Origin: a phage | Assembly: GCA_025677605.1 (NCBI GenBank) | Contig: GCA_025677605.1_4110.1 | DNA length: 64,000 nt | Direction: 5' to 3' (one strand) | Part shown: positions 1 to 64,000 of the stretch, piece after piece | Numbering within the stretch: position 1 is the first letter of the stretch | How the letters are laid out: the number at the start of each line of letters is the position of its first letter | Notes under the pieces: model-generated | Database searches by the model: none | What the model saw: only the letters and a program-made list of their open reading frames with translations | What the model was told of the DNA's origin: nothing | Translations under genes and position numbers: made by a program

Positions 1-203
1 ACTTGATGCATAACTTCCCAAAGTTCAACAGAAGCTTGTCCACGACCCATAACTAAATCGGTTACAGCAGATACATATGCTTCTGGAAGTGAGTCACGAT
101 ACACAACAAGACAATGATCATGATCATCTGGAAGTGAACGCCAAACAACGAAAACACGAGAACCAGTATTACGAATTACACCTGTGTGACGAATAGCAGC
201 CAT
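1..203 (-). CDS. hypothetical protein, 5' part only (gene runs off the window start)
   Basis: ATG at 203-201 overlaps the stop of the upstream gene (TAATG coupling); frame stays open to position 1. Not in the ORF track because truncated. Confidence 0.3.
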   Translation of the reverse strand, partial: MAAIRHTGVIRNTGSRVFVVWRSLPDDHDHCLVVYRDSLPEAYVSAVTDLVMGRGQASVELWEVMHQ

Positions 204-445
204 TATTCTTCCCCTTCTGTACCAGCGGTATCTTGTGCTTGAGCAGCAGCTTCTTCACGTTCTTTGATATCAGCAAGTGCTTTATCAGCAAATTTAACGA
301 ACTTGGAAACAATTGGTGCTACGTTCACTAGTTCATCAACTTGAAACGCATTACGTGCAACCGCAGATTCCATAATACGAGCAGCGTTGATTAGGTCAAC
401 TAGGTCTAGGATTACTTCGTCTTGTGCATTGTTTTCAGTACTCAT
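203..445 (-). CDS. hypothetical protein (80 aa)
   Basis: ORF in track; ATG at 445 preceded by GGAGAG RBS; promoter-like element just upstream. Confidence 0.5.
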   Translation of the reverse strand: MSTENNAQDEVILDLVDLINAARIMESAVARNAFQVDELVNVAPIVSKFVKFADKALADIKEREEAAAQAQDTAGTEGEE

Positions 446-478
446 ATATTACTCTCCATGTATGTTATTACAATTTCC

Positions 479-506
479 ATTATATCATAGTTAATTGGGT
501 TGTCCC
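479..506 (-). promoter_or_regulatory. sigma70-like promoter: -35 GGGACA (501-506), 16-nt spacer, extended -10 TGaTATAAT (479-487)
   Basis: Read on the minus strand as AATTGGGACA-N16-TATAAT; sits between the terminator at 511-542 and the ATG at 445. The same AATTGGGACA/TATAAT arrangement recurs at 30396-30423. Confidence 0.45.
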
Positions 507-510
507 AATT

Positions 511-542
511 ATAAAATAAAAGAGAACGACGAATCGTTCTCT
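511..542 (-). terminator. rho-independent terminator
   Basis: Perfect 8-bp stem AGAGAACG/CGTTCTCT with 6-nt loop (521-542), followed on the minus strand by a U-rich run (plus 511-520), about 10 nt after the stop of the VWA gene. Confidence 0.6.
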
Positions 543-552
543 ATATTTATTT

Positions 553-1956
553 TTACGAACGTTGGCGTTTTTTGTCCGCTTCATATTCGTAGTGAACAGT
601 TTCACCAAATGGTGCTACTTTGTTCGGGTTACTGTGAATCACAAACAGTGTTTTACAGTAGTTAGGATCACCCCATGACTGCCACGGTTCACCATCGGTA
701 AACATGATAAGCTGTTTAGGCTTATAATTGTCATGCTTCATGTGAACCCAAACTGCTTCAAAGTCAGTACCGCCACCACCTTTTACTGGATATTCAAGAA
801 TCTTACGTTCTTCACCAGTTTTATAATCCATCACAGTATAAACTTCAGTATCAAATGTCATGATACGAATTTTAAACTGCTTGAATTGTTTAGTGATGCC
901 TAGTACTTCACTGATGAAATCACGAAGCATATCTTCACTGATAGAGCCTGATGCATCGAGTGCAATTGCAATATCAATATCGTCATCTGGTTTCATGCCT
1001 GGGAAGATTGGATTCCCGTAGAATGAACCGTTAGAACCAAAACCAGCACCCCACGAACGGCGGCTTGGGCTTTGATAGGTCGCATCGGACTTCAACCAGC
1101 TACGAAGAGTACGTTGAAGTTTAGAACGCCAGTCAATTTTTGGTTCTTTAAAGTTATTGATCATACGAGCGATTTCAGCAGGAGTACCACCTGCACGAGC
1201 AGCATTCATCATTGCTGTTTTGAAATCGTCCATGTATTCACGTTTTTGTGCTTCAGATGCACCACCTTCACCATCTTGTGGTACATCGTGTTGGTCAATG
1301 GTAGTGCCTTTGCCTTTACCATTTTGGATATCACCAAAAGTACCGCGTGATTTACCTTCACCTTCACCACTACCAGATTGTGGTTGTCCTTCACCTTCAC
1401 CTTGTTCTTGTTTATCTTCTTCTTCTAGAAGAATATAAATCTCTTCTGCGGTCATACCATCATACTTCTTATCATACAACCATTGACTTTGAATCTTACC
1501 AATTTTTTCACGAACAATAATTTGGTTGATTGCATAGTCTGCTGCACGGTTGTATCGTTGTGGATCACGCATCCCACGACGAAGGAAGTGATCGTATGCA
1601 CAGTGAAGAATTTCATGACAGATAACTGCAATCAGGTTTTCATCAGTCAAACCTTCGGTCATTTCTTTCAATTGTTCTTCAGTTACTTCAGGATGCTTCT
1701 CACGAATTGCTTCTTCGTATGCTTCTTTCTTGCTTGGGTCTTGAATACCCATGATAAATTCTACGTTATAGAATAAATGTTTACCATCTACTGCTAAGGT
1801 ACGACACCATGTATTGTTTGCAACTGGACGCAGACGTGAAGCCAGTACACCAAAGAATGGAGCAGTTAACATCAGAGAAGTACGAGCAAGAATCAAACGG
1901 TCTTGGCATTCTTTCTGGAGTTGTGGTGTTACGTCGCTAAATTTCTTATCGGACAT
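553..1956 (-). CDS. VWA-domain protein with N-terminal HExxH metallopeptidase-like domain
   Basis: HEILH zinc-protease motif in the N-terminal half; C-terminal MIDAS-like motif (DIAIALDASGSISEDM). ATG at 1956 has a GAGGAAA RBS; the track's longer start at 2019 lacks one. Confidence 0.7.
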   Translation of the reverse strand: MSDKKFSDVTPQLQKECQDRLILARTSLMLTAPFFGVLASRLRPVANNTWCRTLAVDGKHLFYNVEFIMGIQDPSKKEAYEEAIREKHPEVTEEQLKEMTEGLTDENLIAVICHEILHCAYDHFLRRGMRDPQRYNRAADYAINQIIVREKIGKIQSQWLYDKKYDGMTAEEIYILLEEEDKQEQGEGEGQPQSGSGEGEGKSRGTFGDIQNGKGKGTTIDQHDVPQDGEGGASEAQKREYMDDFKTAMMNAARAGGTPAEIARMINNFKEPKIDWRSKLQRTLRSWLKSDATYQSPSRRSWGAGFGSNGSFYGNPIFPGMKPDDDIDIAIALDASGSISEDMLRDFISEVLGITKQFKQFKIRIMTFDTEVYTVMDYKTGEERKILEYPVKGGGGTDFEAVWVHMKHDNYKPKQLIMFTDGEPWQSWGDPNYCKTLFVIHSNPNKVAPFGETVHYEYEADKKRQRS

Positions 1957-2030
1957 GATATTTCCTCGTTTAGTTAAGATAAAAGAAGGATACCATGTGG
2001 CATCCTTCTTGTCAAACATTCTTTTAGTTA

Positions 2031-3356
2031 TTAACCAAGAGAACGTGCTTTGCGTACTAGGTCAGAGTACTTCATAACGAAGTCTTTGAACGCTGGAACA
2101 TCTTTGTACGCAATCGCTACCTTATGTTGAGTGATGGTACGAATTGCTAGTACTGCCAGTTCTGCCTGAGTTTCGGAGAAGTTACGGTCCAGGAAGGTGA
2201 TGAAGTTGTTGCACAGCTTGCCCCACTCTTCAACTGGAAGACGTTGTTCTTGCTTCTCATTGTACAGGTCGATAATTTTATAAACCAGATTCAGAGAGAT
2301 GAAGTAGTTCGCAGAAATATCCAGCGTTGCATCAATCTCTTTAATCTCACCCTGTAGGATGGACATAGTATCTGGTAGTTTAGATACGTTTTCTACGTAT
2401 TCGATATATTCAGTTGCTACACCTTCACCAACACGACCAGCGATTAGAGCACGGAACACTTCTTTATCAATGTTGTTGCCTTTCTTCAGGTCTTCGTAGC
2501 GTGCTACTGCTTCCCATGAACGTGGAGAAGTACCACCACTGTGAGAAGGATCTTGTGGGCTAAGGGTGTTGAAGTACTTAGCACCAGTGTTGTTGATGAA
2601 CGCAACAGTACCTGGGTTCAAACGCTTAGCAATCGCGTAATCGTCAATCCAATCTTGATGGTAAGGAACCATTTCGATGTGGGTCATACGGTCACGTAGT
2701 GGCGTTGCCAGAGAGAACGTTACGCCGCCATCAGTTTCACGGTTACCTGCTGCGAGAATCAGTGCAGTCTTAGGTAGCTTCATCTCACCAACACAACGGT
2801 CGAGGATTAGCTGATAAGACGCTGCCTGTACAATCGGCATAGCAGAGTTAATTTCGTCAAACAGGATAACACCTTTCCAATCTGGAGACAGTTTCAGTAC
2901 TTTAGGTGCTGCCCATACAACTGCTGTTTCAGCGATATAATCTTTAGCTGTTTCCAGTTCAGATTCAATCAGTTGTTTGCCATCCATATCCAGGAACACT
3001 TTTTCAGGGACTGGGATACCACGTAGGTCACTTGGTTCAATCTGTGACAAACGGAAGTCGATGAAGTTAGTGTCTTGGTCAATCAGTTTTGCTTCAAACG
3101 CTGCCAGTTCGCGGCGAAGTGCATCAGCATTTTCAGTATCAACTTCAATTTGTTGTTTCATGAACTCGATTTTAGCCAAGTTATCCTTACGAAGAGGATA
3201 GTTCTCGTCAGCGTATTGACGTGCAATCGCAGACTTACCGATACCAGGGCTACCCCAAATCATCAGACTATCCTGAATTTTATCTGCCAGAGCCATAGCC
3301 ATTTTTGCTTTCTTAGGAGTCAGTTTTACGTTCAGGATATCTTGTTGTTCGCTCAT
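2031..3356 (-). CDS. MoxR/CbbQ-like AAA+ ATPase
   Basis: Walker A GSPGIGKS and Walker B ILFDEINSA; 441 aa; RBS AAAAGGAAAA before ATG at 3356; immediately upstream of, and co-oriented with, the VWA gene. Confidence 0.8.
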   Translation of the reverse strand: MSEQQDILNVKLTPKKAKMAMALADKIQDSLMIWGSPGIGKSAIARQYADENYPLRKDNLAKIEFMKQQIEVDTENADALRRELAAFEAKLIDQDTNFIDFRLSQIEPSDLRGIPVPEKVFLDMDGKQLIESELETAKDYIAETAVVWAAPKVLKLSPDWKGVILFDEINSAMPIVQAASYQLILDRCVGEMKLPKTALILAAGNRETDGGVTFSLATPLRDRMTHIEMVPYHQDWIDDYAIAKRLNPGTVAFINNTGAKYFNTLSPQDPSHSGGTSPRSWEAVARYEDLKKGNNIDKEVFRALIAGRVGEGVATEYIEYVENVSKLPDTMSILQGEIKEIDATLDISANYFISLNLVYKIIDLYNEKQEQRLPVEEWGKLCNNFITFLDRNFSETQAELAVLAIRTITQHKVAIAYKDVPAFKDFVMKYSDLVRKARSLG

Positions 3357-3523
3357 GTGTATTTTCCTTTTGTTGGATAAAAAACTAGGTTTATATTATA
3401 ACCAATCCGTTGGCAAAAGTAAAGGAACTGTGTTAAAAGTATTTTAACTTATCAGTTCCTTATCTTCAGTGAATCATCCGTGTGTTTAAAAAGGTCAATC
3501 TTGTTTGCCGTCTTGATGTGGTC

Positions 3524-3551
3524 ATTATATCACATCGTTCAGGCTTGTCAA
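3524..3551 (-). promoter_or_regulatory. consensus sigma70 promoter P-A1: TTGACA-N16-TGaTATAAT
   Basis: Minus strand: -35 TTGACA (3546-3551), 16-nt spacer, -10 TATAAT (3524-3529) with extended TG; A-rich UP-like tract upstream; about 170 nt upstream of the AAA+ ATPase start. Confidence 0.6.
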
Positions 3552-3616
3552 CAACTTTTTTTCTTTCTTTTTCAATCTCACATCTTGTGATTTTGAAATC
3601 TTGCTTCGTGACGTTC

Positions 3617-3644
3617 ATTATATCACGTTAATCTGTACTGTCAA
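3617..3644 (-). promoter_or_regulatory. consensus sigma70 promoter P-A2: TTGACA-N16-TGaTATAAT
   Basis: Minus strand: -35 TTGACA (3639-3644), 16-nt spacer, -10 TATAAT (3617-3622); shares the 12-mer GTGATATAATGA with P-A1, 93 bp away. Confidence 0.6.
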
Positions 3645-3708
3645 CATCTTTTTCATTTTTATTTTCGAAGCGTTCTACATATGCATCGAAAATAACTGCT
3701 TGAAATCA

Positions 3709-4053
3709 TCACCGACACAATGTTAATTCAGTAACTACCATTGCGTCGGAGAGATATATGTAGTAGCCATCAACATAATAAGGACTTCTACATATTCTAT
3801 CAAGCGATGTAAATATTATAGAGCTTTTGAACTCTCTTAGCAAGGGGATTTTTGTAAATTCATAAAGATTATTTTCTTCACAAATCATAAATCCATACTT
3901 ACTAAGCCTCAAACCACCACCAGTTCTGAAGTTTTCAAAAATAGACATCAGAAGCATTCTGTCAGTGATTTCAGCGTCCGATTCATGTACTTCTTTAACT
4001 TTTATAAGTACTTCATTTTGAAATTCAGTGCTGTTAGTGGGTTGTGGTATCAT
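3709..4053 (-). CDS. hypothetical protein (114 aa)
   Basis: ORF in track; co-oriented and tightly packed with neighbours. Confidence 0.45.
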   Translation of the reverse strand: MIPQPTNSTEFQNEVLIKVKEVHESDAEITDRMLLMSIFENFRTGGGLRLSKYGFMICEENNLYEFTKIPLLREFKSSIIFTSLDRICRSPYYVDGYYIYLSDAMVVTELTLCR

Positions 4054-4055
4054 AA

Positions 4056-4457
4056 TTACATCCCCACAAAACCTTGTCTGGCAGCATAAGAAGGAGCATC
4101 TTTAACTTTATAGCTACGATGACCTTCACTGTCAACTTTAGGAGCCATATCTTCAGTACCGAAATCTTCTTCAATTTCTTTAGTACTGTCTTTTGCTTCT
4201 AAGTCATCATTATATTCCACATCTGCCAAAATGTCACATGCTTTTTTAAGTTTTTCTGCGATTTCTTTATGGTCAGAACCTTCTTCTTTTGCTTTATCAA
4301 CTAAAGCAACTAAAGATGTAGTGATTTCCTTTAGTAAATCAACGATAACGTTGTCCGAATCTTCTTGGACAACGATACCATTTTCTTCTTGAGGAACTTC
4401 TTCTTCTGCCATAATCGCATCTAGTGATTCCACTAGTTCACGATAGTTGTATGACAT
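4056..4457 (-). CDS. acidic hypothetical protein (133 aa)
   Basis: ORF in track; strongly D/E-rich composition. Confidence 0.5.
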   Translation of the reverse strand: MSYNYRELVESLDAIMAEEEVPQEENGIVVQEDSDNVIVDLLKEITTSLVALVDKAKEEGSDHKEIAEKLKKACDILADVEYNDDLEAKDSTKEIEEDFGTEDMAPKVDSEGHRSYKVKDAPSYAARQGFVGM

Positions 4458-4458
4458 A

Positions 4459-5403
4459 TTACTTATCTCCTAGAAACTTATTGTACTTACTTTGGAGACT
4501 TTCAAAAATGTCTTCTACAGATTCGTCTTCTTCAGACTCTTCTTCTTCAGCTTCGTAAACATTAAGTGGGTTATCACCTAGAGCAGTACCAGGTGCTTTT
4601 GGCTTGAATTCATGTACACGATGTACATTGCCTTCATTATCATATTCTTCTGGATTTGGAACATTGTCAAGTTCTTCTTGAACAACACGTCTCCAGTAGA
4701 ATTGGTTTCCTTTAGGAACTACGATGAAGTTATCACCTTCAACACCATTGGTTTTAGCTTGACCATCTTGAACAGCATCGTATTCAGAACGGAAAGGACC
4801 AAAATCAGTTGTGTCAAGTGCTGGACTCTCTTCTTCTAGACTTAGGTCAGGAAGGATTTGAGATTCAGTAACTTCTTCTTCAATTTCTTCTTCATCTTCA
4901 TCTACTGCTTCAGTAACAGGAAGACCAGCTAGAGACATCATACGACCGAAATCGAATTCTTCTTCAATAACTTCTTCGTCTTCATCTGATAGAGTAGATT
5001 CTAGCTTAGGTTGACCACTCATGTCAAGAGAAAGTTCATCTTCTTCACCAGGAGCTTCAACATCGATAACTGGAATGTCAGCTTCACCTTCTGCATCAGC
5101 ACCGAAATCAGTTACTGAACCAGATAGATCATCAACAGCTTGTGCTAGTGGGTCTTCTTCACCAATTTCTGGAACAGGTGCTACATCAGCACCCATTTCT
5201 GGAGCAACAACTTCTGGTTCTTCCGCTGAACCACCAAAAGAACCGAAGTCAAGTGGAGCGATTGGAGAAACAGTAGGTGCTACGGATGATTGCTTTTCAG
5301 CTTGACCAGCTAGTGCAAGCATACGGGATAGTGCTTCTAGATCATCAGATTCTAGACCAGCAATATCAATTTTAACCTGTGCTTCATTAATTTTTTTTGC
5401 CAT
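4459..5403 (-). CDS. highly acidic protein (about 314 aa)
   Basis: Extremely D/E-rich with long acidic runs; ATG at 5403 (the track's 5409 start is TTG); AAGGA upstream. Confidence 0.5.
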   Translation of the reverse strand: MAKKINEAQVKIDIAGLESDDLEALSRMLALAGQAEKQSSVAPTVSPIAPLDFGSFGGSAEEPEVVAPEMGADVAPVPEIGEEDPLAQAVDDLSGSVTDFGADAEGEADIPVIDVEAPGEEDELSLDMSGQPKLESTLSDEDEEVIEEEFDFGRMMSLAGLPVTEAVDEDEEEIEEEVTESQILPDLSLEEESPALDTTDFGPFRSEYDAVQDGQAKTNGVEGDNFIVVPKGNQFYWRRVVQEELDNVPNPEEYDNEGNVHRVHEFKPKAPGTALGDNPLNVYEAEEEESEEDESVEDIFESLQSKYNKFLGDK

Positions 5404-5422
5404 TTTCAATAAATCCTTTTAG

Positions 5423-6895
5423 TTATTCATCATTATTATTTAATGATTTTAAAATCTGCACTACTTCATCTTTATTACCAGCTAATAGAATGTCAGCGGC
5501 TAGTAAAGAAACCTTATCACCACGGGTTAGCAGTACTGTAATCTTTTTCGCATAAGGAGAAGATTTAATTTGTGATGCAAGTGCTTCCATACCATTCCCT
5601 TGCTCAACTTCTGGTTCAGGGGTCGGTTCTGGTTTAGGCTCTTCCTTTGGTTCTTCTTTCGGTTCAGCCTGTGCTTCAGGTTTAGGTTCTTCTTGTGCTT
5701 TTGGTTCTTCTTGTGGTGCGTCATTTGGTTTAGGTTCATTCTCTGATTTAGAAGATTCAAAACGATCCAGAATAGCTTGTGCAGCACTTTTTGGAATCAT
5801 TTTACCATCTGGACCAATGAATCGATCACCACCAACGTATACATATTCTTTACCTTTCTTAGAAGTAACTTTTGTTCCGATTTTCATTGCACCGGATTCG
5901 TTATGTTTAAGAATAGCTTGTTGTGCAGCACGCTCAATACTTTGTGCAGCACCTGAATTTAATTGTTTTTTAGTTTCAACATCAAACCAAGCACCACGTT
6001 GTTTAGCATAAGTTTTGTTTTTACCAGAAGTAAAACGGTATCCATCTGGTACACCAACTGCTGGTTCATCTTCAGCTTCGGTAACTTTTTCTGGCTTCTG
6101 TACAGAACCAAAACGTTGTTCTTCACCAGTACTAGCACCAGTTAAAGAAGGGAAATCTTCAGGATTTGCCTTAACGAACTGTGAATATGCTTGGAAAATA
6201 GCTTTCGAGCCTTGTTCAGATACTACCACATTACCGTCATTATCGCAAAATTCTTTACCGTTCCATTCAGAACGAACATTACCTTGAATCAATACAGATT
6301 TCAATGGGATTAGCTTATTGTTTGTAGATAATTGGCGAGCAATGCGAAGACCTTCTTCACTTAGCTTACGTGTCATTTCTGGGCTTACAGGGCGACCGCT
6401 TTTTAGTTCAACAAAGCGATGACTGTTAGGAATAAACTTATATCCTTGAACTACCATACCTGCTGGGATAGAAATATCTTGTGCATGTGGGGGTAGAATA
6501 TAAAATTTCAAAGTACTCCACTCTTTTTGTAGAGTTTCTTTGGAAACTTGATATACACGTTGTTCATCACCCATTAGTTCTGTAATCACTTCACTTTCAG
6601 AAAGAATAGTACCGTCATCACTATGGAAGCGGCTTTCACCGATGAACGTACACTCTTTTCCATTGTGAAGATAGTTTTCGCCAATTTTAAATGCAGTGTT
6701 TGATTTATTGTTGTGCTCAACAATTTGTTGTCGAGCACAAGCATACATATTTGGATATTTTTGTGGATCAACCATCATCATATTACTATCATTGAACCAC
6801 ATACCTTCTAAGAAGACATATTTTGCTCCAGTATGGGAAGTATAGATATACCCATTAGGAACTACCGTACTTTCAGTACTGAATAATTTAAGCAT
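5423..6895 (-). CDS. hypothetical protein with internal repeats and an EPK-rich linker (490 aa)
   Basis: RBS AAGGGGA before ATG at 6895; four copies of a G-K-x-Y/T-x(3)-G-x(2)-F-x(2)-DG-like motif; low-complexity P/E/K linker near the C-terminus. Confidence 0.5.
   Translation of the reverse strand: MLKLFSTESTVVPNGYIYTSHTGAKYVFLEGMWFNDSNMMMVDPQKYPNMYACARQQIVEHNNKSNTAFKIGENYLHNGKECTFIGESRFHSDDGTILSESEVITELMGDEQRVYQVSKETLQKEWSTLKFYILPPHAQDISIPAGMVVQGYKFIPNSHRFVELKSGRPVSPEMTRKLSEEGLRIARQLSTNNKLIPLKSVLIQGNVRSEWNGKEFCDNDGNVVVSEQGSKAIFQAYSQFVKANPEDFPSLTGASTGEEQRFGSVQKPEKVTEAEDEPAVGVPDGYRFTSGKNKTYAKQRGAWFDVETKKQLNSGAAQSIERAAQQAILKHNESGAMKIGTKVTSKKGKEYVYVGGDRFIGPDGKMIPKSAAQAILDRFESSKSENEPKPNDAPQEEPKAQEEPKPEAQAEPKEEPKEEPKPEPTPEPEVEQGNGMEALASQIKSSPYAKKITVLLTRGDKVSLLAADILLAGNKDEVVQILKSLNNNDE
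5590..5720 (-). repeat. low-complexity coding repeat (E-P-K rich)
   Basis: Reiterated gaa/cca/aaa-type codons encoding EEPKPE-like units inside CDS 5423-6895. Confidence 0.4.
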
Positions 6896-6907
6896 TGTAT
6901 TATCCCC

Positions 6908-7459
6908 TTACGAAATCATTCGAAGTAGTTGCTCACGTTCAGCAGGACTTAGACCTTGTAGAATACCAGCAATACCTTGTGATTGGGTAGATGGATTCGC
7001 CGCTGGTTGTGGTGGTTCATTTGAAGCTTGTGGTGCTGCTGCTGGTTCACTTTGTGGTTTAGCTGGTGCTGGCTCTTCTTGATCACGATATGTGTTCATG
7101 TATTCACGAGCAGCCTGTAATAGAGCGTTACCAACATCTTTTGGTGTAAAAGAACGGCGTTGATTATTACCGAGGAATTTCACATCCAATTGATTACCTT
7201 TGAAGAATTGTGCAACATCAGCATATGGAACAGAGCTTTGTGCTTTGCCATATTTTTTACCAATATATCGTTTAAATTCAGCCCATAGGCGGTTAGCTTC
7301 TGCACCAACTTCCTGTGCACCTTGCTCAATCTGCCCACTACCGAACATACCTTTTACTTTCCCTTTAGCACTATCAATAGCACTTTGAGAACGACTATAA
7401 GGACGAGCTTCATTCAGTTCATTGTCCTCATACTCAAACATTTCATTAAGTATACTCAT
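6908..7459 (-). CDS. hypothetical protein (183 aa)
   Basis: ORF in track; ATG at 7459. Confidence 0.45.
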   Translation of the reverse strand: MSILNEMFEYEDNELNEARPYSRSQSAIDSAKGKVKGMFGSGQIEQGAQEVGAEANRLWAEFKRYIGKKYGKAQSSVPYADVAQFFKGNQLDVKFLGNNQRRSFTPKDVGNALLQAAREYMNTYRDQEEPAPAKPQSEPAAAPQASNEPPQPAANPSTQSQGIAGILQGLSPAEREQLLRMIS

Positions 7460-7462
7460 CGT

Positions 7463-7993
7463 TTATTCCTTTTTACCAAAACCAGCACTCATATATTGAG
7501 AGTATTTATTATCACGTTTAATCTCTTCTTTTGCGTCTTCAACTGCTTTATCAGCACGTTCTTGACCAGAAATACCAGTACTATCTACTGCATCACCGAA
7601 ATCTTTTCCGATAACACGAATTTCGTCAAAATCAACGTCATCTTCACTGATTGACATTTCGATTTGACGTGGTTCATCTTTACCGCGAACACGAATAAGT
7701 GCTTCAGTAACAGATAGAAGGTTTCCAATTTCATACATTAGTACATTAGACTGTACACCACGATTACATTTGAAATCAAACATCCAGATTTCACCACAAT
7801 CTAGTTCATAAAAGTCTAGTGGTTTTTCCATGAAAATAGTTTTCTTCAGAGCACCAACTTCGAAAGCATCATAGCGATCTACTAGACGTTGGGTAACTTT
7901 ACTCAATTGTTCAGTACTAGGTTCAAATGCAAATTTGACACGATATTCATATACAGGTTTATTTTCTGTTAGAATTTGTTGTAGTTTGTTCAT
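7463..7993 (-). CDS. hypothetical protein (176 aa)
   Basis: ORF in track; 3-nt spacing to the downstream gene. Confidence 0.45.
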   Translation of the reverse strand: MNKLQQILTENKPVYEYRVKFAFEPSTEQLSKVTQRLVDRYDAFEVGALKKTIFMEKPLDFYELDCGEIWMFDFKCNRGVQSNVLMYEIGNLLSVTEALIRVRGKDEPRQIEMSISEDDVDFDEIRVIGKDFGDAVDSTGISGQERADKAVEDAKEEIKRDNKYSQYMSAGFGKKE

Positions 7994-8021
7994 TTAATAA
8001 CTCCATTAATGGTCGTTTAAG

Positions 8022-10135
<2,114 letters not shown>

Positions 10136-10146
10136 AGTACTTCTCC

Positions 10147-10923
10147 TTAAAATCCTATATTACCGAATACACGGTCAATGATATCTAGTCCTTGATTAAC
10201 TTTTTCTGGTAGTAATGAATTAATGCGAGTACTATACATTTCTTCAATATTATCAAATTGAATACAATTATCAGGCTTAATTGTAATATCCATAGTTACT
10301 GGTGCACTAGAGCTATATTCCAATGTATCGTAACTGATATTGGTGATGATACACCCTGTAAGAACAAAGTATTCCATTACACCAGCACTGTTATAGTTTG
10401 AGCCACCAATGAACTGATCTACTGCATTAACTAACCCACCATTATTTGTCACAGCGGTTGCAGCAGAAACAGCCGTATTTCTTGCCAAATCTTCAATACT
10501 ATCATCTGTGTTACGTCCATTTAGCATTTGAATAACCATACCAAATTTATACGAACCATAGTCTTGTTCACTTCTGGAGGTAATACGTCTTTGAAAATCT
10601 AATTGTTTTTGTAACTGTCTAGACAATGCTTTAGCACTTTCATTGCCAATTGAATCACGAATTGTTAGTGTGATGGGTTCCCAGTTATGATTACCAATAT
10701 ATGTAGTATTGGTAGTAAAATGGTTCAATTTATGAGTACTGAATGTTACTGTTGGTCTATCAACTTTATCAACATCTAATGCGATGTGATCACGCTCATC
10801 AATATCAGTACCGAAATTATAAACAATAACTCTAAATTTGTACTTCGCTTTAGGTTGTAGCATTGTTTTATTTCTTCCTGATGGTAATGGAACGCCATAT
10901 TTACTAATCATGTTTTTTGCCAT
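10147..10923 (-). CDS. tail tube protein paralogue (258 aa)
   Basis: N-terminus (M..YGVPLP.G...M.QPKAKYKFRVI) is paralogous to the adjacent tube protein; RBS AAAGAGG before ATG at 10923. Confidence 0.55.
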   Translation of the reverse strand: MAKNMISKYGVPLPSGRNKTMLQPKAKYKFRVIVYNFGTDIDERDHIALDVDKVDRPTVTFSTHKLNHFTTNTTYIGNHNWEPITLTIRDSIGNESAKALSRQLQKQLDFQRRITSRSEQDYGSYKFGMVIQMLNGRNTDDSIEDLARNTAVSAATAVTNNGGLVNAVDQFIGGSNYNSAGVMEYFVLTGCIITNISYDTLEYSSSAPVTMDITIKPDNCIQFDNIEEMYSTRINSLLPEKVNQGLDIIDRVFGNIGF

Positions 10924-10965
10924 AGCAACCTCTTTTAATTTAAGGTATTATACTTTATTTAGCAT

Positions 10966-10993
10966 AAAAAAAGCCCCGAAATAGTTTCGAGGC
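10966..10993 (-). terminator. rho-independent terminator
   Basis: Minus-strand hairpin GCCUCGAAA-CUA-UUUCGGGGC (one G-U pair) followed by UUUUUU; lies between the two tube paralogues. Confidence 0.5.
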
Positions 10994-11010
10994 TTTAGAA
11001 GTATCTTTAA

Positions 11011-11694
11011 TTAATCAAAGAAGTTTGTATCAGGTAGTGTAGTACTACTAATGTTGGTTTGTGCACCACTAATAGAAGATGCAGTACTTGGATTACCGAA
11101 ACCAGTAACTTCATCACCGAATGCTTCACCGTTTGGACCCAACTTAGCACAACCATCTGGTTGAACAGTCATAGTAATAACTTGTGCTTCGCTTGAAGAA
11201 TAATCCCAATCACCAAAGTTGCTGGATTCAATAAAGCAACCCTGACAAACCCAAGTACTTAGAGTACCTTCAAAAAGGTTTGTTGCATTTTCGCTATTAG
11301 AACCATCTAGTTCTTGAATCCACATTTCAAATTTAAACTGGGAATCAGTCATACGTGATTCTTGACTATAGTAGTTGAATTCTTTACGCATTTGGTTGTA
11401 AAGTGCTTTTGCTGAAGCATTACCAACTGAATCACGGAAAGCAACTTCAATCGCATCCCAAGTATATTTGCCTTTATAGTGTGCGGAACTGTTATAACTA
11501 TGAACAGTTACGTTTTCATGCGATACAGATACTGCACCAACAGTGTTTGTATCTAGTGTAATCATGTTGCCATCATCATTGGCACCAAAACCAAAGAAAA
11601 TTACACGGAATTTATATTTTGCTTTTGGTTGTTTCATTGAAATACGACCACCACCAGCAAGCGGAACGCCATATCGATCTAGCATAGTAGCCAT
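11011..11694 (-). CDS. tail tube protein (227 aa)
   Basis: Immediately downstream of the sheath gene; size and position typical of a myovirus tube protein; strong RBS AGGAGAA before ATG at 11694. Confidence 0.6.
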   Translation of the reverse strand: MATMLDRYGVPLAGGGRISMKQPKAKYKFRVIFFGFGANDDGNMITLDTNTVGAVSVSHENVTVHSYNSSAHYKGKYTWDAIEVAFRDSVGNASAKALYNQMRKEFNYYSQESRMTDSQFKFEMWIQELDGSNSENATNLFEGTLSTWVCQGCFIESSNFGDWDYSSSEAQVITMTVQPDGCAKLGPNGEAFGDEVTGFGNPSTASSISGAQTNISSTTLPDTNFFD

Positions 11695-11840
11695 TAATTA
11701 ATTCTCCTATTAGGAAATGAGATCTTTATATTATTTATAAAAATTAACATACTTTATGTAGTACTTAATGATATGTTTTATCTATAGGGAACCAATCCAT
11801 ATTAATACAATATGTGTACTGGAATTCACCAGTATATAGC

Positions 11841-12011
11841 TTAAACCTTACACCGAACTGACCATCTGCCATTTGTATAAGCAGAAAAATCACTCACAAT
11901 ACCCACATCTTTTAATACTTCCATTAAGGCTTCTATAAGATTTTGGGCTTCTTCTTGTGATTCTGAATTAAAGGCCAATTCTTGCAGGATACTTTTAATT
12001 ATTTCGTCCAT
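11841..12011 (-). CDS. small hypothetical protein (56 aa)
   Basis: Unlisted ORF (below track size cutoff): ATG at 12011 with GAGAGGGA RBS, in the 395-bp gap between sheath and tube genes. Confidence 0.3.
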   Translation of the reverse strand: MDEIIKSILQELAFNSESQEEAQNLIEALMEVLKDVGIVSDFSAYTNGRWSVRCKV

Positions 12012-12054
12012 ATATCCCTCTCACCTTACTGAATATATGGTATTTAATTTAAAC

Positions 12055-12081
12055 AATAAAAAAGGGAACCATATGGTTCCC
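12055..12081 (-). terminator. rho-independent terminator after the sheath gene
   Basis: Perfect 7-bp stem GGGAACC/GGTTCCC with ATAT loop, 8 nt after the sheath stop, followed by UUUUUU on the minus strand. Confidence 0.6.
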
Positions 12082-12089
12082 TTAGTGTG

Positions 12090-14753
12090 TTATTGAGTCT
12101 TTTCAATACGAATCGGTACGTAAATGAAGTTGATAGACTTAGTAGGTTGGATTGCGATATCCATCCAAAGTTCGTTACGGTCAATACGCTCGGAGGTGTT
12201 GTTACTTTCATCACAAACAACTGCGAAGTTATATAGACCTTGTTGTTGAACGATTTCAGCTAGGAAGCTATTAACTACACCACTGAATTCCTGACGAGTA
12301 CTTGGAGTATTCAAACGGAATAGGAATGGTTCAGAAATAATTTCTAGTTGACGACGAATATAAACAACTAAACGTGCAACGTTAACACGGCTTAATGCGG
12401 AAGTTTGGTTAGGAGATAGTGTTTTATCACCATATACTAGCAAACCACGATTTGGACGCATTGCAATTGGGTTAATGTTGTTGGTGTACATTACATCACG
12501 TTGACCTTGGTTATAAACTACTGGCTGATATTCACCTTCATCATTGATGAAGCCAACAGATGCAGCGTTTGTTACAACACCACGAGTAGTACCAGCAGGT
12601 GGATACCATACATAACTTACGCTGTCGCTGTATGCATAGGTACGCATTGCAATAGTACTGCCAGGAACTGCAACTTCTTCACCATCAACGTTAGTACTTA
12701 AGCACCAGCCCATATATTGAGCAGCATAATCATATGCAGTAGTACGACCAACATCACCATTACTTGGTGCGTTATTTGCGTTAGTTGCCCATTGTTGAAC
12801 AGCATTACCGTTACCAGTTGGGTTCAAACGTGCTGGAACATCAGTTACGATGAAAGCAGTTTCTTTACGGTCGGTGTTTAGGGTCACACACTCATCTAAA
12901 CATTCAACATAACCAGGAACAGAAATTAGGTTAAAGTCAATGAATTCAGAACGGATATCATCGTTTCCAACGATAACTGCATTTAGTGCTTCTACAACCA
13001 ATTGGCGTTGAGCAGCACGACCAAACAAGCCATTCCCATCAAGACCAACACCACTGACAACATGCCAAAATCCATCGATCATTTTCTTAACCACACCTTC
13101 AGTATTTCCAAGGTCGATTGCGAGCATACCGTTTTGGTATAGAGCAGCCGCTGGAACTTGTTCAGGGAAGTTAAAGTCTTTGAAGATCATACCGTTTAGT
13201 GTACTTTGATCAGTACTGTCAAGTTTAACCCACTCACCATTAACATTACGATAGAAATCGTAGCCATCAATACCTTGTGATTTAGGAGAAACCCAGATTG
13301 TACGGTCAGCAGCAGGTTCGTCAACTTGCACATATTTGTTAGCTTCGTCAACTTCAACCCATTTGTCATTAGCAACATCAGCTAGATACATGGTAACATT
13401 TAGATTATCAGAATTACTGAAATCATACCATAGAGTACCTTCTTTAGCGATACTACGTGGAACGTTACTATCAACACGGAAATTGTTAACGTTAATCAAA
13501 GCATAGTTATTACTATCAACAGTTAGTTTTGCAAATTCATCTTCATCAAATAGTACACTACCACTTTGTGCAGTTTTGAAACTATAACCTTTAGAACTAT
13601 TAATTACTAGGCCACCATTACTTTCTCTTTTAAATTTAAAGCCATCATTGATTAGTTCAGATGAAGCATTTAGATTGTCAAGAATAGTTTGGGTGTTGAT
13701 AACACCACCTAGTGCAACTGCTAGTACTTTAACAGTTTTGGTCAAATAAGAGAAAGTCAAGTAAGAATCTTGGTCTGCTTGAACAACTACAGTTTCACCA
13801 ACTGGAATCGCTGGAGCACTTAGTGCTGGTAGTTTTGCACTTTGAATATAGAAAGAGAAACTCTTACTATCCCAGTCAAAACGAGTAGCGATGAAGCTGT
13901 TATTTAGAACACCACTTTTGGATTCAATTTCTTGGAAACTGTTACCAGTGAATGCTTGTACTTGATTCCAAACTTGAGTTAGGGATGCATAACGTTTAAT
14001 AACAAAACGAGTACCGAAGTAATTAGCACCATTTTGAGTGTAACCATCACGAATCCAGATATTACCTTTCTCAACTGTATTACCTACTGGTACTTTGTTG
14101 ATTGGTGAAAGGTAAGTTTCAACTTGAACTAGACCAGATGCTGCACGTTTGTACATTAGCATTTGACCATTGCTTGGCTTATAACGTAGTACTAGATCGT
14201 CAACGTTAATACCAACTAGGCTAACATCACTAACTTCTTCAGCACTAACAATAGTTACTGGTTTTAGTTGCCAGTCATAGAAACTGGTTGGTGAATCCAC
14301 TTTAGAAACATATGCTTCAACTTGTGATTGAGCAACATCTAGCCACAATGTACCGTTTGGTACTGGACCAGTTGGAGCAGTAGCAGAAGGTGATAGTTGT
14401 GCCAAGTCGATATCTGCACGTACAACATAAGCACGGTTAGTAATACCAAGGTAAGAATAAGCAGCATGTAGGCCGTATTCGTTTAGTTCGTCACCTTGAA
14501 CAACTGAACCATTACTTGATTGAAAAATCGGTGTGCCGTAAGTGTCTAGTGAACTTTTCTGAGAAGTTAGAAGTTGCAACTTACCAGCATTTGCTTTTGT
14601 GGTTCCAGCAGCGATTGTGTTGCTACCTGGTACTAATTTATCTTCTGCGGTAGCAATGATGAATAGTGGTACTGTTCCAGGTGCGGAAGCAGTGCTCATA
14701 CTTTCATCAGTAACTGAAATGGAAACGCCAGGCGATAGGAGTTCTCCTGCCAT
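12090..14753 (-). CDS. tail sheath protein (887 aa)
   Basis: C-terminal domain (SRVNVARLVVYIRRQLE...FAVVCDES...IQPTKSINFIYVPIRIEK) matches the conserved contractile-sheath C-terminus as recalled from T4 gp18; strong RBS GGAGGA; tube gene follows. Confidence 0.85.
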   Translation of the reverse strand: MAGELLSPGVSISVTDESMSTASAPGTVPLFIIATAEDKLVPGSNTIAAGTTKANAGKLQLLTSQKSSLDTYGTPIFQSSNGSVVQGDELNEYGLHAAYSYLGITNRAYVVRADIDLAQLSPSATAPTGPVPNGTLWLDVAQSQVEAYVSKVDSPTSFYDWQLKPVTIVSAEEVSDVSLVGINVDDLVLRYKPSNGQMLMYKRAASGLVQVETYLSPINKVPVGNTVEKGNIWIRDGYTQNGANYFGTRFVIKRYASLTQVWNQVQAFTGNSFQEIESKSGVLNNSFIATRFDWDSKSFSFYIQSAKLPALSAPAIPVGETVVVQADQDSYLTFSYLTKTVKVLAVALGGVINTQTILDNLNASSELINDGFKFKRESNGGLVINSSKGYSFKTAQSGSVLFDEDEFAKLTVDSNNYALINVNNFRVDSNVPRSIAKEGTLWYDFSNSDNLNVTMYLADVANDKWVEVDEANKYVQVDEPAADRTIWVSPKSQGIDGYDFYRNVNGEWVKLDSTDQSTLNGMIFKDFNFPEQVPAAALYQNGMLAIDLGNTEGVVKKMIDGFWHVVSGVGLDGNGLFGRAAQRQLVVEALNAVIVGNDDIRSEFIDFNLISVPGYVECLDECVTLNTDRKETAFIVTDVPARLNPTGNGNAVQQWATNANNAPSNGDVGRTTAYDYAAQYMGWCLSTNVDGEEVAVPGSTIAMRTYAYSDSVSYVWYPPAGTTRGVVTNAASVGFINDEGEYQPVVYNQGQRDVMYTNNINPIAMRPNRGLLVYGDKTLSPNQTSALSRVNVARLVVYIRRQLEIISEPFLFRLNTPSTRQEFSGVVNSFLAEIVQQQGLYNFAVVCDESNNTSERIDRNELWMDIAIQPTKSINFIYVPIRIEKTQ

Positions 14754-14847
14754 ATTAAATCCTCCAAAAATAATTGGTTATTCGAATATATTTCGTATAG
14801 TCTTATTTATTGGTGGATTTAATTGACTTGAGCTAATTGATTTTTTA

Positions 14848-15474
14848 TCAGTTTTTCGTATAAATAATATCCAGTGCTTTGTTTTCTAGGTCTTTTATAG
14901 TTCCATTATTCTTGATAATATAATGTGGGTTGTTAATACCAATCCATGCCCATTCAGATTCATGTACTGATTCCAGTTCAACTGGTTTCATTTGGATATC
15001 ACCTTTATTGTATGATGCTGCTAGACCATACCAGAATGGTAAATTGCGTTGAACTTCAATGATGATACCGTTATTTTCACGAATCATTTTCAATTCATTT
15101 GGAAAACGACAATCAGTAATGATAATGTTACCTTCTATGTCCATCATAGAACGTTCTAAACTGAATACCCAAATGTCATTATGCAAATAACGACGAACTA
15201 CATTAGTACCGTAATTTTGCAGTACCCAACGTGGTGAAACATCATCACGTCCTAATTTATTACACCAGTACTGATCCGGTTGTTCACGAATAGCACGACC
15301 TTCTTTAGTAGTTCCTTCTAGCATTTCCCTGTCCCAGCCAAAAATAGCTGCAACTGAATCTTTCAGGTTCTTTGCAAACGACATACGGGTATATCCATTA
15401 TCGATGAATGTTTTAGCGTATGTATCTTTACCACTTCCTATTGAGCCATTGATGGCTACGATTTTTCTTTCCAT
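14848..15474 (-). CDS. deoxynucleoside monophosphate kinase (T4 gene 1-like)
   Basis: P-loop GSIGSGKDT at the N-terminus and overall resemblance to the T4 dNMP kinase pattern; 208 aa. Confidence 0.65.
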   Translation of the reverse strand: MERKIVAINGSIGSGKDTYAKTFIDNGYTRMSFAKNLKDSVAAIFGWDREMLEGTTKEGRAIREQPDQYWCNKLGRDDVSPRWVLQNYGTNVVRRYLHNDIWVFSLERSMMDIEGNIIITDCRFPNELKMIRENNGIIIEVQRNLPFWYGLAASYNKGDIQMKPVELESVHESEWAWIGINNPHYIIKNNGTIKDLENKALDIIYTKN

Positions 15475-15476
15475 AG

Positions 15477-15734
15477 TTACACTTCCTTCATATATTCATC
15501 ACCAACTAAGCTTCTAACTATATCAATAATAGTTTCATTACCGTTGTATACTGACACATATACAACATAAAATGTTTTTCCATTATCATCCCTGCATATA
15601 CTTGCCCATGCGTTAATTACATCCCTGGTGAATACATCAACTAATGCATTTTTGATAAATCGCCAGTACTGTTCTGATTCGAAATAATTGTCGCTTAATT
15701 TTCCACATCTGAATTTTGCATATTCAATTGTCAT
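15477..15734 (-). CDS. hypothetical protein (about 85 aa)
   Basis: ORF in track trimmed to ATG at 15734, because the longer version would run through a terminator hairpin; the ATG sits inside a GTGATATAATG motif, so the start is uncertain. Confidence 0.35.
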   Translation of the reverse strand: MTIEYAKFRCGKLSDNYFESEQYWRFIKNALVDVFTRDVINAWASICRDDNGKTFYVVYVSVYNGNETIIDIVRSLVGDEYMKEV

Positions 15735-15750
15735 TATATCACCGTATATG

Positions 15751-15779
15751 AAAAAAGACCCCAACATGGAGTCTTTTTT
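15751..15779 (-). terminator. rho-independent terminator
   Basis: Minus-strand hairpin AAAGACUCC-AUGUU-GGGGUCUUU followed by UUUUUU, just after the stop of CDS 15784-16575. Confidence 0.5.
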
Positions 15780-15783
15780 TATT

Positions 15784-16575
15784 TTAACCAATAATCATAC
15801 CAAGTGGTTCACCACCATCTTTGTATCTCTTCAACTGTTCTTTAAGTTGTTCCTGGAGTTGCATACCTTCATTACGAAGTGTATCACCATCCATTGAAAA
15901 TGTTCCTTGTGGTCCTGGTAAAGAAGCAAACTTAGCACGGTTGCGACCTAACATAATCATCGCTTCCGATAAAGCCCAATCACGAAGCCACGGATAACTC
16001 ATTTGACGTTGGAATAGTAGTGGTTCTGGGATGTTATGATACACATGAACCAGTACTTCTTCTGTGCCGCGAATATCACGGTCAATAACCAGTTTCTTAG
16101 TCATAGGGTTAAACTGGAAAATAATCTCACGTCCAAACATACGTCCTACTAATTCCTGAAACTGGAAACTGAAGTCATAGGTTGTTAAATCATAACCACC
16201 AGCGTTGCGAGCAGACGTTAGTAGATATGTGTTTGTAAATGCAATTGAAAATGGATCAACTGAGTTACCACTACCAGAACTCAAATAACCATTACCATAA
16301 CGATAAATTTTCTTAACAATTTCCACTTCAGTTGGTAACATGTAAACTGATTGAGAATCATAGAATTTCATGCTTAAAAAAGCTTCTTCTTTTGATGCAG
16401 AACTCCATGCTCTGTAGTTTGATACCGCATTATCGATTGCGATTTCTAATTGTCCATCAGTAATTTCAACTTCAACAGCACCAGCACCCAACATTTGTGT
16501 AATCACATCTTTTAATTTTTCACGGTGATCGTAATTTGGGGCATCTGGATTTCCACCCATATAGTCATATGACAT
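15784..16575 (-). CDS. hypothetical protein, possibly virion-associated (263 aa)
   Basis: ORF in track; ATG at 16575 with the SD AGAGGTG lying in the 3' arm of the upstream terminator hairpin. Confidence 0.5.
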   Translation of the reverse strand: MSYDYMGGNPDAPNYDHREKLKDVITQMLGAGAVEVEITDGQLEIAIDNAVSNYRAWSSASKEEAFLSMKFYDSQSVYMLPTEVEIVKKIYRYGNGYLSSGSGNSVDPFSIAFTNTYLLTSARNAGGYDLTTYDFSFQFQELVGRMFGREIIFQFNPMTKKLVIDRDIRGTEEVLVHVYHNIPEPLLFQRQMSYPWLRDWALSEAMIMLGRNRAKFASLPGPQGTFSMDGDTLRNEGMQLQEQLKEQLKRYKDGGEPLGMIIG

Positions 16576-16620
16576 AAAAAAGCACCTCTTTAATGTTTAT
16601 ATACATTATTTAGAGGTGCT
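16576..16620 (-). terminator. terminator/attenuator hairpin embedding the downstream SD
   Basis: 9-bp perfect stem AGCACCTCT/AGAGGTGCT with 22-nt loop, followed on the minus strand by UUUUUU then AUG at 16575. Confidence 0.45.
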
Positions 16621-16626
16621 ATTGAT

Positions 16627-16839
16627 TTAGCTTAGTCTATCGTACCAACAACGCAAATAAACTAAGTTAACAAAGTGTTCAGTATCTATCATATCAAGGA
16701 AACCAAATATACTAACTGAATATATATGTTTCCCATCATGATAGTATATTATATAGTCTTGATTTGGCTCAATCCAGTAATGAGTATTTCCGACTATTAA
16801 TTTATGATTATAAACACCTGTTAAAAGATGATCGCTCAT
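16627..16839 (-). CDS. hypothetical protein (70 aa)
   Basis: ORF in track; TAATG overlap with the upstream gene. Confidence 0.4.
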   Translation of the reverse strand: MSDHLLTGVYNHKLIVGNTHYWIEPNQDYIIYYHDGKHIYSVSIFGFLDMIDTEHFVNLVYLRCWYDRLS

Positions 16840-17216
16840 TAACTTATCTTTGTACAGTTAGTGACAATGTGTTCAATATCTTTTTTAGTGAAGGGGCCGA
16901 GTACTAGAACCTCTTCCCCATTACCAAACATACTTAGTGGTACTGACTGCTGATTCGCAAGATATTCAATCTGCATCATTTCATCCATGTCATCTGCTTC
17001 ATAGACAACTTGTTCCAGTTCATTGTCTTTAATCCATGAATCCCAATGAGCTTTAAACTGTTTGGCTTCATATTCTTGAACATAGTTAGGGGATGCTGGG
17101 TTGTACTGATGTAGCATAGTCATGCCAGCCATAACCAATTCTTTTGGTGATGGGGTTTTACCTTTCAGTACTACGATAGCTTGAATAGTTTTTGCTTTCA
17201 CTTCATTAGCAGCCAT
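16839..17216 (-). CDS. hypothetical protein (125 aa)
   Basis: ORF in track; ATG at 17216. Confidence 0.45.
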   Translation of the reverse strand: MAANEVKAKTIQAIVVLKGKTPSPKELVMAGMTMLHQYNPASPNYVQEYEAKQFKAHWDSWIKDNELEQVVYEADDMDEMMQIEYLANQQSVPLSMFGNGEEVLVLGPFTKKDIEHIVTNCTKIS

Positions 17217-17228
17217 TTTATACCTCTA

Positions 17229-17537
17229 TTATAGGATGATTTTGTTGTCAGGGACAATCAACGCTGGCTTATCTTCTAGAGTCTTAATTGCTTCAACATA
17301 AGCATCAACCAGTGCAGGGTTTGCATCACTGATACTGATGATGTTAGATTTGAAGAAAATAACACCTTTTTCTGAACTAATAAATTCTAGATAATCACGT
17401 AGAATGATTTCACCTTTTTCGTCAGTACCTAGCTGTGCTGGGTAGTTAACTACTACTGCTTCTGGAGCATCGGTTTGTAGAACTGCTAGTACTGGGCCAA
17501 CGTTGTTGATGTTTAGTAGTTTAACGGTAATAGTCAT
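17229..17537 (-). CDS. hypothetical protein (about 103 aa)
   Basis: Track ORF trimmed to internal ATG at 17537 (RBS AAAAGGA) to remove a 130-nt overlap with the macro-domain gene. Confidence 0.4.
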   Translation of the reverse strand: MTITVKLLNINNVGPVLAVLQTDAPEAVVVNYPAQLGTDEKGEIILRDYLEFISSEKGVIFFKSNIISISDANPALVDAYVEAIKTLEDKPALIVPDNKIIL

Positions 17538-17556
17538 TTTTGTCAAGTCCTTTTGT

Positions 17557-18033
17557 TTATTTGAGAATATATAAATGTTTTTCAGCATTAACCAGCCTGT
17601 GGTCAATGATTTCTTTGATAACGTTCCAGTTACCACCGCCCAAATCGGCTCCAATTTTCGGAAAGTGTACATGAACATTTCGTTCAATTTTACAGAAAAA
17701 ATTCAAATGCATGAAAACGTCATCAATGGCATCATAGCTTACGTATTTTGCACCATCAGTTCCGTACCATTTTTGAGTAATGCAGTTTGCGATAATCAAA
17801 TCATCATTAATTGCTGAATATGCAATTTGTCCGGTTCTTAGAAAACCCATTCTCTTTTCATATTCTTTATAATCATCATATGCCTTTGGGTACTGCATTC
17901 TGAGTTCTTTTGCAAAACCAGAACCCATTTTACCTTGAGCATTACAACCATGAGCTATAATATGTAATGCAGTATGATCATCAGTTACAGTACTGAATAA
18001 TTCAAACAGATTACCGTGATGTTCATGTATCAT
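17557..18033 (-). CDS. macro domain protein (ADP-ribose binding/processing)
   Basis: Macro-like motifs HIIAHGCNAQGKMGSGFA and C-terminal FPKIGADLGGGNW; ATG at 18033 with GGAG RBS (the track start at 18069 is TTG). Confidence 0.6.
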   Translation of the reverse strand: MIHEHHGNLFELFSTVTDDHTALHIIAHGCNAQGKMGSGFAKELRMQYPKAYDDYKEYEKRMGFLRTGQIAYSAINDDLIIANCITQKWYGTDGAKYVSYDAIDDVFMHLNFFCKIERNVHVHFPKIGADLGGGNWNVIKEIIDHRLVNAEKHLYILK

Positions 18034-18087
18034 GTGTTCTCCGAAAAGAAAAGGACTCGAATATATCAAGTCCTTTATATTATTAGG

Positions 18088-18330
18088 TTATTCTTCTTCA
18101 CCGAAACGAATTTTCTTCAATTCTTTTCGATGCTTTCTTGCTATTGTACTTTTGTGAAGTCTATTACTACGTTTTGTGTCTTTTTCAATATACCAGCTAT
18201 CTTCTGGTGGATTGAAGTCACAATAACCATCTTCCGTAATTGTTCCTAAGAATGCAGATTTTTTAGGAATATTTGTTTGAGCTTTAGTCTGAAATTGACC
18301 TTTTGCTAATTGTTCACGAAAACTGAGCAT
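18088..18330 (-). CDS. hypothetical protein (about 80 aa)
   Basis: ORF in track; ATG at 18330 with GGGAGA RBS. Confidence 0.4.
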   Translation of the reverse strand: MLSFREQLAKGQFQTKAQTNIPKKSAFLGTITEDGYCDFNPPEDSWYIEKDTKRSNRLHKSTIARKHRKELKKIRFGEEE

Positions 18331-18380
18331 AATAGTATCTCCCAAATTGTTAAGAAGAACTTGTTGTTCTTCAATATTAT

Positions 18381-18620
18381 TTAGGGGTTTTTTACAACCT
18401 CATGTGAAGCAATAAATGCTAAAATATCATCTTTACTAAACACTTCAATAATGTGAGAAATAGCAGCATCGTATTCTTCACGTCTTGATGTGTATTCTTT
18501 CATTTCATGAATTTTCTTTTGAGCTTTTTGTTTTGATTGGTTGATATCTGGAGTTTCAAATTTAACTCCCAAACTGTCAGCCAATGCACGTGCTCGTGAT
18601 GATACCTTATCGATATTCAT
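18381..18620 (-). CDS. hypothetical protein (79 aa)
   Basis: ORF in track. Confidence 0.4.
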   Translation of the reverse strand: MNIDKVSSRARALADSLGVKFETPDINQSKQKAQKKIHEMKEYTSRREEYDAAISHIIEVFSKDDILAFIASHEVVKNP

Positions 18621-18868
18621 TAGTTCCAGCGACCTTCTTTTAGCCCGTTAACAAAACCAGTACATCCACCAGGAACATACTCATCATTTACGAAAATTTG
18701 TGGAACTTGACGAACTGGCTCACCGCAAATTTCTGATAGTTTAGCACCATCAATACCTTCAGAAACCACATCGATAAAATCCATTTCAAATGAATTGTTC
18801 TCACAAATTGCTTTTGCTGTATCACAGAAATTACAACCAGTCGTGCGACCATAAATTTTCACTTTCAT
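18620..18868 (-). CDS. glutaredoxin/NrdC-like thiol-disulfide oxidoreductase
   Basis: CxxC active site (CNFC) near the N-terminus, 82 aa, C-terminal VPQIFVNDEYVPGG pattern typical of phage glutaredoxins. Confidence 0.65.
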   Translation of the reverse strand: MKVKIYGRTTGCNFCDTAKAICENNSFEMDFIDVVSEGIDGAKLSEICGEPVRQVPQIFVNDEYVPGGCTGFVNGLKEGRWN

Positions 18869-18872
18869 ATAA

Positions 18873-19289
18873 CTATCCTTTATTTTTTTGAAACAATTTA
18901 ACAGCTTTAATTATACTGTTACACATTCGTTCGGTCAAATACTTTTGACAATCTTGAACATCAATGTACATGAATTTATCCAATTCTGGATGGCTTTTAC
19001 CATATCGATTGGTATAAGTACTGTTACACTTCAGTTCATCCGGTTCGGGTTTGTATTTAGCTGTATAGAAAAATAAAACTAATCTTTTCCCTTTCCTGTA
19101 TGATACATCACCTAATAAGAGAAGATCCTTTTCATCAATCTCAAATCCTGTTTCTTCATAGCACTCACGAACAGCAGCTTCAGCAAATGTTTCATTGCCC
19201 TCGGTTTTACCTTTTGGTAAATCCCAATGCTTCTGTCCGTGTTGTGTGTCCAACAAGTATCTGACCATCACGATAAAATATAATGCCAC
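18873..19289 (-). CDS. NUDIX hydrolase
   Basis: Canonical Nudix box GKTEGNETFAEAAVRECYEETGF (GX5EX7REUXEEXGU). Confidence 0.8.
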   Translation of the reverse strand: MALYFIVMVRYLLDTQHGQKHWDLPKGKTEGNETFAEAAVRECYEETGFEIDEKDLLLLGDVSYRKGKRLVLFFYTAKYKPEPDELKCNSTYTNRYGKSHPELDKFMYIDVQDCQKYLTERMCNSIIKAVKLFQKNKG

Positions 19290-19341
19290 AACTATAACGC
19301 ATAATCTTATCTCTTAATAGCAATGATGCCCAGATACAATT

Positions 19342-19350
19342 ATTATATCA
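19342..19350 (-). promoter_or_regulatory. extended -10 element TGaTATAAT (no clear -35)
   Basis: Minus-strand TGATATAAT about 50 nt upstream of the NUDIX ATG, in the 86-bp gap after the CCA gene; same 9-mer as the consensus promoters at 3524 and 3617. Confidence 0.3.
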
Positions 19351-19375
19351 GAAGTCGTTCTCTTTTCCCAGAGTT

Positions 19376-20488
19376 TTAAAACATTTGTTGAATTGCTTCA
19401 CAACGTAAAACTGAAACAAAATCACGGATTTCAGATGCTTCTAACTCACCGTCTTTTACCAGTTGTTGAATATCTGGAAGTACTACATCAGTGTAACGAT
19501 CATATACCTTAATGATTAAATCTTCAAGGTCTAAATCAATCTCTTTACGTAGAATAAAATATTCCAGTACTTTGTAAAGGAATTCTTCACCGCCGTTATT
19601 CTTGATATTCATATCCAGTAATAATTGTCCCATTTCATTTGGGGTCTTTTTACGGAATGCCTTGATATCATCACGGAAACGTTTGATGTAATTACTGAAT
19701 TTAACGTACTTAACGGGCATTTTAATAGCACCATTCAGTACTGAATCCTCACCAATTTCTTCTTTCTCAAGAAGCACAGACCATAAGAAATATGGCTTAT
19801 ATGCTTCAGTACAATTATCAGAGATATGATCAATGAGTTCCAATGACTTTTTGGTTAATGTAGCATTAAATGCTTTTTCATAGTAACCAAACTTACTTAG
19901 TGTTTTAAGGAACTTAGCTGGCTTTTCTTCTGACAGTGCTTTTTCAAATTCAACATAAACACGGTCTGGAACAAGGTGATTTAGCTCACCAGACGCTACC
20001 ATATCGATTGCAAGTGCTTCAGTAGTCTCGTGTATAGAGAAATCAGAATAACGCGTAGCAAAGCGAGCTAGACGTAATACACGCAATGGATCTTCTTTGA
20101 AGTGTTCGGATACATGACGTAGTACTTTATTCTTGATATCAGCTTTACCACCGTATGGGTCGATGTGAATTTGCAGTACTGGATCATACGCGATTGCATT
20201 AATTGTAAGATCACGACGATACAAATCTTGTTCCAGTGTTACACCTTTTGTATCCACTTCGAAGCCACCGTATCCAGTACCAGTTTTTCGTTCAGTACGG
20301 GCTAATGCGTGTTCGTTACCTTCTGGGCTTAGATAAACTGGAAAATCTTTACCAACCTGTTTATATCCAATACTTTCTAAGTATTTGATATCAGATTCAG
20401 TTGCACCAACAATGACATAATCTTTGTCCTTTGCACGAATGCCCATTAGACGGTCGCGGCAGTATCCACCAACAAGGTATTTTTTCAT
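19376..20488 (-). CDS. cca: tRNA nucleotidyltransferase (CCA-adding enzyme)
   Basis: N-terminal LVGGYCRDRLMG with DxD-type nucleotidyltransferase motif; about 370 aa; ATG at 20488 with GGGAGAA RBS. Confidence 0.8.
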   Translation of the reverse strand: MKKYLVGGYCRDRLMGIRAKDKDYVIVGATESDIKYLESIGYKQVGKDFPVYLSPEGNEHALARTERKTGTGYGGFEVDTKGVTLEQDLYRRDLTINAIAYDPVLQIHIDPYGGKADIKNKVLRHVSEHFKEDPLRVLRLARFATRYSDFSIHETTEALAIDMVASGELNHLVPDRVYVEFEKALSEEKPAKFLKTLSKFGYYEKAFNATLTKKSLELIDHISDNCTEAYKPYFLWSVLLEKEEIGEDSVLNGAIKMPVKYVKFSNYIKRFRDDIKAFRKKTPNEMGQLLLDMNIKNNGGEEFLYKVLEYFILRKEIDLDLEDLIIKVYDRYTDVVLPDIQQLVKDGELEASEIRDFVSVLRCEAIQQMF

Positions 20489-20624
20489 TCTTATTCTCCC
20501 ATCAACCAATCACGCAGACTTTCCCAGAAGCCTTTTGGCTTGTATTCTGGAACTTGATATTCGTCGGTTCCTTGTTCAGAAACACCCCAATCTTCTTCTA
20601 ACATTGCAATCATAAAGCCTCCAA

Positions 20625-21047
20625 TTAAATTAATCTGTCACGCAAGCGGGATTCATATTGTTTATGTATAGATAGTATATACTGAAATGAAGAATAGTCA
20701 ATACCAAATGTGTCATCAATGAACATATACTGGGCCAGTACTTCAGGTCCATCATCAACTACAGGCAATGAACCTGCTTTTTTTTCTAACACATTCCATG
20801 CAAACTCATCGGAAGTATCAAATCTATGGTATTGTAGTTCTATCTTACTTTTTCTTAGTATAATTAATAATTCATCACCATCATCATATGCATTACGGAT
20901 TTTAATACGTACTGTTCCTTGTAACTGGTTAGTATACATTACGCGATATTGGTTGTATGTGACTAAACCACGTCTTTCAGTACTGAACTCTTGTTCAGAA
21001 AAGTACTTTAACGTTTCGTTGAATTTGGGTATTTTAGTAACGTCCAA
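20625..21047 (-). CDS. hypothetical protein, tandem paralogue A (140 aa)
   Basis: C-terminal region (QYMFIDDTFGIDYSSFQYILSIHKQYE) is paralogous to the next gene; apparent TTG start at 21047 with GAGGA RBS. Confidence 0.45.
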   Translation of the reverse strand: MDVTKIPKFNETLKYFSEQEFSTERRGLVTYNQYRVMYTNQLQGTVRIKIRNAYDDGDELLIILRKSKIELQYHRFDTSDEFAWNVLEKKAGSLPVVDDGPEVLAQYMFIDDTFGIDYSSFQYILSIHKQYESRLRDRLI

Positions 21048-21444
21048 TTACGTAATCCTCATACTGTTCGTATACACGCATTATACTCTGATATGTCACA
21101 AAGTCAATACCAAAGGTATCATCAATGAACTGATATTGCATAAACTCTTCCTCGGTAGCACCAATAGGAAGTGTGCCGTTTCGTTGATCGTTTGATTGAA
21201 CATCTTCAATGTACATCAAACCTATACTTTCATCTAAAGTGATATCTATCATAAAAACATCTTCACTATAAAACATGTTATATGAACGGATGAAAAGATT
21301 ACCAGTTCTATCAAAACTTGATACATGTGTTTCAACGTAGGTTCTATCTAAACTAAAGAATAAACCAGTACCATCGGGTTTTCGTTGGTCTTTCAATTTA
21401 ATTTCGATAGCATCAAATATCGGTTTAATATTAAACTTTTTCAT
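21034..21444 (-). CDS. hypothetical protein, tandem paralogue B (about 136 aa)
   Basis: Paralogue of 20625-21047; ATG at 21444 overlaps the stop of the upstream gene (ATGA). Confidence 0.45.
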   Translation of the reverse strand: MKKFNIKPIFDAIEIKLKDQRKPDGTGLFFSLDRTYVETHVSSFDRTGNLFIRSYNMFYSEDVFMIDITLDESIGLMYIEDVQSNDQRNGTLPIGATEEEFMQYQFIDDTFGIDFVTYQSIMRVYEQYEDYVIGRY

Positions 21445-21629
21445 AAGCAAATCACATACTTATTACTATGTGGATCGTAACAGTAAGAGTCGTTCACCTT
21501 AATGCCAGGTTTGAGTTCCAGGGTTGTACCCATTTCAGTACTGGGTTCTGCATCAAAGTAAATCATCACACCAATGCCACCGAGTAAGGCTATGATACAT
21601 ATAACTGCACCTATTGTATATTCCATCAC
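21441..21629 (-). CDS. small membrane protein (62 aa)
   Basis: One predicted TM helix (IGAVICIIALLGGIGVMIYF); ORF in track. Confidence 0.4.
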   Translation of the reverse strand: MMEYTIGAVICIIALLGGIGVMIYFDAEPSTEMGTTLELKPGIKVNDSYCYDPHSNKYVICL

Positions 21630-21643
21630 TATACCTCTGTTAT

Positions 21644-21729
21644 AAAAAGTAATTATACATTTTATTGTACAATATAAAAAGGTCTTAAAAAGTAATTATA
21701 CATTTTATTGTACAATATAAAAAGGTCTT
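21644..21729. repeat. perfect 43-bp tandem direct repeat (2 copies), each with the 12-bp palindrome TATTGTACAATA
   Basis: Copy 1 at 21644-21686 and copy 2 at 21687-21729 are identical; the repeat overlaps the 3' end of CDS 21662-22075. Confidence 0.8.
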
Positions 21730-22075
21730 TCACATTATCATAAGTAATGTTAGATAGATCATAAATCAATGATAACTGAAAAAATGAAGCTTCGTCTATA
21801 TCTACTGGGATTATAACATCATCATCTTCTGCCATTTTATTATCGTAGTATTTTATGTGGTCTTCATTAAACTCAATAGAGATTGATACTGCGTTGGATT
21901 TCATATCTTCAATTAATCCAATCAAATTAGATTTATCATTAATAAAAAATCCAATTCCAACCCTACGGTCCTCTGGATATGGATAGTACCATCTATTAAA
22001 TACTAGACTATCTGGTAAATCAACATCATGTGTTGATACGAGAGATTTTACAATTTCCATCCAAGCATAATTCAT
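21662..22075 (-). CDS. hypothetical protein (137 aa; C-terminus encoded by the tandem repeat)
   Basis: ORF in track; the last approximately 22 codons lie inside the duplicated 43-bp unit. Confidence 0.4.
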   Translation of the reverse strand: MNYAWMEIVKSLVSTHDVDLPDSLVFNRWYYPYPEDRRVGIGFFINDKSNLIGLIEDMKSNAVSISIEFNEDHIKYYDNKMAEDDDVIIPVDIDEASFFQLSLIYDLSNITYDNVKDLFILYNKMYNYFLRPFYIVQ

Positions 22076-22089
22076 AATTAAAACTCCAT

Positions 22090-22117
22090 AAGAAAAGGGA
22101 CAGAATTAATCTGTCCC
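22090..22117 (-). terminator. putative terminator hairpin after hpf
   Basis: 7-bp perfect stem GGGACAG/CTGTCCC with 7-nt loop directly after the HPF stop; the U-run is short. Confidence 0.35.
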
Positions 22118-22126
22118 TTTATTATA

Positions 22127-22459
22127 TTACTCTTCTTCGTCAGTTACATCAACTACAACTGGACGGTCTGGATGGTTTCGGCGGTGCAATTTAATGCTTT
22201 TGTCTTTACTGAATACAGTTTCCATTTTTTCGAATGAATCGACAATCGCCTTGTATAAATCTGCATCATCGGCAGTAACAGACTTACCACCTGATGTTAA
22301 AGTTACTGCGTACTGTGTCTTATGCTCTTTTTTCACATGAACACCAATATTCAGTACTGAAGAATCACTAAATTTATTTAGAGTGTTTGCTTCTTGATGA
22401 ATTGCGTCATGGATTGCTGGAGTAATATCAACATTACCTTGAATAACTAGATTTAGCAT
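22127..22459 (-). CDS. hpf: ribosome hibernation promoting factor (HPF/YfiA/RaiA family)
   Basis: 110 aa; N-terminus MLNLVIQGNVDITPAI and the DLYKAIVD core align with the bacterial HPF pattern as recalled; RBS AAGGAAGG. Confidence 0.75.
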   Translation of the reverse strand: MLNLVIQGNVDITPAIHDAIHQEANTLNKFSDSSVLNIGVHVKKEHKTQYAVTLTSGGKSVTADDADLYKAIVDSFEKMETVFSKDKSIKLHRRNHPDRPVVVDVTDEEE

Positions 22460-22473
22460 ACTTCACCTTCCTT

Positions 22474-23400
22474 TTAGATTGAGCTTAACAAAGTATCCGC
22501 TCTGTTTGTTACTTGCCTATACCATAAGGAATTTTTGATTTCTCTTTTAAACTTCTTATGATTTTCAGCTTCAGCACTTCTCCATAGTTTATTAAATGAG
22601 GCCAACTTATCAACACCCATCGTGTAAGCCATGTCAAAGAGAATACGTTGTTGGTCTTTTGTAAGATTTACTGCATTTTTTTTCTTCATTAGAGTTGTAA
22701 AGTCATTATATGTCCTTTTCAAATCTTGAAGTAATAGTTTATGTGCTTGTGCGTTGGTAATACCGTTTCTGTACTTAATTGCATCAGATTCTTTCTTACC
22801 TAAGTAATGTCCATAACCTATTGTATAATTACCTTTCATATCCTTATAAGGATGAAATTTTGAATTGTAGAAAGGAACTCCAACTTTTCCCCCAAGTAAA
22901 CGTCTTTTGTTCTTGGACTGAAATTCAATTGAACCTTCAGCTTCTTTGATGTGTGCTACTATTTCAGGATCATTATAATCGAAAAGTACTACCACATCAG
23001 GTAACAGTACGTCTTTCAAATCCTCTTTTGTTGGGATAAAGATACCCTGCGATGTATGAAGTTTAGCATTAAGATTGATATTCTTCAATACTGTAACGTA
23101 ATCTTCAAACAACACATTATGCGGTTTAAACTTCTTAGCTATCGAATGATAACTATCACCGTATTCAACAGTATAATGTTTCTCGCTGCCTGGAACTACT
23201 TTAGGTGTATACCCTTTAGGTAATTCCTGCTTTTGAATTTGTGTAACTTGCGGTTTTAAATTGTGCACCTGACTTTCGCCCGATGATGATGCACGATCAT
23301 GTTGAGAAAAACCATAAAATCCAAACGCAGCGATGATAACAAGTGAAACTAATAAGCCTATAGCTGTCTTAGTTTTAGGTGTTTGTATCGCTATTGTCAA
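22474..23400 (-). CDS. membrane-anchored lysozyme (T4-type GH24 fold) with LysM-like segment
   Basis: N-terminal TM/signal-anchor (LLVSLVIIAAFGFYGF), LysM-like YTVEYGDSYHSIAKKF, lysozyme motif NYTIGYGHYL; strong RBS AAGGAGG before a TTG start at 23400. Confidence 0.7.
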   Translation of the reverse strand: MTIAIQTPKTKTAIGLLVSLVIIAAFGFYGFSQHDRASSSGESQVHNLKPQVTQIQKQELPKGYTPKVVPGSEKHYTVEYGDSYHSIAKKFKPHNVLFEDYVTVLKNINLNAKLHTSQGIFIPTKEDLKDVLLPDVVVLFDYNDPEIVAHIKEAEGSIEFQSKNKRRLLGGKVGVPFYNSKFHPYKDMKGNYTIGYGHYLGKKESDAIKYRNGITNAQAHKLLLQDLKRTYNDFTTLMKKKNAVNLTKDQQRILFDMAYTMGVDKLASFNKLWRSAEAENHKKFKREIKNSLWYRQVTNRADTLLSSI

Positions 23401-23647
23401 AAACGCCTCCTTTGTTTGCGTGTTATGATGAGCAATTACAAAGAGGGCTTATGAGGCCATTTGCAAAAGCCTCATCGGACTTTCTACAATACTTTCAGTA
23501 CTGAAAAGGTAACTTTCATTCTGTACATGTAAGTAGTATAGCATCTTTCAATTTCATATCAAGTAAAATCTTGATATTTCTTTTGGTTATAATTATGGGT
23601 ATATTAATACCCATTTTATTTAGCCAATTGTATGACAAACCTATAGG

Positions 23648-24058
23648 TTAGTCGTAGTACGTTCTCCCTACTGTGAGGTGATAACGTAAGTACTTTGATT
23701 GTAATCCTAGTTCATTGCGAATGTGTCCAATGAATTCATCATCGAACTCTATGATAAAGAACGAGCCTGGTTTCTTTTTATCTTTCACTTGAACAATATC
23801 AGGATTGAATTTTATTTTAATTTTTTGACCATCGTACTTTTTCCAGTACTCTGGATTTGGTGGCACTTCACCTCGAACAATACTGACGTGTGCTCCCCAT
23901 TGTGGGTCTTTAACATCAATGTGTAGATCAGTTCTGATGAAGTACTGGTAGTATCTAACCAACTGTAATGGAAGTTGCAGTACTAACCAGAAGTCCTTCT
24001 TCTTTTTCATAGTGCCACGGTCTGGATCATACACCAGAGTTCCTTCCATTTCAATCAT
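23648..24058 (-). CDS. 2H phosphoesterase superfamily protein (LigT/cyclic phosphodiesterase-like)
   Basis: Two H-x-S/T-x motifs (HVSIV near residue 57, HLTVG near residue 127) at the spacing typical of the 2H fold; 136 aa. Confidence 0.5.
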   Translation of the reverse strand: MIEMEGTLVYDPDRGTMKKKKDFWLVLQLPLQLVRYYQYFIRTDLHIDVKDPQWGAHVSIVRGEVPPNPEYWKKYDGQKIKIKFNPDIVQVKDKKKPGSFFIIEFDDEFIGHIRNELGLQSKYLRYHLTVGRTYYD

Positions 24059-24065
24059 ATTTTAC

Positions 24066-24269
24066 CTATAAATGTACATATATGTTTTTATTTTCAATAC
24101 GAACATATGTTTCCAAAACATCTTTTGGAATTTTATTACTTGTTTTGTACCATGTAGTATTATCTACTAAAACAAAAGTTTCACCGTCAGTTTCACCAAA
24201 TGTACTCAATGCATAAATGAAGTAATTTGGTGCTGCACTACAATAGATATCAGCATTAATTTCAATCAT
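24066..24269 (-). CDS. hypothetical protein (67 aa)
   Basis: ORF in track. Confidence 0.35.
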   Translation of the reverse strand: MIEINADIYCSAAPNYFIYALSTFGETDGETFVLVDNTTWYKTSNKIPKDVLETYVRIENKNIYVHL

Positions 24270-24272
24270 ATT

Positions 24273-24407
24273 TTACACCACTACAAAGCTTAACACAACT
24301 AATGTAATAAACACACCGACAATGGCGGTCATTTCTGGATTTGCATCATAAGTGTAGCGAATACACTTAACAAAATCCGATCCAAATTTCTTTAATCCTT
24401 TCATCAT
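24273..24407 (-). CDS. small membrane protein (44 aa)
   Basis: Unlisted ORF: ATGATG at 24407 with AAGGAAAAA RBS; hydrophobic C-terminal helix. Confidence 0.3.
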   Translation of the reverse strand: MMKGLKKFGSDFVKCIRYTYDANPEMTAIVGVFITLVVLSFVVV

Positions 24408-24456
24408 TTTTTTCCTTTTTTAACATCAAACATAAAGACTTCTACGTATACCACGG

Positions 24457-24843
24457 TCAATTCCCCAAATCTGATAAGATATCTAAGATTATATCATGAA
24501 TTTCGAAATCTGTGTAAGAAAAGTTTCGTGTGAGCTTATCATTAACTTCATCAATGGACAACATTTGATATCCGACTAGTACACCCTGAACACGACTGCG
24601 TTTAACTCTTGAGTACAGGTAAGAAGGTACTGAAATACGAGTCCCAAGAAATGTAGTACCTTCCCCATATAACTCTACTGTATATCGGTTCTTACTTTTG
24701 TTTCTTACATTAACATAGCATTGTGGATAACGTCTAGGTGTAATACTTTCATACAACATAGATGCAAAACTATCTTTAGAATTATAATACTTTTTGACGA
24801 TCTCAGTAAATCGTTTAGTATGTCTTTTTTTCCATCTCATCAT
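24457..24843 (-). CDS. hypothetical protein (128 aa)
   Basis: ORF in track. Confidence 0.4.
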   Translation of the reverse strand: MMRWKKRHTKRFTEIVKKYYNSKDSFASMLYESITPRRYPQCYVNVRNKSKNRYTVELYGEGTTFLGTRISVPSYLYSRVKRSRVQGVLVGYQMLSIDEVNDKLTRNFSYTDFEIHDIILDILSDLGN

Positions 24844-25301
24844 TTAGATCCTATAAAAACTAATGGAAAATATATCTCATCATAAGTTGAGAGTGATTTA
24901 CATTTCTGAATCATCTCATAATGGATAATTTCAGATTCAATATTAGGATATGGAACAGGTGTAGGTGTGGATGGTTGTAATGCATAAAATGTATCTAATC
25001 TATTATATTCACCCATTGGTGTATTACTCCCATCTGGATATCTAACTTCGATCATAACCTGACAATTCGTTGTGTCATCCCACACATAAAATAACTCTTG
25101 TGCTACGCATTGGACTGAATAATTACCATCAAATGCACTAAACATCGCACCGTCATAGTATCGGAATTGAGGATTTGTATATCCAAGAATTTCAGCTAAT
25201 ATATTAGCTTTGTGTTCATAAAAATCCATTTTCAATAGATTAGTATCTTTACAAACATCAACCAAACGATACAAGCATTGCAATATTTCACGATTAATCA
25301 T
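24840..25301 (-). CDS. hypothetical protein (153 aa)
   Basis: ORF in track; 4-bp overlap with the downstream gene. Confidence 0.4.
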   Translation of the reverse strand: MINREILQCLYRLVDVCKDTNLLKMDFYEHKANILAEILGYTNPQFRYYDGAMFSAFDGNYSVQCVAQELFYVWDDTTNCQVMIEVRYPDGSNTPMGEYNRLDTFYALQPSTPTPVPYPNIESEIIHYEMIQKCKSLSTYDEIYFPLVFIGSK

Positions 25302-25347
25302 AATATTACCTTAAAAATATTCCCCACATAGTGAGGAATATAAAGTT

Positions 25348-25581
25348 TTAGTCATCTTTATCAAGCAACTCTTGCAATTCTTCACGATATGTGAAATACG
25401 AGATGATGATAAGTAGAACGACAATTGCAGTAATTACAATCCATACTGGTACAAAATGTAATACTAATGCGAACATCAATATTACTAAAATGCTCATTGC
25501 AGTACTGAATAGTAGTTTCACTGTATCAACAAAACCATCCAACAAGCGTACTGCAATATTTTTAAGTAGTTTATCAACCAT
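25348..25581 (-). CDS. small membrane protein with two TM helices and charged C-terminus (holin-like topology)
   Basis: 77 aa; two hydrophobic helices then EELQELLDKDD tail; overlaps the tdk stop by 8 nt. Confidence 0.4.
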   Translation of the reverse strand: MVDKLLKNIAVRLLDGFVDTVKLLFSTAMSILVILMFALVLHFVPVWIVITAIVVLLIIISYFTYREELQELLDKDD

Positions 25582-26158
25582 TTTTATTCCTCATATAGTT
25601 TTTATAACATTTTCTACACAGGCTCTTATATGATTCATCACCACCAATAAACACTTTATCAGTACTATCTACGATGCGAGCATTCATTATGGCATTTCTT
25701 CCGCACTTTTGATTTTCACATACGTTCTTTAATTCATGGATCTCATCTGCTATTTCAAATAACCTTTGAGAACCTTCAAATGTATTTGATTCAAAATCGG
25801 TTTTAATACCATAACAATATACATCAACCATATGCTCATCAGCAATATCGGCTAATAAATCAATTTGTTTTCGATTTAAAAACTGACATTCATCAACGTA
25901 GATACTATTATAATCATTGTCAACCTGTAATAGTTTTATTACGTCATGAATAACGCTTAGGTCATCTTTTGGAATAACTTGAGCTTCAGATTCTATACCG
26001 ATTCTCGATGTTATTTTACCAGTACCATAACGATCATCTAATGCACTCGTTAAGTAGATGACTTTCATCCCGTTCTTCTTGTGGTTATATGCGTTCTGTA
26101 AAAGATGTGTACTCTTTCCTGATGACATACTCCCACTAAAGAAAATAAGTTTACCCAT
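25574..26158 (-). CDS. tdk: thymidine kinase
   Basis: P-loop GSMSSGKST, C-terminal zinc-ribbon cysteines (CENQKC...CRKC); ATG at 26158 with AAGGA RBS. Confidence 0.85.
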   Translation of the reverse strand: MGKLIFFSGSMSSGKSTHLLQNAYNHKKNGMKVIYLTSALDDRYGTGKITSRIGIESEAQVIPKDDLSVIHDVIKLLQVDNDYNSIYVDECQFLNRKQIDLLADIADEHMVDVYCYGIKTDFESNTFEGSQRLFEIADEIHELKNVCENQKCGRNAIMNARIVDSTDKVFIGGDESYKSLCRKCYKNYMRNKNG

Positions 26159-26335
26159 AACCAATCCTTAGTTTATAAACTTGTTTCTGTTGTACTAATT
26201 ACACTACCTCCGTATAGTAATTTTACAGTAATGCGTTTATGTGGTGAAGTACTACCATCACTATTCCACAGTTCTACATCTTCTGATTCTATTTCTACAC
26301 TAAGATTATTTCGAATTAGTAATTCTATATCTGTT

Positions 26336-26671
26336 TCATCCATTTTTAATTCTCAAAAAAGTATGTTTACATTTTACTCTTTGTCCGTAATAAGAAACAC
26401 CTTCATTGAACATTTCAATCTTACCTTCTTTAAGAAGACGTAAGATATCAGGGTCATTCTTCGTTTGAACACAATGTTTTCCATTAACCTGTAATTCTGC
26501 ACCGCTTTTCAGAATTTCATAAATCAATTTGCGGCGTTTCCCGCCATAAGGTGCATCACGCACTGTATCAAGTAATACCTTACATTCAGGCTTTAAATCT
26601 CGGTGTAGTTTTCCATCTTTCGAAACGTATGTTTCAAAAGCATTATAGTTCTTACTACCTCTAAGTGCCAT
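26336..26671 (-). CDS. hypothetical protein (111 aa)
   Basis: ORF in track. Confidence 0.4.
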   Translation of the reverse strand: MALRGSKNYNAFETYVSKDGKLHRDLKPECKVLLDTVRDAPYGGKRRKLIYEILKSGAELQVNGKHCVQTKNDPDILRLLKEGKIEMFNEGVSYYGQRVKCKHTFLRIKNG

Positions 26672-27158
26672 AATTTTTCACCATATCAGGATACTTTTCC
26701 ATTAGTTCAGTAAGACGTTTACGTTCTTGTTCTTCAAGTAAGCTATTAGAATATAGTGTTTTTAACTTTATACCTAATACATTTTCTTCGTTTTTAATTC
26801 GCTCACAGAAAACATAATTTTTTGAGAATTTCTTACTTTCTGATAACATTATATCACCAACATCGAAAATGTACTTTTCTTCTTCAGTACTGAATTCTGG
26901 TGCTTCAGCAACTATATAGATATCTTCAGAATATTGTGGGTACGTACTAAAAACTTTACCATTATACAAGGCAGTGATTGCAATATCAGCAAATACATTC
27001 GTTGGTTCAGAACGTACACGGTAATGTTCAGTTCGTACAATCTCTTTAATGGTATCAATCGCATCTGATGTACTATGTGCGTAATCAAAACTCATTATAC
27101 CATCAGTTGCACAATCAGATTCACCATATGAACTACGCAATAATATAATTGTATACAT
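26661..27158 (-). CDS. hypothetical protein (165 aa)
   Basis: ORF in track. Confidence 0.4.
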   Translation of the reverse strand: MYTIILLRSSYGESDCATDGIMSFDYAHSTSDAIDTIKEIVRTEHYRVRSEPTNVFADIAITALYNGKVFSTYPQYSEDIYIVAEAPEFSTEEEKYIFDVGDIMLSESKKFSKNYVFCERIKNEENVLGIKLKTLYSNSLLEEQERKRLTELMEKYPDMVKNYGT

Positions 27159-27165
27159 AAAACCT

Positions 27166-27447
27166 CTACATTGCTGGTACTGTACTCAACATTAGAAGTA
27201 CTGCATTTTCATCAAGGGACTCTGCTGAATCCATAATTACAGAGTTAAACAAATCAGAATCATACTCAAATGCTTCGTAGTCTGTGTCATTAGGGATAAG
27301 CTGGTACGTATAGACGATATCGAATGTATCATCGTCAGTGGTTTTCTTGAAATGCTTTAAATCATTTACATTTTCAAGGATTGCATATTCTTCAAAGCCT
27401 TTAGTACCATCATTCATCAACATCCATGCTACGCCAACAATTTTCAT
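27166..27447 (-). CDS. hypothetical protein (93 aa)
   Basis: ORF in track. Confidence 0.4.
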   Translation of the reverse strand: MKIVGVAWMLMNDGTKGFEEYAILENVNDLKHFKKTTDDDTFDIVYTYQLIPNDTDYEAFEYDSDLFNSVIMDSAESLDENAVLLMLSTVPAM

Positions 27448-27462
27448 ATATTTGAATCCTTA

Positions 27463-28032
27463 TTATTTGTTTACAAAGAAATTACGTGCTTCTTCAAAGG
27501 TCATTGAAGTATATACTGGATTCCACGCATCGTCAACAGAAGTCAGTACTTTAACTTCCATTACATCTTGTGGTGTATAGAATTGCCATGTATTGTGATC
27601 TGGCTCATAGTTAGGGTCCAGAACAAAAACTGTTCCATCCTGACCATAAACTTGACCATCCTCGAATAGCTCACGGAAGAAGTCTTCCCCAGTAGTTGGG
27701 TCTTCGTATGCATTATAAAAACGAAAAACAACATTCTCAACATCAGTTCTGGTAGTACCATCGTCTTCATCATATTCTACCAAACGGTCCTGATGAAATA
27801 CGAGGTCAATAGCACCAATGCGAGGTTTATTATGTGGAGTTTTGATTTCTTGCTGGGAATTGAAATCAACACGTTCAGTACTGATGAATACACCACTTGG
27901 AGTAATTTCAATACCAGTGACATTTTCAGCAGAATAGTAAACCTCACACATATCATCAATGTGCATGTGCTCATGATACACTTCCATTTCAGGATTCTGC
28001 ATCAACAGTGCTGCTAAGTCTTTTGCTTTCAA
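27463..28032 (-). CDS. hypothetical protein (189 aa)
   Basis: ORF in track. Confidence 0.4.
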   Translation of the reverse strand: MKAKDLAALLMQNPEMEVYHEHMHIDDMCEVYYSAENVTGIEITPSGVFISTERVDFNSQQEIKTPHNKPRIGAIDLVFHQDRLVEYDEDDGTTRTDVENVVFRFYNAYEDPTTGEDFFRELFEDGQVYGQDGTVFVLDPNYEPDHNTWQFYTPQDVMEVKVLTSVDDAWNPVYTSMTFEEARNFFVNK

Positions 28033-28421
28033 TCTTCAATCTCCATAGAATTATCATCATCATAATCGTCACTTGTGTACTTAGTTTTTACCTCAATACC
28101 ATTCTCGTGAAGGTATGTGATAAAACCATTACCATAAACGAATTGATTATAGTAAATGTTTTCTTCCACATGAGTGTCATATTCATCTTCATAATATGTG
28201 GGCATTGTAACATCATGCCCTGCACTTTGCAAGTACTGGAACAACTCTTTCAGTACTACTTCAATATCACCTTCTTCTGTACCATAACAATACGCAGGTT
28301 CACCATGTGTGAATTTGAATCCTTTACAGGAAACTGTAAAAATATCACTCATACACATACCACAGTCATCACATTCATGAATTGAGCAATGCTGATGGAA
28401 TTTAATTTTTTTGATTTGCAT
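28029..28421 (-). CDS. hypothetical cysteine/histidine-rich protein (130 aa)
   Basis: ORF in track; N-terminal HQHCSIHECDDCGMC cluster suggests metal binding. Confidence 0.4.
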   Translation of the reverse strand: MQIKKIKFHQHCSIHECDDCGMCMSDIFTVSCKGFKFTHGEPAYCYGTEEGDIEVVLKELFQYLQSAGHDVTMPTYYEDEYDTHVEENIYYNQFVYGNGFITYLHENGIEVKTKYTSDDYDDDNSMEIED

Positions 28422-28755
28422 TCAGGAAATCACCGATTTCAGTAGTTGACATTGGACTATCAGCACCATCATACCATAAAGATACATAAGGCTTAATAGA
28501 AGAAGTATCAATGCAAAGACCTTCTCGTTCACATTTAGTACTGAATTCTGTACTGTCACTTGGTTCTCCAATGAGAATATCAAACTCGTACATTGTAACA
28601 TCTTTATCAGTACTGTACACTAGCATACCATCATAAGAAATATGAAGGTTTACATCTGCTTGAAACAGACGGTCAGTGATAGATTCCCAATCTTCTCGTG
28701 GTACTGGATCTACTAAACGTGCAATAAGACCTGCTGTTATGCGATAATCACTCAT
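28402..28755 (-). CDS. hypothetical protein (about 117 aa)
   Basis: ORF in track; ATG at 28755 with GAGG RBS; terminator upstream. Confidence 0.4.
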   Translation of the reverse strand: MSDYRITAGLIARLVDPVPREDWESITDRLFQADVNLHISYDGMLVYSTDKDVTMYEFDILIGEPSDSTEFSTKCEREGLCIDTSSIKPYVSLWYDGADSPMSTTEIGDFLNANQKN

Positions 28756-28775
28756 AGTCAACCTCTTTTTTATAG

Positions 28776-28806
28776 TAAAAGAAAAGGAGAGTCAAAATGA
28801 CTCTCC
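28776..28806 (-). terminator. rho-independent terminator
   Basis: Perfect 9-bp stem GGAGAGTCA/TGACTCTCC with AAA loop, followed on the minus strand by UUUUCUUUU; 10 nt after the stop at 28816. Confidence 0.6.
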
Positions 28807-28815
28807 ATGTTTATA

Positions 28816-29277
28816 TTATTCAAGATACTTAAGTTTATATAAAGTACCCTCAATGAAACTCATTATATCTTCAAGGGTATTAGTACTGCCATAGTCTTCA
28901 GCTTCTTCAAGCATAGCATGAACGTACTTACATTGTTCACAGTATTCTTCAAGAATCGGAATACACTGTTCAATTGGTGTGAACTTATAACTGTGTCCAG
29001 TACCAATTTGTAAAGCACCACGAGTGTTCATAATTCCTTCAATGAACGCATCGACATATTCTGGTAACTCTTTATACAACTCATCTAATTGTAGATGTTT
29101 TGTGTAGTGTTTACTTTGTAAATGCCAGCTATGTGCAATTGCTGGTAGTATAATGCTGTTTTCAATAAATGTCAATAGTACTTCATCATAAGCACTGTCT
29201 TCTTCAGTACAGCCAATGAAGTCCATAACATGTCGCAAGTCGTTAATATTTTCCATAAAATCTCTCCAGGGAGTCAT
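28816..29277 (-). CDS. hypothetical protein (153 aa)
   Basis: ORF in track. Confidence 0.4.
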   Translation of the reverse strand: MTPWRDFMENINDLRHVMDFIGCTEEDSAYDEVLLTFIENSIILPAIAHSWHLQSKHYTKHLQLDELYKELPEYVDAFIEGIMNTRGALQIGTGHSYKFTPIEQCIPILEEYCEQCKYVHAMLEEAEDYGSTNTLEDIMSFIEGTLYKLKYLE

Positions 29278-29288
29278 TCTATGTCTAT

Positions 29289-29705
29289 TTATTTGATCAG
29301 AAATGTAAATTCGGGATTCATATCTCTTATTACTGAATTACGTCTTCTATCCCATACAACTTTACTAAAATACTCGGAGTCATCACATACTATCAGTATA
29401 CAATTCCTAAGAGAACTCGTTGTGTAAGTACTTAAATCATTTTCTGTAATGAAATGAACATTCCTGTTGACTTGTACTGGATAATCTCGTTTAAAAAACA
29501 AAACTACTATAGGTCTTTCAGTACTCAATGCATTAATAAATTCAATTACACTATCATAGATTTCAGTACGGATATTATTAGTTTTTATTGTACTTATGTA
29601 ATTCTGTTTAATTCCGTACTCTTCATTGATTTGATACTCAAAAAACTTTTTAAACAATTCTTTGGTTAAATCAGATGAATTTTTAATATTCGTTGCGTTA
29701 CTCAT
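29289..29705 (-). CDS. hypothetical protein (138 aa)
   Basis: ORF in track. Confidence 0.4.
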   Translation of the reverse strand: MSNATNIKNSSDLTKELFKKFFEYQINEEYGIKQNYISTIKTNNIRTEIYDSVIEFINALSTERPIVVLFFKRDYPVQVNRNVHFITENDLSTYTTSSLRNCILIVCDDSEYFSKVVWDRRRNSVIRDMNPEFTFLIK

Positions 29706-29846
29706 TCACTTCGTTCTCTCGTAACTCAAGAATTCGTTTCGTTATCTACGATAACTCACTCATTCATATTAATTAATATTGTATTGTACTTTTAAAGATT
29801 GACGGGATTTGTTGAGGACATTTTCATCCCCCCGCAGGGGAATGAT

Positions 29847-29872
29847 ATTAAAAAAGAACCAATGAAGGTTCT
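29847..29872 (-). terminator. rho-independent terminator
   Basis: Minus-strand hairpin AGAACC-UUCAUU-GGUUCU followed by UUUUUU. Confidence 0.45.
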
Positions 29873-30389
29873 TGATTTTGACGCTGATGGCATCGGAATT
29901 TATCGAATTGCGAATTTCTCCATATTTTGGACGGATCAAGGGTGTCCAATTTTTGGAGAACGAAAGCGGGTTGCTCTGTTTCTCTCTATCGCAGTCATAT
30001 GCAACGGTCGCAGGTATTTTCATCCCCTGCACTAAAGTACTGGAACTATTCGATCAATTCAGTACTCGTTTTACTCAAATTTTGGGTGCAACTTTCCCGT
30101 AGAAAAATTGACCGCTTGTTTTAAGTAAAACTCCCTTAGCAAATCTGGTAAGGTGCGATCCTTATACATCTATCGAGGAACTCTCTGTATGCTTATCGGA
30201 GTTCTTTATTGAGCCGTGTCGCCGTGTGATCCGTGTCTTATTTCGCGTTTGTATGAATGCACTTGGATGGTACTAACGGGTTTCTTTTGCTCATCGCCTC
30301 AGTGGGAAGGCTCATCTATCCTTTACATTTTCAAGAGAAGTAGGTTCTTCTTGTCCGTTGTTAAAACGTCCACTGACATTTTCCATTAC
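29847..30389 (-). ncRNA. candidate promoter-to-terminator transcript without a convincing ORF (structured RNA or leader)
   Basis: Bounded by the promoter at 30396-30423 and the terminator at 29847-29872; GC-richer than flanks; strong hairpin 29824-29845; three ACACGG repeats (minus strand) at 30203-30228; only short or overlapping ORFs. Confidence 0.3.
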
Positions 30390-30395
30390 AATATA

Positions 30396-30423
30396 ATTAT
30401 AGCACAATATAAAGTATTGTCCC
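30396..30423 (-). promoter_or_regulatory. sigma70-like promoter: AATTGGGACA-N16-TATAAT
   Basis: Minus strand: -35 GGGACA (30418-30423), 16-nt spacer, -10 TATAAT (30396-30401); begins right after the stop of CDS 30426-30839 and points into the ORF-poor region. Confidence 0.45.
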
Positions 30424-30425
30424 AA

Positions 30426-30839
30426 TTACATATAAACTTTTTTCAATTCTTTGCTGCTTCGTTCAAATACTGTTTCAATGAACTCAATATCCTGAAGAAG
30501 CTGAAGAGTACTGGCATCTGTCTCATTGCGTGACACATTTCTGTACTTTTGTTCAGGGTGATTGAATACCACCTTGACTACACTATTTAGGTCTACAAAA
30601 TTTGACGTTTTTTTCGTATAGGAAGCCTGAAGCTTAATATACTTCCCATTATCTTGTAGATTAGTTTTATGAATTAGTTCTTCAATACCTGTAAGATGTA
30701 AATAACTATCTTCTTCTTTGACAAATGTAATAGTTAACAGTACTGTCTTTTCGTCTCCCATGTCAGAGATATTTTTCACAGCACTAACAATTTCTAAGTT
30801 TGAAAAATCTAAATCTTTAAGCATTACACATATTTCCAC
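30426..30839 (-). CDS. hypothetical protein (137 aa)
   Basis: ORF in track. Confidence 0.4.
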   Translation of the reverse strand: MEICVMLKDLDFSNLEIVSAVKNISDMGDEKTVLLTITFVKEEDSYLHLTGIEELIHKTNLQDNGKYIKLQASYTKKTSNFVDLNSVVKVVFNHPEQKYRNVSRNETDASTLQLLQDIEFIETVFERSSKELKKVYM

Positions 30840-31180
30840 AAAGTTCTATAAGTGATAATTTCTTCTCTGGTAACAGAAACTTCATTGCACTTAACACCAT
30901 CCGTTTCATACTCGAATGGTCGTTGTGGTCGATATTCTGTTAAACCTCGTTCATACGTACAATGATAATACTTGTTCTCGTTCATGTCAAGAAAAACAAG
31001 ATCAAATTCTTCAGTAAATCGTCTATGCCCTTTACTTTCATTGCAAATGATTTTGTACTGCACATCTGGACCAAAGGTTTCAGTACTGTCATCCCATGTA
31101 CCATAGTCAGTATACACATCATCTTCATCTAACTCTGCAAGATGCCACATTAACTGTGGTAAAAAGATTTTTGATTTCAT
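30824..31180 (-). CDS. hypothetical protein (118 aa)
   Basis: ORF in track. Confidence 0.4.
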   Translation of the reverse strand: MKSKIFLPQLMWHLAELDEDDVYTDYGTWDDSTETFGPDVQYKIICNESKGHRRFTEEFDLVFLDMNENKYYHCTYERGLTEYRPQRPFEYETDGVKCNEVSVTREEIITYRTLWKYV

Positions 31181-31233
31181 TTATTTTCTCCATTAAAAAA
31201 GGACTTGATTTCTCAAGTCCCTATTATAACATA

Positions 31234-31845
31234 TTACTCATGTTTATCCAACAGCTTTTGTGCCTTTTTTAATGCTTTCATGTGTCGCCCGTACTCACGA
31301 ACATGCCACAGATGATCGTTATCCCATAGCTCTTGACGCAATCTACGTTCTTCGAGCATTTCTGGTGTAGGACGTTTACTTTCCTTCTCAATCTTATTGA
31401 AATAACGATTCATATGTTCTTCAAGAAGATTACGTCCCTTCACTTTATCAAGAAATTCATCAACTGTTTCAGTTTTATTTGAACGCAACTGATTACATCT
31501 CGCACACATAGTATTGAAGTTTGACTCCAAATCAGCACCACCTTTAGATGCAAGATGATTATGATCTACAGTCATCATAACTTCATAAAGACCACATACT
31601 GCATACACATTTAAATGCGGTTTACCATATACCGGATCACTACAGTTAGAACGTTCGATTCGAACTTCTGTAGCCTCGATGCCACAAGCAACGCACTTAC
31701 AATTCTTAACGAATGTTAGTACTTTTTGTGGAAAGTATCTGAAAGTAATACCATTATAAGTATAACGTTTCATTTTGGTACTAGTATGATTGAGTTCATC
31801 TAGTAAACTCAATTTGGTTACATAATAAACATGATATTTAGACAT
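31234..31845 (-). CDS. HNH endonuclease (free-standing, homing-endonuclease-like)
   Basis: HNH core TVDHNHLASKGG...NFNTMCARCN with a Cys-rich zinc-binding region; 203 aa. Confidence 0.7.
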   Translation of the reverse strand: MSKYHVYYVTKLSLLDELNHTSTKMKRYTYNGITFRYFPQKVLTFVKNCKCVACGIEATEVRIERSNCSDPVYGKPHLNVYAVCGLYEVMMTVDHNHLASKGGADLESNFNTMCARCNQLRSNKTETVDEFLDKVKGRNLLEEHMNRYFNKIEKESKRPTPEMLEERRLRQELWDNDHLWHVREYGRHMKALKKAQKLLDKHE

Positions 31846-31846
31846 A

Positions 31847-32161
31847 CTATTCCTTAACTTTTATGTTAACACGAATATTTTGGTCTTGGAGTTTGCGAAT
31901 TGTATCAATTAGTGCATCATATCTCAGTGCACATTCATTGTACATGGAATCCCAACGCGTCAGAACGTTAAGAATTTCATCACCAGCATATCCTCTATTA
32001 CCATGTGAGTCAACAACAATTTTTTTAGGAATTGGTGTATCTTCTTCGCATCGTTCTAATAAGATTTCCTGGGTGATTATTGGTGACGCTTGAACTGGAA
32101 CCTTATTAGAACACCCAGTGATAAACATAAAAGTAATCAAGAATGTTAATATGTATTTCAT
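31847..32161 (-). CDS. lipoprotein, o-spanin-like
   Basis: Signal peptide with lipobox FITGC; 4-bp overlap with the upstream membrane protein gene. Confidence 0.45.
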   Translation of the reverse strand: MKYILTFLITFMFITGCSNKVPVQASPIITQEILLERCEEDTPIPKKIVVDSHGNRGYAGDEILNVLTRWDSMYNECALRYDALIDTIRKLQDQNIRVNIKVKE

Positions 32162-32532
32162 TTAAATTTCTCTCTAGCTGCAAGTGAATTTTGTTTTAGA
32201 TCATTCAAAAGTTTTACCCCTTCTTCATCTAAACATACATTTCTATACACTTCACGCTCAATAATAACTGGTACTTTAGTTTCTATTACCTTTGCATTAT
32301 TTTGCATTATCTGTTTAGTTTCTACATAGTTTTTAGTATTTTGGCTTTCAATTTTACTTAAAGCCGCATCTACTTTCTTCTCTATTTTTAATTCAATACT
32401 TTCTTTATACCCAGTATAAAAAGTATTAGCCTTCCAGCCACCAAAAGTACATGATGCCATCAGGAGAACAAACGCAATTGGTTTCCAGAACGGTATCAGT
32501 ACTTTTGAAACAATAATATCTAGTACACTCAT
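32158..32532 (-). CDS. type II membrane protein, i-spanin-like
   Basis: N-terminal TM helix then charged coiled-coil periplasmic domain; 124 aa; overlaps the lipoprotein gene. Confidence 0.45.
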   Translation of the reverse strand: MSVLDIIVSKVLIPFWKPIAFVLLMASCTFGGWKANTFYTGYKESIELKIEKKVDAALSKIESQNTKNYVETKQIMQNNAKVIETKVPVIIEREVYRNVCLDEEGVKLLNDLKQNSLAAREKFK

Positions 32533-32577
32533 AATAATATCTCCTATAGATGATGATATTATTTAGAGTGCTGAAAA

Positions 32578-33003
32578 TTATCGTTTATCGATCATTGTTT
32601 GTACATGTGCTACGAGATGTACGATTCTGGTATCACCTGATTCATACTTATCTTCGATCTCAACCTTAAATTCATCTTCAAGTTCCATGATCATTTCTAC
32701 CCAGTCCAGTGAATCAAATTTGAATTTTTCTTCAATTTCTAAGGAGGTTAAATGTAAATTCATCAGTACATCTTTCTCTGATACATCACTATAACGACCA
32801 GAAATGAATTTTGCAATTGCTTTTTCAACGTCAGATGGTTCACGTGTACGGTATTCTGGTTCAAGGAACCATTCACCCTTATTGATAGCTTCTAATTCTA
32901 GTTTAATTTCATGCATTACTTTATAACGATCAGTACTTTTATGGATGCGACTAACTTCGCGATTCAGTACACGTAGTGCGTCTTTGATTTGTTCGTTTAG
33001 CAT
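32578..33003 (-). CDS. protein with C-terminal acyl-carrier-protein-like (phosphopantetheine attachment) domain
   Basis: C-terminal FDSLDWVEMIMELEDEFKVEIED matches the ACP DSL motif around the 4'-PP serine; ATG at 33003 with AAGGTGA RBS. Confidence 0.5.
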   Translation of the reverse strand: MLNEQIKDALRVLNREVSRIHKSTDRYKVMHEIKLELEAINKGEWFLEPEYRTREPSDVEKAIAKFISGRYSDVSEKDVLMNLHLTSLEIEEKFKFDSLDWVEMIMELEDEFKVEIEDKYESGDTRIVHLVAHVQTMIDKR

Positions 33004-33015
33004 TTTTTTCACCTT

Positions 33016-33048
33016 ATAAAAAAAGAGAACCTCTCATGAAGTTCTCTT
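33016..33048 (-). terminator. rho-independent terminator
   Basis: 8-bp stem AAGAGAAC/GTTCTCTT with 10-nt loop, followed on the minus strand by UUUUUUAU; about 30 nt after the stop of the 927-aa gene. Confidence 0.5.
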
Positions 33049-33078
33049 AGTTTATATCACTGTTTGTTGGTTGTCAAC

Positions 33079-35862
33079 TTATAATTCACTATAACGATTG
33101 TGTGAGTTCAGTCTGTACATTGAGTACAAACCAAGACCACGCATGATTTCACCAGCCCAAAATCCAAAGAACATCCCATTGTCTGAATCTTCTCGAACTG
33201 CTGGACTCCATGAGCCGTTCATCGGTGAACCTGGTTTTGTTATTACATAGTTATTTTGCAATTCATCAACCAATCTGTCAACCATTTCTGGTAAGCGTTC
33301 AATCTTGCACCCAGCTAAGCCACATGCACTACCACCTGCCAACCACAATCCACACATATGTCCTGTGAAATCCCATGCTGGGCCTTCAACTGTTCCATCT
33401 TTATTAAAGATTGTTGGTGAACGACCTTCATTTTCATCCTGGAATTGAATTAAAAAGTTAATCCAGTTCTCACAGAACTCAACCAATTCAACTGGTGGTT
33501 CTTCACCACGCTCTGCTAATTCTTGCCAGCAACGAGCCGCCCCAAAGAATGCACGTGGTTCATATCCACTCCATGCTTCATCACCCCAGTGTAACATTGT
33601 AAACGTATCAGGTTCACCATATTTGAGGTTGTCCCAGCGGTTCCATACATATGCCTGTGCACAAGGACCAACTGTACCGAATTGGTTTGTAAACCATTCT
33701 TGTGAATCTTTCATAAAATCCAACATATTACCCATTCTTGTATGGTCTACTGGTTCGTCTTTAAAGCAGTAAATTACTGGGTATTGGTATCCAGGATATG
33801 GTAGTCCACGCCACCCACCGTACTGATTTGCATATGGGTCAGTAATATTTGAAAATGGAATAGTACCAGGAGTGTAACGTAACGAATTTAATTCATAATC
33901 TTTAATTACACAATCCCCCAAATACGCCGAATATGCTGCTGTTCCAGAAACAGTAATAGAGAATGTCATTGTATAGTCATCGCCATTTTCGGATGTATAT
34001 AGTGGTGGAATATCATTTATACAATACCATTGGATTTTAGCAGTCCCATTGATTGGTGTTGTATCGGGTAATAGAGTGAAATCTTCCAATTCACTATATA
34101 CTGGGGCTTCTGGGTCAGGATCATCGCTGTGATTTGGCTGATACCCAGAAAGATGTAAATCCTCTGGTTTCAATTCTATTGTGGTCCATTCGCCATGTGT
34201 AGCAGGAATCATCCACCACCAACGCCATCCATTATCATCTTCGATTCTGATATTAAAATCATCATCATATGAACGATATGTAAAAGAATTAATAGGTGCT
34301 TTTTCTGAATCCAGTAGCCAGAATCCAACAACTATACCACCATCTTCACCAGTACTGATATCGCATATAGTATCAACTCTGGAACCAAGAATATCAGTAC
34401 TATATTCCATTTTATATATAGCCCCACCATAATCCACTACTGAACGACTGTCAGCCATAATATAAGAGCTACCATCATCTTTCTTCTCACGGACAAAAAC
34501 ACTTAATGGAGTTTCAGAGTGTTTAATTTCAGTACTGGTACTCAGTGGTAAACCACAACGGTATCTTATAGCATCATTATCACTTTTTGTTTTTGATAAG
34601 TCAAGTACTGGCTTAAATGTTAATGGAGAACCATCATCACATATTCCACCATAATCAACAACCAATTTCGAATCAGAATTTAGTCTGAACCATATTGCTT
34701 GCTGTTCAAGAGTACTTTGTGCACTTTGTTCCTGGCGTATTCTGATATAACCATCAACGTTGCGGGAATATGTAGCAATCGCATCACTTGGATAAAAATA
34801 ATCATATGAAATACCATCAGTAAATGGCGTAGATACTTTAGTACTTTGTCTGAAGAATTTATCAAATGCATCAATGTCACCATATGCATAACAAGTAAGT
34901 AAAGAACATTTCCATCCAAGATAATGTTTTCTTTCCTTTGTTATTTTATATAACAAGTAAGAAGCATCACTGAACCATAATTCAGCATCAGATGCGTTAT
35001 CAGCAAAGTCAAGCGTAATAGGAACATGTAATGGACGGTTGTGTTGCATCTGATTACGTGCGATGTACGTACCACCAAATTCAACAGGTTGTCTATTAGC
35101 GAAGTTTAATTTATAAACACCATTTAATGTTCTGTCTTTTACCTGTACTGTTCCTTTTTCTGACTCATAGTGTCCAGTACTGATAATATCCCCATTATAA
35201 TCTACTTTACGTCCTAAGTAATCAATTACCCAATCAACATCATATTGTTCACCAGGGTTATCCCAGTCAGTACTACCATCTGGTAATATTGCCTGTACTG
35301 ACGCGTTAATCTGATTCCATGCAAGTGCACCTTTGAATGCAAAAGTAACTTTATCAAGGAATTGACCATAATACGGCTCATCATGTGGAATACGACATTG
35401 ACCATCTATGAAATTAAATTCTACGCCTTTGAATCCACCGTGAGTAGGCCAATCATCATCTGACAAAGGCCAGTTAGCAAGTATTGGTTCTTTAGCATTC
35501 ACAATCCAGTTACATTGTAATGGACGTGGTGGATCTGGAAACTGTCTATTAGCATAAAAATATTTGTGATATGCGTCCCAATAATACTTAGCTTTATCCA
35601 AAAACATTTCATCATTAGTTGCAAGATAAGCATAGATATAACCAATGATCAAAAGACTTTGACCCTCAGTTGTCCCGTCACCATTTGGTTGACCTTCCAT
35701 TGCACTGAAATTAATAAAATGACGGTTATTTGCTAATACACCTTGATCGTTTATTACGTAATGCTGTTTTGTTGGATCTACTGTATCACCTGTATTTCTT
35801 TCTAAAAATCTATGATGACCATAAAGTAATTGTATAACGTTATCTATGTTATATTTTGTCAT
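33079..35862 (-). CDS. large virion-associated protein, possible polysaccharide-degrading enzyme (about 927 aa)
   Basis: ORF in track; ATG at 35862 removes a 50-nt overlap with the upstream gene; W/Y/G-rich C-terminal half reminiscent of glycoside hydrolase folds (inference only). Confidence 0.45.
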   Translation of the reverse strand: MTKYNIDNVIQLLYGHHRFLERNTGDTVDPTKQHYVINDQGVLANNRHFINFSAMEGQPNGDGTTEGQSLLIIGYIYAYLATNDEMFLDKAKYYWDAYHKYFYANRQFPDPPRPLQCNWIVNAKEPILANWPLSDDDWPTHGGFKGVEFNFIDGQCRIPHDEPYYGQFLDKVTFAFKGALAWNQINASVQAILPDGSTDWDNPGEQYDVDWVIDYLGRKVDYNGDIISTGHYESEKGTVQVKDRTLNGVYKLNFANRQPVEFGGTYIARNQMQHNRPLHVPITLDFADNASDAELWFSDASYLLYKITKERKHYLGWKCSLLTCYAYGDIDAFDKFFRQSTKVSTPFTDGISYDYFYPSDAIATYSRNVDGYIRIRQEQSAQSTLEQQAIWFRLNSDSKLVVDYGGICDDGSPLTFKPVLDLSKTKSDNDAIRYRCGLPLSTSTEIKHSETPLSVFVREKKDDGSSYIMADSRSVVDYGGAIYKMEYSTDILGSRVDTICDISTGEDGGIVVGFWLLDSEKAPINSFTYRSYDDDFNIRIEDDNGWRWWWMIPATHGEWTTIELKPEDLHLSGYQPNHSDDPDPEAPVYSELEDFTLLPDTTPINGTAKIQWYCINDIPPLYTSENGDDYTMTFSITVSGTAAYSAYLGDCVIKDYELNSLRYTPGTIPFSNITDPYANQYGGWRGLPYPGYQYPVIYCFKDEPVDHTRMGNMLDFMKDSQEWFTNQFGTVGPCAQAYVWNRWDNLKYGEPDTFTMLHWGDEAWSGYEPRAFFGAARCWQELAERGEEPPVELVEFCENWINFLIQFQDENEGRSPTIFNKDGTVEGPAWDFTGHMCGLWLAGGSACGLAGCKIERLPEMVDRLVDELQNNYVITKPGSPMNGSWSPAVREDSDNGMFFGFWAGEIMRGLGLYSMYRLNSHNRYSEL

Positions 35863-35863
35863 T

Positions 35864-36493
35864 TTATACCCCTGCTCGAATAAGAGCACCGTACCATGTA
35901 ATACCACCATCATAGGTTTCTAGGGAAATTATATCTTTTTGGGATTGTTCATATGAAAGAAGAACTTGACGATTGAATGACCATTTCACATTAGAACTCC
36001 AGCTTACAAGATTTGAACCTGTGCCTTGTTCTATGATAACAGTGCAATCATATACTTGAGTTTTAGCATTAGGAAGGATATTAATTGTAGTGTTTGGTTT
36101 GTTTAGAGTTAAATTAAAAACTTTATTACCAGTACTGGTATCTATATCGTAACTATCAGCTTGTGGTAATACTGTCACAGTACTGTTGGAGCTATCATAT
36201 AATGTAACCCATTCAGTACTGTTTGTGTCATTTGTTGTGCGTGCTTGTATTTTAACACCGTTATTAGTCTCTGTCATCCCAGCCCACGCAGCAATCTGTA
36301 ACGATTGGTTGCTATCTGTTCCTAGTGTTGTAATCACTGAATTACTTAAATGATTATCTGCACCAGAAATTTCGTGTGTTCTGATAATATTAAAAGACGA
36401 TGTATCAAATGTTAATATTGGTTTTTTAAATTCAGCTTTCGAGAATTTAACAACACCAGTAACTTCCATTGTGGTGTAAAAGGAAATAGCCAT
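35864..36493 (-). CDS. hypothetical structural protein (209 aa)
   Basis: ORF in track; T/S/N-rich beta-type composition typical of fibre or adhesin proteins. Confidence 0.4.
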   Translation of the reverse strand: MAISFYTTMEVTGVVKFSKAEFKKPILTFDTSSFNIIRTHEISGADNHLSNSVITTLGTDSNQSLQIAAWAGMTETNNGVKIQARTTNDTNSTEWVTLYDSSNSTVTVLPQADSYDIDTSTGNKVFNLTLNKPNTTINILPNAKTQVYDCTVIIEQGTGSNLVSWSSNVKWSFNRQVLLSYEQSQKDIISLETYDGGITWYGALIRAGV

Positions 36494-36577
36494 AATCCAT
36501 CCTTAAATTAGTTATTATTGGGTATTTATTGGTCTAAGTGGATTTTTTAGACCCATTTAGACCAATATTCAATAATA

Positions 36578-37819
36578 CTATTTCTTACCGTACCACTGCA
36601 TTTCTCGAATATCGATTAGAACTTTTGCAGCTAGTTGAATGTTTGGTTTCTTTGGTAGAACTGACTTAGGATACACCACATTGCGGATATAGTCAACCTT
36701 TTCATTGAAATAATCCATGACTTCTTCATACTTCCATTTACCGTTGCGGATATCCATTAGCATATCAGCATCAGGACGTTTAACAAGGATAATACCGCTT
36801 TGTAATGCTTCTTCGGCACTATTTAGCAGCCTGATCGTATGCATAGCATGTTTTAGATCGAAGCCGTGCTGTGATTCCATAAGAGCACGTTTAGCATTAC
36901 GATTCTCTTTCCATTTGTGATAACTTTTACGGTTCTCACTGTTCTCACTGTATTCTTTTTCATTGAATTTGACAATGAGTTCAGGTCGTACTTTCAATTC
37001 TTCAGTACTGCGTTCTTTGTTGAAATAACGTAAAGAACCATCAGCGTTAATTGTACTTTCATTAGGATTGATAATAACACCAAAGATATTTTCACCGTAA
37101 TGAATTAATTCGTACCCATTGTTATAATCCAATAAGTTGAAATCACGGTCTAGTACTTTATCAGTACTGTAATTATGTACTAAACGTACAAAATGATACT
37201 GTTTCAACGGATGAGTTGAAACTAACTGCAATGAAGTATCACGCATGTATTTTTCAAAATCTATTTTCTTAGCATTAAATGGATGTAGTTTAGAAGTATC
37301 TAAACGTTCTACCAAATAGTGTGGGAAGTTTTCATACATCCATGCTAAAGTTTCATCTACTGGAAAATCTTCTAAGATTTCATTTAGACGTTTTTCAGCA
37401 ATACGCTCTTTATCCATCCACCCGTGGTGATTGGACATACGCTTAACCTGATTATATGCATAACCGGTATAAGAGAATGCAATCTTAGAACTAAGTAATT
37501 GTTGATTGAATGTACGTAGATAATCATAGATTTCAGTACTTTCTACGATGTGTTCAGGATCAACCCATAGTGATTCAAGGATATTTGGGTTAGCCTCTGT
37601 GTATAGTCTTAAGTACTGATTTAGTTCATAGAATTTAGTATCTTCTTCTCTTGAATCAGAAACTTCTTTTACATTATAAAAAGGTGTCAGAATGAACTCT
37701 TTGTTAGCAAGAAAAATACCACGATAATCCGTATCACTTTCAGGTGTACTGGTTCCATACGCTTGTGAACCTGCTAAGTGCTTCACAATTGTTTGTTCAA
37801 GAAATTTGTTATTATTCAT
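36578..37819 (-). CDS. polymerase-beta superfamily nucleotidyltransferase (413 aa)
   Basis: N-terminal hG[GS]x9-13Dh[DE]h motif (LAGSQAYGTSTPESDTDYRGIF); ATGA overlap with the upstream gene. Confidence 0.55.
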   Translation of the reverse strand: MNNNKFLEQTIVKHLAGSQAYGTSTPESDTDYRGIFLANKEFILTPFYNVKEVSDSREEDTKFYELNQYLRLYTEANPNILESLWVDPEHIVESTEIYDYLRTFNQQLLSSKIAFSYTGYAYNQVKRMSNHHGWMDKERIAEKRLNEILEDFPVDETLAWMYENFPHYLVERLDTSKLHPFNAKKIDFEKYMRDTSLQLVSTHPLKQYHFVRLVHNYSTDKVLDRDFNLLDYNNGYELIHYGENIFGVIINPNESTINADGSLRYFNKERSTEELKVRPELIVKFNEKEYSENSENRKSYHKWKENRNAKRALMESQHGFDLKHAMHTIRLLNSAEEALQSGIILVKRPDADMLMDIRNGKWKYEEVMDYFNEKVDYIRNVVYPKSVLPKKPNIQLAAKVLIDIREMQWYGKK

Positions 37820-38217
37820 AGATGTAATGTTAGCTCCTTAAGAAACCCATTATAGTACTTCATGAAATCTTTATGAAGAACTTTGTATTCTGATAAACTA
37901 AAACCTAGATTGATTATAGTATCTTCTTGAAAGAACTTTTCTTCTTCGGATAAATCCAGAGAAATAGATTGTTTGCCACCATTTAATATTTTAGTAAAGT
38001 GTAAACCATCATTATTGATTTCAACGTACATGAAGTTATTTTCACGGTCACGAGGGCAAACAATATTAATGGAACTTTCACCAGTATCATCGTATTCGAA
38101 TGATATTACATCATACTCCCCGATTCCATAAAATTGTTTATCACTCTTGTAACCACTATATACTTTTTTATACGAATCCATCTGTCTTATGGTGCTATAC
38201 ACATCATCAAGATCCAT
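37816..38217 (-). CDS. hypothetical protein (133 aa)
   Basis: ORF in track. Confidence 0.4.
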   Translation of the reverse strand: MDLDDVYSTIRQMDSYKKVYSGYKSDKQFYGIGEYDVISFEYDDTGESSINIVCPRDRENNFMYVEINNDGLHFTKILNGGKQSISLDLSEEEKFFQEDTIINLGFSLSEYKVLHKDFMKYYNGFLKELTLHL

Positions 38218-38220
38218 ATA

Positions 38221-38724
38221 TTAACTCCTGTAATATTGTAAGTATTCGTTCTTTGCATCATCCAATTCTTTTTGTTCCTGAATTTTATTGTCGATATCTT
38301 TCACGTTAGTAATACTGTTATATAGTGCGTGAAGTACAAGAAAATCAGATACAGAAGTTGAAAAATCCTTCCACCCAACCGATATTTTAATACGCACACG
38401 TATATCACGTCCGTCCATCCAGAACATGAACCCTCGATTCCCACGTAAATCATTAATCATATACACTTTAAAACAAGAATCTCGTGTGCTGCTTTCTAGT
38501 CTTTCAAAATCTACATGAATACTGAACAAGTTTTTTGAACAGTACTTACAAAATGCATAGATAACAGGATCACATTTTGAAAGAAGATATTTGTTTTGGA
38601 TAATTTCTCTGCGATCTTTGTCTGATTTAATATTAGGTACTAATAAAGTACTTTTGTTTAAAATCAACGCAACTAAGTACTGAATAATATCATTATCTTT
38701 TACTTTATGTTTACCGAAGATCAT
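38221..38724 (-). CDS. hypothetical protein, member 3 of a tandem paralogue trio (167 aa)
   Basis: Shares N-terminal (…SD/TD-x-D/E-R-R/K…LS-K/S-H/C) and C-terminal (L-x-L/F-H-x-L…) blocks with the two adjacent genes. Confidence 0.45.
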   Translation of the reverse strand: MIFGKHKVKDNDIIQYLVALILNKSTLLVPNIKSDKDRREIIQNKYLLSKCDPVIYAFCKYCSKNLFSIHVDFERLESSTRDSCFKVYMINDLRGNRGFMFWMDGRDIRVRIKISVGWKDFSTSVSDFLVLHALYNSITNVKDIDNKIQEQKELDDAKNEYLQYYRS

Positions 38725-39224
38725 TAGTATAATCCTTTTAGTTTATTAAATTCATTAAGTTTATGCTGCTCGTATTCTAACTTCTTGTACTTTGTTTCAA
38801 GCTCACGAAGTGCAACGAGTAAATGAAACAAAAACATTTGTTCATGTTTAGGTAGAATATTCGCATCTCCGTTAATATAAACAAATGTATGTTTTTCATC
38901 ATAATCTTTAGATGAATATGTTACTGCATTAAAATCAACCTTAGTTTCGGTATCAAACAATTTTACACGGTTGATATGATTACCATATATGAATACTGGT
39001 TCATATAACCAACGTTCACCGTATGGTTCTTTAACTAGGTCTGTGATTAGTTTCATTAGAGAATGAGAACTTAACATTTCTTTAATTTTAAGTATAGTTC
39101 TACGATCTTCATCAGTACGGATAATTTCTTTTAAAGAATAGCTTTTCATCAGTACTGGAAGAATTAATGTACACCACTCTACATTTTCTCTTTTGTGATC
39201 ATTATTTTTCTTTTTGAAAAACAT
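38724..39224 (-). CDS. hypothetical protein, member 2 of a tandem paralogue trio (166 aa)
   Basis: SLKEIIRTDEDRRTILKIKEMLSSH and MFLFHLLVALRELE blocks paralogous to neighbours. Confidence 0.45.
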   Translation of the reverse strand: MFFKKKNNDHKRENVEWCTLILPVLMKSYSLKEIIRTDEDRRTILKIKEMLSSHSLMKLITDLVKEPYGERWLYEPVFIYGNHINRVKLFDTETKVDFNAVTYSSKDYDEKHTFVYINGDANILPKHEQMFLFHLLVALRELETKYKKLEYEQHKLNEFNKLKGLY

Positions 39225-39233
39225 AGTAACCTC

Positions 39234-39794
39234 TTAATATAAATCAGTTATTCTCTTTTGGATTTTGAATTTACGCTGTTCTTCTTCAATTTGTGATAAC
39301 TTTTCTTTAATATCTTCAGCACCAATAATCACATGGAACAGGATCATTAACTCATCGTCATCAAGCATATCATAATGAACACCGAAGTTTGAAGAAACAA
39401 CACATGATAAATCTCTTGATTGAATGATAGTTTCTTCGGTTCTGTGTTCAATCCCTGCTGGTGTATAATCGACCTTAAACATGATTGCATTTTTTAAATC
39501 ACGTAGTGTGAATTCTTCATCACCACCCCACAGTTTTTTTTGAACCATAGACCAACGATCACTGAATGGATTTTGGGTGTATTCTGCCAGTAATCCATAT
39601 AGTTTATGCTTACTTAACTTGTACTTAAGTTCGATAAGTGATTTACGTTCATTATCGGTTTTCACAAAATCTTTAAGAGTTACACTTTTGCATAGCAAAC
39701 GAACTACTAGGGTATTCTGAAAGTGCTGCTCTTTTTCTTTTAAACGTTGTAACTGTGCTGGTGACAGCGGTGGTCTAAAACGTGATTGTACCAT
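39234..39794 (-). CDS. hypothetical protein, member 1 of a tandem paralogue trio (186 aa)
   Basis: TLKDFVKTDNERKSLIELKYKLSKH and LMILFHVIIGAEDIKE blocks; strong RBS AGGAGGA; consensus promoter immediately upstream. Confidence 0.45.
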   Translation of the reverse strand: MVQSRFRPPLSPAQLQRLKEKEQHFQNTLVVRLLCKSVTLKDFVKTDNERKSLIELKYKLSKHKLYGLLAEYTQNPFSDRWSMVQKKLWGGDEEFTLRDLKNAIMFKVDYTPAGIEHRTEETIIQSRDLSCVVSSNFGVHYDMLDDDELMILFHVIIGAEDIKEKLSQIEEEQRKFKIQKRITDLY

Positions 39795-39816
39795 AGTTTC
39801 CTCCTAGTTTTTTAGC

Positions 39817-39845
39817 ATTATACGGATAAAAGAAAAGCCTGTCAA
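39817..39845 (-). promoter_or_regulatory. consensus sigma70 promoter TTGACA-N17-TATAAT
   Basis: Minus strand: -35 TTGACA (39840-39845) inside the terminator hairpin, 17-nt spacer, -10 TATAAT (39817-39822), about 20 nt upstream of the ATG at 39794. Confidence 0.55.
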
Positions 39846-39866
39846 TAGACAGGCTTAATTTTTTTA
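39835..39866. terminator. bidirectional rho-independent terminator
   Basis: Perfect 9-bp stem AAGCCTGTC/GACAGGCTT with AATA loop; T-runs on both sides; overlaps the tail-fibre stop codon. Confidence 0.6.
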
Positions 39867-42605
39867 ACTCCAACGAGTACCAGATTGTGATGGTAACCCA
39901 GAACTAGCTGGGATAGCAGAACCACGATTGTAGGTACTTGGGCGGTATAGCAAGAATCTGGACACTTTTTCAGACTCGATTGATGCAATACCATTAGCAT
40001 CAGTTACTATCTTACCAATGTAGGTTGATGTCATAGTTTCTGATAATTGATATAGTGATATCTGATACGAAGCTGTAGATGTACCTCTATCCATAACCGC
40101 ATATATGTAGAATGTTGAATTATCTGGTGTAGTACTTATGGTAGATAAGTCTATCATAGTCGGTGGTATCTTTGCAAACTTTCCACCCAAGAAAACTGGT
40201 ACTTCTTGTGAAAAGTACACGTTGAACCCTTGTGCCACATCCTGTGAAGCAACAACTAAGTACTGTGATATCGTTTCATTACCAGATATTAGTTTATCCA
40301 TATCTGCTTCAGTAGTACCACATACAGCAAAAACTGATTTAGTTTGATAATCGTTTTTGTTCATTTGGTAATATCCAAACCCAATCCCTGGAATTGTACC
40401 TATATCAAATTGTGCGTTTGAAATATAAGTTGTTTCCATATATCGTTGACTTGAAATAATACCATTTTTCACTTTAGCAATCATGTTAGGATAACGAGTC
40501 CAACCTGGGGTATCAATGCCATATAAAATGTTCACACCTAAGTAGTTAAAACCACTAAACTTAGCAACAGTCATACCAGCCCAACGTTTGATCATTTCAT
40601 TTGGTGAAATTTGGAATGTATTCGTGATTGATGTATATCTTGCTGTATCAACACTAATACCACGTAAAATTATAGTACCACTTGTACCCAGTGCACTACA
40701 TGATATTTCGGAAAAAATAATATAACACACGTTGGTAGTACCGTTTAGTGCAGAAGTGACTGCAATAGATTTAGAATATGTAGTATCAGGTACATAATAA
40801 AAAACAGTTTTATGTTCAGTTATTCCAGTCAATCCGGCTTTAGCAACGGCATTATAACCTATACCTGATAATGTAGTTCCTGAAATTTCATATCTATCAC
40901 TGTTAAAGTCCATTGTAACAGGGTCGAATTTTCCATAAGCTGGTTTATCGATACCTTCTATTAAAGAAGATCCATAAGTGCTGACATTTCCATTGGCATC
41001 AACCAATGTTACCATACCTGCATATTTGTAATCAGTACTTAAATAGTGTCTATTACCTGATGGTGCAAAACCATTCATTGTGGTATTTTGTTCCAAGTTT
41101 TTATAACTATAAGTTGGATTCTCACCTATTTCAGTAAAAACTGTACTATCATAACCATAAGAAATTCCATCAGCAGTACCAGAACATGCAACAAGTATCT
41201 TACGTTTATCTACGAAACGAACACCTATTAAGTTTTCACCGACAGGGGAGCCATAAACTGGCATTACTTCTACACGTTTTAAATTACTACCAGTACGTGT
41301 TTTAGCAACCCAACTATCATAAGGTGTACCAGAAACTTTGTATGTTTGTACTGCATAGGTCGGCATGGATGACCATCTTGCTTTGGTAGTGAAAACAAAA
41401 CCATCAGAAGTTTGACAGATTGAACCATAGTTACCAAGTGCACCATCATAAAACCCTGTAAAGTTTTCCATATTGATTGAAAACGGGTTACTCACTGTTA
41501 TACTACCAGTTGATGTATTAGCTGATACTCTGATTGGACCACGTTCAGAACCGTCAAGTGTCATTGTTTTAGTACTGATATCATATGTAAAGCTGATACC
41601 AAGTGCATATACACCAGATGTTTTTGTTGCGGTAAAGACACGAAACCCTGGATATATCGCTACTCTTATTTTTGTACCATCAGGACTGATAACTGCTTGT
41701 GTATTAAATGCGTTATTTTCCCAATAATCTATTCTGGAAACACCATTATCATATGCTATTAGTGCATCACCACCTGAACCCAACACTGAATAACTATCAT
41801 AAACACGAATATTATTAGATGCAGTGTATGTTACATTTCTTATAGTTCTTCCTGAATAACCACTAATCTGTGTTACTGTCGAAACTGAACCAGTATTAAA
41901 TGCAGTTAAAGGTACTGTGTATATGATAAATGCACACCCGCGAACACTACTCAATACACTTGAATCCATACACCATATATAAACTGAATCATTTACGATG
42001 TGTGCATAGATTGGTTTATTTGTTATTGCTGTTTTTGGAATTCTGCAATGTTTGTGTGCTGATTCATTTAATGTTTCATTTGTTAATGTAAGGTAGTATG
42101 ATGCTCTATCAGTTGATTCCCAAAATAGTAATTCATATGCATTTGACCCATAAAATTCATAAATGTAATCAGTGCTTGGTAGCACAGAAGGTCTATACAT
42201 CGTGTTGGTTGTAATTATATTATCTTGAGTTAGTGTTTCTATATCTCTTATATTTTTAATATAAGCATAATAGTAACCATACGAACTTCCATTTGTACCT
42301 GCACGTAAAATTACACCAGTACCATCATTTTCAATGATACAAGGTTGCATTATTTTTGCAAATGAAAAGGAAGAAGCACCTTCAAATGTACCGTTAATAC
42401 TCATCGGTAGGTAATCTTGATCACCTACCCTTGAAACTGGAAGCATATCAAACATCTGATCTACTTCCGCTTTGTCATAATATTGGTAAGTGATTTTACC
42501 AGCAGAATCAGCAGGGAATCCATTAAAGGAACGTAATGCATACTTTCCATTAATTTTCAAATTCCCTAGTATTTCTGCGTTTCCTATAATTCGTCTCGAA
42601 GCCAT
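39864..42605 (-). CDS. tail fibre protein (about 913 aa)
   Basis: N-terminal and C-terminal domains paralogous to the 894-aa fibre; C-terminal approximately 190 aa shared with two other genes and ending in a Trp; ATG at 42605 with AAAGGAA RBS. Confidence 0.6.
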   Translation of the reverse strand: MASRRIIGNAEILGNLKINGKYALRSFNGFPADSAGKITYQYYDKAEVDQMFDMLPVSRVGDQDYLPMSINGTFEGASSFSFAKIMQPCIIENDGTGVILRAGTNGSSYGYYYAYIKNIRDIETLTQDNIITTNTMYRPSVLPSTDYIYEFYGSNAYELLFWESTDRASYYLTLTNETLNESAHKHCRIPKTAITNKPIYAHIVNDSVYIWCMDSSVLSSVRGCAFIIYTVPLTAFNTGSVSTVTQISGYSGRTIRNVTYTASNNIRVYDSYSVLGSGGDALIAYDNGVSRIDYWENNAFNTQAVISPDGTKIRVAIYPGFRVFTATKTSGVYALGISFTYDISTKTMTLDGSERGPIRVSANTSTGSITVSNPFSINMENFTGFYDGALGNYGSICQTSDGFVFTTKARWSSMPTYAVQTYKVSGTPYDSWVAKTRTGSNLKRVEVMPVYGSPVGENLIGVRFVDKRKILVACSGTADGISYGYDSTVFTEIGENPTYSYKNLEQNTTMNGFAPSGNRHYLSTDYKYAGMVTLVDANGNVSTYGSSLIEGIDKPAYGKFDPVTMDFNSDRYEISGTTLSGIGYNAVAKAGLTGITEHKTVFYYVPDTTYSKSIAVTSALNGTTNVCYIIFSEISCSALGTSGTIILRGISVDTARYTSITNTFQISPNEMIKRWAGMTVAKFSGFNYLGVNILYGIDTPGWTRYPNMIAKVKNGIISSQRYMETTYISNAQFDIGTIPGIGFGYYQMNKNDYQTKSVFAVCGTTEADMDKLISGNETISQYLVVASQDVAQGFNVYFSQEVPVFLGGKFAKIPPTMIDLSTISTTPDNSTFYIYAVMDRGTSTASYQISLYQLSETMTSTYIGKIVTDANGIASIESEKVSRFLLYRPSTYNRGSAIPASSGLPSQSGTRWS

Positions 42606-42615
42606 ATATATTCCT

Positions 42616-43206
42616 TTACCATTCTGTCCCACTATTCACATCTGGTGTACCAGAACTGATAGGGATAGCTGAACCAATTTTTGTAGCACTTACTCTGAAG
42701 TCGTCAAATCTTGACACTTTATTTATACTGACCCCTGTAATGCCATCTGGGAAAACTGTCAGTTGTCCTATGTACATATTAACACTACTTTCAGGGCGTT
42801 GAGTTTTAGAAATGAGGTAGTCAGCTACCCCAACATCTAATATAACATATACATAATGTGTTTCAATATTAGTACCAGTAACTCCTGGGTCCGTTATTGT
42901 TTTAGCAGGGAGGGTATAAACCGCTCCCGCCATGAACAATGGTAATTCTTTACTGAAAGTCAATTTGAATCCAGCGGCAGTAATACCTAATGGTTCATTA
43001 CTGTAAAGTGAACCAAATTGTGATAACGGAAAGGAACTGGTAATGTAATTCACATCATCTGTACTCATGAGTGGTACATCAACATTCCCATTAGCATCAG
43101 CTTGATACACATTACCAGAACGATCAGTTATCGTGGTCCCAGTATTTTTTCCTTGTGATTTAACGGAAGCATACGCTTCCACATCAGATCTAAATTTATA
43201 AGCCAT
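42616..43206 (-). CDS. tail fibre C-terminal-domain paralogue (196 aa)
   Basis: Aligns with the last approximately 190 aa of both long fibre proteins (…KVSRFDDFRV…SSGTPDVNSGTEW); GGAG RBS. Confidence 0.5.
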   Translation of the reverse strand: MAYKFRSDVEAYASVKSQGKNTGTTITDRSGNVYQADANGNVDVPLMSTDDVNYITSSFPLSQFGSLYSNEPLGITAAGFKLTFSKELPLFMAGAVYTLPAKTITDPGVTGTNIETHYVYVILDVGVADYLISKTQRPESSVNMYIGQLTVFPDGITGVSINKVSRFDDFRVSATKIGSAIPISSGTPDVNSGTEW

Positions 43207-43216
43207 ATTATCTCCA

Positions 43217-45901
43217 TTACCAATTCACATTACCAGAACTTGAAGGGAACCCAGAACTAACTGGGAAGGAACTTCCGGCAGCGTCGAATGATGAACCAAA
43301 CAGGTCTAAACGCGAACGTTTTGCTATATTAATTTCGGTTATTTGTAAATTATCAGTTTTCACTGTACCAATCCAGAATATTGAATGAGTTTCAGCTAAT
43401 TCAGTTGTTGATATATGATAGTTTGCAATACCCTGTACTAATTTAATATACACATAAAATGTAGTATTGGCAGGATTTGCTTTCACAGTTGTTAAATCTA
43501 TATTTGATATTGGTAATGTATAGTGTTTACCGGATATCAGTACTGGTGTCTCTTCGGTGAAGTATATAATAAAACCTTGAGCAACATCTTGGGAAACAAG
43601 ACATATAAATGGATTTCCTTTATCAGTCCATGCATTATAATCCGCTAATGTTGTACCATATGTTCTAAAAATTGTTTTGTTATTATTATCTATACTTTGA
43701 AGAATACCAAACCCAATGTTAGGTAAAGCGAATGGTTGACCATCTAATGCATAGATCGGACGTGCACCAGCTATATGGAAATTATTAAATTGGGCTGTCG
43801 CTTTATCCACTGTAGCACGGAAAAATGGAGAGTTTGTATTACCAACTGTATTAAAGAAACCAGGAATACCACCACCAATGAAGTAGAAAGAACCCGCATC
43901 ATATATAGTAATACCAATACTTCCACTATCAAGATGATATGCGGTATCTGTTTTGTAATCCCCAGCTTGAACACTTTCATGTACTAAACGTTTGAACGAC
44001 CATGTTGTAATATCACCAGTTCTTGTATTGACATTCAATTCAACAACTCGAATATATAGACCACGGGCTGTAGTAGATGCTGCAAGAACACCAAAAACAG
44101 GAATATCAGTTTGTTGTGGAACAAATACAGATAATGTTTTTATTGATGCTGGTGATATATTCCATGAACTAGCAACTTTAGCAAATTCGGAATTTCTAAT
44201 GGAATTCATTATATCTTGTGACATACTGATTGTACCATTATTCAGTACATTACCTTTATAATCAAAACTAATTGGCGTTGATGTTCTATTATCAGCCACC
44301 AAAACACCACCATTAGTCGTTACCGTTGAACCAGAAATTGAACTTATAAAAATTCTAGATTCTGGTGTAGTTATAAACGCTCGGTCTGGTGTTGGTTCAT
44401 AGCCAAGAACATTACCATAGTCTAGAGACTTAAATGTAAAGTTCGGGGTAGCTTTATGTACAGCATAGGATGGATAAAAACGACCATCACCTGAACGTCT
44501 TGAATATTGCTTAGTACTGTTATTTGGTAATAACTCCACACCCACTTGGAATGAACCAACTGCTGAACCAAATCTTGGTGATACGACACCATTAATAAAA
44601 TCAGTTGCCGATACACTTCTAACATCCATTAAATCAAATAATGATTTGGGTGGGTATTTTGCATATGATATATTCAATGCTTCTGCAAGGTTTGGTGAAA
44701 ATGAGCAAAACGCATCCCCAGTTGATGGAACATAGCAATAATTACTGAAAATGTTACGTCCACCTGCGTGAAGATAAAACGGGTCAGTTGTTAAACATGG
44801 ACCAGATTCATTCATGCTTGTACCATTATCATAAACAGCAACTGGTGTAGTAGTTGTCATATTATCCAATGCACATTGCTTAGTAGCAATATCAAAAGTC
44901 ATACTAAAACTGTGTTGTGGTCGTATATCATATCTGCCGTTAGTCATCCACATATCGCCACATAATCTAAATTTAAATGTAGTTGTACCTGATTTCTGTG
45001 CAACATATAAATCTGGATCTGTCATATAAATACCAAACCCAATAATACCACTTGGAATTAAAACGTATGGATTATCATTGGTATTTGTTGAATTTATTTT
45101 CATAGTTGGAACAATATTGTCATCATATACCATTGCATTATAAAAAGTTCTTGTGGCCCAACCAGTAATTCTAGTAACACTATAAGTACCACCACCTGGG
45201 TTATTACTTGGACTAAAAGTAACTTTAACCACTGATATTTTAAGAGTATTGCTTGGTGTATCTAAACTGAAAAAGTATAATGCACCATCTTCTGCACGAA
45301 TAACAAATTGTACTTCACCAATTGGCCTAACTGAAGCATAGTCATCAATTAAAATTCCGGTATGCATTGCATCGTTCATTGTGCCATTATTAACGGATAC
45401 AAAAAGTTTATTAATTGAACCATTACTTGCCATACCACATGTAATATCATCACTACATGAATATAAATGGTATGCATAATAATCACCAAAATAATTTGGT
45501 TTATATGCACGAGTAGTATTAACCATACGACTTGTATTTGTTGTACCAACCGCCTGGGTCATATAACTATAATAAACCCCTTGTGTACTCCCATTTGTAC
45601 CAGGACGTAGCATTACTAAAGTGTTATCATCTTCCAAAAATAATTTTGTATTTCTGGATTTAGTATTTTCTGAAGAACCAACTGTTGTACCATTGACACC
45701 AGCAGGTAGATAGTTTTGTGTACCATAACGAGAAATGGGTAACATACCAACCATTTCCAGCATATCATCTTGTGTATATGCATCTATTGTGAGATTGCCA
45801 TTTTCATCAAATACGTTATCATTGATGCTCTGAACACTTCTCTTACCTTTGACTGTTACATTATGTGTAACATCAATGCCACCATATATTTTCTTTGCCA
45901 T
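43217..45901 (-). CDS. tail fibre protein (894 aa)
   Basis: Paralogue of the 913-aa fibre; 5' UTR AAAGGGATATAT-ATG nearly identical to that of the paralogue. Confidence 0.6.
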   Translation of the reverse strand: MAKKIYGGIDVTHNVTVKGKRSVQSINDNVFDENGNLTIDAYTQDDMLEMVGMLPISRYGTQNYLPAGVNGTTVGSSENTKSRNTKLFLEDDNTLVMLRPGTNGSTQGVYYSYMTQAVGTTNTSRMVNTTRAYKPNYFGDYYAYHLYSCSDDITCGMASNGSINKLFVSVNNGTMNDAMHTGILIDDYASVRPIGEVQFVIRAEDGALYFFSLDTPSNTLKISVVKVTFSPSNNPGGGTYSVTRITGWATRTFYNAMVYDDNIVPTMKINSTNTNDNPYVLIPSGIIGFGIYMTDPDLYVAQKSGTTTFKFRLCGDMWMTNGRYDIRPQHSFSMTFDIATKQCALDNMTTTTPVAVYDNGTSMNESGPCLTTDPFYLHAGGRNIFSNYCYVPSTGDAFCSFSPNLAEALNISYAKYPPKSLFDLMDVRSVSATDFINGVVSPRFGSAVGSFQVGVELLPNNSTKQYSRRSGDGRFYPSYAVHKATPNFTFKSLDYGNVLGYEPTPDRAFITTPESRIFISSISGSTVTTNGGVLVADNRTSTPISFDYKGNVLNNGTISMSQDIMNSIRNSEFAKVASSWNISPASIKTLSVFVPQQTDIPVFGVLAASTTARGLYIRVVELNVNTRTGDITTWSFKRLVHESVQAGDYKTDTAYHLDSGSIGITIYDAGSFYFIGGGIPGFFNTVGNTNSPFFRATVDKATAQFNNFHIAGARPIYALDGQPFALPNIGFGILQSIDNNNKTIFRTYGTTLADYNAWTDKGNPFICLVSQDVAQGFIIYFTEETPVLISGKHYTLPISNIDLTTVKANPANTTFYVYIKLVQGIANYHISTTELAETHSIFWIGTVKTDNLQITEINIAKRSRLDLFGSSFDAAGSSFPVSSGFPSSSGNVNW

Positions 45902-45946
45902 ATATATCCCTTTTATCTAGATATCCATAGTGTATTTATAATAGTA

Positions 45947-45970
45947 TAAAAAAAGCACCCAAAGGGTGCT
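45947..45970 (-). terminator. rho-independent terminator
   Basis: Perfect 7-bp stem AGCACCC/GGGTGCT with AAA loop, followed on the minus strand by UUUUUUU; 8 nt after the small ORF stop. Confidence 0.6.
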
Positions 45971-45977
45971 TCTTCAT

Positions 45978-46137
45978 ATTAACCGCCGTGTTTAGAAAAT
46001 TCAACTGCTCTTAATTGTTTAAGTGCTTCTTTTCTGGTTGGGTGACGACCGAGAACTTTCTTCCCTGTGTGGTCAGTAACAACCCACTCATTTCCACGTT
46101 TCTGTATCTTTTCAGAAATAATATCAAGATAACGCAT
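45978..46137 (-). CDS. small hypothetical protein (52 aa)
   Basis: Unlisted ORF with strong RBS AAAGGAG before ATG at 46137; followed by the terminator. Confidence 0.35.
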
Positions 46138-46603
46138 AATCTACTCCTTTACGAAGAATACGTTGATTATTAGAGCCTCTAAATGGTAATTCTAAATTCT
46201 TTTCTTCAAGAATAAATTTACCATCAACTAATACATCAATGTACTCTAGTATTGCGGAGGCATGATTATTTATTATTTCCTCTAAAGTATAACCACTCCA
46301 GCACCAAATATCTTTATTTGGATATTTTTCTTTTACTACTTTACATAACTCAATAACAGTACTGATATTCTTTGGCATCAATGGATCACCACCTAAAAGG
46401 GATAATCCTTGTACATATGGCTTGTTAAGTTCATTCAGGATGATTTCAACTGTTTCAGTACTGAATACTTCCCCACTGCGATAATCCCATGCTTTTTCGT
46501 TGAAGCATTCTTCACATCCGTGGCTACACCCTGAAACAAAAAGGGAGCATCTAACTCCCTCCCCATTAACTAAATCATCCTTGATTATCGTTTGGTAATT
46601 CAT
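46124..46603 (-). CDS. nrdG: anaerobic ribonucleotide reductase activating protein (radical SAM)
   Basis: Radical-SAM cysteine motif CSHGCEEC near the N-terminus; 159 aa; in the nrdD cluster. Confidence 0.85.
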   Translation of the reverse strand: MNYQTIIKDDLVNGEGVRCSLFVSGCSHGCEECFNEKAWDYRSGEVFSTETVEIILNELNKPYVQGLSLLGGDPLMPKNISTVIELCKVVKEKYPNKDIWCWSGYTLEEIINNHASAILEYIDVLVDGKFILEEKNLELPFRGSNNQRILRKGVDYALS

Positions 46604-46910
46604 CTAATATTGCACTCACTATTTCCACAAGAACATCACCATGACATGATTTTGGCTTACAAAAGCACCCAAGACGCTTCCCAGCCAATTCAAGTAGTTC
46701 TTCGATAGTAACCTCACCATTTTCAATTCTTTGGATAAGATACTCTCTGAACTTCTCAATCGACTCTTCTCGTGTCGGAACTATAAACTCTGCCTTTGTT
46801 TGTTTGTCATTAATGTGGGTAAATGGATTTCCCCATTTGGACCCACGACCAATATACACATCATATGGTTCTTTATATTTGTTAACTACAATTGGTTTTA
46901 AGTCCATCAT
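46575..46910 (-). CDS. conserved hypothetical protein with G-x-W-G-N-P-F and C-x-C-x-P-x-x-C-H-G-D motifs
   Basis: 111 aa; motifs [12 protein letters not shown] and [14 protein letters not shown]; sits between grcA-like and nrdG. Confidence 0.45.
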
Positions 46911-47269
46911 AGACCTTTAGTAAAAGTACGATTGATTACATCATCTTGTTGTTCTTTTGTTAGTGAATTGAAACGAACTGCATAACCACTAACACGAATT
47001 GTAAGTTGCGGATACTTTTCTGGATTATTTTGTGCATCAATGAGTTGTTCTTTAGATAGAACATTTACATTCAAGTGCTGACCACCTTCAATATTCGGTG
47101 CGTGTTGAATTTCCACATCACGCAGTACCTCGCCATCAAAAGTACTCAAAAGTACTTCATCATCTTCGGAAAAGGTCTTTGATACAATAATACGTGCAAT
47201 ATCATTTTCTATTAGCATGATAGTTCCACGGTGCTCACCTGACATGACTTGTTTACCTTGAATTGACAT
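46907..47269 (-). CDS. grcA: autonomous glycyl radical cofactor (GrcA/YfiD-like)
   Basis: C-terminal half ([11 protein letters not shown]…[32 protein letters not shown]) closely matches E. coli GrcA as recalled, including the RVSGYAV glycyl-radical motif. Confidence 0.85.
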
Positions 47270-47278
47270 AATATCTCC

Positions 47279-49084
47279 TTACATGTGTTGTATACGTTGA
47301 ATAACTTCAGCTTGTTTACCTTTATTGAACGGGCGACTATTTGGTGCACTAAGATATCCTGATACTCTGCGAATAACCGACATTGTACGTTCATTGCGGT
47401 TGTCACATACCGGACAATGGAAACCATTTTTATCTACACTAAATTCACCCTCAAAATCACATTCAAAACACTTATCGACCTTCTGATTAATACCAAAATA
47501 TGGAATTTTAGTATAAGCAAAATTTATTAATGTTTCAAGTGCTTGTATATTATTAGCTAGATTTGGTGTTTCGACATAGCTAATATTACCACCATTGCTT
47601 AGATAAGCAAAGTTTTCCTCATAATCCCATTTAGCAAAAGGTGTACTTTCAACCCATACTGGTTGATGGAATGAGTTAGTGATAAAGTCACGTTTCAGTA
47701 CTGAAGGATGTTTTGCCTCAATACAACGTGCAAATTTATAACATAGTGATTCTGCTGGTGTACCGTAAAGACTAAATGCAATGTTACTCTCTTTTTTGAA
47801 TTCATCACATTTTGCTTTCATGTAGTTCAAAATACTCATACAGAACTCTTTACTAATTGAACCAGTGAGGATCTCTGAGCACTCAGATAACCCAACATAA
47901 CCAATACTGATACTAGCATAACCATTATAAAATAAATGGTCAATAGTGTCTTCAGGATCAAGACGTGCAATCGCACCTTCAGCGAAAAGTATAGGGTTTT
48001 GTTTTGCCTTTGTACCTTTTAAACGTTCTACACGGTTCATCTGTGCTCTGTAAGCAATATTCATGTGCTCGTCAATCTTATCAAAGAAATCACCATCAGA
48101 CTCACTCTCAAGAGCAATTAGTGGTAAGTTGATAGACACAACGCCAAGGTTGAATCTACCATTGTATTTTTCTTCTCCTTGTATATTTTCCCATTTCCCT
48201 AAGAAACTTCTGCATCCCATAGGAGTAACAGGAATAGTTGTGCTTCCAGTAACTTTTTGATTCAAAGGTACTGATACAAAATCAGGATAGATGCGTTTAG
48301 CTGCACAACGCATAGCTAATTGTTTTAAGTCATAATTACAATCAGTACTGTTCATATTAATTCCATCCTGAAGAAAGAATATTACTTTAGGGAATACTGG
48401 AGTAATCTTATCTTTACCTAGTCCATTTTCATGTACTTTCAAATATTGTTCAGTGATTAGTTTTTCAAATTTAGATGTACCTAATCCTAAACTCAAAGAA
48501 ATGAACGCAGCCTGACCATTAGTACTGATCATTGAGTTTGTTTGATATAGAATTGTTTGACAACCGTCATAAACTTCCTTACGCAACTCATCTTCGATGA
48601 ATTCAGTACTAAGATTGTATTTCTTTTGTTTTTCTAGAAGTTTATCCCATGACTTTTGTACATATGGTGCAAGGCCAGTGTCAATGTGAGCCAACGACTG
48701 ACCACCGTACTGTGAACTTGCCACAGCCTGAACAATCTGTGTTAGTACTGTACAAGCTACCCCAAAGCTTTTTGGTTCTTCAATCTTGGCACAACCAATC
48801 ATGAAGCCATTAGCAAGCATATCAGGATAATTAACTAAACAACAGTTTGTTAATGGGCTAATGTAATAGTCTAAATCATGAATATGACCGTAACCTTCAT
48901 TATGCCACTTCATCAATTCATCAGGAATCACATCTTGGGAATAATGTTTAGAAAGAATACCTGCCAATAAATCACGATGTGTATTAACACATTTAGCGTC
49001 TTTATTTGCATTTTCGTTTGTTAAATCAGCGTTACTCTGGTTGAGGAAGTTAGTTACGTCCGTATATAATTTATCTATTTGCAT
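47279..49084 (-). CDS. nrdD: anaerobic ribonucleoside-triphosphate reductase (class III)
   Basis: 601 aa; C-terminal zinc ribbon (CFECDFEG…CPVCDN) followed by the glycyl-radical motif RRVSGYLS. Confidence 0.9.
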   Translation of the reverse strand: MQIDKLYTDVTNFLNQSNADLTNENANKDAKCVNTHRDLLAGILSKHYSQDVIPDELMKWHNEGYGHIHDLDYYISPLTNCCLVNYPDMLANGFMIGCAKIEEPKSFGVACTVLTQIVQAVASSQYGGQSLAHIDTGLAPYVQKSWDKLLEKQKKYNLSTEFIEDELRKEVYDGCQTILYQTNSMISTNGQAAFISLSLGLGTSKFEKLITEQYLKVHENGLGKDKITPVFPKVIFFLQDGINMNSTDCNYDLKQLAMRCAAKRIYPDFVSVPLNQKVTGSTTIPVTPMGCRSFLGKWENIQGEEKYNGRFNLGVVSINLPLIALESESDGDFFDKIDEHMNIAYRAQMNRVERLKGTKAKQNPILFAEGAIARLDPEDTIDHLFYNGYASISIGYVGLSECSEILTGSISKEFCMSILNYMKAKCDEFKKESNIAFSLYGTPAESLCYKFARCIEAKHPSVLKRDFITNSFHQPVWVESTPFAKWDYEENFAYLSNGGNISYVETPNLANNIQALETLINFAYTKIPYFGINQKVDKCFECDFEGEFSVDKNGFHCPVCDNRNERTMSVIRRVSGYLSAPNSRPFNKGKQAEVIQRIQHM

Positions 49085-49210
49085 TTCACATTCCTTGTAT
49101 GTTATTCGTTTGGGTGAATTTATTTAACTTCAACAAAGAGCATTATAGCCTCATATTGGCCTTTTTCTCTTGACCTAAATCAAGGAAAAGTGCAATTGAT
49201 TAAGTACTGT

Positions 49211-49240
49211 ACAAACACAAAAAGCACCACTTGGGTGCTT
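49211..49240 (-). terminator. rho-independent terminator
   Basis: 7-bp stem AAGCACC/GGTGCTT, followed on the minus strand by UUUUGUGUUUGU; between CDS 49319-49504 and nrdD. Confidence 0.45.
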
Positions 49241-49318
49241 TTATAGAATAGACAAAATAACAACTGACCAGATTAGCATAACATATAAATTGCAATTGCA
49301 CTGCAACCAATGAATAGT

Positions 49319-49504
49319 TTAATTAGTCTCATCTGGACTCCATGTAATAGTTACAGTAAATGTACCTTCCTGGAATCCATACTCATCTTGTGGAATTTGA
49401 GCAACTAATGGATTGAATCTGGAATTAAACGCTTCATGTACATCACGTTGGATATCACAGATACTTTCACCATCATATTCTTTTTTAAAAATTTCAATCT
49501 GCAT
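49319..49504 (-). CDS. hypothetical protein (61 aa)
   Basis: ORF in track. Confidence 0.35.
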   Translation of the reverse strand: MQIEIFKKEYDGESICDIQRDVHEAFNSRFNPLVAQIPQDEYGFQEGTFTVTITWSPDETN

Positions 49505-49904
49505 TTAAACGTAATGACCCTCGTATTGTCTCTGGATAACTGTCTAATAGATCGATTAGCCTATTAAACGCATGAGTACTGATGAATGGATGTTTCTTCG
49601 CGAGTTCGATGCGTTTCTCAAAATCCATTAATGTAATCTCGGTTCTATTGAAACTACCTTTACGTCTGTACGTTAGTAAACGCTCTTTGTGTCCATTAAG
49701 CTGGAAATCAAAATATGTTGTTGCAGTATAATCACTATCATCACTGATAGGCTTTGAAATATCCAGATTATACGTAGATCCAAATGCGAAAAAGAAACCA
49801 CCATCTTCCAATGGGATATCTTTATCGCTTAGATTGAAATCTGTTTCATCACCTAGTATATCAAATATCTTTCTACTTAATTTTAGAAACTCATCTTCTA
49901 ACAT
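49494..49904 (-). CDS. hypothetical protein (136 aa)
   Basis: ORF in track. Confidence 0.4.
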   Translation of the reverse strand: MLEDEFLKLSRKIFDILGDETDFNLSDKDIPLEDGGFFFAFGSTYNLDISKPISDDSDYTATTYFDFQLNGHKERLLTYRRKGSFNRTEITLMDFEKRIELAKKHPFISTHAFNRLIDLLDSYPETIRGSLRLNAD

Positions 49905-49906
49905 AG

Positions 49907-50128
49907 TTATTCCTCGTTTTCATTTGGAATACAATATACAAATACTAAATGCTTAAAGTGATCAGTACTGGAATATAATGCCAATTCATGTAATGGGAAA
50001 TTGGTATCTTTAAATTTACCATTTTCGTATATAGTTATTTGTAACGAATGTTTTGGCTCAAAAATATAATAGTACATTATTGATTCACCAAACAGTACAG
50101 TATGGTGCTGATATCGTTCAATTTTCAT
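49907..50128 (-). CDS. hypothetical protein (about 73 aa)
   Basis: Track ORF trimmed to ATG at 50128, which overlaps the deaminase stop (ATGA). Confidence 0.4.
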   Translation of the reverse strand: MKIERYQHHTVLFGESIMYYYIFEPKHSLQITIYENGKFKDTNFPLHELALYSSTDHFKHLVFVYCIPNENEE

Positions 50129-50493
50129 GTATGGATAATCTCTTTTACCCCGTACTCCTGAATTGCTAATGTACAAATCTCACAAGGTTTTGCTGAAACT
50201 GGAATTCCATCTTTACTTACACGAGCGATAAGAAGAGTATGTACTTCAGCACGAGCAGCAAGAAGACACGAAATTTCAGCGTGTAAAAATTCCCCTTGAG
50301 GGCGACCAGCACGAATTGCAAAGCCTTTCTGCTTAGGGTGAGTCTGTGTGTAAGAGTTGGTACGAGTAGCCAGTACTCGACCTTTCTTATCCAGTGCACG
50401 AGCAATTACTCTATACCGTTTGTAATTGCCAACTTGTTCAATCGGCGGCATCTCACGGAGTTCTTCTACCAGTTTAAGCAATTTCGGGTTCAT
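50125..50493 (-). CDS. zinc-dependent nucleoside/nucleotide deaminase (CDA fold, TadA/dCMP-deaminase-like)
   Basis: HAE…PCxxC zinc-binding signature (HAEISCL … PCEICTLAI); 122 aa; ATGA overlaps on both sides. Confidence 0.6.
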   Translation of the reverse strand: MNPKLLKLVEELREMPPIEQVGNYKRYRVIARALDKKGRVLATRTNSYTQTHPKQKGFAIRAGRPQGEFLHAEISCLLAARAEVHTLLIARVSKDGIPVSAKPCEICTLAIQEYGVKEIIHT

Positions 50494-51107
50494 ATGTTGT
50501 AGTCTATGCCTTTTCTAAGTGATTCCTCAAGCACCCATAGTTTACATTCCTCGGATTGTAAATGTTTGTTTGCCTCTTCTTGTTCTTCTATTGTACAAGT
50601 TTTGAGGAATTCTTTCAAGGCTTTTATTGTACCTTTAATGTTTTCAATATCACCTGGAATATAATCAAGTTCAATTTCAGATAATTTTGAGTTCTCCCAT
50701 GTGTTACGAAGTTCTGCTGGTTGGAACATTGATGAAGGAAAAGCACTTTTCGTCACTACACGCTGATGTACAGCATCATACTTAGCTTCCGCTTCTTCTT
50801 GTGTGTAATCACCGTACTTTTCTAGGATCTTGGTGTATAAATTATCAATTGCTTCTTCATATGTATCACCACCACAATCCAACTCGTACTCATGTCCACG
50901 AACGAACTTCCCTTCGTCTTCATCGAAAAACGGAGTTAGCATTTCGATCCAGTACTGTGTTTTTGTATTCAGTGCCGGATAATCTTCAATACGATTGGTG
51001 ATAGGACATACATCGTGTGGCTCAACATCAATGCGAGCATCAACGTAGTCTTTATTGATAAATTCAGGGTGTCCCAAAATCCACCAGTACTTTTGTGATG
51101 TTGTCAT
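50490..51107 (-). CDS. hypothetical protein (205 aa)
   Basis: ORF in track. Confidence 0.4.
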   Translation of the reverse strand: MTTSQKYWWILGHPEFINKDYVDARIDVEPHDVCPITNRIEDYPALNTKTQYWIEMLTPFFDEDEGKFVRGHEYELDCGGDTYEEAIDNLYTKILEKYGDYTQEEAEAKYDAVHQRVVTKSAFPSSMFQPAELRNTWENSKLSEIELDYIPGDIENIKGTIKALKEFLKTCTIEEQEEANKHLQSEECKLWVLEESLRKGIDYNI

Positions 51108-51114
51108 GATATCC

Positions 51115-51474
51115 TCAAATGTAACGTTTCTTTTTATAATCGTACCCTATTGCTTTGTAAAAGTCAAATAACGAAGCATGTTCAAACGTAGGTAATAGAT
51201 CATATGGGTGCTGATAGTTTGCAATGCCAACAATTTTAAGCATTGATACCGCAGTTCTTGCATTCTCTTCATCCCATTCGTCTAAACGCCAAAGGGAACA
51301 AAGTACTGCTCGTTCATGTTGCTTACCGAGAAAGAATTCAGCTTCACGGTCACGGAATGCACCTACGCTGATAGTACTTTTGTACCAGTCTTTCTCACCA
51401 TAAGCTGGTAGACGAATGATGTGCTTTTCTTCAGCTTTACCAAAACGATGTAGGAATGCAACATAATCACTCAT
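51115..51474 (-). CDS. hypothetical protein (119 aa)
   Basis: ORF in track. Confidence 0.4.
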   Translation of the reverse strand: MSDYVAFLHRFGKAEEKHIIRLPAYGEKDWYKSTISVGAFRDREAEFFLGKQHERAVLCSLWRLDEWDEENARTAVSMLKIVGIANYQHPYDLLPTFEHASLFDFYKAIGYDYKKKRYI

Positions 51475-51496
51475 AGTTTATATCCCATTACGTCTT

Positions 51497-51730
51497 TCAT
51501 TGAGCATCCTTTGGGACTGTTGTTAAGCGTTTGCGGTTAACAATTTTGCGACACATAAGATTTAGATCCTGTCCGTGACGCATCTCATGACAGGCATAGA
51601 GTGTGCCATTATGATTCAGTTTAGTTAAGTCCTTACGGATCATTTCTGCATCCATCTCGTTAACTTTAGGTGCACAGCCTACGAGTAAGGTTGCCCCAGC
51701 AACTAAACAAGAAATGATAATCTTTTTCAT
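51497..51730 (-). CDS. small lipoprotein (77 aa)
   Basis: Signal peptide with lipobox LVGC. Confidence 0.45.
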   Translation of the reverse strand: MKKIIISCLVAGATLLVGCAPKVNEMDAEMIRKDLTKLNHNGTLYACHEMRHGQDLNLMCRKIVNRKRLTTVPKDAQ

Positions 51731-51733
51731 GAA

Positions 51734-51919
51734 TTAATCCTCTTTGCAAATGTATTGTAATTTTGTTTCACCATTAATGACATACATCTGATTACTTTCT
51801 AGTAAACAGTTATCTGGTGCTTCTTCAAACACTGAATAGTATTGTGTACTGTATTTAAAGTCCATTAGTGAACAAGATGATATTAACATTAATACTAATA
51901 CATATGCAAGTCTTTTCAT
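51734..51919 (-). CDS. small lipoprotein (61 aa)
   Basis: Signal peptide with lipobox ISSC. Confidence 0.4.
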   Translation of the reverse strand: MKRLAYVLVLMLISSCSLMDFKYSTQYYSVFEEAPDNCLLESNQMYVINGETKLQYICKED

Positions 51920-51937
51920 GATTATTTTCCAATGTTT

Positions 51938-52588
51938 TTAAGTTTTGGTCTTAGCTAATGCAATCTGGATTCGTGTAATGAACTCACGCTCAATTTCATC
52001 GGCATTTGTACCTTGGTATTGCGTCTTGAATAGTTCCATAGCTTTAAGTGCCATTTGTACTGAAATGTCAGCAATGCTCTCAGTACTGGAATTGTCAAAT
52101 ACACATTTGAGGCTTAGTTCACCGTCACTTACATCATCTACTAAAATTGGCGTTTTGTTCTGTTCATCAATGTAACGCAACGCTTTGAACTCTGCTTTGG
52201 TTAGATTTTCATACCAACGTGGATGGTTGAACAAATCATACATTGTAACTTTCGCTGATTCCATGAGAAGCAATAGCTCTTCATTTCTGCGAATATGTTT
52301 TTCTTCACCTTTGTGATTTTTGTAAGCATATGCACAACGCATAATGGCTAAACGAACTTCACCTGCTTTGGTGATAGTATATGAATGTGTTGCATTATCA
52401 TAATCACTTTCCCATTGCTGTCCAGCGTATTCATACCAAAGAACATTAGTTTCCCATTTCAGGAAATCAAATTCCAATAAATTATCAATCAACTTAGCCA
52501 TATGACCAACGTATTCTCGGCTAATAATATTGAAAGAACCGTTATGTTTAGCGTGATACAGAATCTTTTCTTGAGTTACATTTTTCAT
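51938..52588 (-). CDS. hypothetical protein (216 aa)
   Basis: ORF in track. Confidence 0.4.
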   Translation of the reverse strand: MKNVTQEKILYHAKHNGSFNIISREYVGHMAKLIDNLLEFDFLKWETNVLWYEYAGQQWESDYDNATHSYTITKAGEVRLAIMRCAYAYKNHKGEEKHIRRNEELLLLMESAKVTMYDLFNHPRWYENLTKAEFKALRYIDEQNKTPILVDDVSDGELSLKCVFDNSSTESIADISVQMALKAMELFKTQYQGTNADEIEREFITRIQIALAKTKT

Positions 52589-52917
52589 TACATGTAATCC
52601 TTGATATATTTTAGAAGTTTAGATTTCTCTTCAGTACTTAATGATTTCTTGTTCATTAAATGTTTCATTTCTTGACGTTCAATTTCTTCGCGACGTTGTG
52701 ATTCTAACTGCAAACGGATATTGTATTCTTCATCCGTTTCTTCTCGTGTCCAAATTACATTGTATCCATCGAAACCGCCGTAACCACCGTCTGGTGAAAG
52801 ACTAATGTGTCCCTTGTACTCTGCACGGTACTTATTAAGAGTGTCAATCAATGTATCAATACAACACTGTTCAATTTCAATATAGCCAATAACTACATCA
52901 ACATCAACTTTGCTCAT
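52588..52917 (-). CDS. hypothetical protein (about 109 aa)
   Basis: Track ORF trimmed to ATG at 52917 to remove the overlap with the upstream gene. Confidence 0.4.
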   Translation of the reverse strand: MSKVDVDVVIGYIEIEQCCIDTLIDTLNKYRAEYKGHISLSPDGGYGGFDGYNVIWTREETDEEYNIRLQLESQRREEIERQEMKHLMNKKSLSTEEKSKLLKYIKDYM

Positions 52918-52945
52918 AACGTTTAACCTATAAAAATAGGGAGCA

Positions 52946-53503
52946 TTAGCTCCCTTTGTATTGTTTTTTACGCTTAGTACTGTATTTCCAGCCAGTACTG
53001 TGTCTTGTTCTAAAATCGTCCCAATATGTCGGTAGTGAACGCATCTTGCGTTTTCCACGAATATCAGGTTCACCATCATCCTTCAGTACTACACACGCCA
53101 TACGACGCTCTTGTTGGGTCTTAGGACGTTTGTAGCGAGAATGGTTATGCTTGTACATGTAAGAGCGTTTGTGTCGCCATTCGGTGTCACGGGCCTTACG
53201 TTTATGTTCCCAGTACTCATTATAGAGAACCATGTATTCACCCATAAGTAAATCAGGCGATACTAATAAACCTTTTTCAGTACAGAGATAATAACCGACA
53301 AACTTTTCAGGATACATTTCGTAATAGAAACGATTTTTCCAGAATGATTCACGATTCTTCTTGTTGAACTCGGATAAATCAAATTTCATTTTGCTGTGAA
53401 ATAGTTCAACCCCTTCGTGGTCAGCAATATATTGTAGAAGATTATCAACAATCTCTACTTTTCCAGAATCATGGTACAACGTAAATGTTTGGTCAAAGAA
53501 CAT
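52946..53503 (-). CDS. hypothetical basic protein (185 aa)
   Basis: ORF in track; K/R-rich C-terminal third. Confidence 0.4.
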   Translation of the reverse strand: MFFDQTFTLYHDSGKVEIVDNLLQYIADHEGVELFHSKMKFDLSEFNKKNRESFWKNRFYYEMYPEKFVGYYLCTEKGLLVSPDLLMGEYMVLYNEYWEHKRKARDTEWRHKRSYMYKHNHSRYKRPKTQQERRMACVVLKDDGEPDIRGKRKMRSLPTYWDDFRTRHSTGWKYSTKRKKQYKGS

Positions 53504-53566
53504 ATTATTTTCTCCATTAAGTTAAAGTTCCTTAATGGAAAGTCATGCGACCTCTGAAAGTATCTT

Positions 53567-54313
53567 TCATACATCCTCCTTGGGGTATAATTTTCTAAAT
53601 TCAGTCATCAGTTTGTTACGAATCGGTTTCGCATAATCAATAACAGCTTGTGCTTTTACATGATAATCACCATATGTTTCATCATATATCTTATAGATGT
53701 TGTCGCGAATGTTCAGCATTTCAAGCACATCAAACTCTTGTTTCATTGACGCAATATTCATTTCATGTTCAGTATTGGATCTGTACAGATTGTAATAATG
53801 CGTAATGATATAGATGAAGTGAATGCTATGCCAGATGTTCTTCAGTCCTAACATCTTATCGTAATCTTCCAGTACTGTCAACTTCTTTTTTCCTTTATTA
53901 AAGGCTTTATCTGATGCAGTACTGCAAATTTTACGAATCTCACTGTTACGGCGTGTCATCATAACCGAACCGATATGACCAAGGTACATCAAAAGATGAT
54001 TTGCACATTTCGGTACAATAGTACCAAAACCGATGGTATAGTATTTAACATCACCACGCATTAATTCGACACGAAGATGATTGAGAGTCATACATTCAAT
54101 ATTGACAGGTATATCAATACAATCTAATTTTACAGAGAACTCACCTTCTTCAAACTCTTCTGGTACTATATTAATAACATCAATATCATTTGGTAATTTG
54201 TCATCATACTTATACAAACAAAAAGTATTCCACGAACCATAGATAAATGGGCATTTATAACCAATTTTGATTAGTTCGGTGATGATTGCTTCGGTTTGTT
54301 TTTCAAGATCCAT
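53567..54313 (-). CDS. hypothetical protein with possible nucleotidyltransferase-like motif (248 aa)
   Basis: N-terminal FIYGSWNTF…DIDV resembles the G[SG]…DxD NTase pattern (weak); GGTGG RBS before ATG at 54313. Confidence 0.4.
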   Translation of the reverse strand: MDLEKQTEAIITELIKIGYKCPFIYGSWNTFCLYKYDDKLPNDIDVINIVPEEFEEGEFSVKLDCIDIPVNIECMTLNHLRVELMRGDVKYYTIGFGTIVPKCANHLLMYLGHIGSVMMTRRNSEIRKICSTASDKAFNKGKKKLTVLEDYDKMLGLKNIWHSIHFIYIITHYYNLYRSNTEHEMNIASMKQEFDVLEMLNIRDNIYKIYDETYGDYHVKAQAVIDYAKPIRNKLMTEFRKLYPKEDV

Positions 54314-54326
54314 AGTTTACCACCAA

Positions 54327-54354
54327 TAAAAAATCCCTGCCAATTGACAGGGAT
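54327..54354 (-). terminator. rho-independent terminator
   Basis: Perfect 7-bp stem ATCCCTG/CAGGGAT with 8-nt loop, followed on the minus strand by UUUUUUAUUGG. Confidence 0.5.
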
Positions 54355-54457
54355 GAAAAACTTACTGAAATAACACATGGAGTTCTTTTTAAATTCATAA
54401 AAAGTATTATTATTCTTATGAAAGTATTTATTAAGAACTCCAAAAAAACGCGTTAAA

Positions 54458-54646
54458 TCAAAAACCTTTTTGTGCAACCAGTTCACGATATTGTGCACGT
54501 GTTAGTACACCTTGCTTACGTAGAGACTGAAGCCCACTTAAAGTTTCAGCTTTACGTAGCTCATAAGTGCGTTGTTCTTTGGATTGAATAACTTTCACTT
54601 TTTTAACTTTAACTTCTGGTTCTTTTTTCTTAGGTTGTTTAGCCAT
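54458..54646 (-). CDS. small basic protein, possible nucleic-acid binding (62 aa)
   Basis: K/R-rich N-terminus (MAKQPKKKEPEVKVKKVKV); RBS GAAGGAAG before ATG at 54646. Confidence 0.45.
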   Translation of the reverse strand: MAKQPKKKEPEVKVKKVKVIQSKEQRTYELRKAETLSGLQSLRKQGVLTRAQYRELVAQKGF

Positions 54647-54714
54647 GATTTACTTCCTTCTTCGATAATGGTGTGTTCATTATAGCAATGAACACATTTA
54701 ATGTCAATAATAGA

Positions 54715-56154
54715 TTACATATTTTCTTCTGCAAACTCTGCAAGTGCAGAACGTACAACACCTTCCAATTCAATGATACGACACCCTTCCCAATCTTTGA
54801 ATTTTTCAGTTACATATGTCAAACCACTATTAACTGGACTAATAAACTTACTATCAATCTGTGCTAAGTTACCCATAATGATAACCTTACAGTTTTGACC
54901 TGCACGGGTAAGAATAGTTTTTGCCTGTGCAGGGGTGATGTTCTGGAATTCATCAACAATTAGAATTGTATTAGTAAAAGAACGACCACGAATAAAGTTC
55001 AATGCTTTAAACTGCATTACGTTACGTTTGAGAATCTCTTCAATGCTACCTTGTGGGTTAGCATCATCTTTGTGTAGATACTCTAGAGCATCGATTGCAG
55101 CCCCACAGAATGGGATGACCTTTTCAGCTTCAGAACCGGGTAAGAAACCAATTTCTTCAAATTGTGAATCTTGTGTTTTGGAGAAGATGATACGATCGTA
55201 TTTACGCTTCTCTAGTACTAATTCGAGTGAAGTAGCAACAGTAATCAATGTTTTACCAGTACCTGCTGAACCAAGTAGTACTGTCAAATGTACATCAGGG
55301 TCAAGAATACTGTTAATTGCTAGTGCCTGTTGAATATTCTTTGCTTTAATATCCCAAACTTTAGCACGAAGAGCGATACTTTGACCAATATCCTGGAATA
55401 CCAAAATATCTTCAGGTGTTAGTGAACCGTCTTCTTCTTCGATAGCAGATTGACCTTCGTATACGAATAGTACATCAGCATTATCATATAGATAATCACC
55501 AATACATAGATTATCTGGAAGAACATCTTGAATCAATGCGGTTGGAATATAGTGATATAGACGGCGACCTTCTTGTTGGGATTTAATTTCAGCATTGTTA
55601 ACTTCACTGAATGTTTTCCAGAAATCAATATCAAGGTGGTGCTGCCCAATATGAATCAACTCACTATCTTCGATTGCAACGTCATGACGGTAATCTTGTA
55701 CCTCAACACCGTAGCTCATTGCTTTGATACGCATGTTAATGTCGCGAGTTACCAGTACTGATTGTGATGCCAAAGCCACTAGAATGATTTTGTCATCTGG
55801 TACAGTACTTTTAAGTAGAGTTTCTACTTTATCTTCACTGCCGCCCATACGAATAAGTGCTTCAGCTTCTTCATTCGTCATAACGAATAGCTTACTGGAT
55901 GCATCCATATTTTTGTGGATATTGGCAATATTAACACCAGTACTGCTGATTTCTTCATGAGTAGCATCTTTCAAAATTGCATCGATGTTACGGATTGCGA
56001 AACGTGCATCACGTGATACGTCAACATTACGGCTCTTGATTGAATCAAGTTCTTCAAGAACAGTGAATGGTAGAATCACTGCTGCCCCATCAAATGCTAC
56101 GGTTGCATTTGGATCGGATAGTAGTACGTTTGTGTCAATTGTGTATTTTTTCAT
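54715..56154 (-). CDS. phoH: PhoH-like ATPase with N-terminal PIN domain (PhoH2-type)
   Basis: N-terminal PIN-like segment (YTIDTNVLLSDPNA…), Walker A GSAGTGKT, Walker B ILIVDEFQN; ATG at 56154 with AAGGA RBS (the track start at 56178 is GTG). Confidence 0.8.
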   Translation of the reverse strand: MKKYTIDTNVLLSDPNATVAFDGAAVILPFTVLEELDSIKSRNVDVSRDARFAIRNIDAILKDATHEEISSTGVNIANIHKNMDASSKLFVMTNEEAEALIRMGGSEDKVETLLKSTVPDDKIILVALASQSVLVTRDINMRIKAMSYGVEVQDYRHDVAIEDSELIHIGQHHLDIDFWKTFSEVNNAEIKSQQEGRRLYHYIPTALIQDVLPDNLCIGDYLYDNADVLFVYEGQSAIEEEDGSLTPEDILVFQDIGQSIALRAKVWDIKAKNIQQALAINSILDPDVHLTVLLGSAGTGKTLITVATSLELVLEKRKYDRIIFSKTQDSQFEEIGFLPGSEAEKVIPFCGAAIDALEYLHKDDANPQGSIEEILKRNVMQFKALNFIRGRSFTNTILIVDEFQNITPAQAKTILTRAGQNCKVIIMGNLAQIDSKFISPVNSGLTYVTEKFKDWEGCRIIELEGVVRSALAEFAEENM

Positions 56155-56218
56155 AAAACATCCTTGAGTTATGAGCACATCCTTGTGCTCTACGGTAGAT
56201 TATAGACTCAGACACTTC

Positions 56219-56518
56219 TTATTGTGGCTCATAGTCAACGTAGCAGCGGTGACCGCGAGCCTTTTCTGTCCAGCATTCATTGTAAACAATTTGCCCAACT
56301 GAAACTGGTTTCCTTGATGCTCCATACTTAATAGACCCATCTTCAGTCTTATAAGTAAATGAACATGTATTTTCTTCACACTGCCCTATGTCAGTAACAA
56401 CAGCAGTACGGTAGTATATATCTCTGTGTTTGGTTTGATCTTGATGATAAAAGAACCAAAACCCAATAAGAAATATAATACTTGTGATTATAAAGCTTTG
56501 TATATGATGTTTTGTCAA
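56219..56518 (-). CDS. small membrane protein (99 aa)
   Basis: N-terminal TM helix (FIITSIIFLIGFWFFY), Cys-rich C-terminal part. Confidence 0.4.
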   Translation of the reverse strand: MTKHHIQSFIITSIIFLIGFWFFYHQDQTKHRDIYYRTAVVTDIGQCEENTCSFTYKTEDGSIKYGASRKPVSVGQIVYNECWTEKARGHRCYVDYEPQ

Positions 56519-56847
56519 TTGTCCCCTCTCAAAAATCTAAAACCATTCTGTAAGTACGTGTCAATGTTGACCTTCCCTACAGGATTACTGCTATGGATGA
56601 TATAATCGAATTCAGTACTGATATTGTTTTCGACCATATAATCAATTAGAAATTTTGCAAATGAATACCCTGTCTTTTCATCCTCCCCAACATCACCTAA
56701 GTCATGATCGAAGCTAATAAATTGTGGTAAACCATGTTCATTTACATAAGCACATGCACTTTCATAATCACGACATAAAACCATGTTTTGATTTGGATAA
56801 TACTTTTCAGGATCACGAATATCATCCAGAAACATTGAGTAAGACAT
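56515..56847 (-). CDS. hypothetical protein with FLDDIRDP and FDHDLGD motifs (110 aa)
   Basis: ORF in track; co-transcribed immediately downstream of the NUDIX-like and SIR2 genes. Confidence 0.4.
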   Translation of the reverse strand: MSYSMFLDDIRDPEKYYPNQNMVLCRDYESACAYVNEHGLPQFISFDHDLGDVGEDEKTGYSFAKFLIDYMVENNISTEFDYIIHSSNPVGKVNIDTYLQNGFRFLRGDN

Positions 56848-56858
56848 TATAATTCACC

Positions 56859-57407
56859 TTATAAGTAACTAATCAGTAAATTCTCGGATTGAACAAGATG
56901 TTCTAATTCCATTTTAGCAGTTCCTATGAAGTTTTGTGTCATAAGATTATTATATCCTGCTTCTCGGTTTTGTCCCTTTGAATAACGAGAAATGTGACAT
57001 AAATTAACACCAGCCACTTCTGCACTTGCATGTTTAGCAGTACTGTATCCATCGCGAATCGCTTTCAATTCTTCGTAAGTAACTTCATAACTATAGCTAT
57101 GGGTATGTGCTCCTAGATATAGTTCGTAAGTTTTCAATGGTTTCAATTGTTCGATGAAAATATTATAATTCATCTCTTCCTGAATTTCACGGAATAGTGC
57201 ATCTTCTAAGGTGGCATCGGTATCTTCGACTGTTCCACCACAACCACCCAGTAAACCATCCCAACGAAGCTGGAGTAATACCAGATTCACAACAGGGATA
57301 TCATTTAATTCATAACCTTTATATGGGTTACAATTTCGAGCAAAGAAGTAACAGAATACAAAGTTTGCTCGTTTACCATACTCACCTAGAGGTACTTCTC
57401 GAATCAT
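56859..57407 (-). CDS. NUDIX-like hydrolase (degenerate Nudix box)
   Basis: Segment GGCGGTVEDTDATLEDALFREIQEEM contains the REUxEE core with non-canonical spacing and no trailing Gly; ATG overlaps the SIR2 stop (ATGA). Confidence 0.5.
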   Translation of the reverse strand: MIREVPLGEYGKRANFVFCYFFARNCNPYKGYELNDIPVVNLVLLQLRWDGLLGGCGGTVEDTDATLEDALFREIQEEMNYNIFIEQLKPLKTYELYLGAHTHSYSYEVTYEELKAIRDGYSTAKHASAEVAGVNLCHISRYSKGQNREAGYNNLMTQNFIGTAKMELEHLVQSENLLISYL

Positions 57408-58156
57408 TTCATTCTATCCTTAATGATAGTTTCCAGTACTGGAATCGCTTTTGTAGCTGGTTTTATAATTTTTTCATTGAACATGAAATCGTTATCATTT
57501 TTTCTGATGTTGATATTAATACTAAAGCATGGCAAACAAGCAACCAGATGTGACCATTTCAGTACTGTGTCACTGCTACCAATGACTACAACTGTATCAT
57601 CTTCTGTTAAGGATTGCAATACTAAATTACGCTCATCGTATATTGGGAGTTTTTCACCATCAACATAACGATAATATTCACCAATGAACACTACGTTTGG
57701 TTTCGCAAAGACACCTTCTTTCGGAATGTACGGTTCATAACCACAATCCACAATACTATAATCGTCACCACCAATTGTAAAATTCTCAATAACTTCTTTT
57801 AAATTACCATGTAACTTTAATTCATTGCCACCAATACGAGTATAGAGATCATCCATATTCGAAGTCATATGTAAAAAGTTATCACCGTATGTATCTTCTA
57901 GAGATTTGATATAATAATGCATATCATTAGGAACACAATCTTTCATTTTAACACGTAATGTGTTATAGAAAGTATGCACTAAATGGTACTTAGTACTAAG
58001 ACGTGCAATGTTACATACATCATTTATTTGAAATTGATCCCATAGGCCATCGTCCATGCGAAACGGTTCCATCCCACTTTCAACGGATAGACCTGCACCG
58101 GAAATAACCAATACACGTTTATTACCTTTATTTTTTATAAAAGAGTCAGAAATCAT
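57404..58156 (-). CDS. SIR2-family (sirtuin-like) NAD-dependent protein
   Basis: Sirtuin catalytic motifs in order: GAGLSVESGMEPFR, TSNMDDL (NID-like), LHG (catalytic His), GSSDTV; no zinc-ribbon cysteines seen; 250 aa. Confidence 0.7.
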   Translation of the reverse strand: MISDSFIKNKGNKRVLVISGAGLSVESGMEPFRMDDGLWDQFQINDVCNIARLSTKYHLVHTFYNTLRVKMKDCVPNDMHYYIKSLEDTYGDNFLHMTSNMDDLYTRIGGNELKLHGNLKEVIENFTIGGDDYSIVDCGYEPYIPKEGVFAKPNVVFIGEYYRYVDGEKLPIYDERNLVLQSLTEDDTVVVIGSSDTVLKWSHLVACLPCFSININIRKNDNDFMFNEKIIKPATKAIPVLETIIKDRMK

Positions 58157-58365
58157 AGCTTACCTACTGTACCTAATGAACTCAAATCGTATACAAATAA
58201 GATACACACAACCGAGATGACAATGTGATATATCATCCATCCATTGAATTTCTCTTTGTTTTTGATAATTTTATATATACATTTAATATTATTGTACGCT
58301 ACAACTGCTAGAAATACAACAACAAAATAAACAAAGCATAGTGAAAAGTAATTGATAGTTATCAT
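58153..58365 (-). CDS. small membrane protein (70 aa)
   Basis: Two predicted TM helices; ATGA overlap with the SIR2 start. Confidence 0.4.
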   Translation of the reverse strand: MITINYFSLCFVYFVVVFLAVVAYNNIKCIYKIIKNKEKFNGWMIYHIVISVVCILFVYDLSSLGTVGKL

Positions 58366-58425
58366 AGTTATAATACTCTCCTTATTAAATTAATATAGGG
58401 GATTATAAGAATCCCCTTTTTTGTA

Positions 58426-59028
58426 TTACAGCTTAGGATAGCTTAGTAAATCATACTCAGCACTAACGCTGGTAACATTATCACTTACAATTTTGAAGAT
58501 AGAATCGGTGCGATCAACCATCTTAACACCTGTTTCTTTTTGAACTTCAATATATGCTTGCATAGCTGCAATTGCATGATATGTACCACTACCAACAGAT
58601 GTAATTTGTGTCTTAGGTTGGAGTACTGAAAAATCCTCTTGAACTTCATAAATTGTATGATTATGAAGAATAATAAACTGTCCACCACCAACGTCTTGAG
58701 TTGTATCACGAGCACCCCATTCTTCTTTAAATAGTGTGCGAATACGTGGGATTACCTCAAGTACTAAGTACTGTGAGAATGTTTGGTTTGATTGCTGTTC
58801 AGGTAAATCAAGTTTATACGTCAGCAATTGTCCCATGCGGAAGCTCGACGTGTATCCCATTGCCATAACTTCTTTGGTGCGATTCAATCCACTTTCATCG
58901 ATTTTGATGAATTCTTTTTCAAACACTTTTGGTTCAGTTTGAATTGCTTTAGTGAAACCATTACTACCCAGTTTGTCACCCGCGATAAAAGATGTGTTAC
59001 CATCAGTGTAAGCAATAATACAAGTCAT
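58426..59028 (-). CDS. Ntn-hydrolase, proteasome beta/HslV-like peptidase
   Basis: Thr at position 2 (MTCIIAYTDGNTSFIAGDK) and later SVGSGTYHAIAAMQA follow the HslV/proteasome-beta pattern; GGAG RBS. Confidence 0.5.
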   Translation of the reverse strand: MTCIIAYTDGNTSFIAGDKLGSNGFTKAIQTEPKVFEKEFIKIDESGLNRTKEVMAMGYTSSFRMGQLLTYKLDLPEQQSNQTFSQYLVLEVIPRIRTLFKEEWGARDTTQDVGGGQFIILHNHTIYEVQEDFSVLQPKTQITSVGSGTYHAIAAMQAYIEVQKETGVKMVDRTDSIFKIVSDNVTSVSAEYDLLSYPKL

Positions 59029-59039
59029 TGATATCTCCG

Positions 59040-59336
59040 TTATAAAAGATGCATTACATCTAAGATTGTGTACATGAAATACAATAGTAAACCCAAAATT
59101 ATGAGTAAAATTGTATACGAAATTTTAAAGAAATAATAAAAGTACTTTTCAGTTTTAGAAGAAAACTCACCATTTTCTTCAAGAAAACCACTCTTGAAAT
59201 CACTTGCCATAATCACTGATAAAAGAACAATGATTCCATATGTAACTATAGTAGCATAGAAGATGAACTCTGTCCAGCCTTGAAGATGTGATAATTCTGT
59301 CATTTTTTGTTTCCTTGGTTGATAATGTACAACCAT
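59040..59336 (-). CDS. small membrane protein (98 aa)
   Basis: Two to three predicted TM helices. Confidence 0.4.
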   Translation of the reverse strand: MVVHYQPRKQKMTELSHLQGWTEFIFYATIVTYGIIVLLSVIMASDFKSGFLEENGEFSSKTEKYFYYFFKISYTILLIILGLLLYFMYTILDVMHLL

Positions 59337-59430
59337 TATATCTTAAAATCGGGTGGCAGTACACCACCCTTAACCAAAATCATGAATTAGTATTAGGATT
59401 ATATCATTGCTTCATAAAAAATACAACTTT

Positions 59431-60036
59431 TTATTGAATGATTCCCCATTTAACGAGATCTGATCTTCGTAATACAACGATATCCTCACCATGTTTAGTA
59501 CTGATATCAATGAGTGTTTCAGCGGGGATACCGTTATGTGCGTACAGTGTAAAAAGATACCCAACTTTAGTTGAGACTTGATGTGTAAACTCCATCAACT
59601 GTCTAACTGAAACGAATGTCGTATCTGGATCTGCACCATTCGTAGATACTAGTGAGATGTTATGTAAACCCATCACTGCGGTATCACTCATATCCCTACG
59701 TTCAGATGATGCAGAGAAAAAAACCAGACTACAAGACGAATTACATTGCTTTGGGACATAAACAGTTAACTTTTTAGCAGCCACAAAAAATCCCAAATCT
59801 AATCCTGCATCAAAATCTCCACCAGGTGATGTTATTGTTATAATTTTAAATCTTGTTTCTTTCCACAACTTCTTCACTTCTTGTACAGTTTCATCATTTA
59901 GTTCACCATCAATTGACACAACATGTTCATTTAATAGAAAAACAGATGATTTTTTTGAAACTTCTGCCGCTGCCGGAAAGTTTAATGCAGCGATTAAAAC
60001 AACGGTTTGTACAATCTCTTTCAAGATTCGTTTCAT
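59431..60036 (-). CDS. exported ClpP/S49-like serine peptidase
   Basis: Signal peptide (…LIAALNFPAAA-EV) then ClpP-like ITITSPGGDFDAGLDLGFF block; GAGG RBS before ATG at 60036. Confidence 0.5.
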   Translation of the reverse strand: MKRILKEIVQTVVLIAALNFPAAAEVSKKSSVFLLNEHVVSIDGELNDETVQEVKKLWKETRFKIITITSPGGDFDAGLDLGFFVAAKKLTVYVPKQCNSSCSLVFFSASSERRDMSDTAVMGLHNISLVSTNGADPDTTFVSVRQLMEFTHQVSTKVGYLFTLYAHNGIPAETLIDISTKHGEDIVVLRRSDLVKWGIIQ

Positions 60037-60164
60037 TGATTACCTCGGATTTGAGTTAAGGAACATAAATAATAGTACAATAATTGATCAATTATGTCAA
60101 GTGCAAAACTGAACAATTATGACTGTAGTATCAAGTGTTTTTGTTAAGTTCATTGATTTACCAA

Positions 60165-60193
60165 TTGACCATTTGAACTATGGTATCATATTG
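60165..60193 (+). promoter_or_regulatory. candidate promoter for the plus-strand island (TTGACC-N16-CATATT)
   Basis: Good -35 but weak -10, in the divergent intergenic region; low confidence. Confidence 0.25.
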
Positions 60194-60234
60194 GGAGGCA
60201 GTTTACAATCCCATTTTTAAGGTAAGGAGATGTT

Positions 60235-60750
60235 ATGAAACCAATAGCTGGCTTAGATCAATTTCCATTTGTTATAGGTGGATTGCAGGTTACTGCTGCA
60301 AAGATAGAAGGGCAAGTATTTGTTAAAGAATTGTATGTTATAAAACAAAGAACATTCGATTCATATGATTTAATATCTGAAAATTTCAAGATTTACAAAG
60401 ATATAAAAATCACAGGTAGAAATAAAGATAAATCAACATTGTTGTATGATGATGACGATGCTGAAATTGCTAAATCTTTAGCAAATAATACATTTTGCAT
60501 AAAAGAAGCTGATGCTATTAATAATAAGTATGGTTTTGGTATTCAATATCAAAGTAATAAAATAAAATTACATAATGGTGAAATAATTTTCAGAAGAACG
60601 AACGTGGAGCCAAATTCGTTGTCTAAAGTTATAATAAAGCCAGATGATTTTGTTCTTTATTCAAATGATAAAATGCAATTCACTGCTTACTTCTCTCCGA
60701 AAGATTGGCCTGACCAAACCAGATTTCCACCGTATGCTCGTTTCCAATAA
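60235..60750 (+). CDS. hypothetical protein, paralogue 1 of the plus-strand island (171 aa)
   Basis: RBS AAGGAG 6 nt before ATG; N-terminal approximately 130 aa paralogous to 60855-63023 and 63081-63455; followed by a terminator. Confidence 0.55.
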   Translation: MKPIAGLDQFPFVIGGLQVTAAKIEGQVFVKELYVIKQRTFDSYDLISENFKIYKDIKITGRNKDKSTLLYDDDDAEIAKSLANNTFCIKEADAINNKYGFGIQYQSNKIKLHNGEIIFRRTNVEPNSLSKVIIKPDDFVLYSNDKMQFTAYFSPKDWPDQTRFPPYARFQ

Positions 60751-60761
60751 CTTTATATTTT

Positions 60762-60788
60762 AAGGAGTCTTCGGACTCCTTTTTTTAA
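60762..60788 (+). terminator. rho-independent terminator
   Basis: Perfect 8-bp stem AAGGAGTC/GACTCCTT with TTCG loop followed by TTTTTTT. Confidence 0.7.
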
Positions 60789-60811
60789 TCCTAAAATACT
60801 TTTGGTATAAT
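60783..60811 (+). promoter_or_regulatory. extended -10 promoter (TTTTAA-N17-TGgTATAAT)
   Basis: TGgTATAAT at 60803-60811, about 40 nt upstream of the ATG at 60855. Confidence 0.4.
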
Positions 60812-60854
60812 ATAAATAATATAACACTACAATACAATTTATAAAGGAAAGTAT

Positions 60855-63023
60855 ATGAAAGCAATATCTAGTGAAGGTAAATTGCCTTTTGGTATTGGTG
60901 GTATTAAAGTTTCTGTCGCTAAAATCGATGGTAAGGTGTTAACCGAAACTTTATATATTAACCGTCAACGTTCCGGTAACGTGTATGATCTCATCAATGA
61001 TAATGGTGATATCTATTACAAAGTTTCCATGCGTTGGTATGATACTCGTGGTATCGACATTCCAAATTCTGTTGAACCAGCAGACGCAATTAATATGGTT
61101 CAAGACAATTCATTCATGATCTATGTTGATGATGGTATTAGCATGGGATATACTATGCTTTATATGGGTCGTGTTATTAAATTAAATAATGGTCGCATCG
61201 TAAAACGCGATTATGTTAATGCTGATATCCCCGTAACTGGTGTTGTAATTACACCCAAAGATGCATCTCTTAAAGTTGGTGCAACAAAACAACTATCAGC
61301 CCAAGTAGTTCCATCTAATGCAAAAGACAAGGCAGTAACCTACTCTTCATCTGCTCCTACAATCGTTGAAGTTGATGCTCAAACAGGTCTAGCAACTGCA
61401 CTTGCAAATGGCAATGCTGATGTAACCGTAACAACTCACGATGGTGATTTCACAGATGTGTGTTCTATCGTTGTCAGTACTGGTGTTACAGGTGTTACTG
61501 TTTCTCCTAAAACTGCAACGGTGAATGTTGGAGAAACTCAACAATTGTTAGCTGAAGTTTCTCCTGCATCTGCAACTGATAAGAAAGTTACATGGGCTTC
61601 ATCTGCTCCATCCGTTGCAACAGTTGATAAAGATTCTGGGTTGGTAACAGGTGTATCCAATGGTGATGTTACTATTACTGCAACAACTGAAGATGGTTCA
61701 TTGACTGATACTTCTTCTATTAAAGTTCAAACAGCAGTAACTGGTGTTACGTTAACACCTGAAACATATACATTCACTACTATTGGTGCAAATGAACCAT
61801 TAACAGCAACGGTACTACCAAGAACTGCATCAAATCAGGAAGTTCGTTATGAATCTTCTGCACCTACAGTAGCAGAAGTTGATGATGACGGTTTAGTAAC
61901 TTCTGTTAATAATGGTACTGCCACTATTACCGTAACAACTATTGATGGTGAAAAAACCGCACAATCAATTATTGATGTGACGATCCCAGTAACTGGTATT
62001 AACCTAACACCTGCAACCGCTTCATTAACTTCTGTTGGTGCAACACAGCAATTAACTGCAACTGTTCTACCAGCTAATGCTCGTAACAAAGCAGTAACAT
62101 ACGCAACTTCTGCTGCTGGTGTTGCAACCGTTAGTACAAGTGGTTTAATCACTGCGGTAGCGAATGGCACTGCTAATATCACGGCTACTACTGCTGATGG
62201 TGGCTTTAGTAAAGTTTGTGCAGTAACTGTAGCAATTCCAGTTCCAGTAACAACTATTAATGTTACTCCAGCAACTAAAACATTGACTGCTGTTAACGCA
62301 ACTCAAGCAATGGCTGCTGAAGTTCTTCCAGCTAACGCAACTAATAAAGCTGTAACATGGTCTTCTAGTGCACCTGCTGTAGCGAAAGTTGATGCTAGTA
62401 CTGGTGTTGTAACTGCGTTAACTAACGGTACTGCAAACATTATCGCAACTGCCGCTGATGGAAGTGGTAAAACAGGTCAAGGTGTCATTACTGTGTCAAT
62501 CCCAGTTCCTGTAGCTAGTGTTTCTGTTTCTCCAACAACAGCAACATTAACATCTGTTGGTGCAACTCAACAACTAACACCAACTGTACTACCAGCTAAT
62601 GCTACTAACAAAGCAGTAACTTATAGTACTTCTGCTGCTGGGGTCGCAACTGTTAGTGCAAGTGGTTTAATCACTGCTGTTGCAAACGGTACTGCTGATA
62701 TCACTGTAAAAACTACTGATGGTGCAAAAACTGCAAAATGTGCTGTAACTGTTAATATTCCAGTACCAGTATCCAGCGTTGGTTTAACACCTAAAGCCAC
62801 TGATCTTTCACTATCAGGTACTAAAACAGTTCAACTAGTTCCAGAAGTTCTTCCAGCTAACGCAACTAACAAATCAGTAACTTATAGTGCAGATGAACCT
62901 ACTAAAGTATCTATTAGTGATGATGGATTAGTAACTGCTCTAGAAGAAGGTACTGTAGTCATTACAGTGACTACTGTGAATGGCAATAAAACTGATACTG
63001 CAACTGTAACAATCAGTGCTTAA
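60855..63023 (+). CDS. Ig-like (Big_2) repeat protein with paralogue N-terminal domain (722 aa)
   Basis: N-terminal approximately 130 aa paralogous to neighbours; then about seven tandem approximately 80-aa repeats with the Big_2-type pattern (VTGVTVSP…VTWSSSAP.VATVD..GLVT.V.NG.A.ITATT.DG); RBS AAGGAAA. Confidence 0.7.
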   Translation: MKAISSEGKLPFGIGGIKVSVAKIDGKVLTETLYINRQRSGNVYDLINDNGDIYYKVSMRWYDTRGIDIPNSVEPADAINMVQDNSFMIYVDDGISMGYTMLYMGRVIKLNNGRIVKRDYVNADIPVTGVVITPKDASLKVGATKQLSAQVVPSNAKDKAVTYSSSAPTIVEVDAQTGLATALANGNADVTVTTHDGDFTDVCSIVVSTGVTGVTVSPKTATVNVGETQQLLAEVSPASATDKKVTWASSAPSVATVDKDSGLVTGVSNGDVTITATTEDGSLTDTSSIKVQTAVTGVTLTPETYTFTTIGANEPLTATVLPRTASNQEVRYESSAPTVAEVDDDGLVTSVNNGTATITVTTIDGEKTAQSIIDVTIPVTGINLTPATASLTSVGATQQLTATVLPANARNKAVTYATSAAGVATVSTSGLITAVANGTANITATTADGGFSKVCAVTVAIPVPVTTINVTPATKTLTAVNATQAMAAEVLPANATNKAVTWSSSAPAVAKVDASTGVVTALTNGTANIIATAADGSGKTGQGVITVSIPVPVASVSVSPTTATLTSVGATQQLTPTVLPANATNKAVTYSTSAAGVATVSASGLITAVANGTADITVKTTDGAKTAKCAVTVNIPVPVSSVGLTPKATDLSLSGTKTVQLVPEVLPANATNKSVTYSADEPTKVSISDDGLVTALEEGTVVITVTTVNGNKTDTATVTISA
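61230..62990 (+). repeat. tandem coding repeats (approximately 240-bp period) encoding the Big_2 Ig-like domains
   Basis: Reiterated Ig-like domain units within CDS 60855-63023; copies are diverged, not identical. Confidence 0.6.
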
Positions 63024-63037
63024 TTTTTAATAATATA

Positions 63038-63059
63038 GTGCATGAAAATTATCATGCAC
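63038..63059 (+). promoter_or_regulatory. inverted repeat (GTGCATGA-N6-TCATGCAC) between paralogues 2 and 3
   Basis: Perfect 8-bp inverted repeat in the 57-bp intergenic spacer; possible operator or RNA hairpin. Confidence 0.3.
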
Positions 63060-63080
63060 TTTACTTGGAGAAGTATAATA

Positions 63081-63455
63081 ATGGGTAAACCAATTGCATT
63101 AACCGGAAGACTTCCTTTTTCTATTAATGGTATCGAAATTACTGGTGCTAAAATTAATGGAGCAGCTATTCTTGGTAAACTATATATTTTAAAACAACGT
63201 TCAGCACATACTTATGATCTAATCGATGAAAGCGGTAAGGTTTATGAATATGTTCAGATGGTGTATAGAAATAAAGATTCATATATCATGAATTTCGAAG
63301 ATTCAGATGAAAGCCTTGTAGAAAGCCTAAGAGATAATACTTTCTTCATTAAATTGAAAGATGAAGAAGCAGGTATTGAAGGGTTTTGCACTATGTACAT
63401 GATTCACAAAATTAAATTACATAATGGACAATACATCCTACGTAAAAAAGCATAA
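63081..63455 (+). CDS. hypothetical protein, paralogue 3 of the plus-strand island (about 124 aa)
   Basis: ATG at 63081 with GGAGAAG RBS; paralogous to the N-terminal domains of 60235-60750 and 60855-63023. Confidence 0.5.
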   Translation: MGKPIALTGRLPFSINGIEITGAKINGAAILGKLYILKQRSAHTYDLIDESGKVYEYVQMVYRNKDSYIMNFEDSDESLVESLRDNTFFIKLKDEEAGIEGFCTMYMIHKIKLHNGQYILRKKA

Positions 63456-63460
63456 TAAAA

Positions 63461-63487
63461 AAGGAGCCATAGGCTCCTTTTCTCATT
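63461..63487. terminator. bidirectional rho-independent terminator between convergent genes
   Basis: Perfect 8-bp stem AAGGAGCC/GGCTCCTT with ATA loop, A-run upstream and T-run downstream. Confidence 0.65.
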
Positions 63488-63743
63488 TATTTAACTTTTC
63501 AACAACATAATCAACATCAATTTGGTTATCATAGTAAATTGTAAAGCCAAATCTACCAGTTACTTTCATTTCACGACCAGTAGTGTGGCTAACATTCACA
63601 ATGTAGTACTTGTTATTATGCGGGGAAAAACGTACTTGATAATTCTTATTACCACGCATTGAATAATCAGTATCAACTAAACAATAGATAGCAAACAATA
63701 CAAATATAACAATACAACCTAGAAACAAATATACCATTGTCAT
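63483..63743 (-). CDS. small membrane protein (86 aa)
   Basis: N-terminal TM helix (VYLFLGCIVIFVLFAIYCLV); ORF in track. Confidence 0.4.
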   Translation of the reverse strand: MTMVYLFLGCIVIFVLFAIYCLVDTDYSMRGNKNYQVRFSPHNNKYYIVNVSHTTGREMKVTGRFGFTIYYDNQIDVDYVVEKLNK

Positions 63744-64000
63744 TTATTGAGTCCATTATCATAGATACAATTTACAATAATCCCAGCATCTTCCAGTACT
63801 TTAATAGCTTCTGGTGGAGTGCGAGGATACGATTTTTCGTAAATTACACGAGAAATACCACTACCAGCGATTAACTTAGAACAAGTATAGCACGGTTGGA
63901 GTGTGGTGTAAAGTGTTGCACCCTGACGTTCTTGTGGTGAACTATATAGTAATGCATTCATTTCCGCATGGATCTCATGAATGTTGCTCCACTCGTGATG
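63740..64000 (-). CDS. dCMP deaminase, 3' part only (N-terminus beyond the window end)
   Basis: C-terminal zinc motif LYTTLQPCYTCSKLIAGSGISRVIY; frame stays open to the window edge and reads …IHAEMNA… (the HAE motif) just upstream. Confidence 0.75.
   Translation of the reverse strand, partial: HHEWSNIHEIHAEMNALLYSSPQERQGATLYTTLQPCYTCSKLIAGSGISRVIYEKSYPRTPPEAIKVLEDAGIIVNCIYDNGLNK

What the first reader, a model, noticed from the sequence alone, without database searches (positions are those of the whole stretch)
553..3644. MoxR-type AAA+ ATPase plus VWA/HExxH protein pair driven by two tandem perfect-consensus promoters
The ATPase (GSPGIGKS, ILFDEINSA) and its partner (HEILH zinc-protease motif plus a C-terminal MIDAS-like DxSGS) form a classical MoxR-VWA chaperone-type pair whose role in phages is not established. 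Two TTGACA-N16-TGaTATAAT promoters 93 bp apart, sharing the 12-mer GTGATATAATGA, sit about 170 and about 260 nt upstream, implying very strong early expression.
Basis: partly seen in the sequence, partly recalled or inferred. Interest (0 to 1): 0.55.

Follow-up and report, generated by a model that had tools for sequence, protein, structure and literature searches.

The report
Phage MoxR–VWA protease operon, attenuated leader
This jumbo-phage locus holds a previously published ATPase plus VWA-metalloprotease gene pair of untested function; the two perfect promoters are real, but a conserved terminator hairpin sits between them and the genes, so strong early expression of the genes does not follow.

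Summary
On the minus strand lie an AAA+ ATPase (3356..2031) and a zincin-HExxH/VWA-MIDAS protein (true start 1956, end 553). Upstream are two perfect TTGACA-N16-TGATATAAT promoters, a 52-nt tandem duplicate spaced 93 nt apart.

The window is 99.6% identical to Escherichia phage A4, a Rak2-like Asteriusvirus. The pair is homologous to N4 gp24/gp25. Iyer et al. 2021 already described it for this phage group as a MoxR-vWA pair with an N-terminal metallopeptidase.

Catalytic and MIDAS residues are invariant across homologues. The ATPase model best matches NorQ and CbbQ.

New here is the cis architecture:
- A covarying terminator hairpin and a small hairpin with an invariant YGGA loop lie between the promoters and the ATG. 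The order stop-promoter-terminator-gene holds in five genera.
- A second terminator-like hairpin separates the two genes in 48 of 56 viral loci, against 1 of 31 low-identity genome-contig loci, where the genes mostly abut. This would give more ATPase than VWA protein.

Promoter class and gene neighbours (thymidylate synthase, as in N4) suggest a non-late unit, not a clearly virion-assembly one.

"Very strong early expression" of the genes is therefore doubtful. The promoters may mainly produce short leader RNAs. Function remains untested.

The parts
3645..3666 (-). A-rich UP-element-like stretch upstream of P1
   Evidence: 82% A+T in the 22 nt before the -35. It is part of the 52-nt tandem repeat D1.
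3617..3644 (-). Promoter P1: TTGACA-N16-TATAAT with extended -10 TG
   Evidence: 12/12 match. Conserved in Asteriusvirus and Alcyoneusvirus (RaK2, Muenster). A 5-nt inverted repeat, CGTGA/TCACG, flanks the -10.
3570..3598 (-). Imperfect 13-bp hairpin in the P1 transcript, just before P2's A-tract
   Evidence: Inverted repeat I3, 85% complementary with a 3-nt loop. The sequence block is conserved in Asteriusvirus. Function unknown.
3524..3551 (-). Promoter P2: TTGACA-N16-TATAAT with extended -10 TG; tandem duplicate of P1
   Evidence: 12/12 match. Present in all six Asteriusvirus lineages aligned and absent in RaK2/Muenster. A 6-nt inverted repeat, GATGTG/CACATC, flanks the -10.
3471..3490 (-). 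Conserved leader block TTTAAACACACGGATGATTC (first GGA site, GGA at 3479..3477)
   Evidence: A UUAA(G/A)..N6-9..GGA(U/A) pattern recurs at the same place in five genera.
3415..3461 (-). T1: leader terminator-like hairpin AAGGAACTG...CAGTTCCTT followed by TTTACTTTT
   Evidence: MFE -13.4 kcal/mol, z -3.8. Annotated as a terminator in phage G17. 96.9% of cells are paired across 11 distinct sequences, with two pairs changed on both sides.
3402..3413 (-). Mini-hairpin CCAA[CGGA]TTGG with an invariant YGGA loop, directly after T1
   Evidence: The stem covaries (AU/CG/UA at one pair) while GGA is invariant. It is thermodynamically weak, -3.3 kcal/mol. It is the only intergenic hairpin of this kind in the window.
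3395..3423 (-). P3: weaker promoter-like site TTTACT-N17-TATAAT proximal to the ATPase gene
   Evidence: 10/12 match. The -10 is kept in Asteriusvirus (TGGTATAAT in JNE01), is TATCAT in RaK2, and is not recognisable in Munch, CBB or Eneladusvirus.
2031..3356 (-). MoxR-class AAA+ ATPase gene (441 aa), N4 gp24 homologue
   Evidence: phrog_1297 at 6.5e-106. Walker A/B, N205, R223 and R279 are invariant. AF2 model pLDDT 86; best PDB matches are NorQ and CbbQ.
1973..2010 (-). T2: intercistronic terminator-like hairpin (12 bp) plus TTTTATCTT
   Evidence: -18.0 kcal/mol, z -5.7. An equivalent hairpin with unrelated sequence is present in 48/56 viral loci, against 1/31 low-identity genome-contig loci.
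553..1956 (-). Zincin (HExxH) metallopeptidase-VWA(MIDAS) protein gene (467 aa), N4 gp25 homologue
511..542 (-). T3: terminator ending the operon
   Evidence: 9-bp stem plus TTTTATTTT; -11.4 kcal/mol, z -4.3. Annotated as a terminator in G17.
479..507 (-). Next promoter (TGGGACA-N13-TGATATAAT) for the downstream small genes and thymidylate synthase block
   Evidence: CBB has TGAAACG-N13-TGGTATAAT at the same place, listed as Porf_218 in that paper's Table S6.

Best explanation
The locus is a self-contained, non-late transcription unit of a Rak2-like jumbo phage. It encodes a two-component ATP-driven protein-remodelling protease.

Proposed mechanism (inferred from solved MoxR-VWA systems, not shown here):
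- The ATPase forms a MoxR-type AAA+ ring.
- The partner docks on the ring through its C-terminal VWA domain.
- The partner's intact MIDAS grips an acidic residue of a target protein.
- Its N-terminal HExxH zincin domain cuts the target while the ring pulls on or remodels it.

Proposed expression (sequence features shown, activity inferred):
- Transcription starts at host sigma-70-type extended -10 promoters. In Asteriusvirus this promoter has been duplicated in tandem (P1, P2).
- The transcripts first meet a conserved intrinsic terminator (T1). Most therefore end as short leader RNAs of roughly 105 and 200 nt, and only read-through transcripts, or transcripts from the weak proximal site P3, reach the genes.
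- A second terminator-like hairpin between the two genes (T2) reduces transcription of the VWA gene. This fits a ring of ATPase subunits acting with fewer adaptor-proteases.

Most likely biological setting (inferred): the pre-assembly, replication or nucleotide-metabolism phase, acting on a non-virion target. A dedicated virion-assembly role is less likely.
For: Identity of the proteins:
- Pfam and PHROG hits.
- Invariant catalytic, MIDAS and AAA+ residues.
- Confident models.
- The top structural matches are the NorQ hexamer and the NorQ-NorD VWA complexes, plus CbbQ. The VWA fold includes NorD, BchD and midasin MIDAS matches.

Obligate pairing:
- ATPase then VWA in the same order in essentially all viral loci with enough downstream DNA.
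- An ATPase on the same strand within a few kb upstream in about 60 of 67 genome-contig loci; within 1.5 kb in 40.

Own promoters and terminators:
- Promoters.
- T1 covaries and folds at -13.4 kcal/mol. G17's annotators also called it a terminator.
- The unusual order stop-promoter-terminator-gene is kept in Asterius-, Alcyoneus-, Munch-like, Mimas- and Eneladusvirus, although both the promoter class and the hairpin sequence changed.
- A T2-type hairpin is present in 48/56 viral loci against 1/31 low-identity genome-contig loci.

Non-late, non-virion setting:
- Promoters are of the TTGACA, TGGGACA or TGAAACG extended -10 classes, not the ATAAATA late motif reported for CBB. TATAAATA is not enriched in the window.
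- The pair is followed by small genes and thymidylate synthase in Rak2-like phages and in N4, where it sits among dCTP deaminase, thymidylate synthase and rIIA/B.
- A Mesorhizobium element places it between a helicase, SSB and an integrase. A Nitratidesulfovibrio copy is chromosomal.
- CBB_216 and CBB_217 are absent from the portion of the CBB virion mass-spectrometry table retrieved, which jumps from CBB_214 to CBB_224.
Against: - No experiment on any member was found.
- The N-terminal domain has no solved structural relative in the top lists. Peptidase activity therefore rests on the HExxH motif and the Pfam family name.
- The ATPase itself scores below Pfam's thresholds for AAA_3 (17.7 against 27 bits). 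A profile search of PDB sequences gives only a weak midasin hit at 6e-4.
- In Rak2-like phages the pair sits inside the roughly 70-kb structural-gene region directly after three virion-protein genes. That placement favours the published assembly hypothesis.
- T1's T-tract is interrupted (TTTACTTTT), so termination efficiency is unknown. T1 could simply be the terminator of the upstream late operon.
- The stoichiometry argument for T2 is inference by analogy.
Confidence: 0.55

Rival explanations
1. Virion-assembly chaperone and maturation protease, the published proposal. The MoxR ring and VWA co-chaperone assist assembly of a head or tail structure, and the fused metallopeptidase processes structural proteins, as suggested by analogy with the Acidianus two-tailed virus MoxR-VWA pair.
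For: - Iyer et al. 2021 propose exactly this for group 2.2 jumbo phages.
- In all Rak2-like genera the pair directly follows three virion-protein genes and lies within the structural region.
- A chaperone or protease would not be expected in the virion proteome, so its absence from the retrieved CBB list is neutral.
Against: - The unit has its own sigma-70-type promoters and is insulated by T1 from the upstream structural operon.
- No late-type ATAAATA motif was seen by eye in the leader sequences retrieved.
- In N4-like phages the pair lies in the middle-gene, nucleotide-metabolism region, far from structural genes.
- Homologues occur next to helicase and SSB in a rhizobial element, and in a chromosomal Desulfovibrio-type context with no virion genes nearby.
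- Within Rak2-like phages the pair is syntenic with thymidylate synthase rather than being separable from it.
Confidence: 0.27
2. P1 and P2 chiefly make abundant short non-coding RNAs that end at T1. These would share their terminator with the upstream late operon, like promoter-bearing 3'-UTR-derived sRNAs. The RNAs, or the read-through leader, would carry GGA motifs that bind a regulator such as host CsrA. This could titrate the regulator or put ATPase translation under its control. This reading is compatible with the best explanation for the proteins.
For: - Perfect tandem promoters are followed within about 60-105 nt by a covarying terminator.
- The order promoter-before-terminator is conserved in five genera, whereas the normal order terminator-then-promoter is used at the operon's 3' end.
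- Leader motifs UUAA(G/A) and GGA(U/A) are conserved. There is an invariant YGGA in the loop of a covarying mini-hairpin, plus GGA in the Shine-Dalgarno sequence.
- ACACGGAUGA resembles the CsrA SELEX core ACARGGAUGU. That consensus is recalled from memory and was not tested.
- The 50-codon ORF in the leader starts inside P1's -10, and the aligned relatives carry indels across it (by-eye reading), so the leader is probably non-coding.
Against: - No Rfam family matches.
- The mini-hairpin is very weak, -1.1 to -3.3 kcal/mol, and no better than shuffles.
- There are only two to four GGA sites.
- No other copy occurs in the 64-kb window.
- The covariation rests on 11 related sequences.
- T1 may only be the late operon's terminator.
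- In Asteriusvirus the mini-hairpin lies in the spacer of P3, so it would be absent from P3 transcripts.
Confidence: 0.25
3. Metal-cofactor insertase or enzyme activase. Like NorQ-NorD, CbbQ-CbbO or the chelatase I/D subunits, the pair would remodel a phage or host metalloenzyme, for example one in nucleotide metabolism. The HExxH domain would act as a metal-binding module rather than a protease.
For: - The closest solved structures are NorQ-NorD and CbbQ; BchD's VWA domain also matches.
- The pair is recurrently close to nucleotide-metabolism genes: thymidylate synthase and dCTP deaminase.
Against: - HExxH with an invariant glutamate (E115) is the catalytic signature of zincin peptidases, and Pfam's family is a putative metallopeptidase.
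- No candidate client enzyme is consistently adjacent.
- Thymidylate synthase needs no metal. This is general knowledge and was not tested.
Confidence: 0.1
4. Host-takeover or counter-defence protease. The pair would recognise and destroy a host protein, such as a defence or housekeeping factor, early in infection.
For: - Sigma-70-type promoters are usable by unmodified host polymerase.
- The pair is widespread and patchy across unrelated lytic phage groups: 823 of 50,697 phage records, including Rak2-like, N4-like, rV5-like and Thermus phages.
Against: - No PADLOC match, and no literature link to anti-defence.
- The proteins are strongly conserved in sequence and order across very different hosts, unlike typical fast-evolving counter-defence genes.
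- Cellular homologues exist in housekeeping-looking contexts.
Confidence: 0.1

Closest known systems
MoxR AAA+ / vWA-metallopeptidase pair of 'group 2.2' jumbo phages (Iyer, Anantharaman, Krishnan, Burroughs, Aravind 2021, Viruses 13:63; PMC7824862)
   Same: By description this is the same gene pair in the same phage clade: a MoxR ATPase plus a vWA protein with an N-terminal metallopeptidase. The paper's example accessions were not retrieved or aligned here. The window is 99.6% identical to phage A4, whose record already calls the genes 'ATPase' and 'VWA domain-containing protein'.
   Different: In the passages retrieved, that paper gives only a domain-level prediction and a virion-assembly guess. 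The promoters, the leader terminator, the GGA hairpin, the intercistronic hairpin, and the synteny with thymidylate synthase and N4 do not appear in those passages. The context evidence here leans away from a purely assembly role.
Bacteriophage N4 gp24 (AAA ATPase) / gp25 (vWFA) and their N4-like homologues
   Same: Homologous pair in the same order. The RaK2 and Muenster records cite N4 gp24/gp25, and tblastn reaches N4-like phages. Function is unknown there too. Thymidylate synthase lies a few genes downstream in both.
   Different: The N4 proteins are shorter (352 and 380 aa). They lie in the middle region, which according to the roseophage paper is transcribed by N4 RNAP II. N4 has only a 29-nt gap upstream, no leader terminator, and a 167-nt intercistronic gap in which the scan found no terminator-like site.
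Cellular MoxR-VWA machines: NorQ-NorD, CbbQ-CbbO, RavA-ViaA, magnesium chelatase BchI-BchD
   Same: AAA+ ring plus a VWA/MIDAS adaptor encoded side by side. NorQ and CbbQ are the best structural matches to the ATPase model, and NorD and BchD VWA domains match the partner.
   Different: As far as I recall, none of these adaptors carries an HExxH zincin domain. Sequence identity is about 12-14%. The phage ATPase has a roughly 95-residue insert between Walker A and Walker B and a long helical C-terminal extension. The clients of the cellular systems are metalloenzymes, whereas here the client is unknown.
Acidianus two-tailed virus MoxR-type ATPase and VWA protein (tail development), as cited by Iyer et al.
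   Same: A viral MoxR-VWA pair that the cited paper reports as required for virion morphogenesis.
   Different: It is an archaeal virus and its pair has no peptidase domain. No homology was tested here. The analogy is the only basis for the assembly hypothesis.
Transcription attenuators, promoter-bearing 3'-UTR-derived sRNAs, and CsrA-type GGA-loop binding sites (general knowledge, recalled)
   Same: A strong promoter is followed closely by an intrinsic terminator that is shared with the upstream operon. GGA motifs occur in a hairpin loop and in the Shine-Dalgarno sequence.
   Different: No alternative antiterminator structure, no known ligand or protein partner, and no Rfam family were found. 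There are far fewer GGA sites than in CsrB-type sponges.
RpoD-like and 'divergent RpoD-like' (TGAAACG-N13-TGGTATAAT) promoters of Rak2-like phages (Buttimer et al. 2017, PMC5259590)
   Same: P1 and P2 have the same geometry: a 7-mer, 13 nt, then TGnTATAAT, with an upstream A-tract. CBB, GAP32, XbC2 and Eneladusvirus carry the TGAAAC-type version at the homologous position.
   Different: The CBB study extracted only 100 bp upstream of each gene. In the part of its Table S6 retrieved, no Porf_216 entry appears between Porf_193 and Porf_218. Tandem duplication of a full-consensus copy was seen only in the Asteriusvirus lineages compared here.

Membership tests
MoxR-class AAA+ ATPase | AAA+ core motifs: Walker A GxxGxGKS/T, Walker B hhhhDE, sensor-1 Asn, conserved arginines | tested here: met
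   G38, K41, S42, E168, N205, R223 and R279 are invariant and D167 is nearly invariant (90% or more) in 41 homologues.
MoxR-class AAA+ ATPase | Match to the MoxR-type Pfam models (AAA_3 PF07726 / AAA_5 PF07728) above the curated threshold | tested here: not met
   For the window protein, AAA_3 scores 17.7 bits against a cut-off of 27, and AAA scores 21.0 against 21.2. Homologues at about 32% identity (E about 1e-50) do carry PF07726, PF07728 and PF20030. Membership therefore holds only by transitive homology.
MoxR-class AAA+ ATPase | Fold closest to solved MoxR members | tested here: met
   The top Foldseek PDB matches are NorQ (9qh8, 9qh4, 9qhd; E 3e-7, target-normalised TM 0.54-0.62) and CbbQ 6l1q. 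RFC, sigma-54 activators and McrB rank similarly close behind.
MoxR-class AAA+ ATPase | Encoded next to a VWA/MIDAS partner | tested here: met
   Adjacent in the same order in the window and in essentially all complete viral loci. An ATPase lies within a few kb upstream on the same strand in about 60 of 67 genome loci.
MoxR-class AAA+ ATPase | Hexameric ring with ATPase activity that binds the VWA partner | not testable with these tools
   Needs biochemistry or cryo-EM.
VWA domain with MIDAS | DxSxS...T...D metal-ion-dependent adhesion site | tested here: met
   D334, S336, G337, S338, T397 and D421 are invariant in 40 sequences.
VWA domain with MIDAS | Rossmann-like VWA fold | tested here: met
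Zincin metallopeptidase (Pfam PF13203, DUF2201_N) | HExxH on an active-site helix, conserved across the family | tested here: met
   PF13203 at 2.6e-36. H114, E115 and H118 are invariant and lie in helix 105-124 of the model, preceded by a small beta-sheet.
Zincin metallopeptidase (Pfam PF13203, DUF2201_N) | Identified third zinc ligand and similarity to a solved zincin | tested here: inconclusive
Zincin metallopeptidase (Pfam PF13203, DUF2201_N) | Proteolytic activity | not testable with these tools
   No experimental report was found.
Sigma-70 extended -10 promoter | TTGACA, 16-18 nt, TGnTATAAT, with an A/T-rich upstream region | tested here: met
   Both sites score 12/12 with TG, and they are far rarer than chance.
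Sigma-70 extended -10 promoter | Initiates transcription in vivo; timing | not testable with these tools
   No transcriptome for an Asteriusvirus was found.
Intrinsic (Rho-independent) terminator: T1, T2, T3 | G+C-containing hairpin followed by a U-tract, kept by compensatory change | tested here: met
   Energies are -13.4, -18.0 and -11.4 kcal/mol, with z from -3.8 to -5.7. T1 covaries. T2 has unrelated sequences at the same position in many phages. Caveat: the T1 U-tract is interrupted, and the tail criterion used was lenient.
CsrA/RsmA-type binding site | GGA in the loop of a short hairpin, a further GGA site, and one overlapping the Shine-Dalgarno sequence | tested here: inconclusive
   The sequence pattern is present and the stem covaries. 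However, the hairpin is no more stable than shuffles, the consensus is recalled from memory, and binding is untested.

The most novel reading that the evidence does not exclude
The tandem consensus promoters are not mainly there to express the ATPase. Together with terminator T1 they would form a conserved phage gene for short, abundant leader RNAs of roughly 105 and 200 nt. These RNAs, and the GGA-loop hairpin just downstream, would form a regulatory RNA module: an attenuator and/or a CsrA-type protein-binding RNA. The module would gate a dose-controlled (ATPase above VWA) remodelling protease that acts in the replication phase. Such a cis-regulatory design has not been described for jumbo phages or for MoxR-VWA systems.
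Probability: 0.22. Interest if true: 0.55.

Novelty: already known. Interest (0 to 1): 0.3.

Why it matters
The MoxR-VWA-zincin pair is one of the more widespread phage gene pairs without a tested function. Homologues of the ATPase occur in 823 of 50,697 phage records, including Rak2-like jumbo phages, N4-like and rV5-like phages.

Knowing whether it processes virion parts, matures an enzyme or attacks a host protein would fill a real gap. It could also reveal a new type of ATP-dependent, adaptor-fused protease.

This analysis adds three things:
- a corrected gene start;
- evidence that the catalytic sites are universally kept;
- a testable expression model: strong promoters throttled by a leader terminator, and an intercistronic hairpin found in viral loci but almost never in the low-identity genome-contig loci, which could set subunit ratios.

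It also cautions against reading "perfect promoter" as "high gene expression". The protein pair itself is already in the literature, so the finding as stated is not new.

Tried and rejected
Searches that found nothing useful:
- Rfam, on the whole window at gathering thresholds and on the leader at a permissive E-value: nothing credible.
- NCBIfam, PADLOC and PDB sequence searches with the single proteins: no informative hit.
- Profile searches against PDB sequences: only weak midasin and integrin touches.
- Both fold searches with the partner model returned only VWA domains, so the zincin subfamily could not be placed.
- Literature searches for DUF2201, phage MoxR/vWA, N4 gp24/gp25 and an Asteriusvirus transcriptome: no functional or timing data. 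The PA5oct omics paper does not mention the pair.

Ideas tested and dropped:
- A T4-type late promoter (TATAAATA) upstream of the genes: the motif is not enriched in the window (6 found, 9.9 expected) and none of the six lies near the locus.
- The 50-codon ORF 3618..3466 in the leader: rejected as coding. It begins inside P1's -10, and the aligned relatives carry indels across it (by-eye reading).
- A regulon of GGA-loop hairpins: no enrichment (33 found against 26 ± 7 in shuffles), and the leader copy is the only intergenic [CT]GGA example.
- An antiterminator alternative structure for T1: none is evident in the fold.
- The 'homing endonuclease' downstream of the ATPase in the PA5oct-like phage Cassandra as a mislabelled VWA partner: it is not one, having no HMM hit, no HExxH and no MIDAS.
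- Pairing between the T1 U-tract and the Shine-Dalgarno region (inverted repeat I5): judged uninformative, because purine-rich and pyrimidine-rich tracts pair trivially.

Full report
**Where the window comes from.** The 3.7 kb around the finding is 99.6% identical to Escherichia phage A4 (ON286972), genus Asteriusvirus. It is 85-88% identical to 121Q, PBECO4, G17 and other Rak2-like jumbo phages, with weaker DNA matches in Klebsiella, Salmonella, Erwinia and Serratia phages. Almost all genes in the window run on the minus strand.

**Checking the observation.** The two ORFs and all four quoted motifs are present.
- Both promoters are perfect 12/12 TTGACA-N16-TATAAT sites with the extended -10 TG.
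- Both share GTGATATAATGA and have A-rich upstream stretches.
- Their -10 elements end 261 and 168 nt before the ATPase ATG.
- Only four perfect sites occur in 64 kb, against 0.21 expected.
- The two are a 52-nt tandem duplicate, 73% identical, spaced 93 nt apart.
- P1 is conserved as far as RaK2 and Muenster (Alcyoneusvirus). P2 is present in all six Asteriusvirus lineages aligned but not in RaK2.
- One correction: the partner gene starts at 1956 (MSDKKF, GAGG upstream), as annotated in A4 and G17. The ORF's first ATG at 2019 lies upstream of a hairpin.

**The proteins.**

ATPase (441 aa):
- It hits PHROG 1297 (1e-106) but only grazes Pfam AAA and AAA_3.
- Homologues down to about 32% identity carry AAA_3, AAA_5 and bpMoxR domains.
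- Walker A, Walker B, a sensor-1 Asn and conserved arginines are invariant or nearly so in 41 sequences.
- An AlphaFold model (pLDDT 86) best matches the NorQ hexamer, the NorQ-NorD VWA complexes and CbbQ. Clamp loaders, sigma-54 activators and McrB follow.
- A profile search of PDB sequences gives only a weak midasin hit.

Partner (467 aa):
- It matches PF13203 (putative metallopeptidase) and PF09967 (VWA-like).
- H114-E115-x-x-H118 and the complete MIDAS (D334, S336, G337, S338, T397, D421) are invariant in 40 sequences.
- The N-terminal domain found no solved relative in the top lists.

PHROG 1314, to which the partner belongs, is labelled 'HNH endonuclease'. That mislabel has spread into many GenBank records, including N4 gp25.

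**What is already known.**
- Iyer et al. 2021 state that group 2.2 jumbo phages contain a MoxR AAA+ ATPase-vWA pair whose vWA protein is fused to an N-terminal metallopeptidase. By analogy with Acidianus two-tailed virus, they propose a role in virion assembly with proteolytic processing (PMC7824862).
- RaK2's and Muenster's annotators equate the genes with N4 gp24/gp25.
- The roseophage paper lists N4 gp24 (AAA ATPase) and gp25 (vWFA) as function unknown.
- I found no experimental work.

**Distribution and linkage.**
- tblastn finds the ATPase in 823 of 50,697 phage records: Rak2-like, N4-like, rV5-like, PA5oct-like, Thermus and others.
- In 80 IMG/VR loci plus the GenBank loci, the VWA gene follows the ATPase wherever enough DNA is present.
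- In 67 genome-contig loci with enough upstream DNA, an ATPase lies upstream on the same strand in about 60 by my count. The script counted 40 within 1.5 kb.
- Contexts differ:
  - N4: dCTP deaminase, a thymidylate synthase homologue and rIIA/B follow the pair.
  - A Mesorhizobium element: a helicase and SSB before the pair, an integrase after it.
  - Nitratidesulfovibrio: a chromosomal site between phosphate-transporter genes and AdoHcy hydrolase.
- In Rak2-like phages the order is conserved across genera: three virion-protein genes, a hypothetical gene, the pair, four or five small genes, then thymidylate synthase.
- In the part of the CBB virion mass-spectrometry table retrieved, CBB_213 and CBB_214 are listed and the next entry is CBB_224, so CBB_216 and CBB_217 do not appear.

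**The leader.** Between P2 and the ATG lies a long hairpin, AAGGAACTG...CAGTTCCTT followed by TTTACTTTT.
- It folds at -13.4 kcal/mol (z -3.8). G17's annotators called it a terminator.
- The same layout recurs in RaK2/Muenster, Salmonella phage Munch, CBB, GAP32, XbC2, Kaldavass, pEa_SNUABM_50 and fHe-Yen9-03. The layout is: stop codon, promoter, a leader of about 35-60 nt, hairpin plus T-tract, about 50-60 nt, ATG.
- The hairpin sequence differs between these phages (AAAGCACTGA/TCAGTGCTTT; AAGGCACTG/CAGTGCCTT; GGACTG/CAGTCC).
- Counted on 11 distinct sequences, with the loops replaced by GAAA to keep register, the 9-bp stem is 96.9% paired with two pairs changed on both sides. No shuffle of 500 reached the observed covariation score. 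The sample is small and phylogenetically related.

**The mini-hairpin.**
- Immediately after the T-tract sits a 4-5-bp hairpin. Its loop always contains YGGA and its stem covaries (CCAA/TTGG, CAAA/TTTG, GCTT/AAGC).
- It is thermodynamically marginal and is the only intergenic example in the window.
- A second GGA lies in a conserved block before the hairpin, and a third in the Shine-Dalgarno sequence.

**Promoter class changes with genus.**
- TTGACA in Asteriusvirus and RaK2.
- TGGGACA in Munch.
- TGAAAC(G/A) in Mimasvirus and Eneladusvirus.
- All are followed by 13 nt and TGnTATAAT.
- The TGAAACG class was described for CBB and linked there to DNA-synthesis genes. Late genes were assigned an ATAAATA motif.
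- In the part of CBB's Table S6 retrieved, no entry for gene 216 appears between Porf_193 and Porf_218. That study extracted only 100 bp upstream of each gene.
- The normal order, terminator then promoter, is used at the 3' end of the operon in both the window and CBB. The reversed order upstream therefore looks deliberate.

**The intercistronic hairpin.**
- A 12-bp hairpin (-18 kcal/mol) followed by TTTTATCTT lies between the ATPase stop codon and the VWA start.
- Hairpins of unrelated sequence occupy the same position in CBB, GAP32, Eneladusvirus, Munch and a Vibrio jumbo phage.
- With a lenient scan, 48 of 56 viral loci and 7 of 8 phage-like MAG contigs have one. Only 1 of 31 low-identity genome-contig loci does, and there the genes mostly abut or overlap.
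- In many environmental phages the hairpin is followed by TTATAATAT rather than a clean T-tract. It may therefore act in processing or stability, or overlap a promoter, rather than purely in termination.

**Interpretation.**

Shown:
- the identity and conservation of the two proteins;
- their obligate linkage;
- the promoters;
- three terminator-like hairpins, two of them with comparative support.

Inferred:
- The ATPase forms a ring that docks the VWA domain, as NorQ does with NorD.
- The MIDAS grips a client, and the zincin domain cleaves it.
- T1 throttles or gates expression from the strong promoters.
- T2 lowers VWA output relative to ATPase output.

Biological role:
- The assembly hypothesis rests on gene position in Rak2-like phages and on an archaeal analogy.
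- Against it stand the non-late promoter classes, insulation from the structural operon by T1, the shared neighbourhood with thymidylate synthase in both Rak2-like and N4-like phages, and the replication-module and chromosomal contexts of more distant homologues.
- I therefore favour a pre-assembly, non-virion client. Confidence is moderate, and assembly remains the main rival.

**Verdict.** The cis-regulatory layout is the new and testable part.

Noticed in passing
window 54679-54707 (-), and the P1/P2 -10 regions at 3617-3630 and 3524-3537 (-): All three TTGACA-class extended -10 promoters have a perfect inverted repeat bracketing the -10 box: TGTGTTC/GAACACA, CGTGA/TCACG and GATGTG/CACATC, with arms of 7, 5 and 6 nt. 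The chance of arms at least that long is about 0.005, 0.09 and 0.02 respectively. Four of nine intergenic TGnTATAAT sites have arms of 5 nt or more, against about 0.8 expected. The arm sequences differ, so a common operator is unlikely. This remains unexplained.
   Followed up: partly
window 39817-39845 (-): The fourth perfect promoter overlaps a terminator hairpin, AAGCCTGTC-TAT-TGACAGGCTT followed by TTCTTTT, whose descending arm contains the -35 TTGACA. This is a compact terminator/promoter junction.
   Followed up: no
window 31190-31251 (-): A TTGGATA-N13-TGTTATAAT promoter-like site is followed at once by the strong hairpin AGGGACTTGA-GAAA-TCAAGTCCTTTTTT. This is another promoter-then-terminator arrangement with almost no leader.
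   Followed up: no
window 487, 19350 and 30404 (- strand; start of TGnTATAAT): A second promoter class, TGGGA(C/A)A-N13-TGnTATAAT, recurs in intergenic regions. It appears to be the Asteriusvirus counterpart of the TGAAACG/TGGAACG class reported for phage CBB.
   Followed up: partly
window 553-1956 (-); GenBank records of CBB, GAP32-like phages, N4 gp25 and others: The VWA/zincin protein is widely mis-annotated as 'HNH endonuclease'. PHROG 1314 carries that name, and it appears in many records, including N4 gp25 and CBB gp217. No nuclease domain is detectable.
   Followed up: yes
window 1-445 and relatives (L001, L002, L010, L181): In Rak2-like phages and in N4, the pair is followed within 3-4 kb by a thymidylate synthase gene. 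The five records checked are A4, G17, CBB, N4 and the roseophages; in N4 a dCTP deaminase also follows. This may be an old shared module linking the pair to nucleotide metabolism.
   Followed up: partly
L021, L026, L029, L032-L034, L038-L047, L055, L059, L074, L075, L081, L089 (between the ATPase and VWA genes): In a large environmental phage group the intercistronic hairpin is a 7-bp G+C stem closed mostly by a UUCG-type tetraloop. Its stem sequence varies freely (CACCTCC, CAGGACC, CACCGCC, CAGGGTC), and it is nearly always followed by TTATAATAT. This is strong natural covariation for a structured element of unknown role.
   Followed up: no
L098 440-700 (Vibrio phage 2.275.O, upstream of its ATPase): A direct repeat of about 33 nt, TGTGTTATAACAATATGTAAGCAGTTAAGCGCA, occurs twice about 145 nt apart upstream of the ATPase gene, each copy followed by a hairpin. 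This echoes the tandem promoter duplication in Asteriusvirus, with unrelated sequence.
   Followed up: no
window 4459-5409 and 5423-6895 (-): The upstream virion-protein genes encode extremely acidic, low-complexity proteins. One has a Pro/Glu/Lys-rich (PEPK-like) repeat region that weakly hits the trypanosome procyclin family.
   Followed up: no
window 54462-54646 (-): The perfect promoter at 54707 drives a 61-codon ORF encoding a very basic, lysine-rich protein (MAKQPKKKEPEVKVKK...). It is followed by about 130 nt of non-coding sequence with a terminator-like hairpin (CATCCCTGTC...GGCAGGGATTTTTT).
   Followed up: no

What the first reader, a model, noticed from the sequence alone, without database searches (positions are those of the whole stretch)
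17557..20488. Cluster of macro domain, glutaredoxin, NUDIX and CCA-adding enzyme genes
A macro domain protein (HGCNAQGKMGSGFA … FPKIGADLGGGNW), a canonical NUDIX hydrolase and a tRNA nucleotidyltransferase lie within 3 kb. Together with the SIR2/NUDIX-like pair at 57 kb, this phage carries an unusually full toolkit for ADP-ribose handling and tRNA 3'-end repair. That is consistent with countering host ADP-ribosylation or tRNA-targeting defences, although nucleotide salvage is an alternative.
Basis: partly seen in the sequence, partly recalled or inferred. Interest (0 to 1): 0.45.

Follow-up and report, generated by a model that had tools for sequence, protein, structure and literature searches.

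The report
Jumbo-phage accessory genes; frameshifted NUDIX
The macro, glutaredoxin, NUDIX and CCA-enzyme genes are real and already annotated in related giant E. coli phages, but they look like independent helper genes rather than one toolkit, and the NUDIX gene carries a conserved one-base frameshift that may need ribosomal slippage to be read.

Summary
On the minus strand at 17557-20488 lie a macro domain gene, two small unknown genes, a glutaredoxin, a NUDIX gene and a CCA-adding enzyme gene. The window is an Asteriusvirus jumbo coliphage, 98% identical to phage A4, and GenBank relatives already carry these labels.

- **Macro:** an ALC1-like macrodomain homologous to T4 Tk.4/AdfM, which was recently shown to protect T4 from DarTG2. 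The likely role is removing ADP-ribose from phage DNA.
- **NUDIX:** a homologue of T4 NudE.1.
- **CCA enzyme:** it keeps the catalytic head and neck of E. coli Cca but has no HD phosphatase motif. Two of six (A4) and four of seven (ECO103) phage tRNA genes lack an encoded CCA end.

The gene order is conserved across Rak2-like jumbo phages but not elsewhere. A conserved terminator-like hairpin precedes the macro gene. I therefore see no evidence for one ADP-ribose/tRNA module.

New here: in all eight Asteriusvirus genomes checked, the NUDIX gene has one extra base after codon 21. Both parts are under purifying selection in their own frames. The zero-frame codon at the junction is CGG, the rarest codon in the window. 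This suggests programmed +1 frameshifting. Some relatives fuse NUDIX to glutaredoxin.

The parts
19376..20488 (-). Class II CCA-adding tRNA nucleotidyltransferase, 370 aa. Head and neck are conserved; the C-terminal half has no HD motif.
   Evidence: Pfam PolyA_pol E 7e-18 and PolyA_pol_RNAbd E 1.8e-7. It is 52% identical to E. coli Cca over aa 1-207 only. E. coli Cca gives a Pfam HD hit at E 2.4e-14, but the phage C-terminus gives none. In hhalign, the E. coli 'LCHDLGK' motif aligns to phage 'SDNCTEAY'. D21, D23, R91-R92-D93 and E132-D133-x-x-R136 are invariant in alignment A7.
19240..19302 (-). NUDIX N-terminal piece: 21 codons, MRYSCGIIFYRDGQILVGHTT, with its own ATG and an AAGAG ribosome-binding site. 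It lies in the frame offset by one base from the rest of the gene.
   Evidence: It matches the in-frame N-termini of orthologues in sister genera. Across eight Asteriusvirus genomes the variable sites fall 1/0/6 by codon position, with dN 0-0.02 against dS 0.17-0.67. In the AF2 model of the intact orthologue P0121, these residues form beta strands 1 and 2.
19207..19239 (-). Shift site and zero-frame tail. The extra C is at 19239, in the context ACA ACA C GGA CAG. The zero frame reads CGG and stops at TAA 19209-19207 after 10 codons.
   Evidence: The junction is identical in 8 of 8 Asteriusvirus genomes and absent from all relatives outside the genus. CGG is the rarest sense codon in the window's genes, 4 of 17,514. 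The zero-frame tail varies in sequence and length between genomes.
18873..19238 (-). NUDIX main piece: 121 aa from GQKHWDLPKGK, containing the canonical Nudix box GKTEGNETFAEAAVRECYEETGF. It is a NudE.1 homologue.
   Evidence: Pfam NUDIX E 2e-12. It is 42% identical to T2 NudE over 92 aa, E 1e-17. dN/dS is 0.06-0.08 within the genus. Foldseek neighbours of the orthologue model are RppH, Ap4A hydrolase and Dcp2.
18620..18868 (-). GrxA-like glutaredoxin, 82 aa, CNFC active site. Its start lies 4 nt after the NUDIX stop.
   Evidence: Pfam Glutaredoxin E 4e-9. NCBIfam GrxA scores 66 bits, below the cut-off of 84. It is fused to NUDIX as one 225-227 aa ORF in six clusters of relatives.
18381..18620 (-). 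79-aa protein of unknown function. It has no cysteine and only a weak, sub-threshold glutaredoxin match.
   Evidence: phrog_34640 E 5e-29, unknown function. Pfam Glutaredoxin scores 17.7 bits against a cut-off of 22.9.
18088..18345 (-). 80-85-aa basic protein of unknown function.
   Evidence: phrog_15319 E 7e-48, unknown function. It is conserved in the syntenic block.
18050..18076 (-). Terminator-like hairpin followed by a T-rich run, immediately upstream of the macro gene.
   Evidence: An 11-pair stem followed by TCTTTTCGG. Phage 121Q keeps a hairpin here with a different stem sequence, GGACTCTG...CAGAGTCC.
17557..18033 (-). ALC1-like macrodomain of the SCO6735/BT1257 and Tk.4 type, 158 aa. 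It is a candidate AdfM.
   Evidence: N31, G37, G39, Q87, P125 and G128 are invariant or conserved in alignments A1 and A9.
17229..17537 (-). 102-aa protein of unknown function (phrog_527).
   Evidence: phrog_527 E 1e-19. The true start is ATG 17537.
16839..17216 (-). 125-aa protein, possibly PTH2-like. This is unproven.
   Evidence: Pfam PTH2 scores 20.6 bits against a cut-off of 23. In a profile search of the PDB the top two hits are Pth2 proteins, but at E 0.6-0.7.

Best explanation
This is a run of separately acting accessory genes, inherited together as part of the conserved genome layout of Rak2-like jumbo phages.

1. **Macro.** The macro protein is an orphan ALC1-like macrodomain of the T4 Tk.4/AdfM and SCO6735 type. 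It most likely removes ADP-ribose that host DarT2 puts on thymidines in phage single-stranded DNA, which would neutralise DarTG2 defence. The homology is shown; the activity is inferred.
2. **NUDIX.** The NUDIX gene encodes a NudE.1-type pyrophosphatase. NudE.1 acts on ADP-ribose, Ap3A, FAD, NAD and NAD-RNA caps. In this genus the gene is split by one extra base after codon 21. Both parts are under purifying selection in their own frames. I infer that the full-length enzyme is made by a +1 ribosomal frameshift at ACA-CGG-A. There the very rare CGG codon would stall decoding, and GGA would be read instead.
3. **Glutaredoxin.** It works with NUDIX or in the same pathway, because the two are fused in some relatives. 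It may also act as a redox partner for nucleotide metabolism.
4. **CCA enzyme.** It has lost the HD motif of E. coli Cca and acts only as a CCA adder. Its first job is to complete the phage's own tRNAs that lack an encoded CCA end. Repair of damaged tRNA 3' ends is a possible by-product.
For: **Identity and synteny**
- The window is 98% identical to phage A4 and about 82% to 121Q and PBECO4.
- The same gene order occurs in Eneladusvirus, Mimasvirus and metagenomic relatives.

**Macro**
- AF2 model pLDDT 93.6. Foldseek finds BT1257, Poa1p, SCO6735, DarG and TARG1.
- The DarG profile is the only hit in NCBIfam (E 1.4e-7) and in PADLOC (E 1.8e-10).
- It is 31% identical to T2 Tk.4 over 135 aa, E 1e-12.
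- N31 aligns with PhiKZ AdfM N23. Q87 aligns with SCO6735 Gln85 and is invariant in 77 homologues.
- T4 Tk.4 knock-out sensitises T4 to DarTG2 (bioRxiv 10.1101/2025.11.20.689424). PhiKZ AdfM removes DarT2 marks from DNA (PMC13309987). SCO6735 reverses thymidine-linked ADP-ribosylation (PMC9411070).

**NUDIX**
- Homology to NudE, E 1e-17. NudE.1 substrates are described in bioRxiv 10.1101/2024.04.04.588121.
- The frameshift is present in 8 of 8 Asteriusvirus genomes and absent from all relatives examined outside the genus.
- Selection statistics are and CGG rarity.
- N-terminal residues form beta strands 1-2 in the model, pLDDT 94.7.
- Pfam coverage extends from profile position 26 to 7 once the N piece is joined.

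**NUDIX-glutaredoxin fusions**
-.

**CCA enzyme**
-.
- tRNA genes lacking CCA: 4 of 7 in ECO103 and 2 of 6 in A4.
Against: - No biochemical or genetic data exist for any of these proteins in this phage group.
- The macro protein is equally similar in fold to Poa1p, an ADP-ribose-1''-phosphatase. It has Gln, not the catalytic Lys of DarG, TARG1 and PhiKZ AdfM.
- For the frameshift, no slippery re-pairing is possible (ACA to CAC). No Shine-Dalgarno-like or RNA-structure stimulator was found. Invariance of the shift site itself is not beyond what the low local divergence allows. A split protein, or an N-truncated product from the internal ATG, is not excluded.
- Host Cca could complete the phage tRNAs without a phage enzyme.
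- Hairpins do not prove separate transcription.
Confidence: 0.6

Rival explanations
1. One reading: the genes form one integrated counter-defence toolkit. Macro strips ADP-ribose from targets, NUDIX destroys the released ADP-ribose, and the CCA enzyme repairs tRNA 3' ends cut by host defence nucleases. All of this would work together with the SIR2/Nudix/cREC/PIN-PhoH locus at 55-58 kb.
For: - The families fit the NAD/ADP-ribose and RNA-repair networks proposed for jumbo phages. These include Macro to ADP-ribose to Nudix to AMP, and CCA enzymes restoring tRNA ends (PMC7824862, read; PMC9503650, read).
- NudE.1 hydrolyses ADP-ribose (bioRxiv 10.1101/2024.04.04.588121).
- The 57-kb locus matches the predicted sirtuin RNA-repair neighbourhood.
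- A possible PTH2 and an HPF homologue lie nearby.
Against: - Adjacency occurs only within one related phage group. Macro (2,420 phage records) and CCA (500 records) are not neighbours elsewhere, for example in phiTE.
- A conserved hairpin separates the macro gene.
- The only fusion evidence links NUDIX to glutaredoxin, not to macro or CCA.
- I found no report of a defence that a phage CCA enzyme counters.
Confidence: 0.15
2. The region is pure housekeeping and nucleotide salvage. Glutaredoxin feeds ribonucleotide reductase, NUDIX cleans nucleotide pools, the CCA enzyme matures phage tRNAs, and macro acts as a Poa1p-like ADP-ribose-1''-phosphate phosphatase that clears by-products of RNA repair.
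For: - The window is rich in nucleotide-metabolism genes: dNMP kinase at 14848-15474, and thymidine kinase, dCMP deaminases and anaerobic RNR in the A4 annotation.
- Poa1p is among the top fold matches, E 1e-9.
- The family is labelled 'phosphatase' or 'Appr-1-p processing' in databases.
- Some phage tRNA genes lack CCA.
Against: - The closest sequence relatives are BT1257 and SCO6735, and the closest characterised phage relative is Tk.4/AdfM, which has a genetic DarTG2 phenotype.
- The 'phosphatase' label is an inherited annotation, not a test.
- No Tpt1/KptA gene was seen in the window.
Confidence: 0.15
3. The NUDIX gene of this genus is simply broken. The frameshift would be an inactivating mutation, and either nothing useful or only an N-truncated protein from the internal ATG (MVRY...) is made.
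For: - GenBank annotators call a 131-136 aa ORF from the internal ATG.
- No classical slippery sequence or stimulator was found.
- T4 NudE.1 is non-essential (bioRxiv 10.1101/2024.04.04.588121).
Against: - The main piece has dN/dS 0.06-0.08 at dS 0.7-1.7, so it is expressed and useful.
- The N piece keeps its ATG and ribosome-binding site, has no stop codon, and varies almost only at third positions of its own frame (6 of 7 sites; binomial p about 0.007).
- The overlapping frame of the internal-ATG product changes non-conservatively in the same stretch: LLDTQH, LSDIQH, LLVIQH, LSGIQH.
- There is no Shine-Dalgarno sequence before the internal ATG.
- The missing 21 residues are two core beta strands.
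Confidence: 0.2

Closest known systems
T4 Tk.4 / AdfM (anti-DarT factor macrodomain; bioRxiv 10.1101/2025.11.20.689424) and PhiKZ gp104 AdfM (PMC13309987)
   Same: Both are orphan single-domain phage macrodomains of about 155-160 aa in the ALC1-like class. The window protein is 31% identical to T2 Tk.4, E 1e-12, and shares the HGCN...MGSG and P(K/R)IGAxxGxGNW loops. The Asn equivalent to PhiKZ N23 is conserved.
   Different: Identity to PhiKZ gp104 is marginal, covering only 44 aa. PhiKZ has the DarG-type Lys, whereas this protein and Tk.4 have Gln. No DarTG2 test exists for this phage group.
Streptomyces SCO6735 and Bacteroides BT1257 (PDB 5E3B, 2FG1; PMC9411070)
   Same: These are the best sequence and fold matches. 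A Gln sits at the position of SCO6735 Gln85, which is essential for removing ADP-ribose from thymidine in DNA.
   Different: They are cellular rather than viral proteins. In my alignment the loop after the Gln is two residues shorter here. SCO6735 also acts on proteins.
DarG antitoxin of DarTG2
   Same: The macrodomain matches the DarG profiles in NCBIfam and PADLOC.
   Different: It has no C-terminal DarT-binding domain (158 aa against about 338; 31 bits against a cut-off of 250), no adjacent darT gene, and no catalytic Lys.
T4 NudE.1 (gene e.1)
   Same: The window protein is 42% identical over 92 aa, E 1e-17. Both are about 140-aa single-domain Nudix proteins whose structure resembles RppH (the same is noted for NudE.1 in bioRxiv 10.1101/2024.04.04.588121).
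   Different: In this genus the gene is interrupted by a +1 frameshift. It is translationally linked to a glutaredoxin, and fused to it in relatives. Its substrates are untested.
E. coli Cca (multifunctional CCA-adding enzyme)
   Same: The head and neck are 52% identical, with all class II catalytic motifs present.
   Different: There is no HD phosphohydrolase motif or Pfam HD hit. The 'multifunctional ... phosphatase' annotations in A4, XbC2, Sharanji and slurp01 are therefore unsupported.
Programmed +1 ribosomal frameshifting (E. coli prfB, yeast Ty3, Listeria phage PSA; from general knowledge)
   Same: Two overlapping frames are both under selection, the shift occurs at a slowly decoded zero-frame codon (CGG), and a single nucleotide is skipped.
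   Different: There is no slippery P-site re-pairing as in prfB, no upstream Shine-Dalgarno-like stimulator, no stop codon at the A site, and no experimental proof.

Membership tests
Macrodomain, ALC1-like class (TARG1/DarG/SCO6735) | Macro fold | tested here: met
   AF2 model pLDDT 93.6. Foldseek against BT1257, SCO6735, DarG and TARG1 gives E 1e-11 to 1e-7 and TM 0.73-0.83. Pfam alone is sub-threshold, 17.2 against 22.
Macrodomain, ALC1-like class (TARG1/DarG/SCO6735) | ADP-ribose-binding loops and the conserved Asn | tested here: met
   N31, G37, G39, P125 and G128 are invariant across the window protein, T2 Tk.4, BT1257, SCO6735 and PhiKZ gp104 and across 77 homologues.
Macrodomain, ALC1-like class (TARG1/DarG/SCO6735) | Catalytic Lys of DarG (K80) and TARG1 (K84) | tested here: not met
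   The position is Gln87, as in SCO6735 Gln85 and BT1257. This matches the SCO6735 subclass rather than DarG or TARG1.
AdfM (phage anti-DarT2 macrodomain) | Homology to T4 Tk.4 and orphan single-domain architecture in a phage | tested here: met
   BLASTP E 1e-12 against T2 Tk.4. The protein is 158 aa, with no DarT gene or DarG C-terminal domain nearby.
AdfM (phage anti-DarT2 macrodomain) | Removes ADP-ribose from thymidine in ssDNA and protects the phage from DarTG2 | not testable with these tools
   This needs an in vitro de-ADP-ribosylation assay and plaque assays of a deletion mutant on DarTG2-carrying E. coli.
DarG antitoxin | C-terminal DarT-binding domain and a neighbouring darT gene | tested here: not met
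   NCBIfam DarG scores 31 bits against a cut-off of 250 and matches profile positions 19-139 of 338 only. No darT is present in the neighbourhood.
Nudix hydrolase superfamily | Nudix box GX5EX7REUXEEXGU | tested here: met
   GKTEGNETFAEAAVRECYEETGF is read directly from the sequence. Pfam NUDIX E 2e-12.
Nudix hydrolase superfamily | Complete fold encoded by one open reading frame | tested here: not met
   Beta strands 1-2 (21 codons) are in a different frame. Coverage of the Pfam profile starts at position 26 for the ORF, and at position 7 only after joining the pieces.
T4 NudE.1 family | Sequence homology to NudE.1 | tested here: met
   42% identity, E 1e-17 against T2 NudE. There are 1,278 phage records with hits, mostly T-even-like phages.
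Class II CCA-adding enzyme | Head-domain motifs (GG, DxD, RRD, EDxxR) and the neck RNA-binding domain | tested here: met
   NCBIfam PRK10885 scores 272 bits over positions 1-201 only, below the full-length cut-off of 451.
Multifunctional E. coli-type Cca (with HD phosphohydrolase) | HD domain with the His-Asp metal-binding dyad | tested here: not met
   Positive control: E. coli Cca gives Pfam HD E 2.4e-14. The phage C-terminus gives no hit, and 'CHD' aligns to 'CTE'.
Glutaredoxin | Thioredoxin-fold Grx domain with a CxxC site | tested here: met
   Pfam E 4e-9, with a CNFC site. It falls below the GrxA equivalog cut-off, 66 against 84 bits.
Programmed +1 ribosomal frameshift | Both frames under purifying selection on either side of a conserved junction | tested here: met
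   See for the selection statistics. The junction is identical in 8 of 8 genomes.
Programmed +1 ribosomal frameshift | Slow zero-frame codon at the shift site | tested here: met
   CGG is the rarest sense codon, 0.23 per 1000.
Programmed +1 ribosomal frameshift | Stimulatory element (Shine-Dalgarno-like sequence or RNA structure), or P-site re-pairing | tested here: not met
   The upstream GGN is not conserved as a Shine-Dalgarno sequence. Only a weak downstream hairpin of -6 kcal/mol without covariation was found. ACA cannot re-pair on CAC.
Programmed +1 ribosomal frameshift | Trans-frame protein product | not testable with these tools
   This needs proteomics or a reporter assay.
Functional gene cassette (macro + NUDIX + CCA) | Linkage maintained outside one vertically related lineage | tested here: not met
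   In phiTE the macro gene is at 21.9 kb and the CCA gene at 65.5 kb. The other phage groups that carry these genes were not checked for adjacency.
PTH2 peptidyl-tRNA hydrolase (neighbour gene 16839-17216) | Significant match to PTH2 profiles or structures | tested here: inconclusive
   Pfam scores 20.6 against 23. A single-sequence PDB search found nothing. In the profile search the top two hits are Pth2 proteins, at E 0.6-0.7.

The most novel reading that the evidence does not exclude
Asteriusvirus phages express their NudE.1-like Nudix hydrolase only through a conserved programmed +1 ribosomal frameshift. The shift would occur at ACA-CGG-A, where a 'hungry' rare Arg codon is overlapped by GGA. 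The amount of enzyme would then depend on the tRNA supply of the infected cell. The enzyme would work as a unit with the adjacent glutaredoxin, to which it is fused in sister lineages. If so, this would be a new recoding site in a phage accessory gene and a previously unnoticed Nudix-glutaredoxin pairing.
Probability: 0.4. Interest if true: 0.6.

Novelty: new member of a known kind. Interest (0 to 1): 0.4.

Why it matters
**Annotation value.** The cluster itself is ordinary: the genes belong to known families and are already annotated in relatives. Three corrections are still useful.
- The macro gene can now be read as a likely AdfM-type anti-DarTG2 factor in therapeutic-candidate jumbo coliphages.
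- The 'multifunctional CCA/phosphatase' label is wrong for these phages.
- The NUDIX gene is mis-annotated as a truncated ORF across the genus.

**Possible new biology.**
- If the +1 frameshift is programmed, it adds a rare bacterial-virus example of +1 recoding at a hungry codon. It would also offer a simple system for studying how the tRNA pools of infected cells tune expression.
- The NUDIX-glutaredoxin fusions give a testable clue to the still unknown in vivo role of NudE.1-type enzymes.

Tried and rejected
- **Sigma-70 promoter scan.** It found 37 sites against 42 expected by chance, so it says nothing about operon structure.
- **Stimulatory RNA structure downstream of the shift site.** I found only a weak hairpin without covariation. 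Two of my five sequence ranges were mis-registered.
- **Structure prediction of the joined (frameshift-corrected) window protein.** I modelled the 90%-identical intact orthologue P0121 instead.
- **Reversion of the frameshift in the intact relative L036.** An NJ tree of the NUDIX gene put L036 next to the window. Flanking genes, however, show L036 as an outgroup: it is 69-78% identical to the window, against 81-92% for 121Q. A single origin of the frameshift is therefore sufficient, and the NUDIX similarity is a local mosaic or rate effect.
- **Extra constraint on the shift-site nucleotides.** Zero of four synonymous sites vary, but this is not significant given the low local divergence (own estimate, P about 0.2).
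- **PTH2 identity of the 125-aa neighbour.** This stays inconclusive.
- **A suppressor tRNA with an enlarged anticodon loop.** The phage Thr-UGU and Gly-UCC tRNAs have normal 7-nt loops, by inspection of the sequences.
- **Literature search for a phage CCA enzyme acting as counter-defence.** I found only the comparative-genomics prediction.

Full report
**What is there**

The window comes from an Asteriusvirus jumbo coliphage. Region 17000-21000 is 98.2% identical to Escherichia phage A4 and about 82% identical to 121Q, PBECO4, phAPEC6 and other members of the genus. All genes of the finding lie on the minus strand.

In transcription order they are:
- CCA-adding enzyme, 20488-19376
- NUDIX, 19302/19289-18873
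- glutaredoxin, 18868-18620
- a 79-aa and an 80-85-aa protein of unknown function
- a hairpin at 18076-18050
- the macro gene, 18033-17557
- a 102-aa unknown protein
- a 125-aa possible PTH2-like protein

The block sits between a lysozyme plus an HPF/RaiA-like gene on one side and neck, dNMP-kinase and tail-sheath genes on the other. GenBank records of A4 and 121Q already label the macro, NUDIX, glutaredoxin and tRNA nucleotidyltransferase genes.

**Macro protein**

Pfam Macro is sub-threshold, 17.2 against 22 bits, but the identification is solid on other evidence:
- phrog_335, E 1.6e-43.
- Sequence hits to solved macrodomains: BT1257 (E 8.5e-14), SCO6735 (E 1.4e-9), Poa1p and DarG.
- DarG as the only hit in both NCBIfam (E 1.4e-7) and PADLOC (E 1.8e-10).
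- An AlphaFold2 model with pLDDT 93.6, whose best Foldseek matches are BT1257, Poa1p, SCO6735, DarG and TARG1.

The ADP-ribose-binding features are present. In 77 homologues H28, N31, G39, N83, Q87, G91, P125 and G128 are invariant. N31 aligns with PhiKZ gp104 N23, and the glycine loops align across all five reference sequences.

At the position of the catalytic Lys of DarG and TARG1 the protein has Gln87. This matches SCO6735 Gln85, which is essential for removing ADP-ribose from thymidine in DNA (PMC9411070; alignment).

The family is present in 2,420 phage records, including T-even gene tk.4. The window protein and T2 Tk.4 align at 31% identity over 135 residues, E 1e-12. Three experimental results bear on function:
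- A 2025 preprint showed that tk.4 is the only T4 gene needed specifically on DarTG2-expressing E. coli, and named it adfM (bioRxiv 10.1101/2025.11.20.689424).
- A 2026 paper showed that the PhiKZ macrodomain gp104 removes DarT2-made ADP-ribose from DNA (PMC13309987).
- E. coli strains carry DarTG (PMC7003065 abstract).

The best-supported function is therefore an orphan antitoxin-like enzyme that erases DarT2 marks from phage DNA. This is inferred from homology and was not tested.

**NUDIX gene**

The Nudix box is canonical. The protein is a homologue of T-even NudE.1, with 42% identity over 92 aa, E 1e-17. NudE.1 hydrolyses ADP-ribose, Ap3A, FAD, NAD and NAD-RNA caps in vitro and is auxiliary in vivo (bioRxiv 10.1101/2024.04.04.588121).

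Aligning the window protein with orthologues from Yersinia and Xanthomonas jumbo phages showed that its N-terminus did not match. The DNA explains why:
- The expected N-terminus, MRYSCGIIFYRDGQILVGHTT, is encoded from an ATG at 19302 with an AAGAG ribosome-binding site.
- It lies in a frame offset by one base from GQKHWDLPKGK...
- The junction reads ACA ACA C GGA CAG, with the extra C at 19239.

All eight Asteriusvirus genomes examined share exactly this junction: the window, A4, 121Q, SD-2_S15, fEgEco12, JNE01, UE-S1 and ECO103. All relatives examined outside the genus are in frame: K64-1, fHe-Yen9-03, XbC2, thirteen IMG/VR contigs and four metagenomic contigs. Gene calls of the truncated ORF occur on dozens of independent assemblies, so this is not an assembly error.

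The gene is not decaying:
- Within the genus the main piece has dN/dS 0.06-0.08 at dS 0.7-1.7.
- The 63-nt N piece has dN 0-0.02 against dS 0.17-0.67.
- Seven sites vary in the N piece, and six of them are third positions of its own frame. A binomial calculation gives about 0.007 for six or more of seven.
- In the same stretch the other frame, that of the annotated internal-ATG product, changes non-conservatively.
- The zero-frame continuation after the junction is not conserved and stops after 8-10 codons.

In a confident model of the 90%-identical intact orthologue (pLDDT 94.7), residues 2-8 and 14-20 are the first two beta strands of the fold. Joining the pieces also extends the Pfam match from profile position 26 back to position 7.

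The zero-frame codon at the junction, CGG, is the rarest sense codon in the window's genes, 4 of 17,514. The overlapping +1 codon is GGA, for which the phage carries its own tRNA-Gly(UCC).

I conclude that a full-length enzyme is most likely made by a +1 ribosomal frameshift at a hungry codon. The weaknesses of this reading are:
- no P-site re-pairing is possible;
- no Shine-Dalgarno-like or structural stimulator was found;
- no product was observed;
- a split two-piece protein is not excluded.

I found no paper describing this.

**Glutaredoxin**

It is a GrxA-like protein with a CNFC site. Its start is 4 nt from the NUDIX stop. In the closest intact relative the two ORFs overlap by 4 nt. In six 90%-identity clusters of relatives the two are one 225-227-aa NUDIX-glutaredoxin protein at the same syntenic position. 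This is the only evidence for functional coupling inside the cluster, and it links NUDIX to glutaredoxin rather than to macro or CCA.

**CCA enzyme**

The head and neck are 52% identical to E. coli Cca, with all catalytic motifs invariant. Similarity ends at residue 207.

E. coli Cca gives a clear Pfam HD hit, but the phage C-terminus gives none. In a profile alignment the E. coli 'CHD' motif faces 'CTE'. The 'multifunctional ... phosphodiesterase/phosphatase' annotations in several relatives are unsupported.

The window has no tRNA gene, but the genus does:
- ECO103 4-12-1 has seven tRNA genes, and four lack an encoded CCA end: Thr-UGU, Asn-GUU, Ser-ACU and Gly-UCC.
- A4 has six, and two lack it: Asn and Thr.

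All E. coli tRNA genes encode CCA (established knowledge). A phage that brings CCA-less tRNA genes therefore has a direct use for extra CCA-adding capacity. Repair of damaged 3' ends, as proposed for jumbo phages in PMC7824862, remains possible. I found no experimental support for a counter-defence role.

**Is it one module?**

The order lysozyme-HPF-...-CCA-NUDIX-Grx-...-macro-...-neck-dNMP kinase-sheath is conserved in Asteriusvirus, Eneladusvirus, Mimasvirus and metagenomic relatives. That is, it holds across the Rak2-like jumbo group.

Outside that group macro and CCA genes are common but, in the one phage checked, not adjacent: in phiTE they lie at 21.9 kb and 65.5 kb. A terminator-like hairpin with a T-run lies between the 85-aa gene and the macro gene. 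Phage 121Q keeps a hairpin there with a different stem sequence. The clustering is therefore best explained by inherited genome layout.

The 57-kb locus is a coherent unit in its own right: SIR2, a Nudt16-like Nudix, cREC, a 99-aa protein and PIN-PhoH. It matches the sirtuin-centred RNA-repair neighbourhood predicted in PMC9503650.

**Verdict**

The finding is real but largely already known. It is unproven for NUDIX. For the CCA enzyme a simpler explanation fits better. The genuinely new points are the conserved frameshift in the NUDIX gene, the NUDIX-glutaredoxin fusions, and the loss of the HD motif in the CCA enzyme.

Noticed in passing
window 54715-58156 (-): Five-gene run: SIR2 (57404-58156), a Nudt16-like Nudix (56859-57407, overlapping SIR2 by 4 nt), cREC (56515-56847), a 99-aa protein, and PIN_4+PhoH (54715-56178). 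It matches the sirtuin-centred NAD-dependent RNA-repair neighbourhood predicted by Iyer et al. 2022.
   Followed up: partly
window 16839-17216 (-): A 125-aa protein with repeated sub-threshold signals for peptidyl-tRNA hydrolase PTH2. Pfam scores 20.6 against 23, and the top two profile hits in the PDB are Pth2 proteins at E 0.6-0.7. Only eight close homologues were found.
   Followed up: partly
window 22127-22459 (-): A ribosome hibernation factor (HPF/RaiA)-like gene next to the lysozyme gene. It scores 34.8 bits on TIGR00741 against a cut-off of 40.9. A palindromic hairpin at 22094-22120 follows it.
   Followed up: no
L001 6486-7553 (phage A4), corresponding to window about 20489-20490: The closest relative, A4, has an extra 1,068-bp gene (A4_535, 355 aa, with a DUF4379 treble-clef zinc finger) inserted immediately upstream of the CCA gene. 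The window lacks it, so it is probably a mobile gene.
   Followed up: partly
L001 4382-4869 (phage A4); window 18381-18868: The GenBank annotation of A4 labels the cysteine-free 79-aa protein 'glutaredoxin' and the real glutaredoxin 'hypothetical'. The labels appear to be swapped.
   Followed up: yes
L038 and L039, 4001-4684: Metagenomic relatives encode NUDIX and glutaredoxin as one 227-aa protein in the same syntenic position. There are six such clusters at 90% identity.
   Followed up: partly
L008 32316-32504 (phage ECO103 4-12-1): Two odd tRNA genes: a 90-nt tRNA with a CAU anticodon and a long extra arm, and a Ser-type tRNA with an ACU anticodon. In A4 the latter is a normal Ser-GCU.
   Followed up: no
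window 18873-19238 compared with L036: The NUDIX main piece is 85.5% identical in DNA to metagenomic contig L036, whereas most flanking genes are only 69-78% identical to it. Against 121Q most of these genes, NUDIX included, are 81-92% identical. This is a local mosaic or rate anomaly.
   Followed up: partly
window 17557-18069 and 17229-17687 (-): The mechanical ORFs of 170 aa and 152 aa are over-extended from TTG codons. The real starts are ATG 18033 (GGAG ribosome-binding site) and ATG 17537. The extension of the first overlaps the hairpin.
   Followed up: yes
L003 21198-21530 (phage A4 A4_492; window about 46 kb): A DUF4326 gene sits between the anaerobic ribonucleotide reductase genes. DUF4326 has been proposed to process phosphates on ADP-ribose derivatives (PMC9503650).
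   Followed up: no

What the first reader, a model, noticed from the sequence alone, without database searches (positions are those of the whole stretch)
21644..21729. Perfect 43-bp tandem duplication carrying a 12-bp palindrome, overlapping a gene 3' end
Two identical 43-bp units each contain the perfect palindrome TATTGTACAATA, a typical dimeric-repressor operator shape, and each contains an ATG on the coding strand. The duplication is not a multiple of three, so it sets the present C-terminus and stop of CDS 21662-22075. It sits immediately upstream of the next gene cluster, so it could be a paired operator, or a recent duplication that changed a protein tail.
Basis: seen in the sequence. 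Interest (0 to 1): 0.45.

Follow-up and report, generated by a model that had tools for sequence, protein, structure and literature searches.

The report
Inherited 43-bp duplication at gene end
A real but ordinary 43-bp tandem duplication, shared by one sub-lineage of giant E. coli phages, adds seven amino acids to a small protein of unknown function; nothing indicates that its palindrome is a regulatory site.

Summary
Window 21643-21729 holds two perfect head-to-tail copies of a 43-bp unit, each with the palindrome TATTGTACAATA. They overlap the 3' end of the minus-strand CDS 21662-22075.

The window is an Asteriusvirus jumbo phage (121Q/PBECO4 group), closest to Escherichia phage A4. Five of 35 database records carry the same duplication (A4, BF17, vB_Ec-M-J, WPEC5, EC.P1). 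The other 30 have one copy, so this is not an assembly artefact. It arose once, on one allele of the gene's 3' end, and spread by recombination.

In single-copy phages the protein ends ...NYFL*. Because 43 = 3n+1, the second copy is read in another frame, adding RPFYIVQ and a new stop at 21662-21664.

The operator reading is not supported:
- The palindrome occurs nowhere else in the 355-kb A4 genome.
- It is coding sequence (I-L-Y-N-K) and is broken in the most diverged homologues.
- 12-bp palindromes are common here.

The unit scores -18 bits against the phage's own early-promoter model, whose true sites score 13-58 bits.

Verdict: a near-neutral lineage marker of low interest.

More striking things seen in passing: AGTACT/CAGTACTG is 7- to 60-fold over-represented genome-wide, and GCGC is completely absent.

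The parts
21686..21728 (-). Upstream copy of the 43-bp unit in transcription order (AGACCTTTTTATATTGTACAATAAAATGTATAATTACTTTTTA). It is read in the ancestral frame as (K)DLFILYNKMYNYFL. The register is ambiguous by 1 bp (T at 21729).
21643..21685 (-). Downstream copy of the unit, the inserted extra copy. Its first 21 nt are translated in the +1 frame and the rest is now untranslated spacer.
21665..21685 (-). Seven new codons, RPFYIVQ (AGA CCT TTT TAT ATT GTA CAA), created by the frame shift of the second copy.
   Evidence: These residues lie outside the PHROG 36582 profile match.
21662..21664 (-). Present stop codon TAA. It overlaps the last two bases of the second palindrome.
21640..21642 (-). 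Ancestral stop codon TAA (TAC TTT TTA TAA). It is still the stop in single-copy relatives and is no longer reached here.
21706..21717 (.). Palindrome TATTGTACAATA in the upstream copy. It encodes part of I-L-Y-N-K.
21663..21674 (.). Palindrome TATTGTACAATA in the downstream copy.
21662..22075 (-). CDS of 137 aa, function unknown (PHROG 36582; homologue of 121Q gp534 and A4_530). Its tail is altered by the duplication.
21441..21626 (-). Next cistron, a 61-aa hydrophobic protein (PHROG 4189; homologue of 121Q gp535). Its Shine-Dalgarno GAGG lies at 21634-21637. The spacer from upstream stop to this start is 35 nt here and 13 nt in single-copy relatives.
22094..22120 (-). Conserved intrinsic-terminator hairpin (AAAGGGACAGA/TCTGTCCCTTT plus a T-run) between the HPF/RaiA-like gene and the CDS. 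It is context for how the CDS is transcribed.
   Evidence: It is annotated as a terminator in G17 and UE-S1.

Best explanation
This is a lineage-specific tandem duplication of the last 43 bp of a small gene of unknown function, in an Asteriusvirus jumbo phage. It arose once by illegitimate recombination or replication slippage, with only 1 bp of junction microhomology, on one particular allele of the gene's 3' end. It was then carried into different genomic backgrounds by homologous recombination among co-circulating phages. Because 43 = 3n+1, the ribosome leaves the first copy and reads the second copy in another frame. The protein therefore gains RPFYIVQ and stops inside the second palindrome. 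The ancestral stop, the Shine-Dalgarno sequence and the start of the next gene are kept intact downstream, so the change is tolerated. The palindrome and the TATAAT are by-products of the coding sequence I-L-Y-N-K-M-Y-N-Y. Shown: the copy-number distribution, the single origin, the consequence for the protein and the lack of other sites. Inferred: the mutational mechanism and near-neutrality.
For: Distribution of the duplication:
- The BLAST span of the 181-bp query is 181/182/175/151/151 bp in A4, BF17, vB_Ec-M-J, WPEC5 and EC.P1, and 43 bp shorter in the other 30 records.
- The sequences read directly show two copies in those five and one copy in 11 others.
- All carriers, and no single-copy phage, share the linked upstream allele TTGATTTATGATCTATCTAAC. 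Yet carriers differ by up to 19% over the surrounding 2.8 kb (BF17 81.0%) and have different alleles in the middle of the same CDS.
- WPEC5 and EC.P1 carry the duplication next to a different downstream module. Their first copy ends TTTTTA (type 1) and their second ends TTTATATGA (type 2), which shows a crossover inside the second copy.

Effect on the protein:
- Single-copy proteins end NYFL* or NYFI*; carriers end NYFLRPFYIVQ*.
- The PHROG profile ends at residue 130 of 137.

No sign of a cis-acting role:
- TATTGTACAATA occurs only in the two copies in the 355,528-bp A4 genome, with four single-mismatch sites that look like chance.
- Its core TGTACA is not enriched: 189 against 177 +/- 9 after synonymous shuffling.
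- Synonymous variation in the last 15 codons (3/15) is no lower than in the rest of the gene (33/114).
- The early-promoter PWM score is -18 bits, against 13-58 for true sites.
- The RNA fold is not unusual, z = -0.83, and there is no significant Rfam match.
Against: - The unit is more conserved at the nucleotide level (95-100% in most relatives, 88% in the most distant) than the 5' part of the gene (71-88%). An overlapping signal is therefore not excluded, although the synonymous-site test is not significant.
- It contains TGTATAAT, the exact -10 module of this phage's early promoters.
- A terminator sits just upstream of the CDS, so an internal promoter for the downstream genes would make sense.
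- The two copies have stayed identical in five of six carriers. This is expected for a young allele but would also fit selection.
- Neutrality was not tested.
Confidence: 0.8

Rival explanations
1. Tandem internal promoters. The unit carries a weak, -35-independent promoter (TG directly followed by TATAAT) that drives the downstream genes after the terminator at 22094-22120. The duplication doubles it and is kept by selection.
For: TGTATAAT is the invariant -10 module of about 21 strong early promoters in phage A4. A conserved terminator lies 20 nt upstream of the CDS start. The unit is a conserved island. The second copy's TATAAT now lies in untranslated spacer 25 nt upstream of the next start codon.
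Against: - The -35 positions read TTTTAT or TTTTTA (2-3 of 6), and there is no AGTAC element.
- The PWM score is -18 bits and about 9,000 genome positions score as well.
- There are 67 TGTATAAT sites in the genome against roughly 48 expected from composition. About 21 of them sit in early-promoter context, and the rest sit in no promoter context.
- The TG is adjacent to the hexamer rather than in the canonical TGnTATAAT register (established sigma-70 knowledge).
- TH47 has TACAAT.
- The unit matches none of the three promoter classes described for RaK2-like phages: RpoD-like, TGAAACG-type and ATAAATA late (PMC5259590).
- No promoter is annotated here in G17 or UE-S1.
Confidence: 0.07
2. Paired operator. 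Each TATTGTACAATA binds a dimeric phage or host regulator, and two sites 43 bp apart (about four helical turns) allow cooperative binding that controls the downstream genes.
For: The sequence has perfect 12-bp dyad symmetry, extending to 16 of 18 bp. The centre-to-centre spacing of 43 bp would put the sites on about the same face of the helix (inference).
Against: - There is no other copy in the 64-kb window or the 355-kb A4 genome.
- The ancestral and majority state is a single site.
- The site is coding sequence, and its changes in JNE01 (AAATTGTACGATAAA) and Turkey5 (AAATTGTATGATAAA) break the dyad.
- 12-bp palindromes are common in this genome (37 per 64 kb) and the core TGTACA is not enriched.
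- No promoter overlaps it.
- No DNA-binding domain was detected in the eight neighbouring proteins scanned.
Confidence: 0.03
3. Adaptive change of the protein tail. The seven extra residues RPFYIVQ alter the function, stability or partner binding of the PHROG 36582 protein, and that is why the allele spread into several backgrounds.
For: The duplication-bearing 3' allele is found in otherwise divergent genomes (81-99% identical around it) from several countries. The C-terminal half of the protein is its most conserved part.
Against: The spread is equally explained by hitch-hiking and the frequent recombination typical of these phages. Thirty of 35 records do well without it. The function of the protein is unknown, so no test was possible.
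Confidence: 0.08
4. Assembly or sequencing artefact. A single copy was doubled by the assembler.
For: None beyond the general possibility. No reads were available.
Against: The same two-copy structure is present in five other genomes deposited by different laboratories. One of them has a substitution in one copy, and two have a recombinant second copy.
Confidence: 0.01

Closest known systems
Short tandem duplications from illegitimate recombination or replication slippage in T4-type and other lytic phages (classical T4 rII duplications; general knowledge, not tested here)
   Same: It has identical head-to-tail copies, a single-copy ancestral state in relatives and a minimal junction homology of 1 bp. 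It causes a frame change at a gene end that is tolerated because a stop follows quickly.
   Different: It is not a laboratory mutant. It is a fixed polymorphism shared by a sub-lineage and moved between backgrounds by recombination. No longer direct repeat flanks the unit: the 9-bp CTTTTTATA repeat inside it is spaced 32 bp apart, not 43.
Promoter-early stem-loop (PeSL) cassettes at module junctions of T4-type phages (Arbiol et al. 2010, Genome Biol Evol; cited from memory)
   Same: A short conserved sequence at a gene boundary coincides with the breakpoint where alternative downstream modules are joined. Here a two-gene cassette is present or absent directly after the unit.
   Different: The unit is coding sequence. 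It has no match to the phage's early-promoter model and no stable stem-loop. It is not repeated elsewhere in the genome, so it is not a mobile cassette.
Dyad-symmetric operators of phage repressors (lambda OR/OL, 434 ACAA-N6-TTGT, P22 Arc/Mnt; general knowledge)
   Same: It is a perfect short palindrome present twice at helical-repeat-compatible spacing near a gene start.
   Different: It has no recurrence in the genome, does not overlap a promoter and has no cognate regulator nearby. It is single in most relatives and is not conserved as a dyad in distant homologues.
Early sigma-70-type promoters of RaK2-like jumbo phages (RpoD-like class predicted in CBB and GAP32, PMC5259590; consensus derived here from phage A4)
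   Same: It shares the octamer TGTATAAT.
   Different: It lacks the TTGACA -35, the AGTAC element before the TG, the upstream A-tract and the downstream TTTACATC. It scores -18 bits, against a median of 45.

Membership tests
Tandem duplication polymorphism (slippage or illegitimate recombination) | Two adjacent head-to-tail copies with (near-)identical sequence | tested here: met
   43 bp x 2, 100% identical
Tandem duplication polymorphism (slippage or illegitimate recombination) | Relatives carry the unduplicated sequence at the same place | tested here: met
   30 of 35 database records are single-copy. Eleven were read directly and the rest were inferred from a 43-bp shorter BLAST span. One metagenome contig is also single-copy.
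Tandem duplication polymorphism (slippage or illegitimate recombination) | Single origin: carriers share linked derived variants | tested here: met
   All six carriers, and no non-carrier, have TTGATTTATGATCTATCTAAC just upstream.
Tandem duplication polymorphism (slippage or illegitimate recombination) | Support from individual sequencing reads in this isolate | not testable with these tools
   No reads were available. Five independent assemblies serve as indirect support.
Dimeric-repressor operator (pair) | Dyad symmetry | tested here: met
   A perfect 12-bp palindrome. Such palindromes are common here: 37 per 64 kb against 22 expected.
Dimeric-repressor operator (pair) | Recurrence of the site at other regulated positions in the genome | tested here: not met
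   There are 0 further exact sites in the window or in the whole A4 genome, where 0.17 are expected. The 4 one-mismatch sites are scattered.
Dimeric-repressor operator (pair) | Conservation of the dyad in homologous loci beyond what coding requires | tested here: not met
   The dyad is broken in JNE01 and Turkey5. Synonymous variation in the unit is not reduced: 3/15 against 33/114.
Dimeric-repressor operator (pair) | Overlap with, or adjacency to, a promoter that it could occlude | tested here: not met
   No promoter of the phage's early class is present (-18 bits). There is no late TATAAATA in the unit (sequence).
Dimeric-repressor operator (pair) | Protein binding to the site | not testable with these tools
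   This needs EMSA or footprinting. No DNA-binding Pfam domain was found in eight neighbouring proteins.
Asteriusvirus early sigma-70-type promoter | TTGACA-like -35, 16-17 nt spacer ending in AGTACTG, TATAAT, downstream TTTACATC | tested here: not met
   Only TGTATAAT is shared. The PWM built from 17 A4 promoters gives -18.5 and -18.1 bits, against 13.5-57.6 for the training sites.
T4-like late promoter | TATAAATA (ATAAATA in RaK2-like phages, PMC5259590) | tested here: not met
   The motif is absent from the unit and its flanks. The window's three TATAAATA sites are at 45940, 42727 and 11739.
Structured RNA element or intrinsic terminator | Stable, better-than-shuffled fold or a match to a known family | tested here: not met
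   MFE -26.3 kcal/mol against -23.5 +/- 3.4 for shuffles, z = -0.83. Rfam E-values are 0.45 or higher and far below the gathering scores.

The most novel reading that the evidence does not exclude
The conserved 43-bp gene end is a cis-acting element in its own right: a weak internal, -35-independent promoter or a protein-binding site used after the upstream terminator. Under this reading its doubling was selected in one sub-lineage, and the same element acts as the preferred crossover point for swapping the downstream gene cassette.
Probability: 0.08. Interest if true: 0.35.

Novelty: new member of a known kind. Interest (0 to 1): 0.12.

Why it matters
In itself it matters little. It is a small, probably near-neutral indel that changes the tail of an uncharacterised protein.

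It does have practical value as a clean, single-origin marker. It shows that segments of about 100 bp are exchanged among Asteriusvirus phages that differ by up to 19% nearby, and that crossovers occur within 40 bp of identity at gene boundaries.

It is also a caution. In a 35% G+C genome, 12-bp palindromes and TATAAT boxes inside coding sequence are expected by chance.

The genome-wide signals found on the way deserve a separate look: AGTACT/CAGTACTG enrichment that is conserved across two genera and partly built into the early promoters, and total absence of GCGC.

Tried and rejected
Repeat and palindrome searches:
- I searched the window for the palindrome with up to 2 mismatches. Only the two exact copies came up, and the rest were at chance level.
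- I assembled the whole A4 genome from eight fetched pieces and searched it for the palindrome and for the 43-bp unit with up to 6 mismatches. Nothing was found outside the locus.
- I scanned IMG/VR for the junction sequence (0 hits).
- I scanned IMG/VR and the metagenome collection for the unit core. This gave one single-copy hit each, and the IMG/VR contig has the same length as the 121Q record (348,532 bp), so it is probably that genome. No additional carriers were found.

RNA-level tests:
- An RNA fold of 21600-21760 on the coding strand gave z = -0.83.
- Rfam at a permissive threshold returned only chance-level matches.

Promoter tests:
- The generic sigma-70 scan found no more sites than in shuffles, 25 against 28.7, and nothing convincing in the unit.
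- A phage-specific promoter PWM rejected the unit.
- I looked for the TGAAACG-type and TATAAATA-type motifs of RaK2-like phages near the unit. None were present.

Neighbouring proteins and conservation:
- Pfam and PHROGs scans of the CDS and its neighbours found no function and no DNA-binding domain.
- The synonymous-site conservation test showed no extra constraint.

Mechanism of origin:
- I considered slippage between the 9-bp direct repeat CTTTTTATA inside the unit as the origin. I rejected it because that spacing is 32 bp, not 43.

Literature:
- Searches for TTCAGTACTGAA, CAGTACTG, AGTACT with RaK2, and GCGC with jumbo phage returned nothing relevant.
- The only hit for the 12-mer is an unrelated motif-finder output for E. 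coli TrpR sets.

Deliberately not run:
- I did not run the large protein-database searches or structure prediction, because they would not change the verdict.

Full report
**What is there**

The window is AT-rich (35.7% G+C), and in this region all genes run on the minus strand. Tandem Repeats Finder reports one long perfect array: 21643-21729, period 43, 2.0 copies, 100% identity, score 174.

On the coding strand the unit reads AGACCTTTTTATATTGTACAATAAAATGTATAATTACTTTTTA. Each copy holds the perfect palindrome TATTGTACAATA, at 21706-21717 and 21663-21674. The palindrome extends imperfectly to 18 bp.

CDS 21662-22075 (137 aa) reads the upstream copy as ...KDLFILYNKMYNYFL. It then reads the first 21 nt of the downstream copy in a different frame as RPFYIVQ and stops at TAA 21664-21662. 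The next cistron starts at ATG 21626, with GAGG at 21637-21634.

**Where the window comes from**

The region 20600-23400 matches 35 phage records, all Asteriusvirus jumbo phages of E. coli or Salmonella (121Q/PBECO4 group, genomes of 310-386 kb). The best match is Escherichia phage A4 at 98.9%. The others lie between 78% and 87%.

The local gene order, in the direction of transcription, is:
- a lysozyme with a LysM domain;
- an HPF/RaiA-like protein;
- a terminator;
- the CDS in question;
- a 61-aa hydrophobic protein;
- two paralogous proteins of unknown function;
- a 40-aa ORF;
- a CCA-adding enzyme.

The CDS belongs to PHROG 36582, function unknown. The profile matches residues 6-130, which leaves exactly the last seven residues outside.

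**One copy or two**

A 181-bp query across the repeat aligns over 181, 182, 175 (query 7-181), 151 and 151 bp (query 31-181) in BF17, vB_Ec-M-J, A4, WPEC5 and EC.P1. In the other 30 records it aligns over a span exactly 43 bp shorter, in two pieces.

I read the sequence in 16 of the 35 records. Those five have two copies and the eleven others have one. An IMG/VR contig of the same length as the 121Q record, probably that genome, and one metagenome contig are also single-copy.

The duplication is therefore real, because independent laboratories and countries found it. It is also derived, and it is in the minority.

**Single origin, then recombination**

All six carriers, and no single-copy phage, share the allele TTGATTTATGATCTATCTAAC immediately upstream of the unit. 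Yet the carriers are not uniformly close relatives. BF17 is only 81.0% identical to the window over 2.8 kb. Within the same CDS, the window and A4 carry a different central allele from BF17, vB_Ec-M-J, WPEC5 and EC.P1.

WPEC5 and EC.P1 combine the duplication with a different downstream module, a two-gene cassette that is also seen with a single copy in fEgEco12, CMSTMSU and ph0011, and in a more diverged form in JNE01 and Turkey5. In WPEC5 and EC.P1 the first copy ends with the type-1 sequence TACTTTTTA, and the second ends with the type-2 sequence TACTTTATATGA. A crossover must therefore have taken place inside the second copy.

EC.P1 has one substitution in its first copy, and vB_Ec-M-J has an extra T after its second copy. 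This is the expected pattern for a young allele that spreads by homologous exchange in a mosaic phage population.

**Origin of the duplication**

The identity beyond two full units is 1 bp, so the junction microhomology is one base. The 9-bp direct repeat CTTTTTATA inside the unit is spaced 32 bp apart and cannot explain a 43-bp period (sequence). Illegitimate recombination or slippage without significant homology is the likeliest origin. This is an inference.

**Consequence of the duplication**

In single-copy phages the gene ends TAC TTT TTA TAA (NYFL*) or TAC TTT ATA TGA (NYFI*), 13 nt before the next start codon. In carriers the protein gains RPFYIVQ. The distance from stop to the next start grows to 35 nt, and the Shine-Dalgarno sequence and start of the next gene are unchanged. 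A third copy would not change the protein further, because the stop lies in the second copy.

**Is the palindrome an operator?**

The evidence says no, for six reasons.
1. Perfect 12-bp palindromes are frequent here: 37 in the window against 22 +/- 5.5 simulated. Eleven of those 37 belong to another motif family, described below.
2. With up to 2 mismatches the motif occurs at chance frequency, 13 against 11.7.
3. In the complete 355,528-bp A4 genome, fetched in eight pieces, it occurs only in the two copies. The four one-mismatch sites are scattered.
4. Its core TGTACA is not enriched: 189 observed against 177 +/- 9 after synonymous-codon shuffling.
5. It is coding sequence (ATA TTG TAC AAT AAA). 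In the most diverged homologues it reads AAATTGTACGATAAA and AAATTGTATGATAAA, which destroys the symmetry.
6. The ancestral state is one site, not a pair.

**Is the unit a promoter?**

This is the more serious rival. The unit contains TGTATAAT, and a conserved terminator (22094-22120) lies just upstream of the CDS.

Listing all TGTATAAT sites in A4 revealed the phage's early-promoter consensus: aaaAGTAcTTGACAaagtatnttAGTACTGTATAATrgTTTACATc. It is present about 21 times, mostly at 4.8-23.6 kb and 304-334 kb of ON286972. A weight matrix built from 17 of these sites scores them at 13.5-57.6 bits, with a median of 45. The two unit copies score -18.5 and -18.1 bits, in the middle of the other, non-promoter TGTATAAT sites, and about 9,000 genome positions score as well.

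The -35 positions of the unit read TTTTAT or TTTTTA. The total of 67 TGTATAAT sites compares with roughly 48 expected from composition, and about 21 of them sit in early-promoter context. The unit also lacks the TGAAACG-type and ATAAATA-type motifs predicted for RaK2-like phages (PMC5259590).

The unit is more conserved in nucleotide sequence than the 5' part of the gene, 95-100% against 71-88%. However, synonymous variation in its 15 codons (3/15) is not lower than elsewhere (33/114). I give weak promoter activity a probability of 7%.

**RNA level**

The coding-strand RNA of 21600-21760 folds no better than shuffles, z = -0.83. Rfam gives only chance-level matches.

**Verdict**

This is a real, inherited, single-origin 43-bp tandem duplication that lengthens a protein of unknown function by seven residues. 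It is most likely near-neutral. The operator interpretation is not supported, and the alternative of a duplication that changed a protein tail is. Interest is low. The event is a new instance of a very familiar kind of mutation, and its main use is as a recombination marker.

**Seen in passing**

The palindrome census turned up a different and highly non-random motif.
- TTCAGTACTGAA occurs 8 times exactly, and 17 times with up to one mismatch, in the window, against 0.24 expected. It occurs 23 times in A4 against 0.05 expected.
- CAGTACTG occurs 224 times and AGTACT 922 times in A4, against about 4 and 120 expected from composition. All the most frequent 10-mers and 12-mers of the genome derive from it.
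- The flanks are dyad-symmetric.
- Sites lie in all three reading frames and in intergenic DNA.
- Synonymous shuffling removes more than half of them, reducing AGTACT from 922 to 383 +/- 11.
- Two sites that could be checked across many relatives (window 20976 and 22350) are conserved in relatives whose flanks differ at 14-26 of 80 positions.
- The same roughly 7-fold enrichment is present in Klebsiella phage RaK2, a different genus.
- AGTACT-like elements flank the -35 and -10 of the early promoters.

Conversely, GCGC is completely absent from A4 (0 against 338 expected), from the window (0 against 64) and from the RaK2 sample (0 against 32). Several 6-bp restriction-type palindromes are also absent. 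I found no description of either feature in the searchable literature.

Noticed in passing
window 6872, 19734, 20976, 22350, 23494, 26883, 46454, 47694 (exact TTCAGTACTGAA); 9 more with one mismatch; 46 CAGTACTG and 152 AGTACT sites window-wide: The palindrome TTCAGTACTGAA (core CAGTACTG/AGTACT) is massively over-represented: 17 sites with up to 1 mismatch against 0.24 expected in the window. In phage A4, AGTACT occurs 922 times against 120 expected and CAGTACTG 224 times against about 4. Sites lie in all reading frames and in intergenic DNA, and their flanks are dyad-symmetric. Synonymous-codon shuffling removes over half of them. Two sites checked across many relatives are conserved in diverged relatives, and the roughly 7-fold AGTACT enrichment is shared with Klebsiella phage RaK2, another genus. 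The function is unknown. A candidate is a binding site for a phage DNA-binding protein. I found no description in the literature.
   Followed up: partly
whole window; whole A4 genome (L017-L024); RaK2 L027: GCGC is entirely absent: 0 against 64 expected in the window, 0 against 338 in the 355-kb A4 genome and 0 against 32 in 50 kb of RaK2. CCATGG, CAGCTG, AGGCCT, GGATCC, CTGCAG and GTCGAC are also absent from the window, and AGATCT is depleted (3 against 21.5). This is extreme restriction-site-type avoidance. Complete loss of a 4-mer could also fit a phage nuclease that targets GCGC in host DNA, which is speculation.
   Followed up: partly
A4 ON286972 4.8-23.6 kb and 304-334 kb (L017, L023); strong sigma-70-type sites in the window on the minus strand at 54707, 39845, 3644, 3551: The early promoters of this phage group share a long consensus, aaaAGTAcTTGACAaagtatnttAGTACTGTATAATrgTTTACATc. 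AGTACT-like elements sit just upstream of both the -35 and the -10 hexamers, which links the promoters to the genome-wide AGTACT motif.
   Followed up: partly
directly downstream of the unit (window about 21640); relatives L007-L012, L016: The homology breakpoint for an optional two-gene cassette (genes of 372 nt and 126 nt) lies exactly at the stop codon of the CDS (TACTTTTTATAA... against TACTTTATATGATTGAGG...). The cassette is present in WPEC5, EC.P1, fEgEco12, CMSTMSU and ph0011, and in a more diverged form in JNE01 and Turkey5. It is absent in the window, A4, 121Q and others.
   Followed up: partly
window 20625-21047 and 21034-21450 (minus strand): Two adjacent paralogous genes of the same family (PHROG 20693; shared C-terminal motif ...FIDDTFGID...) overlap by 14 nt. 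This is an older tandem gene duplication. Phage A4 has a second matching place elsewhere in its genome.
   Followed up: no
window 22094-22120: This terminator hairpin has an invariant GGGACAG/CTGTCCC stem and a variable loop across 17 phages. It is placed only about 20 nt before the next start codon, so the downstream genes must depend on read-through or on an unidentified promoter.
   Followed up: partly
L015 (Salmonella phage SD-1_S14), about 1516-1520: A deletion starts right after the stop codon of the CDS homologue and removes the ribosome-binding site and the first ~16 codons of the downstream 61-aa gene.
   Followed up: no
window 18873-20509 and 22127-22459: This is a cluster of translation-related and RNA-related host-like genes: an HPF/RaiA ribosome-hibernation homologue (Pfam PF02482, E = 3.8e-10), a CCA-adding tRNA nucleotidyltransferase (PF01743) and a NUDIX-like ORF. 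They are already annotated in relatives.
   Followed up: no
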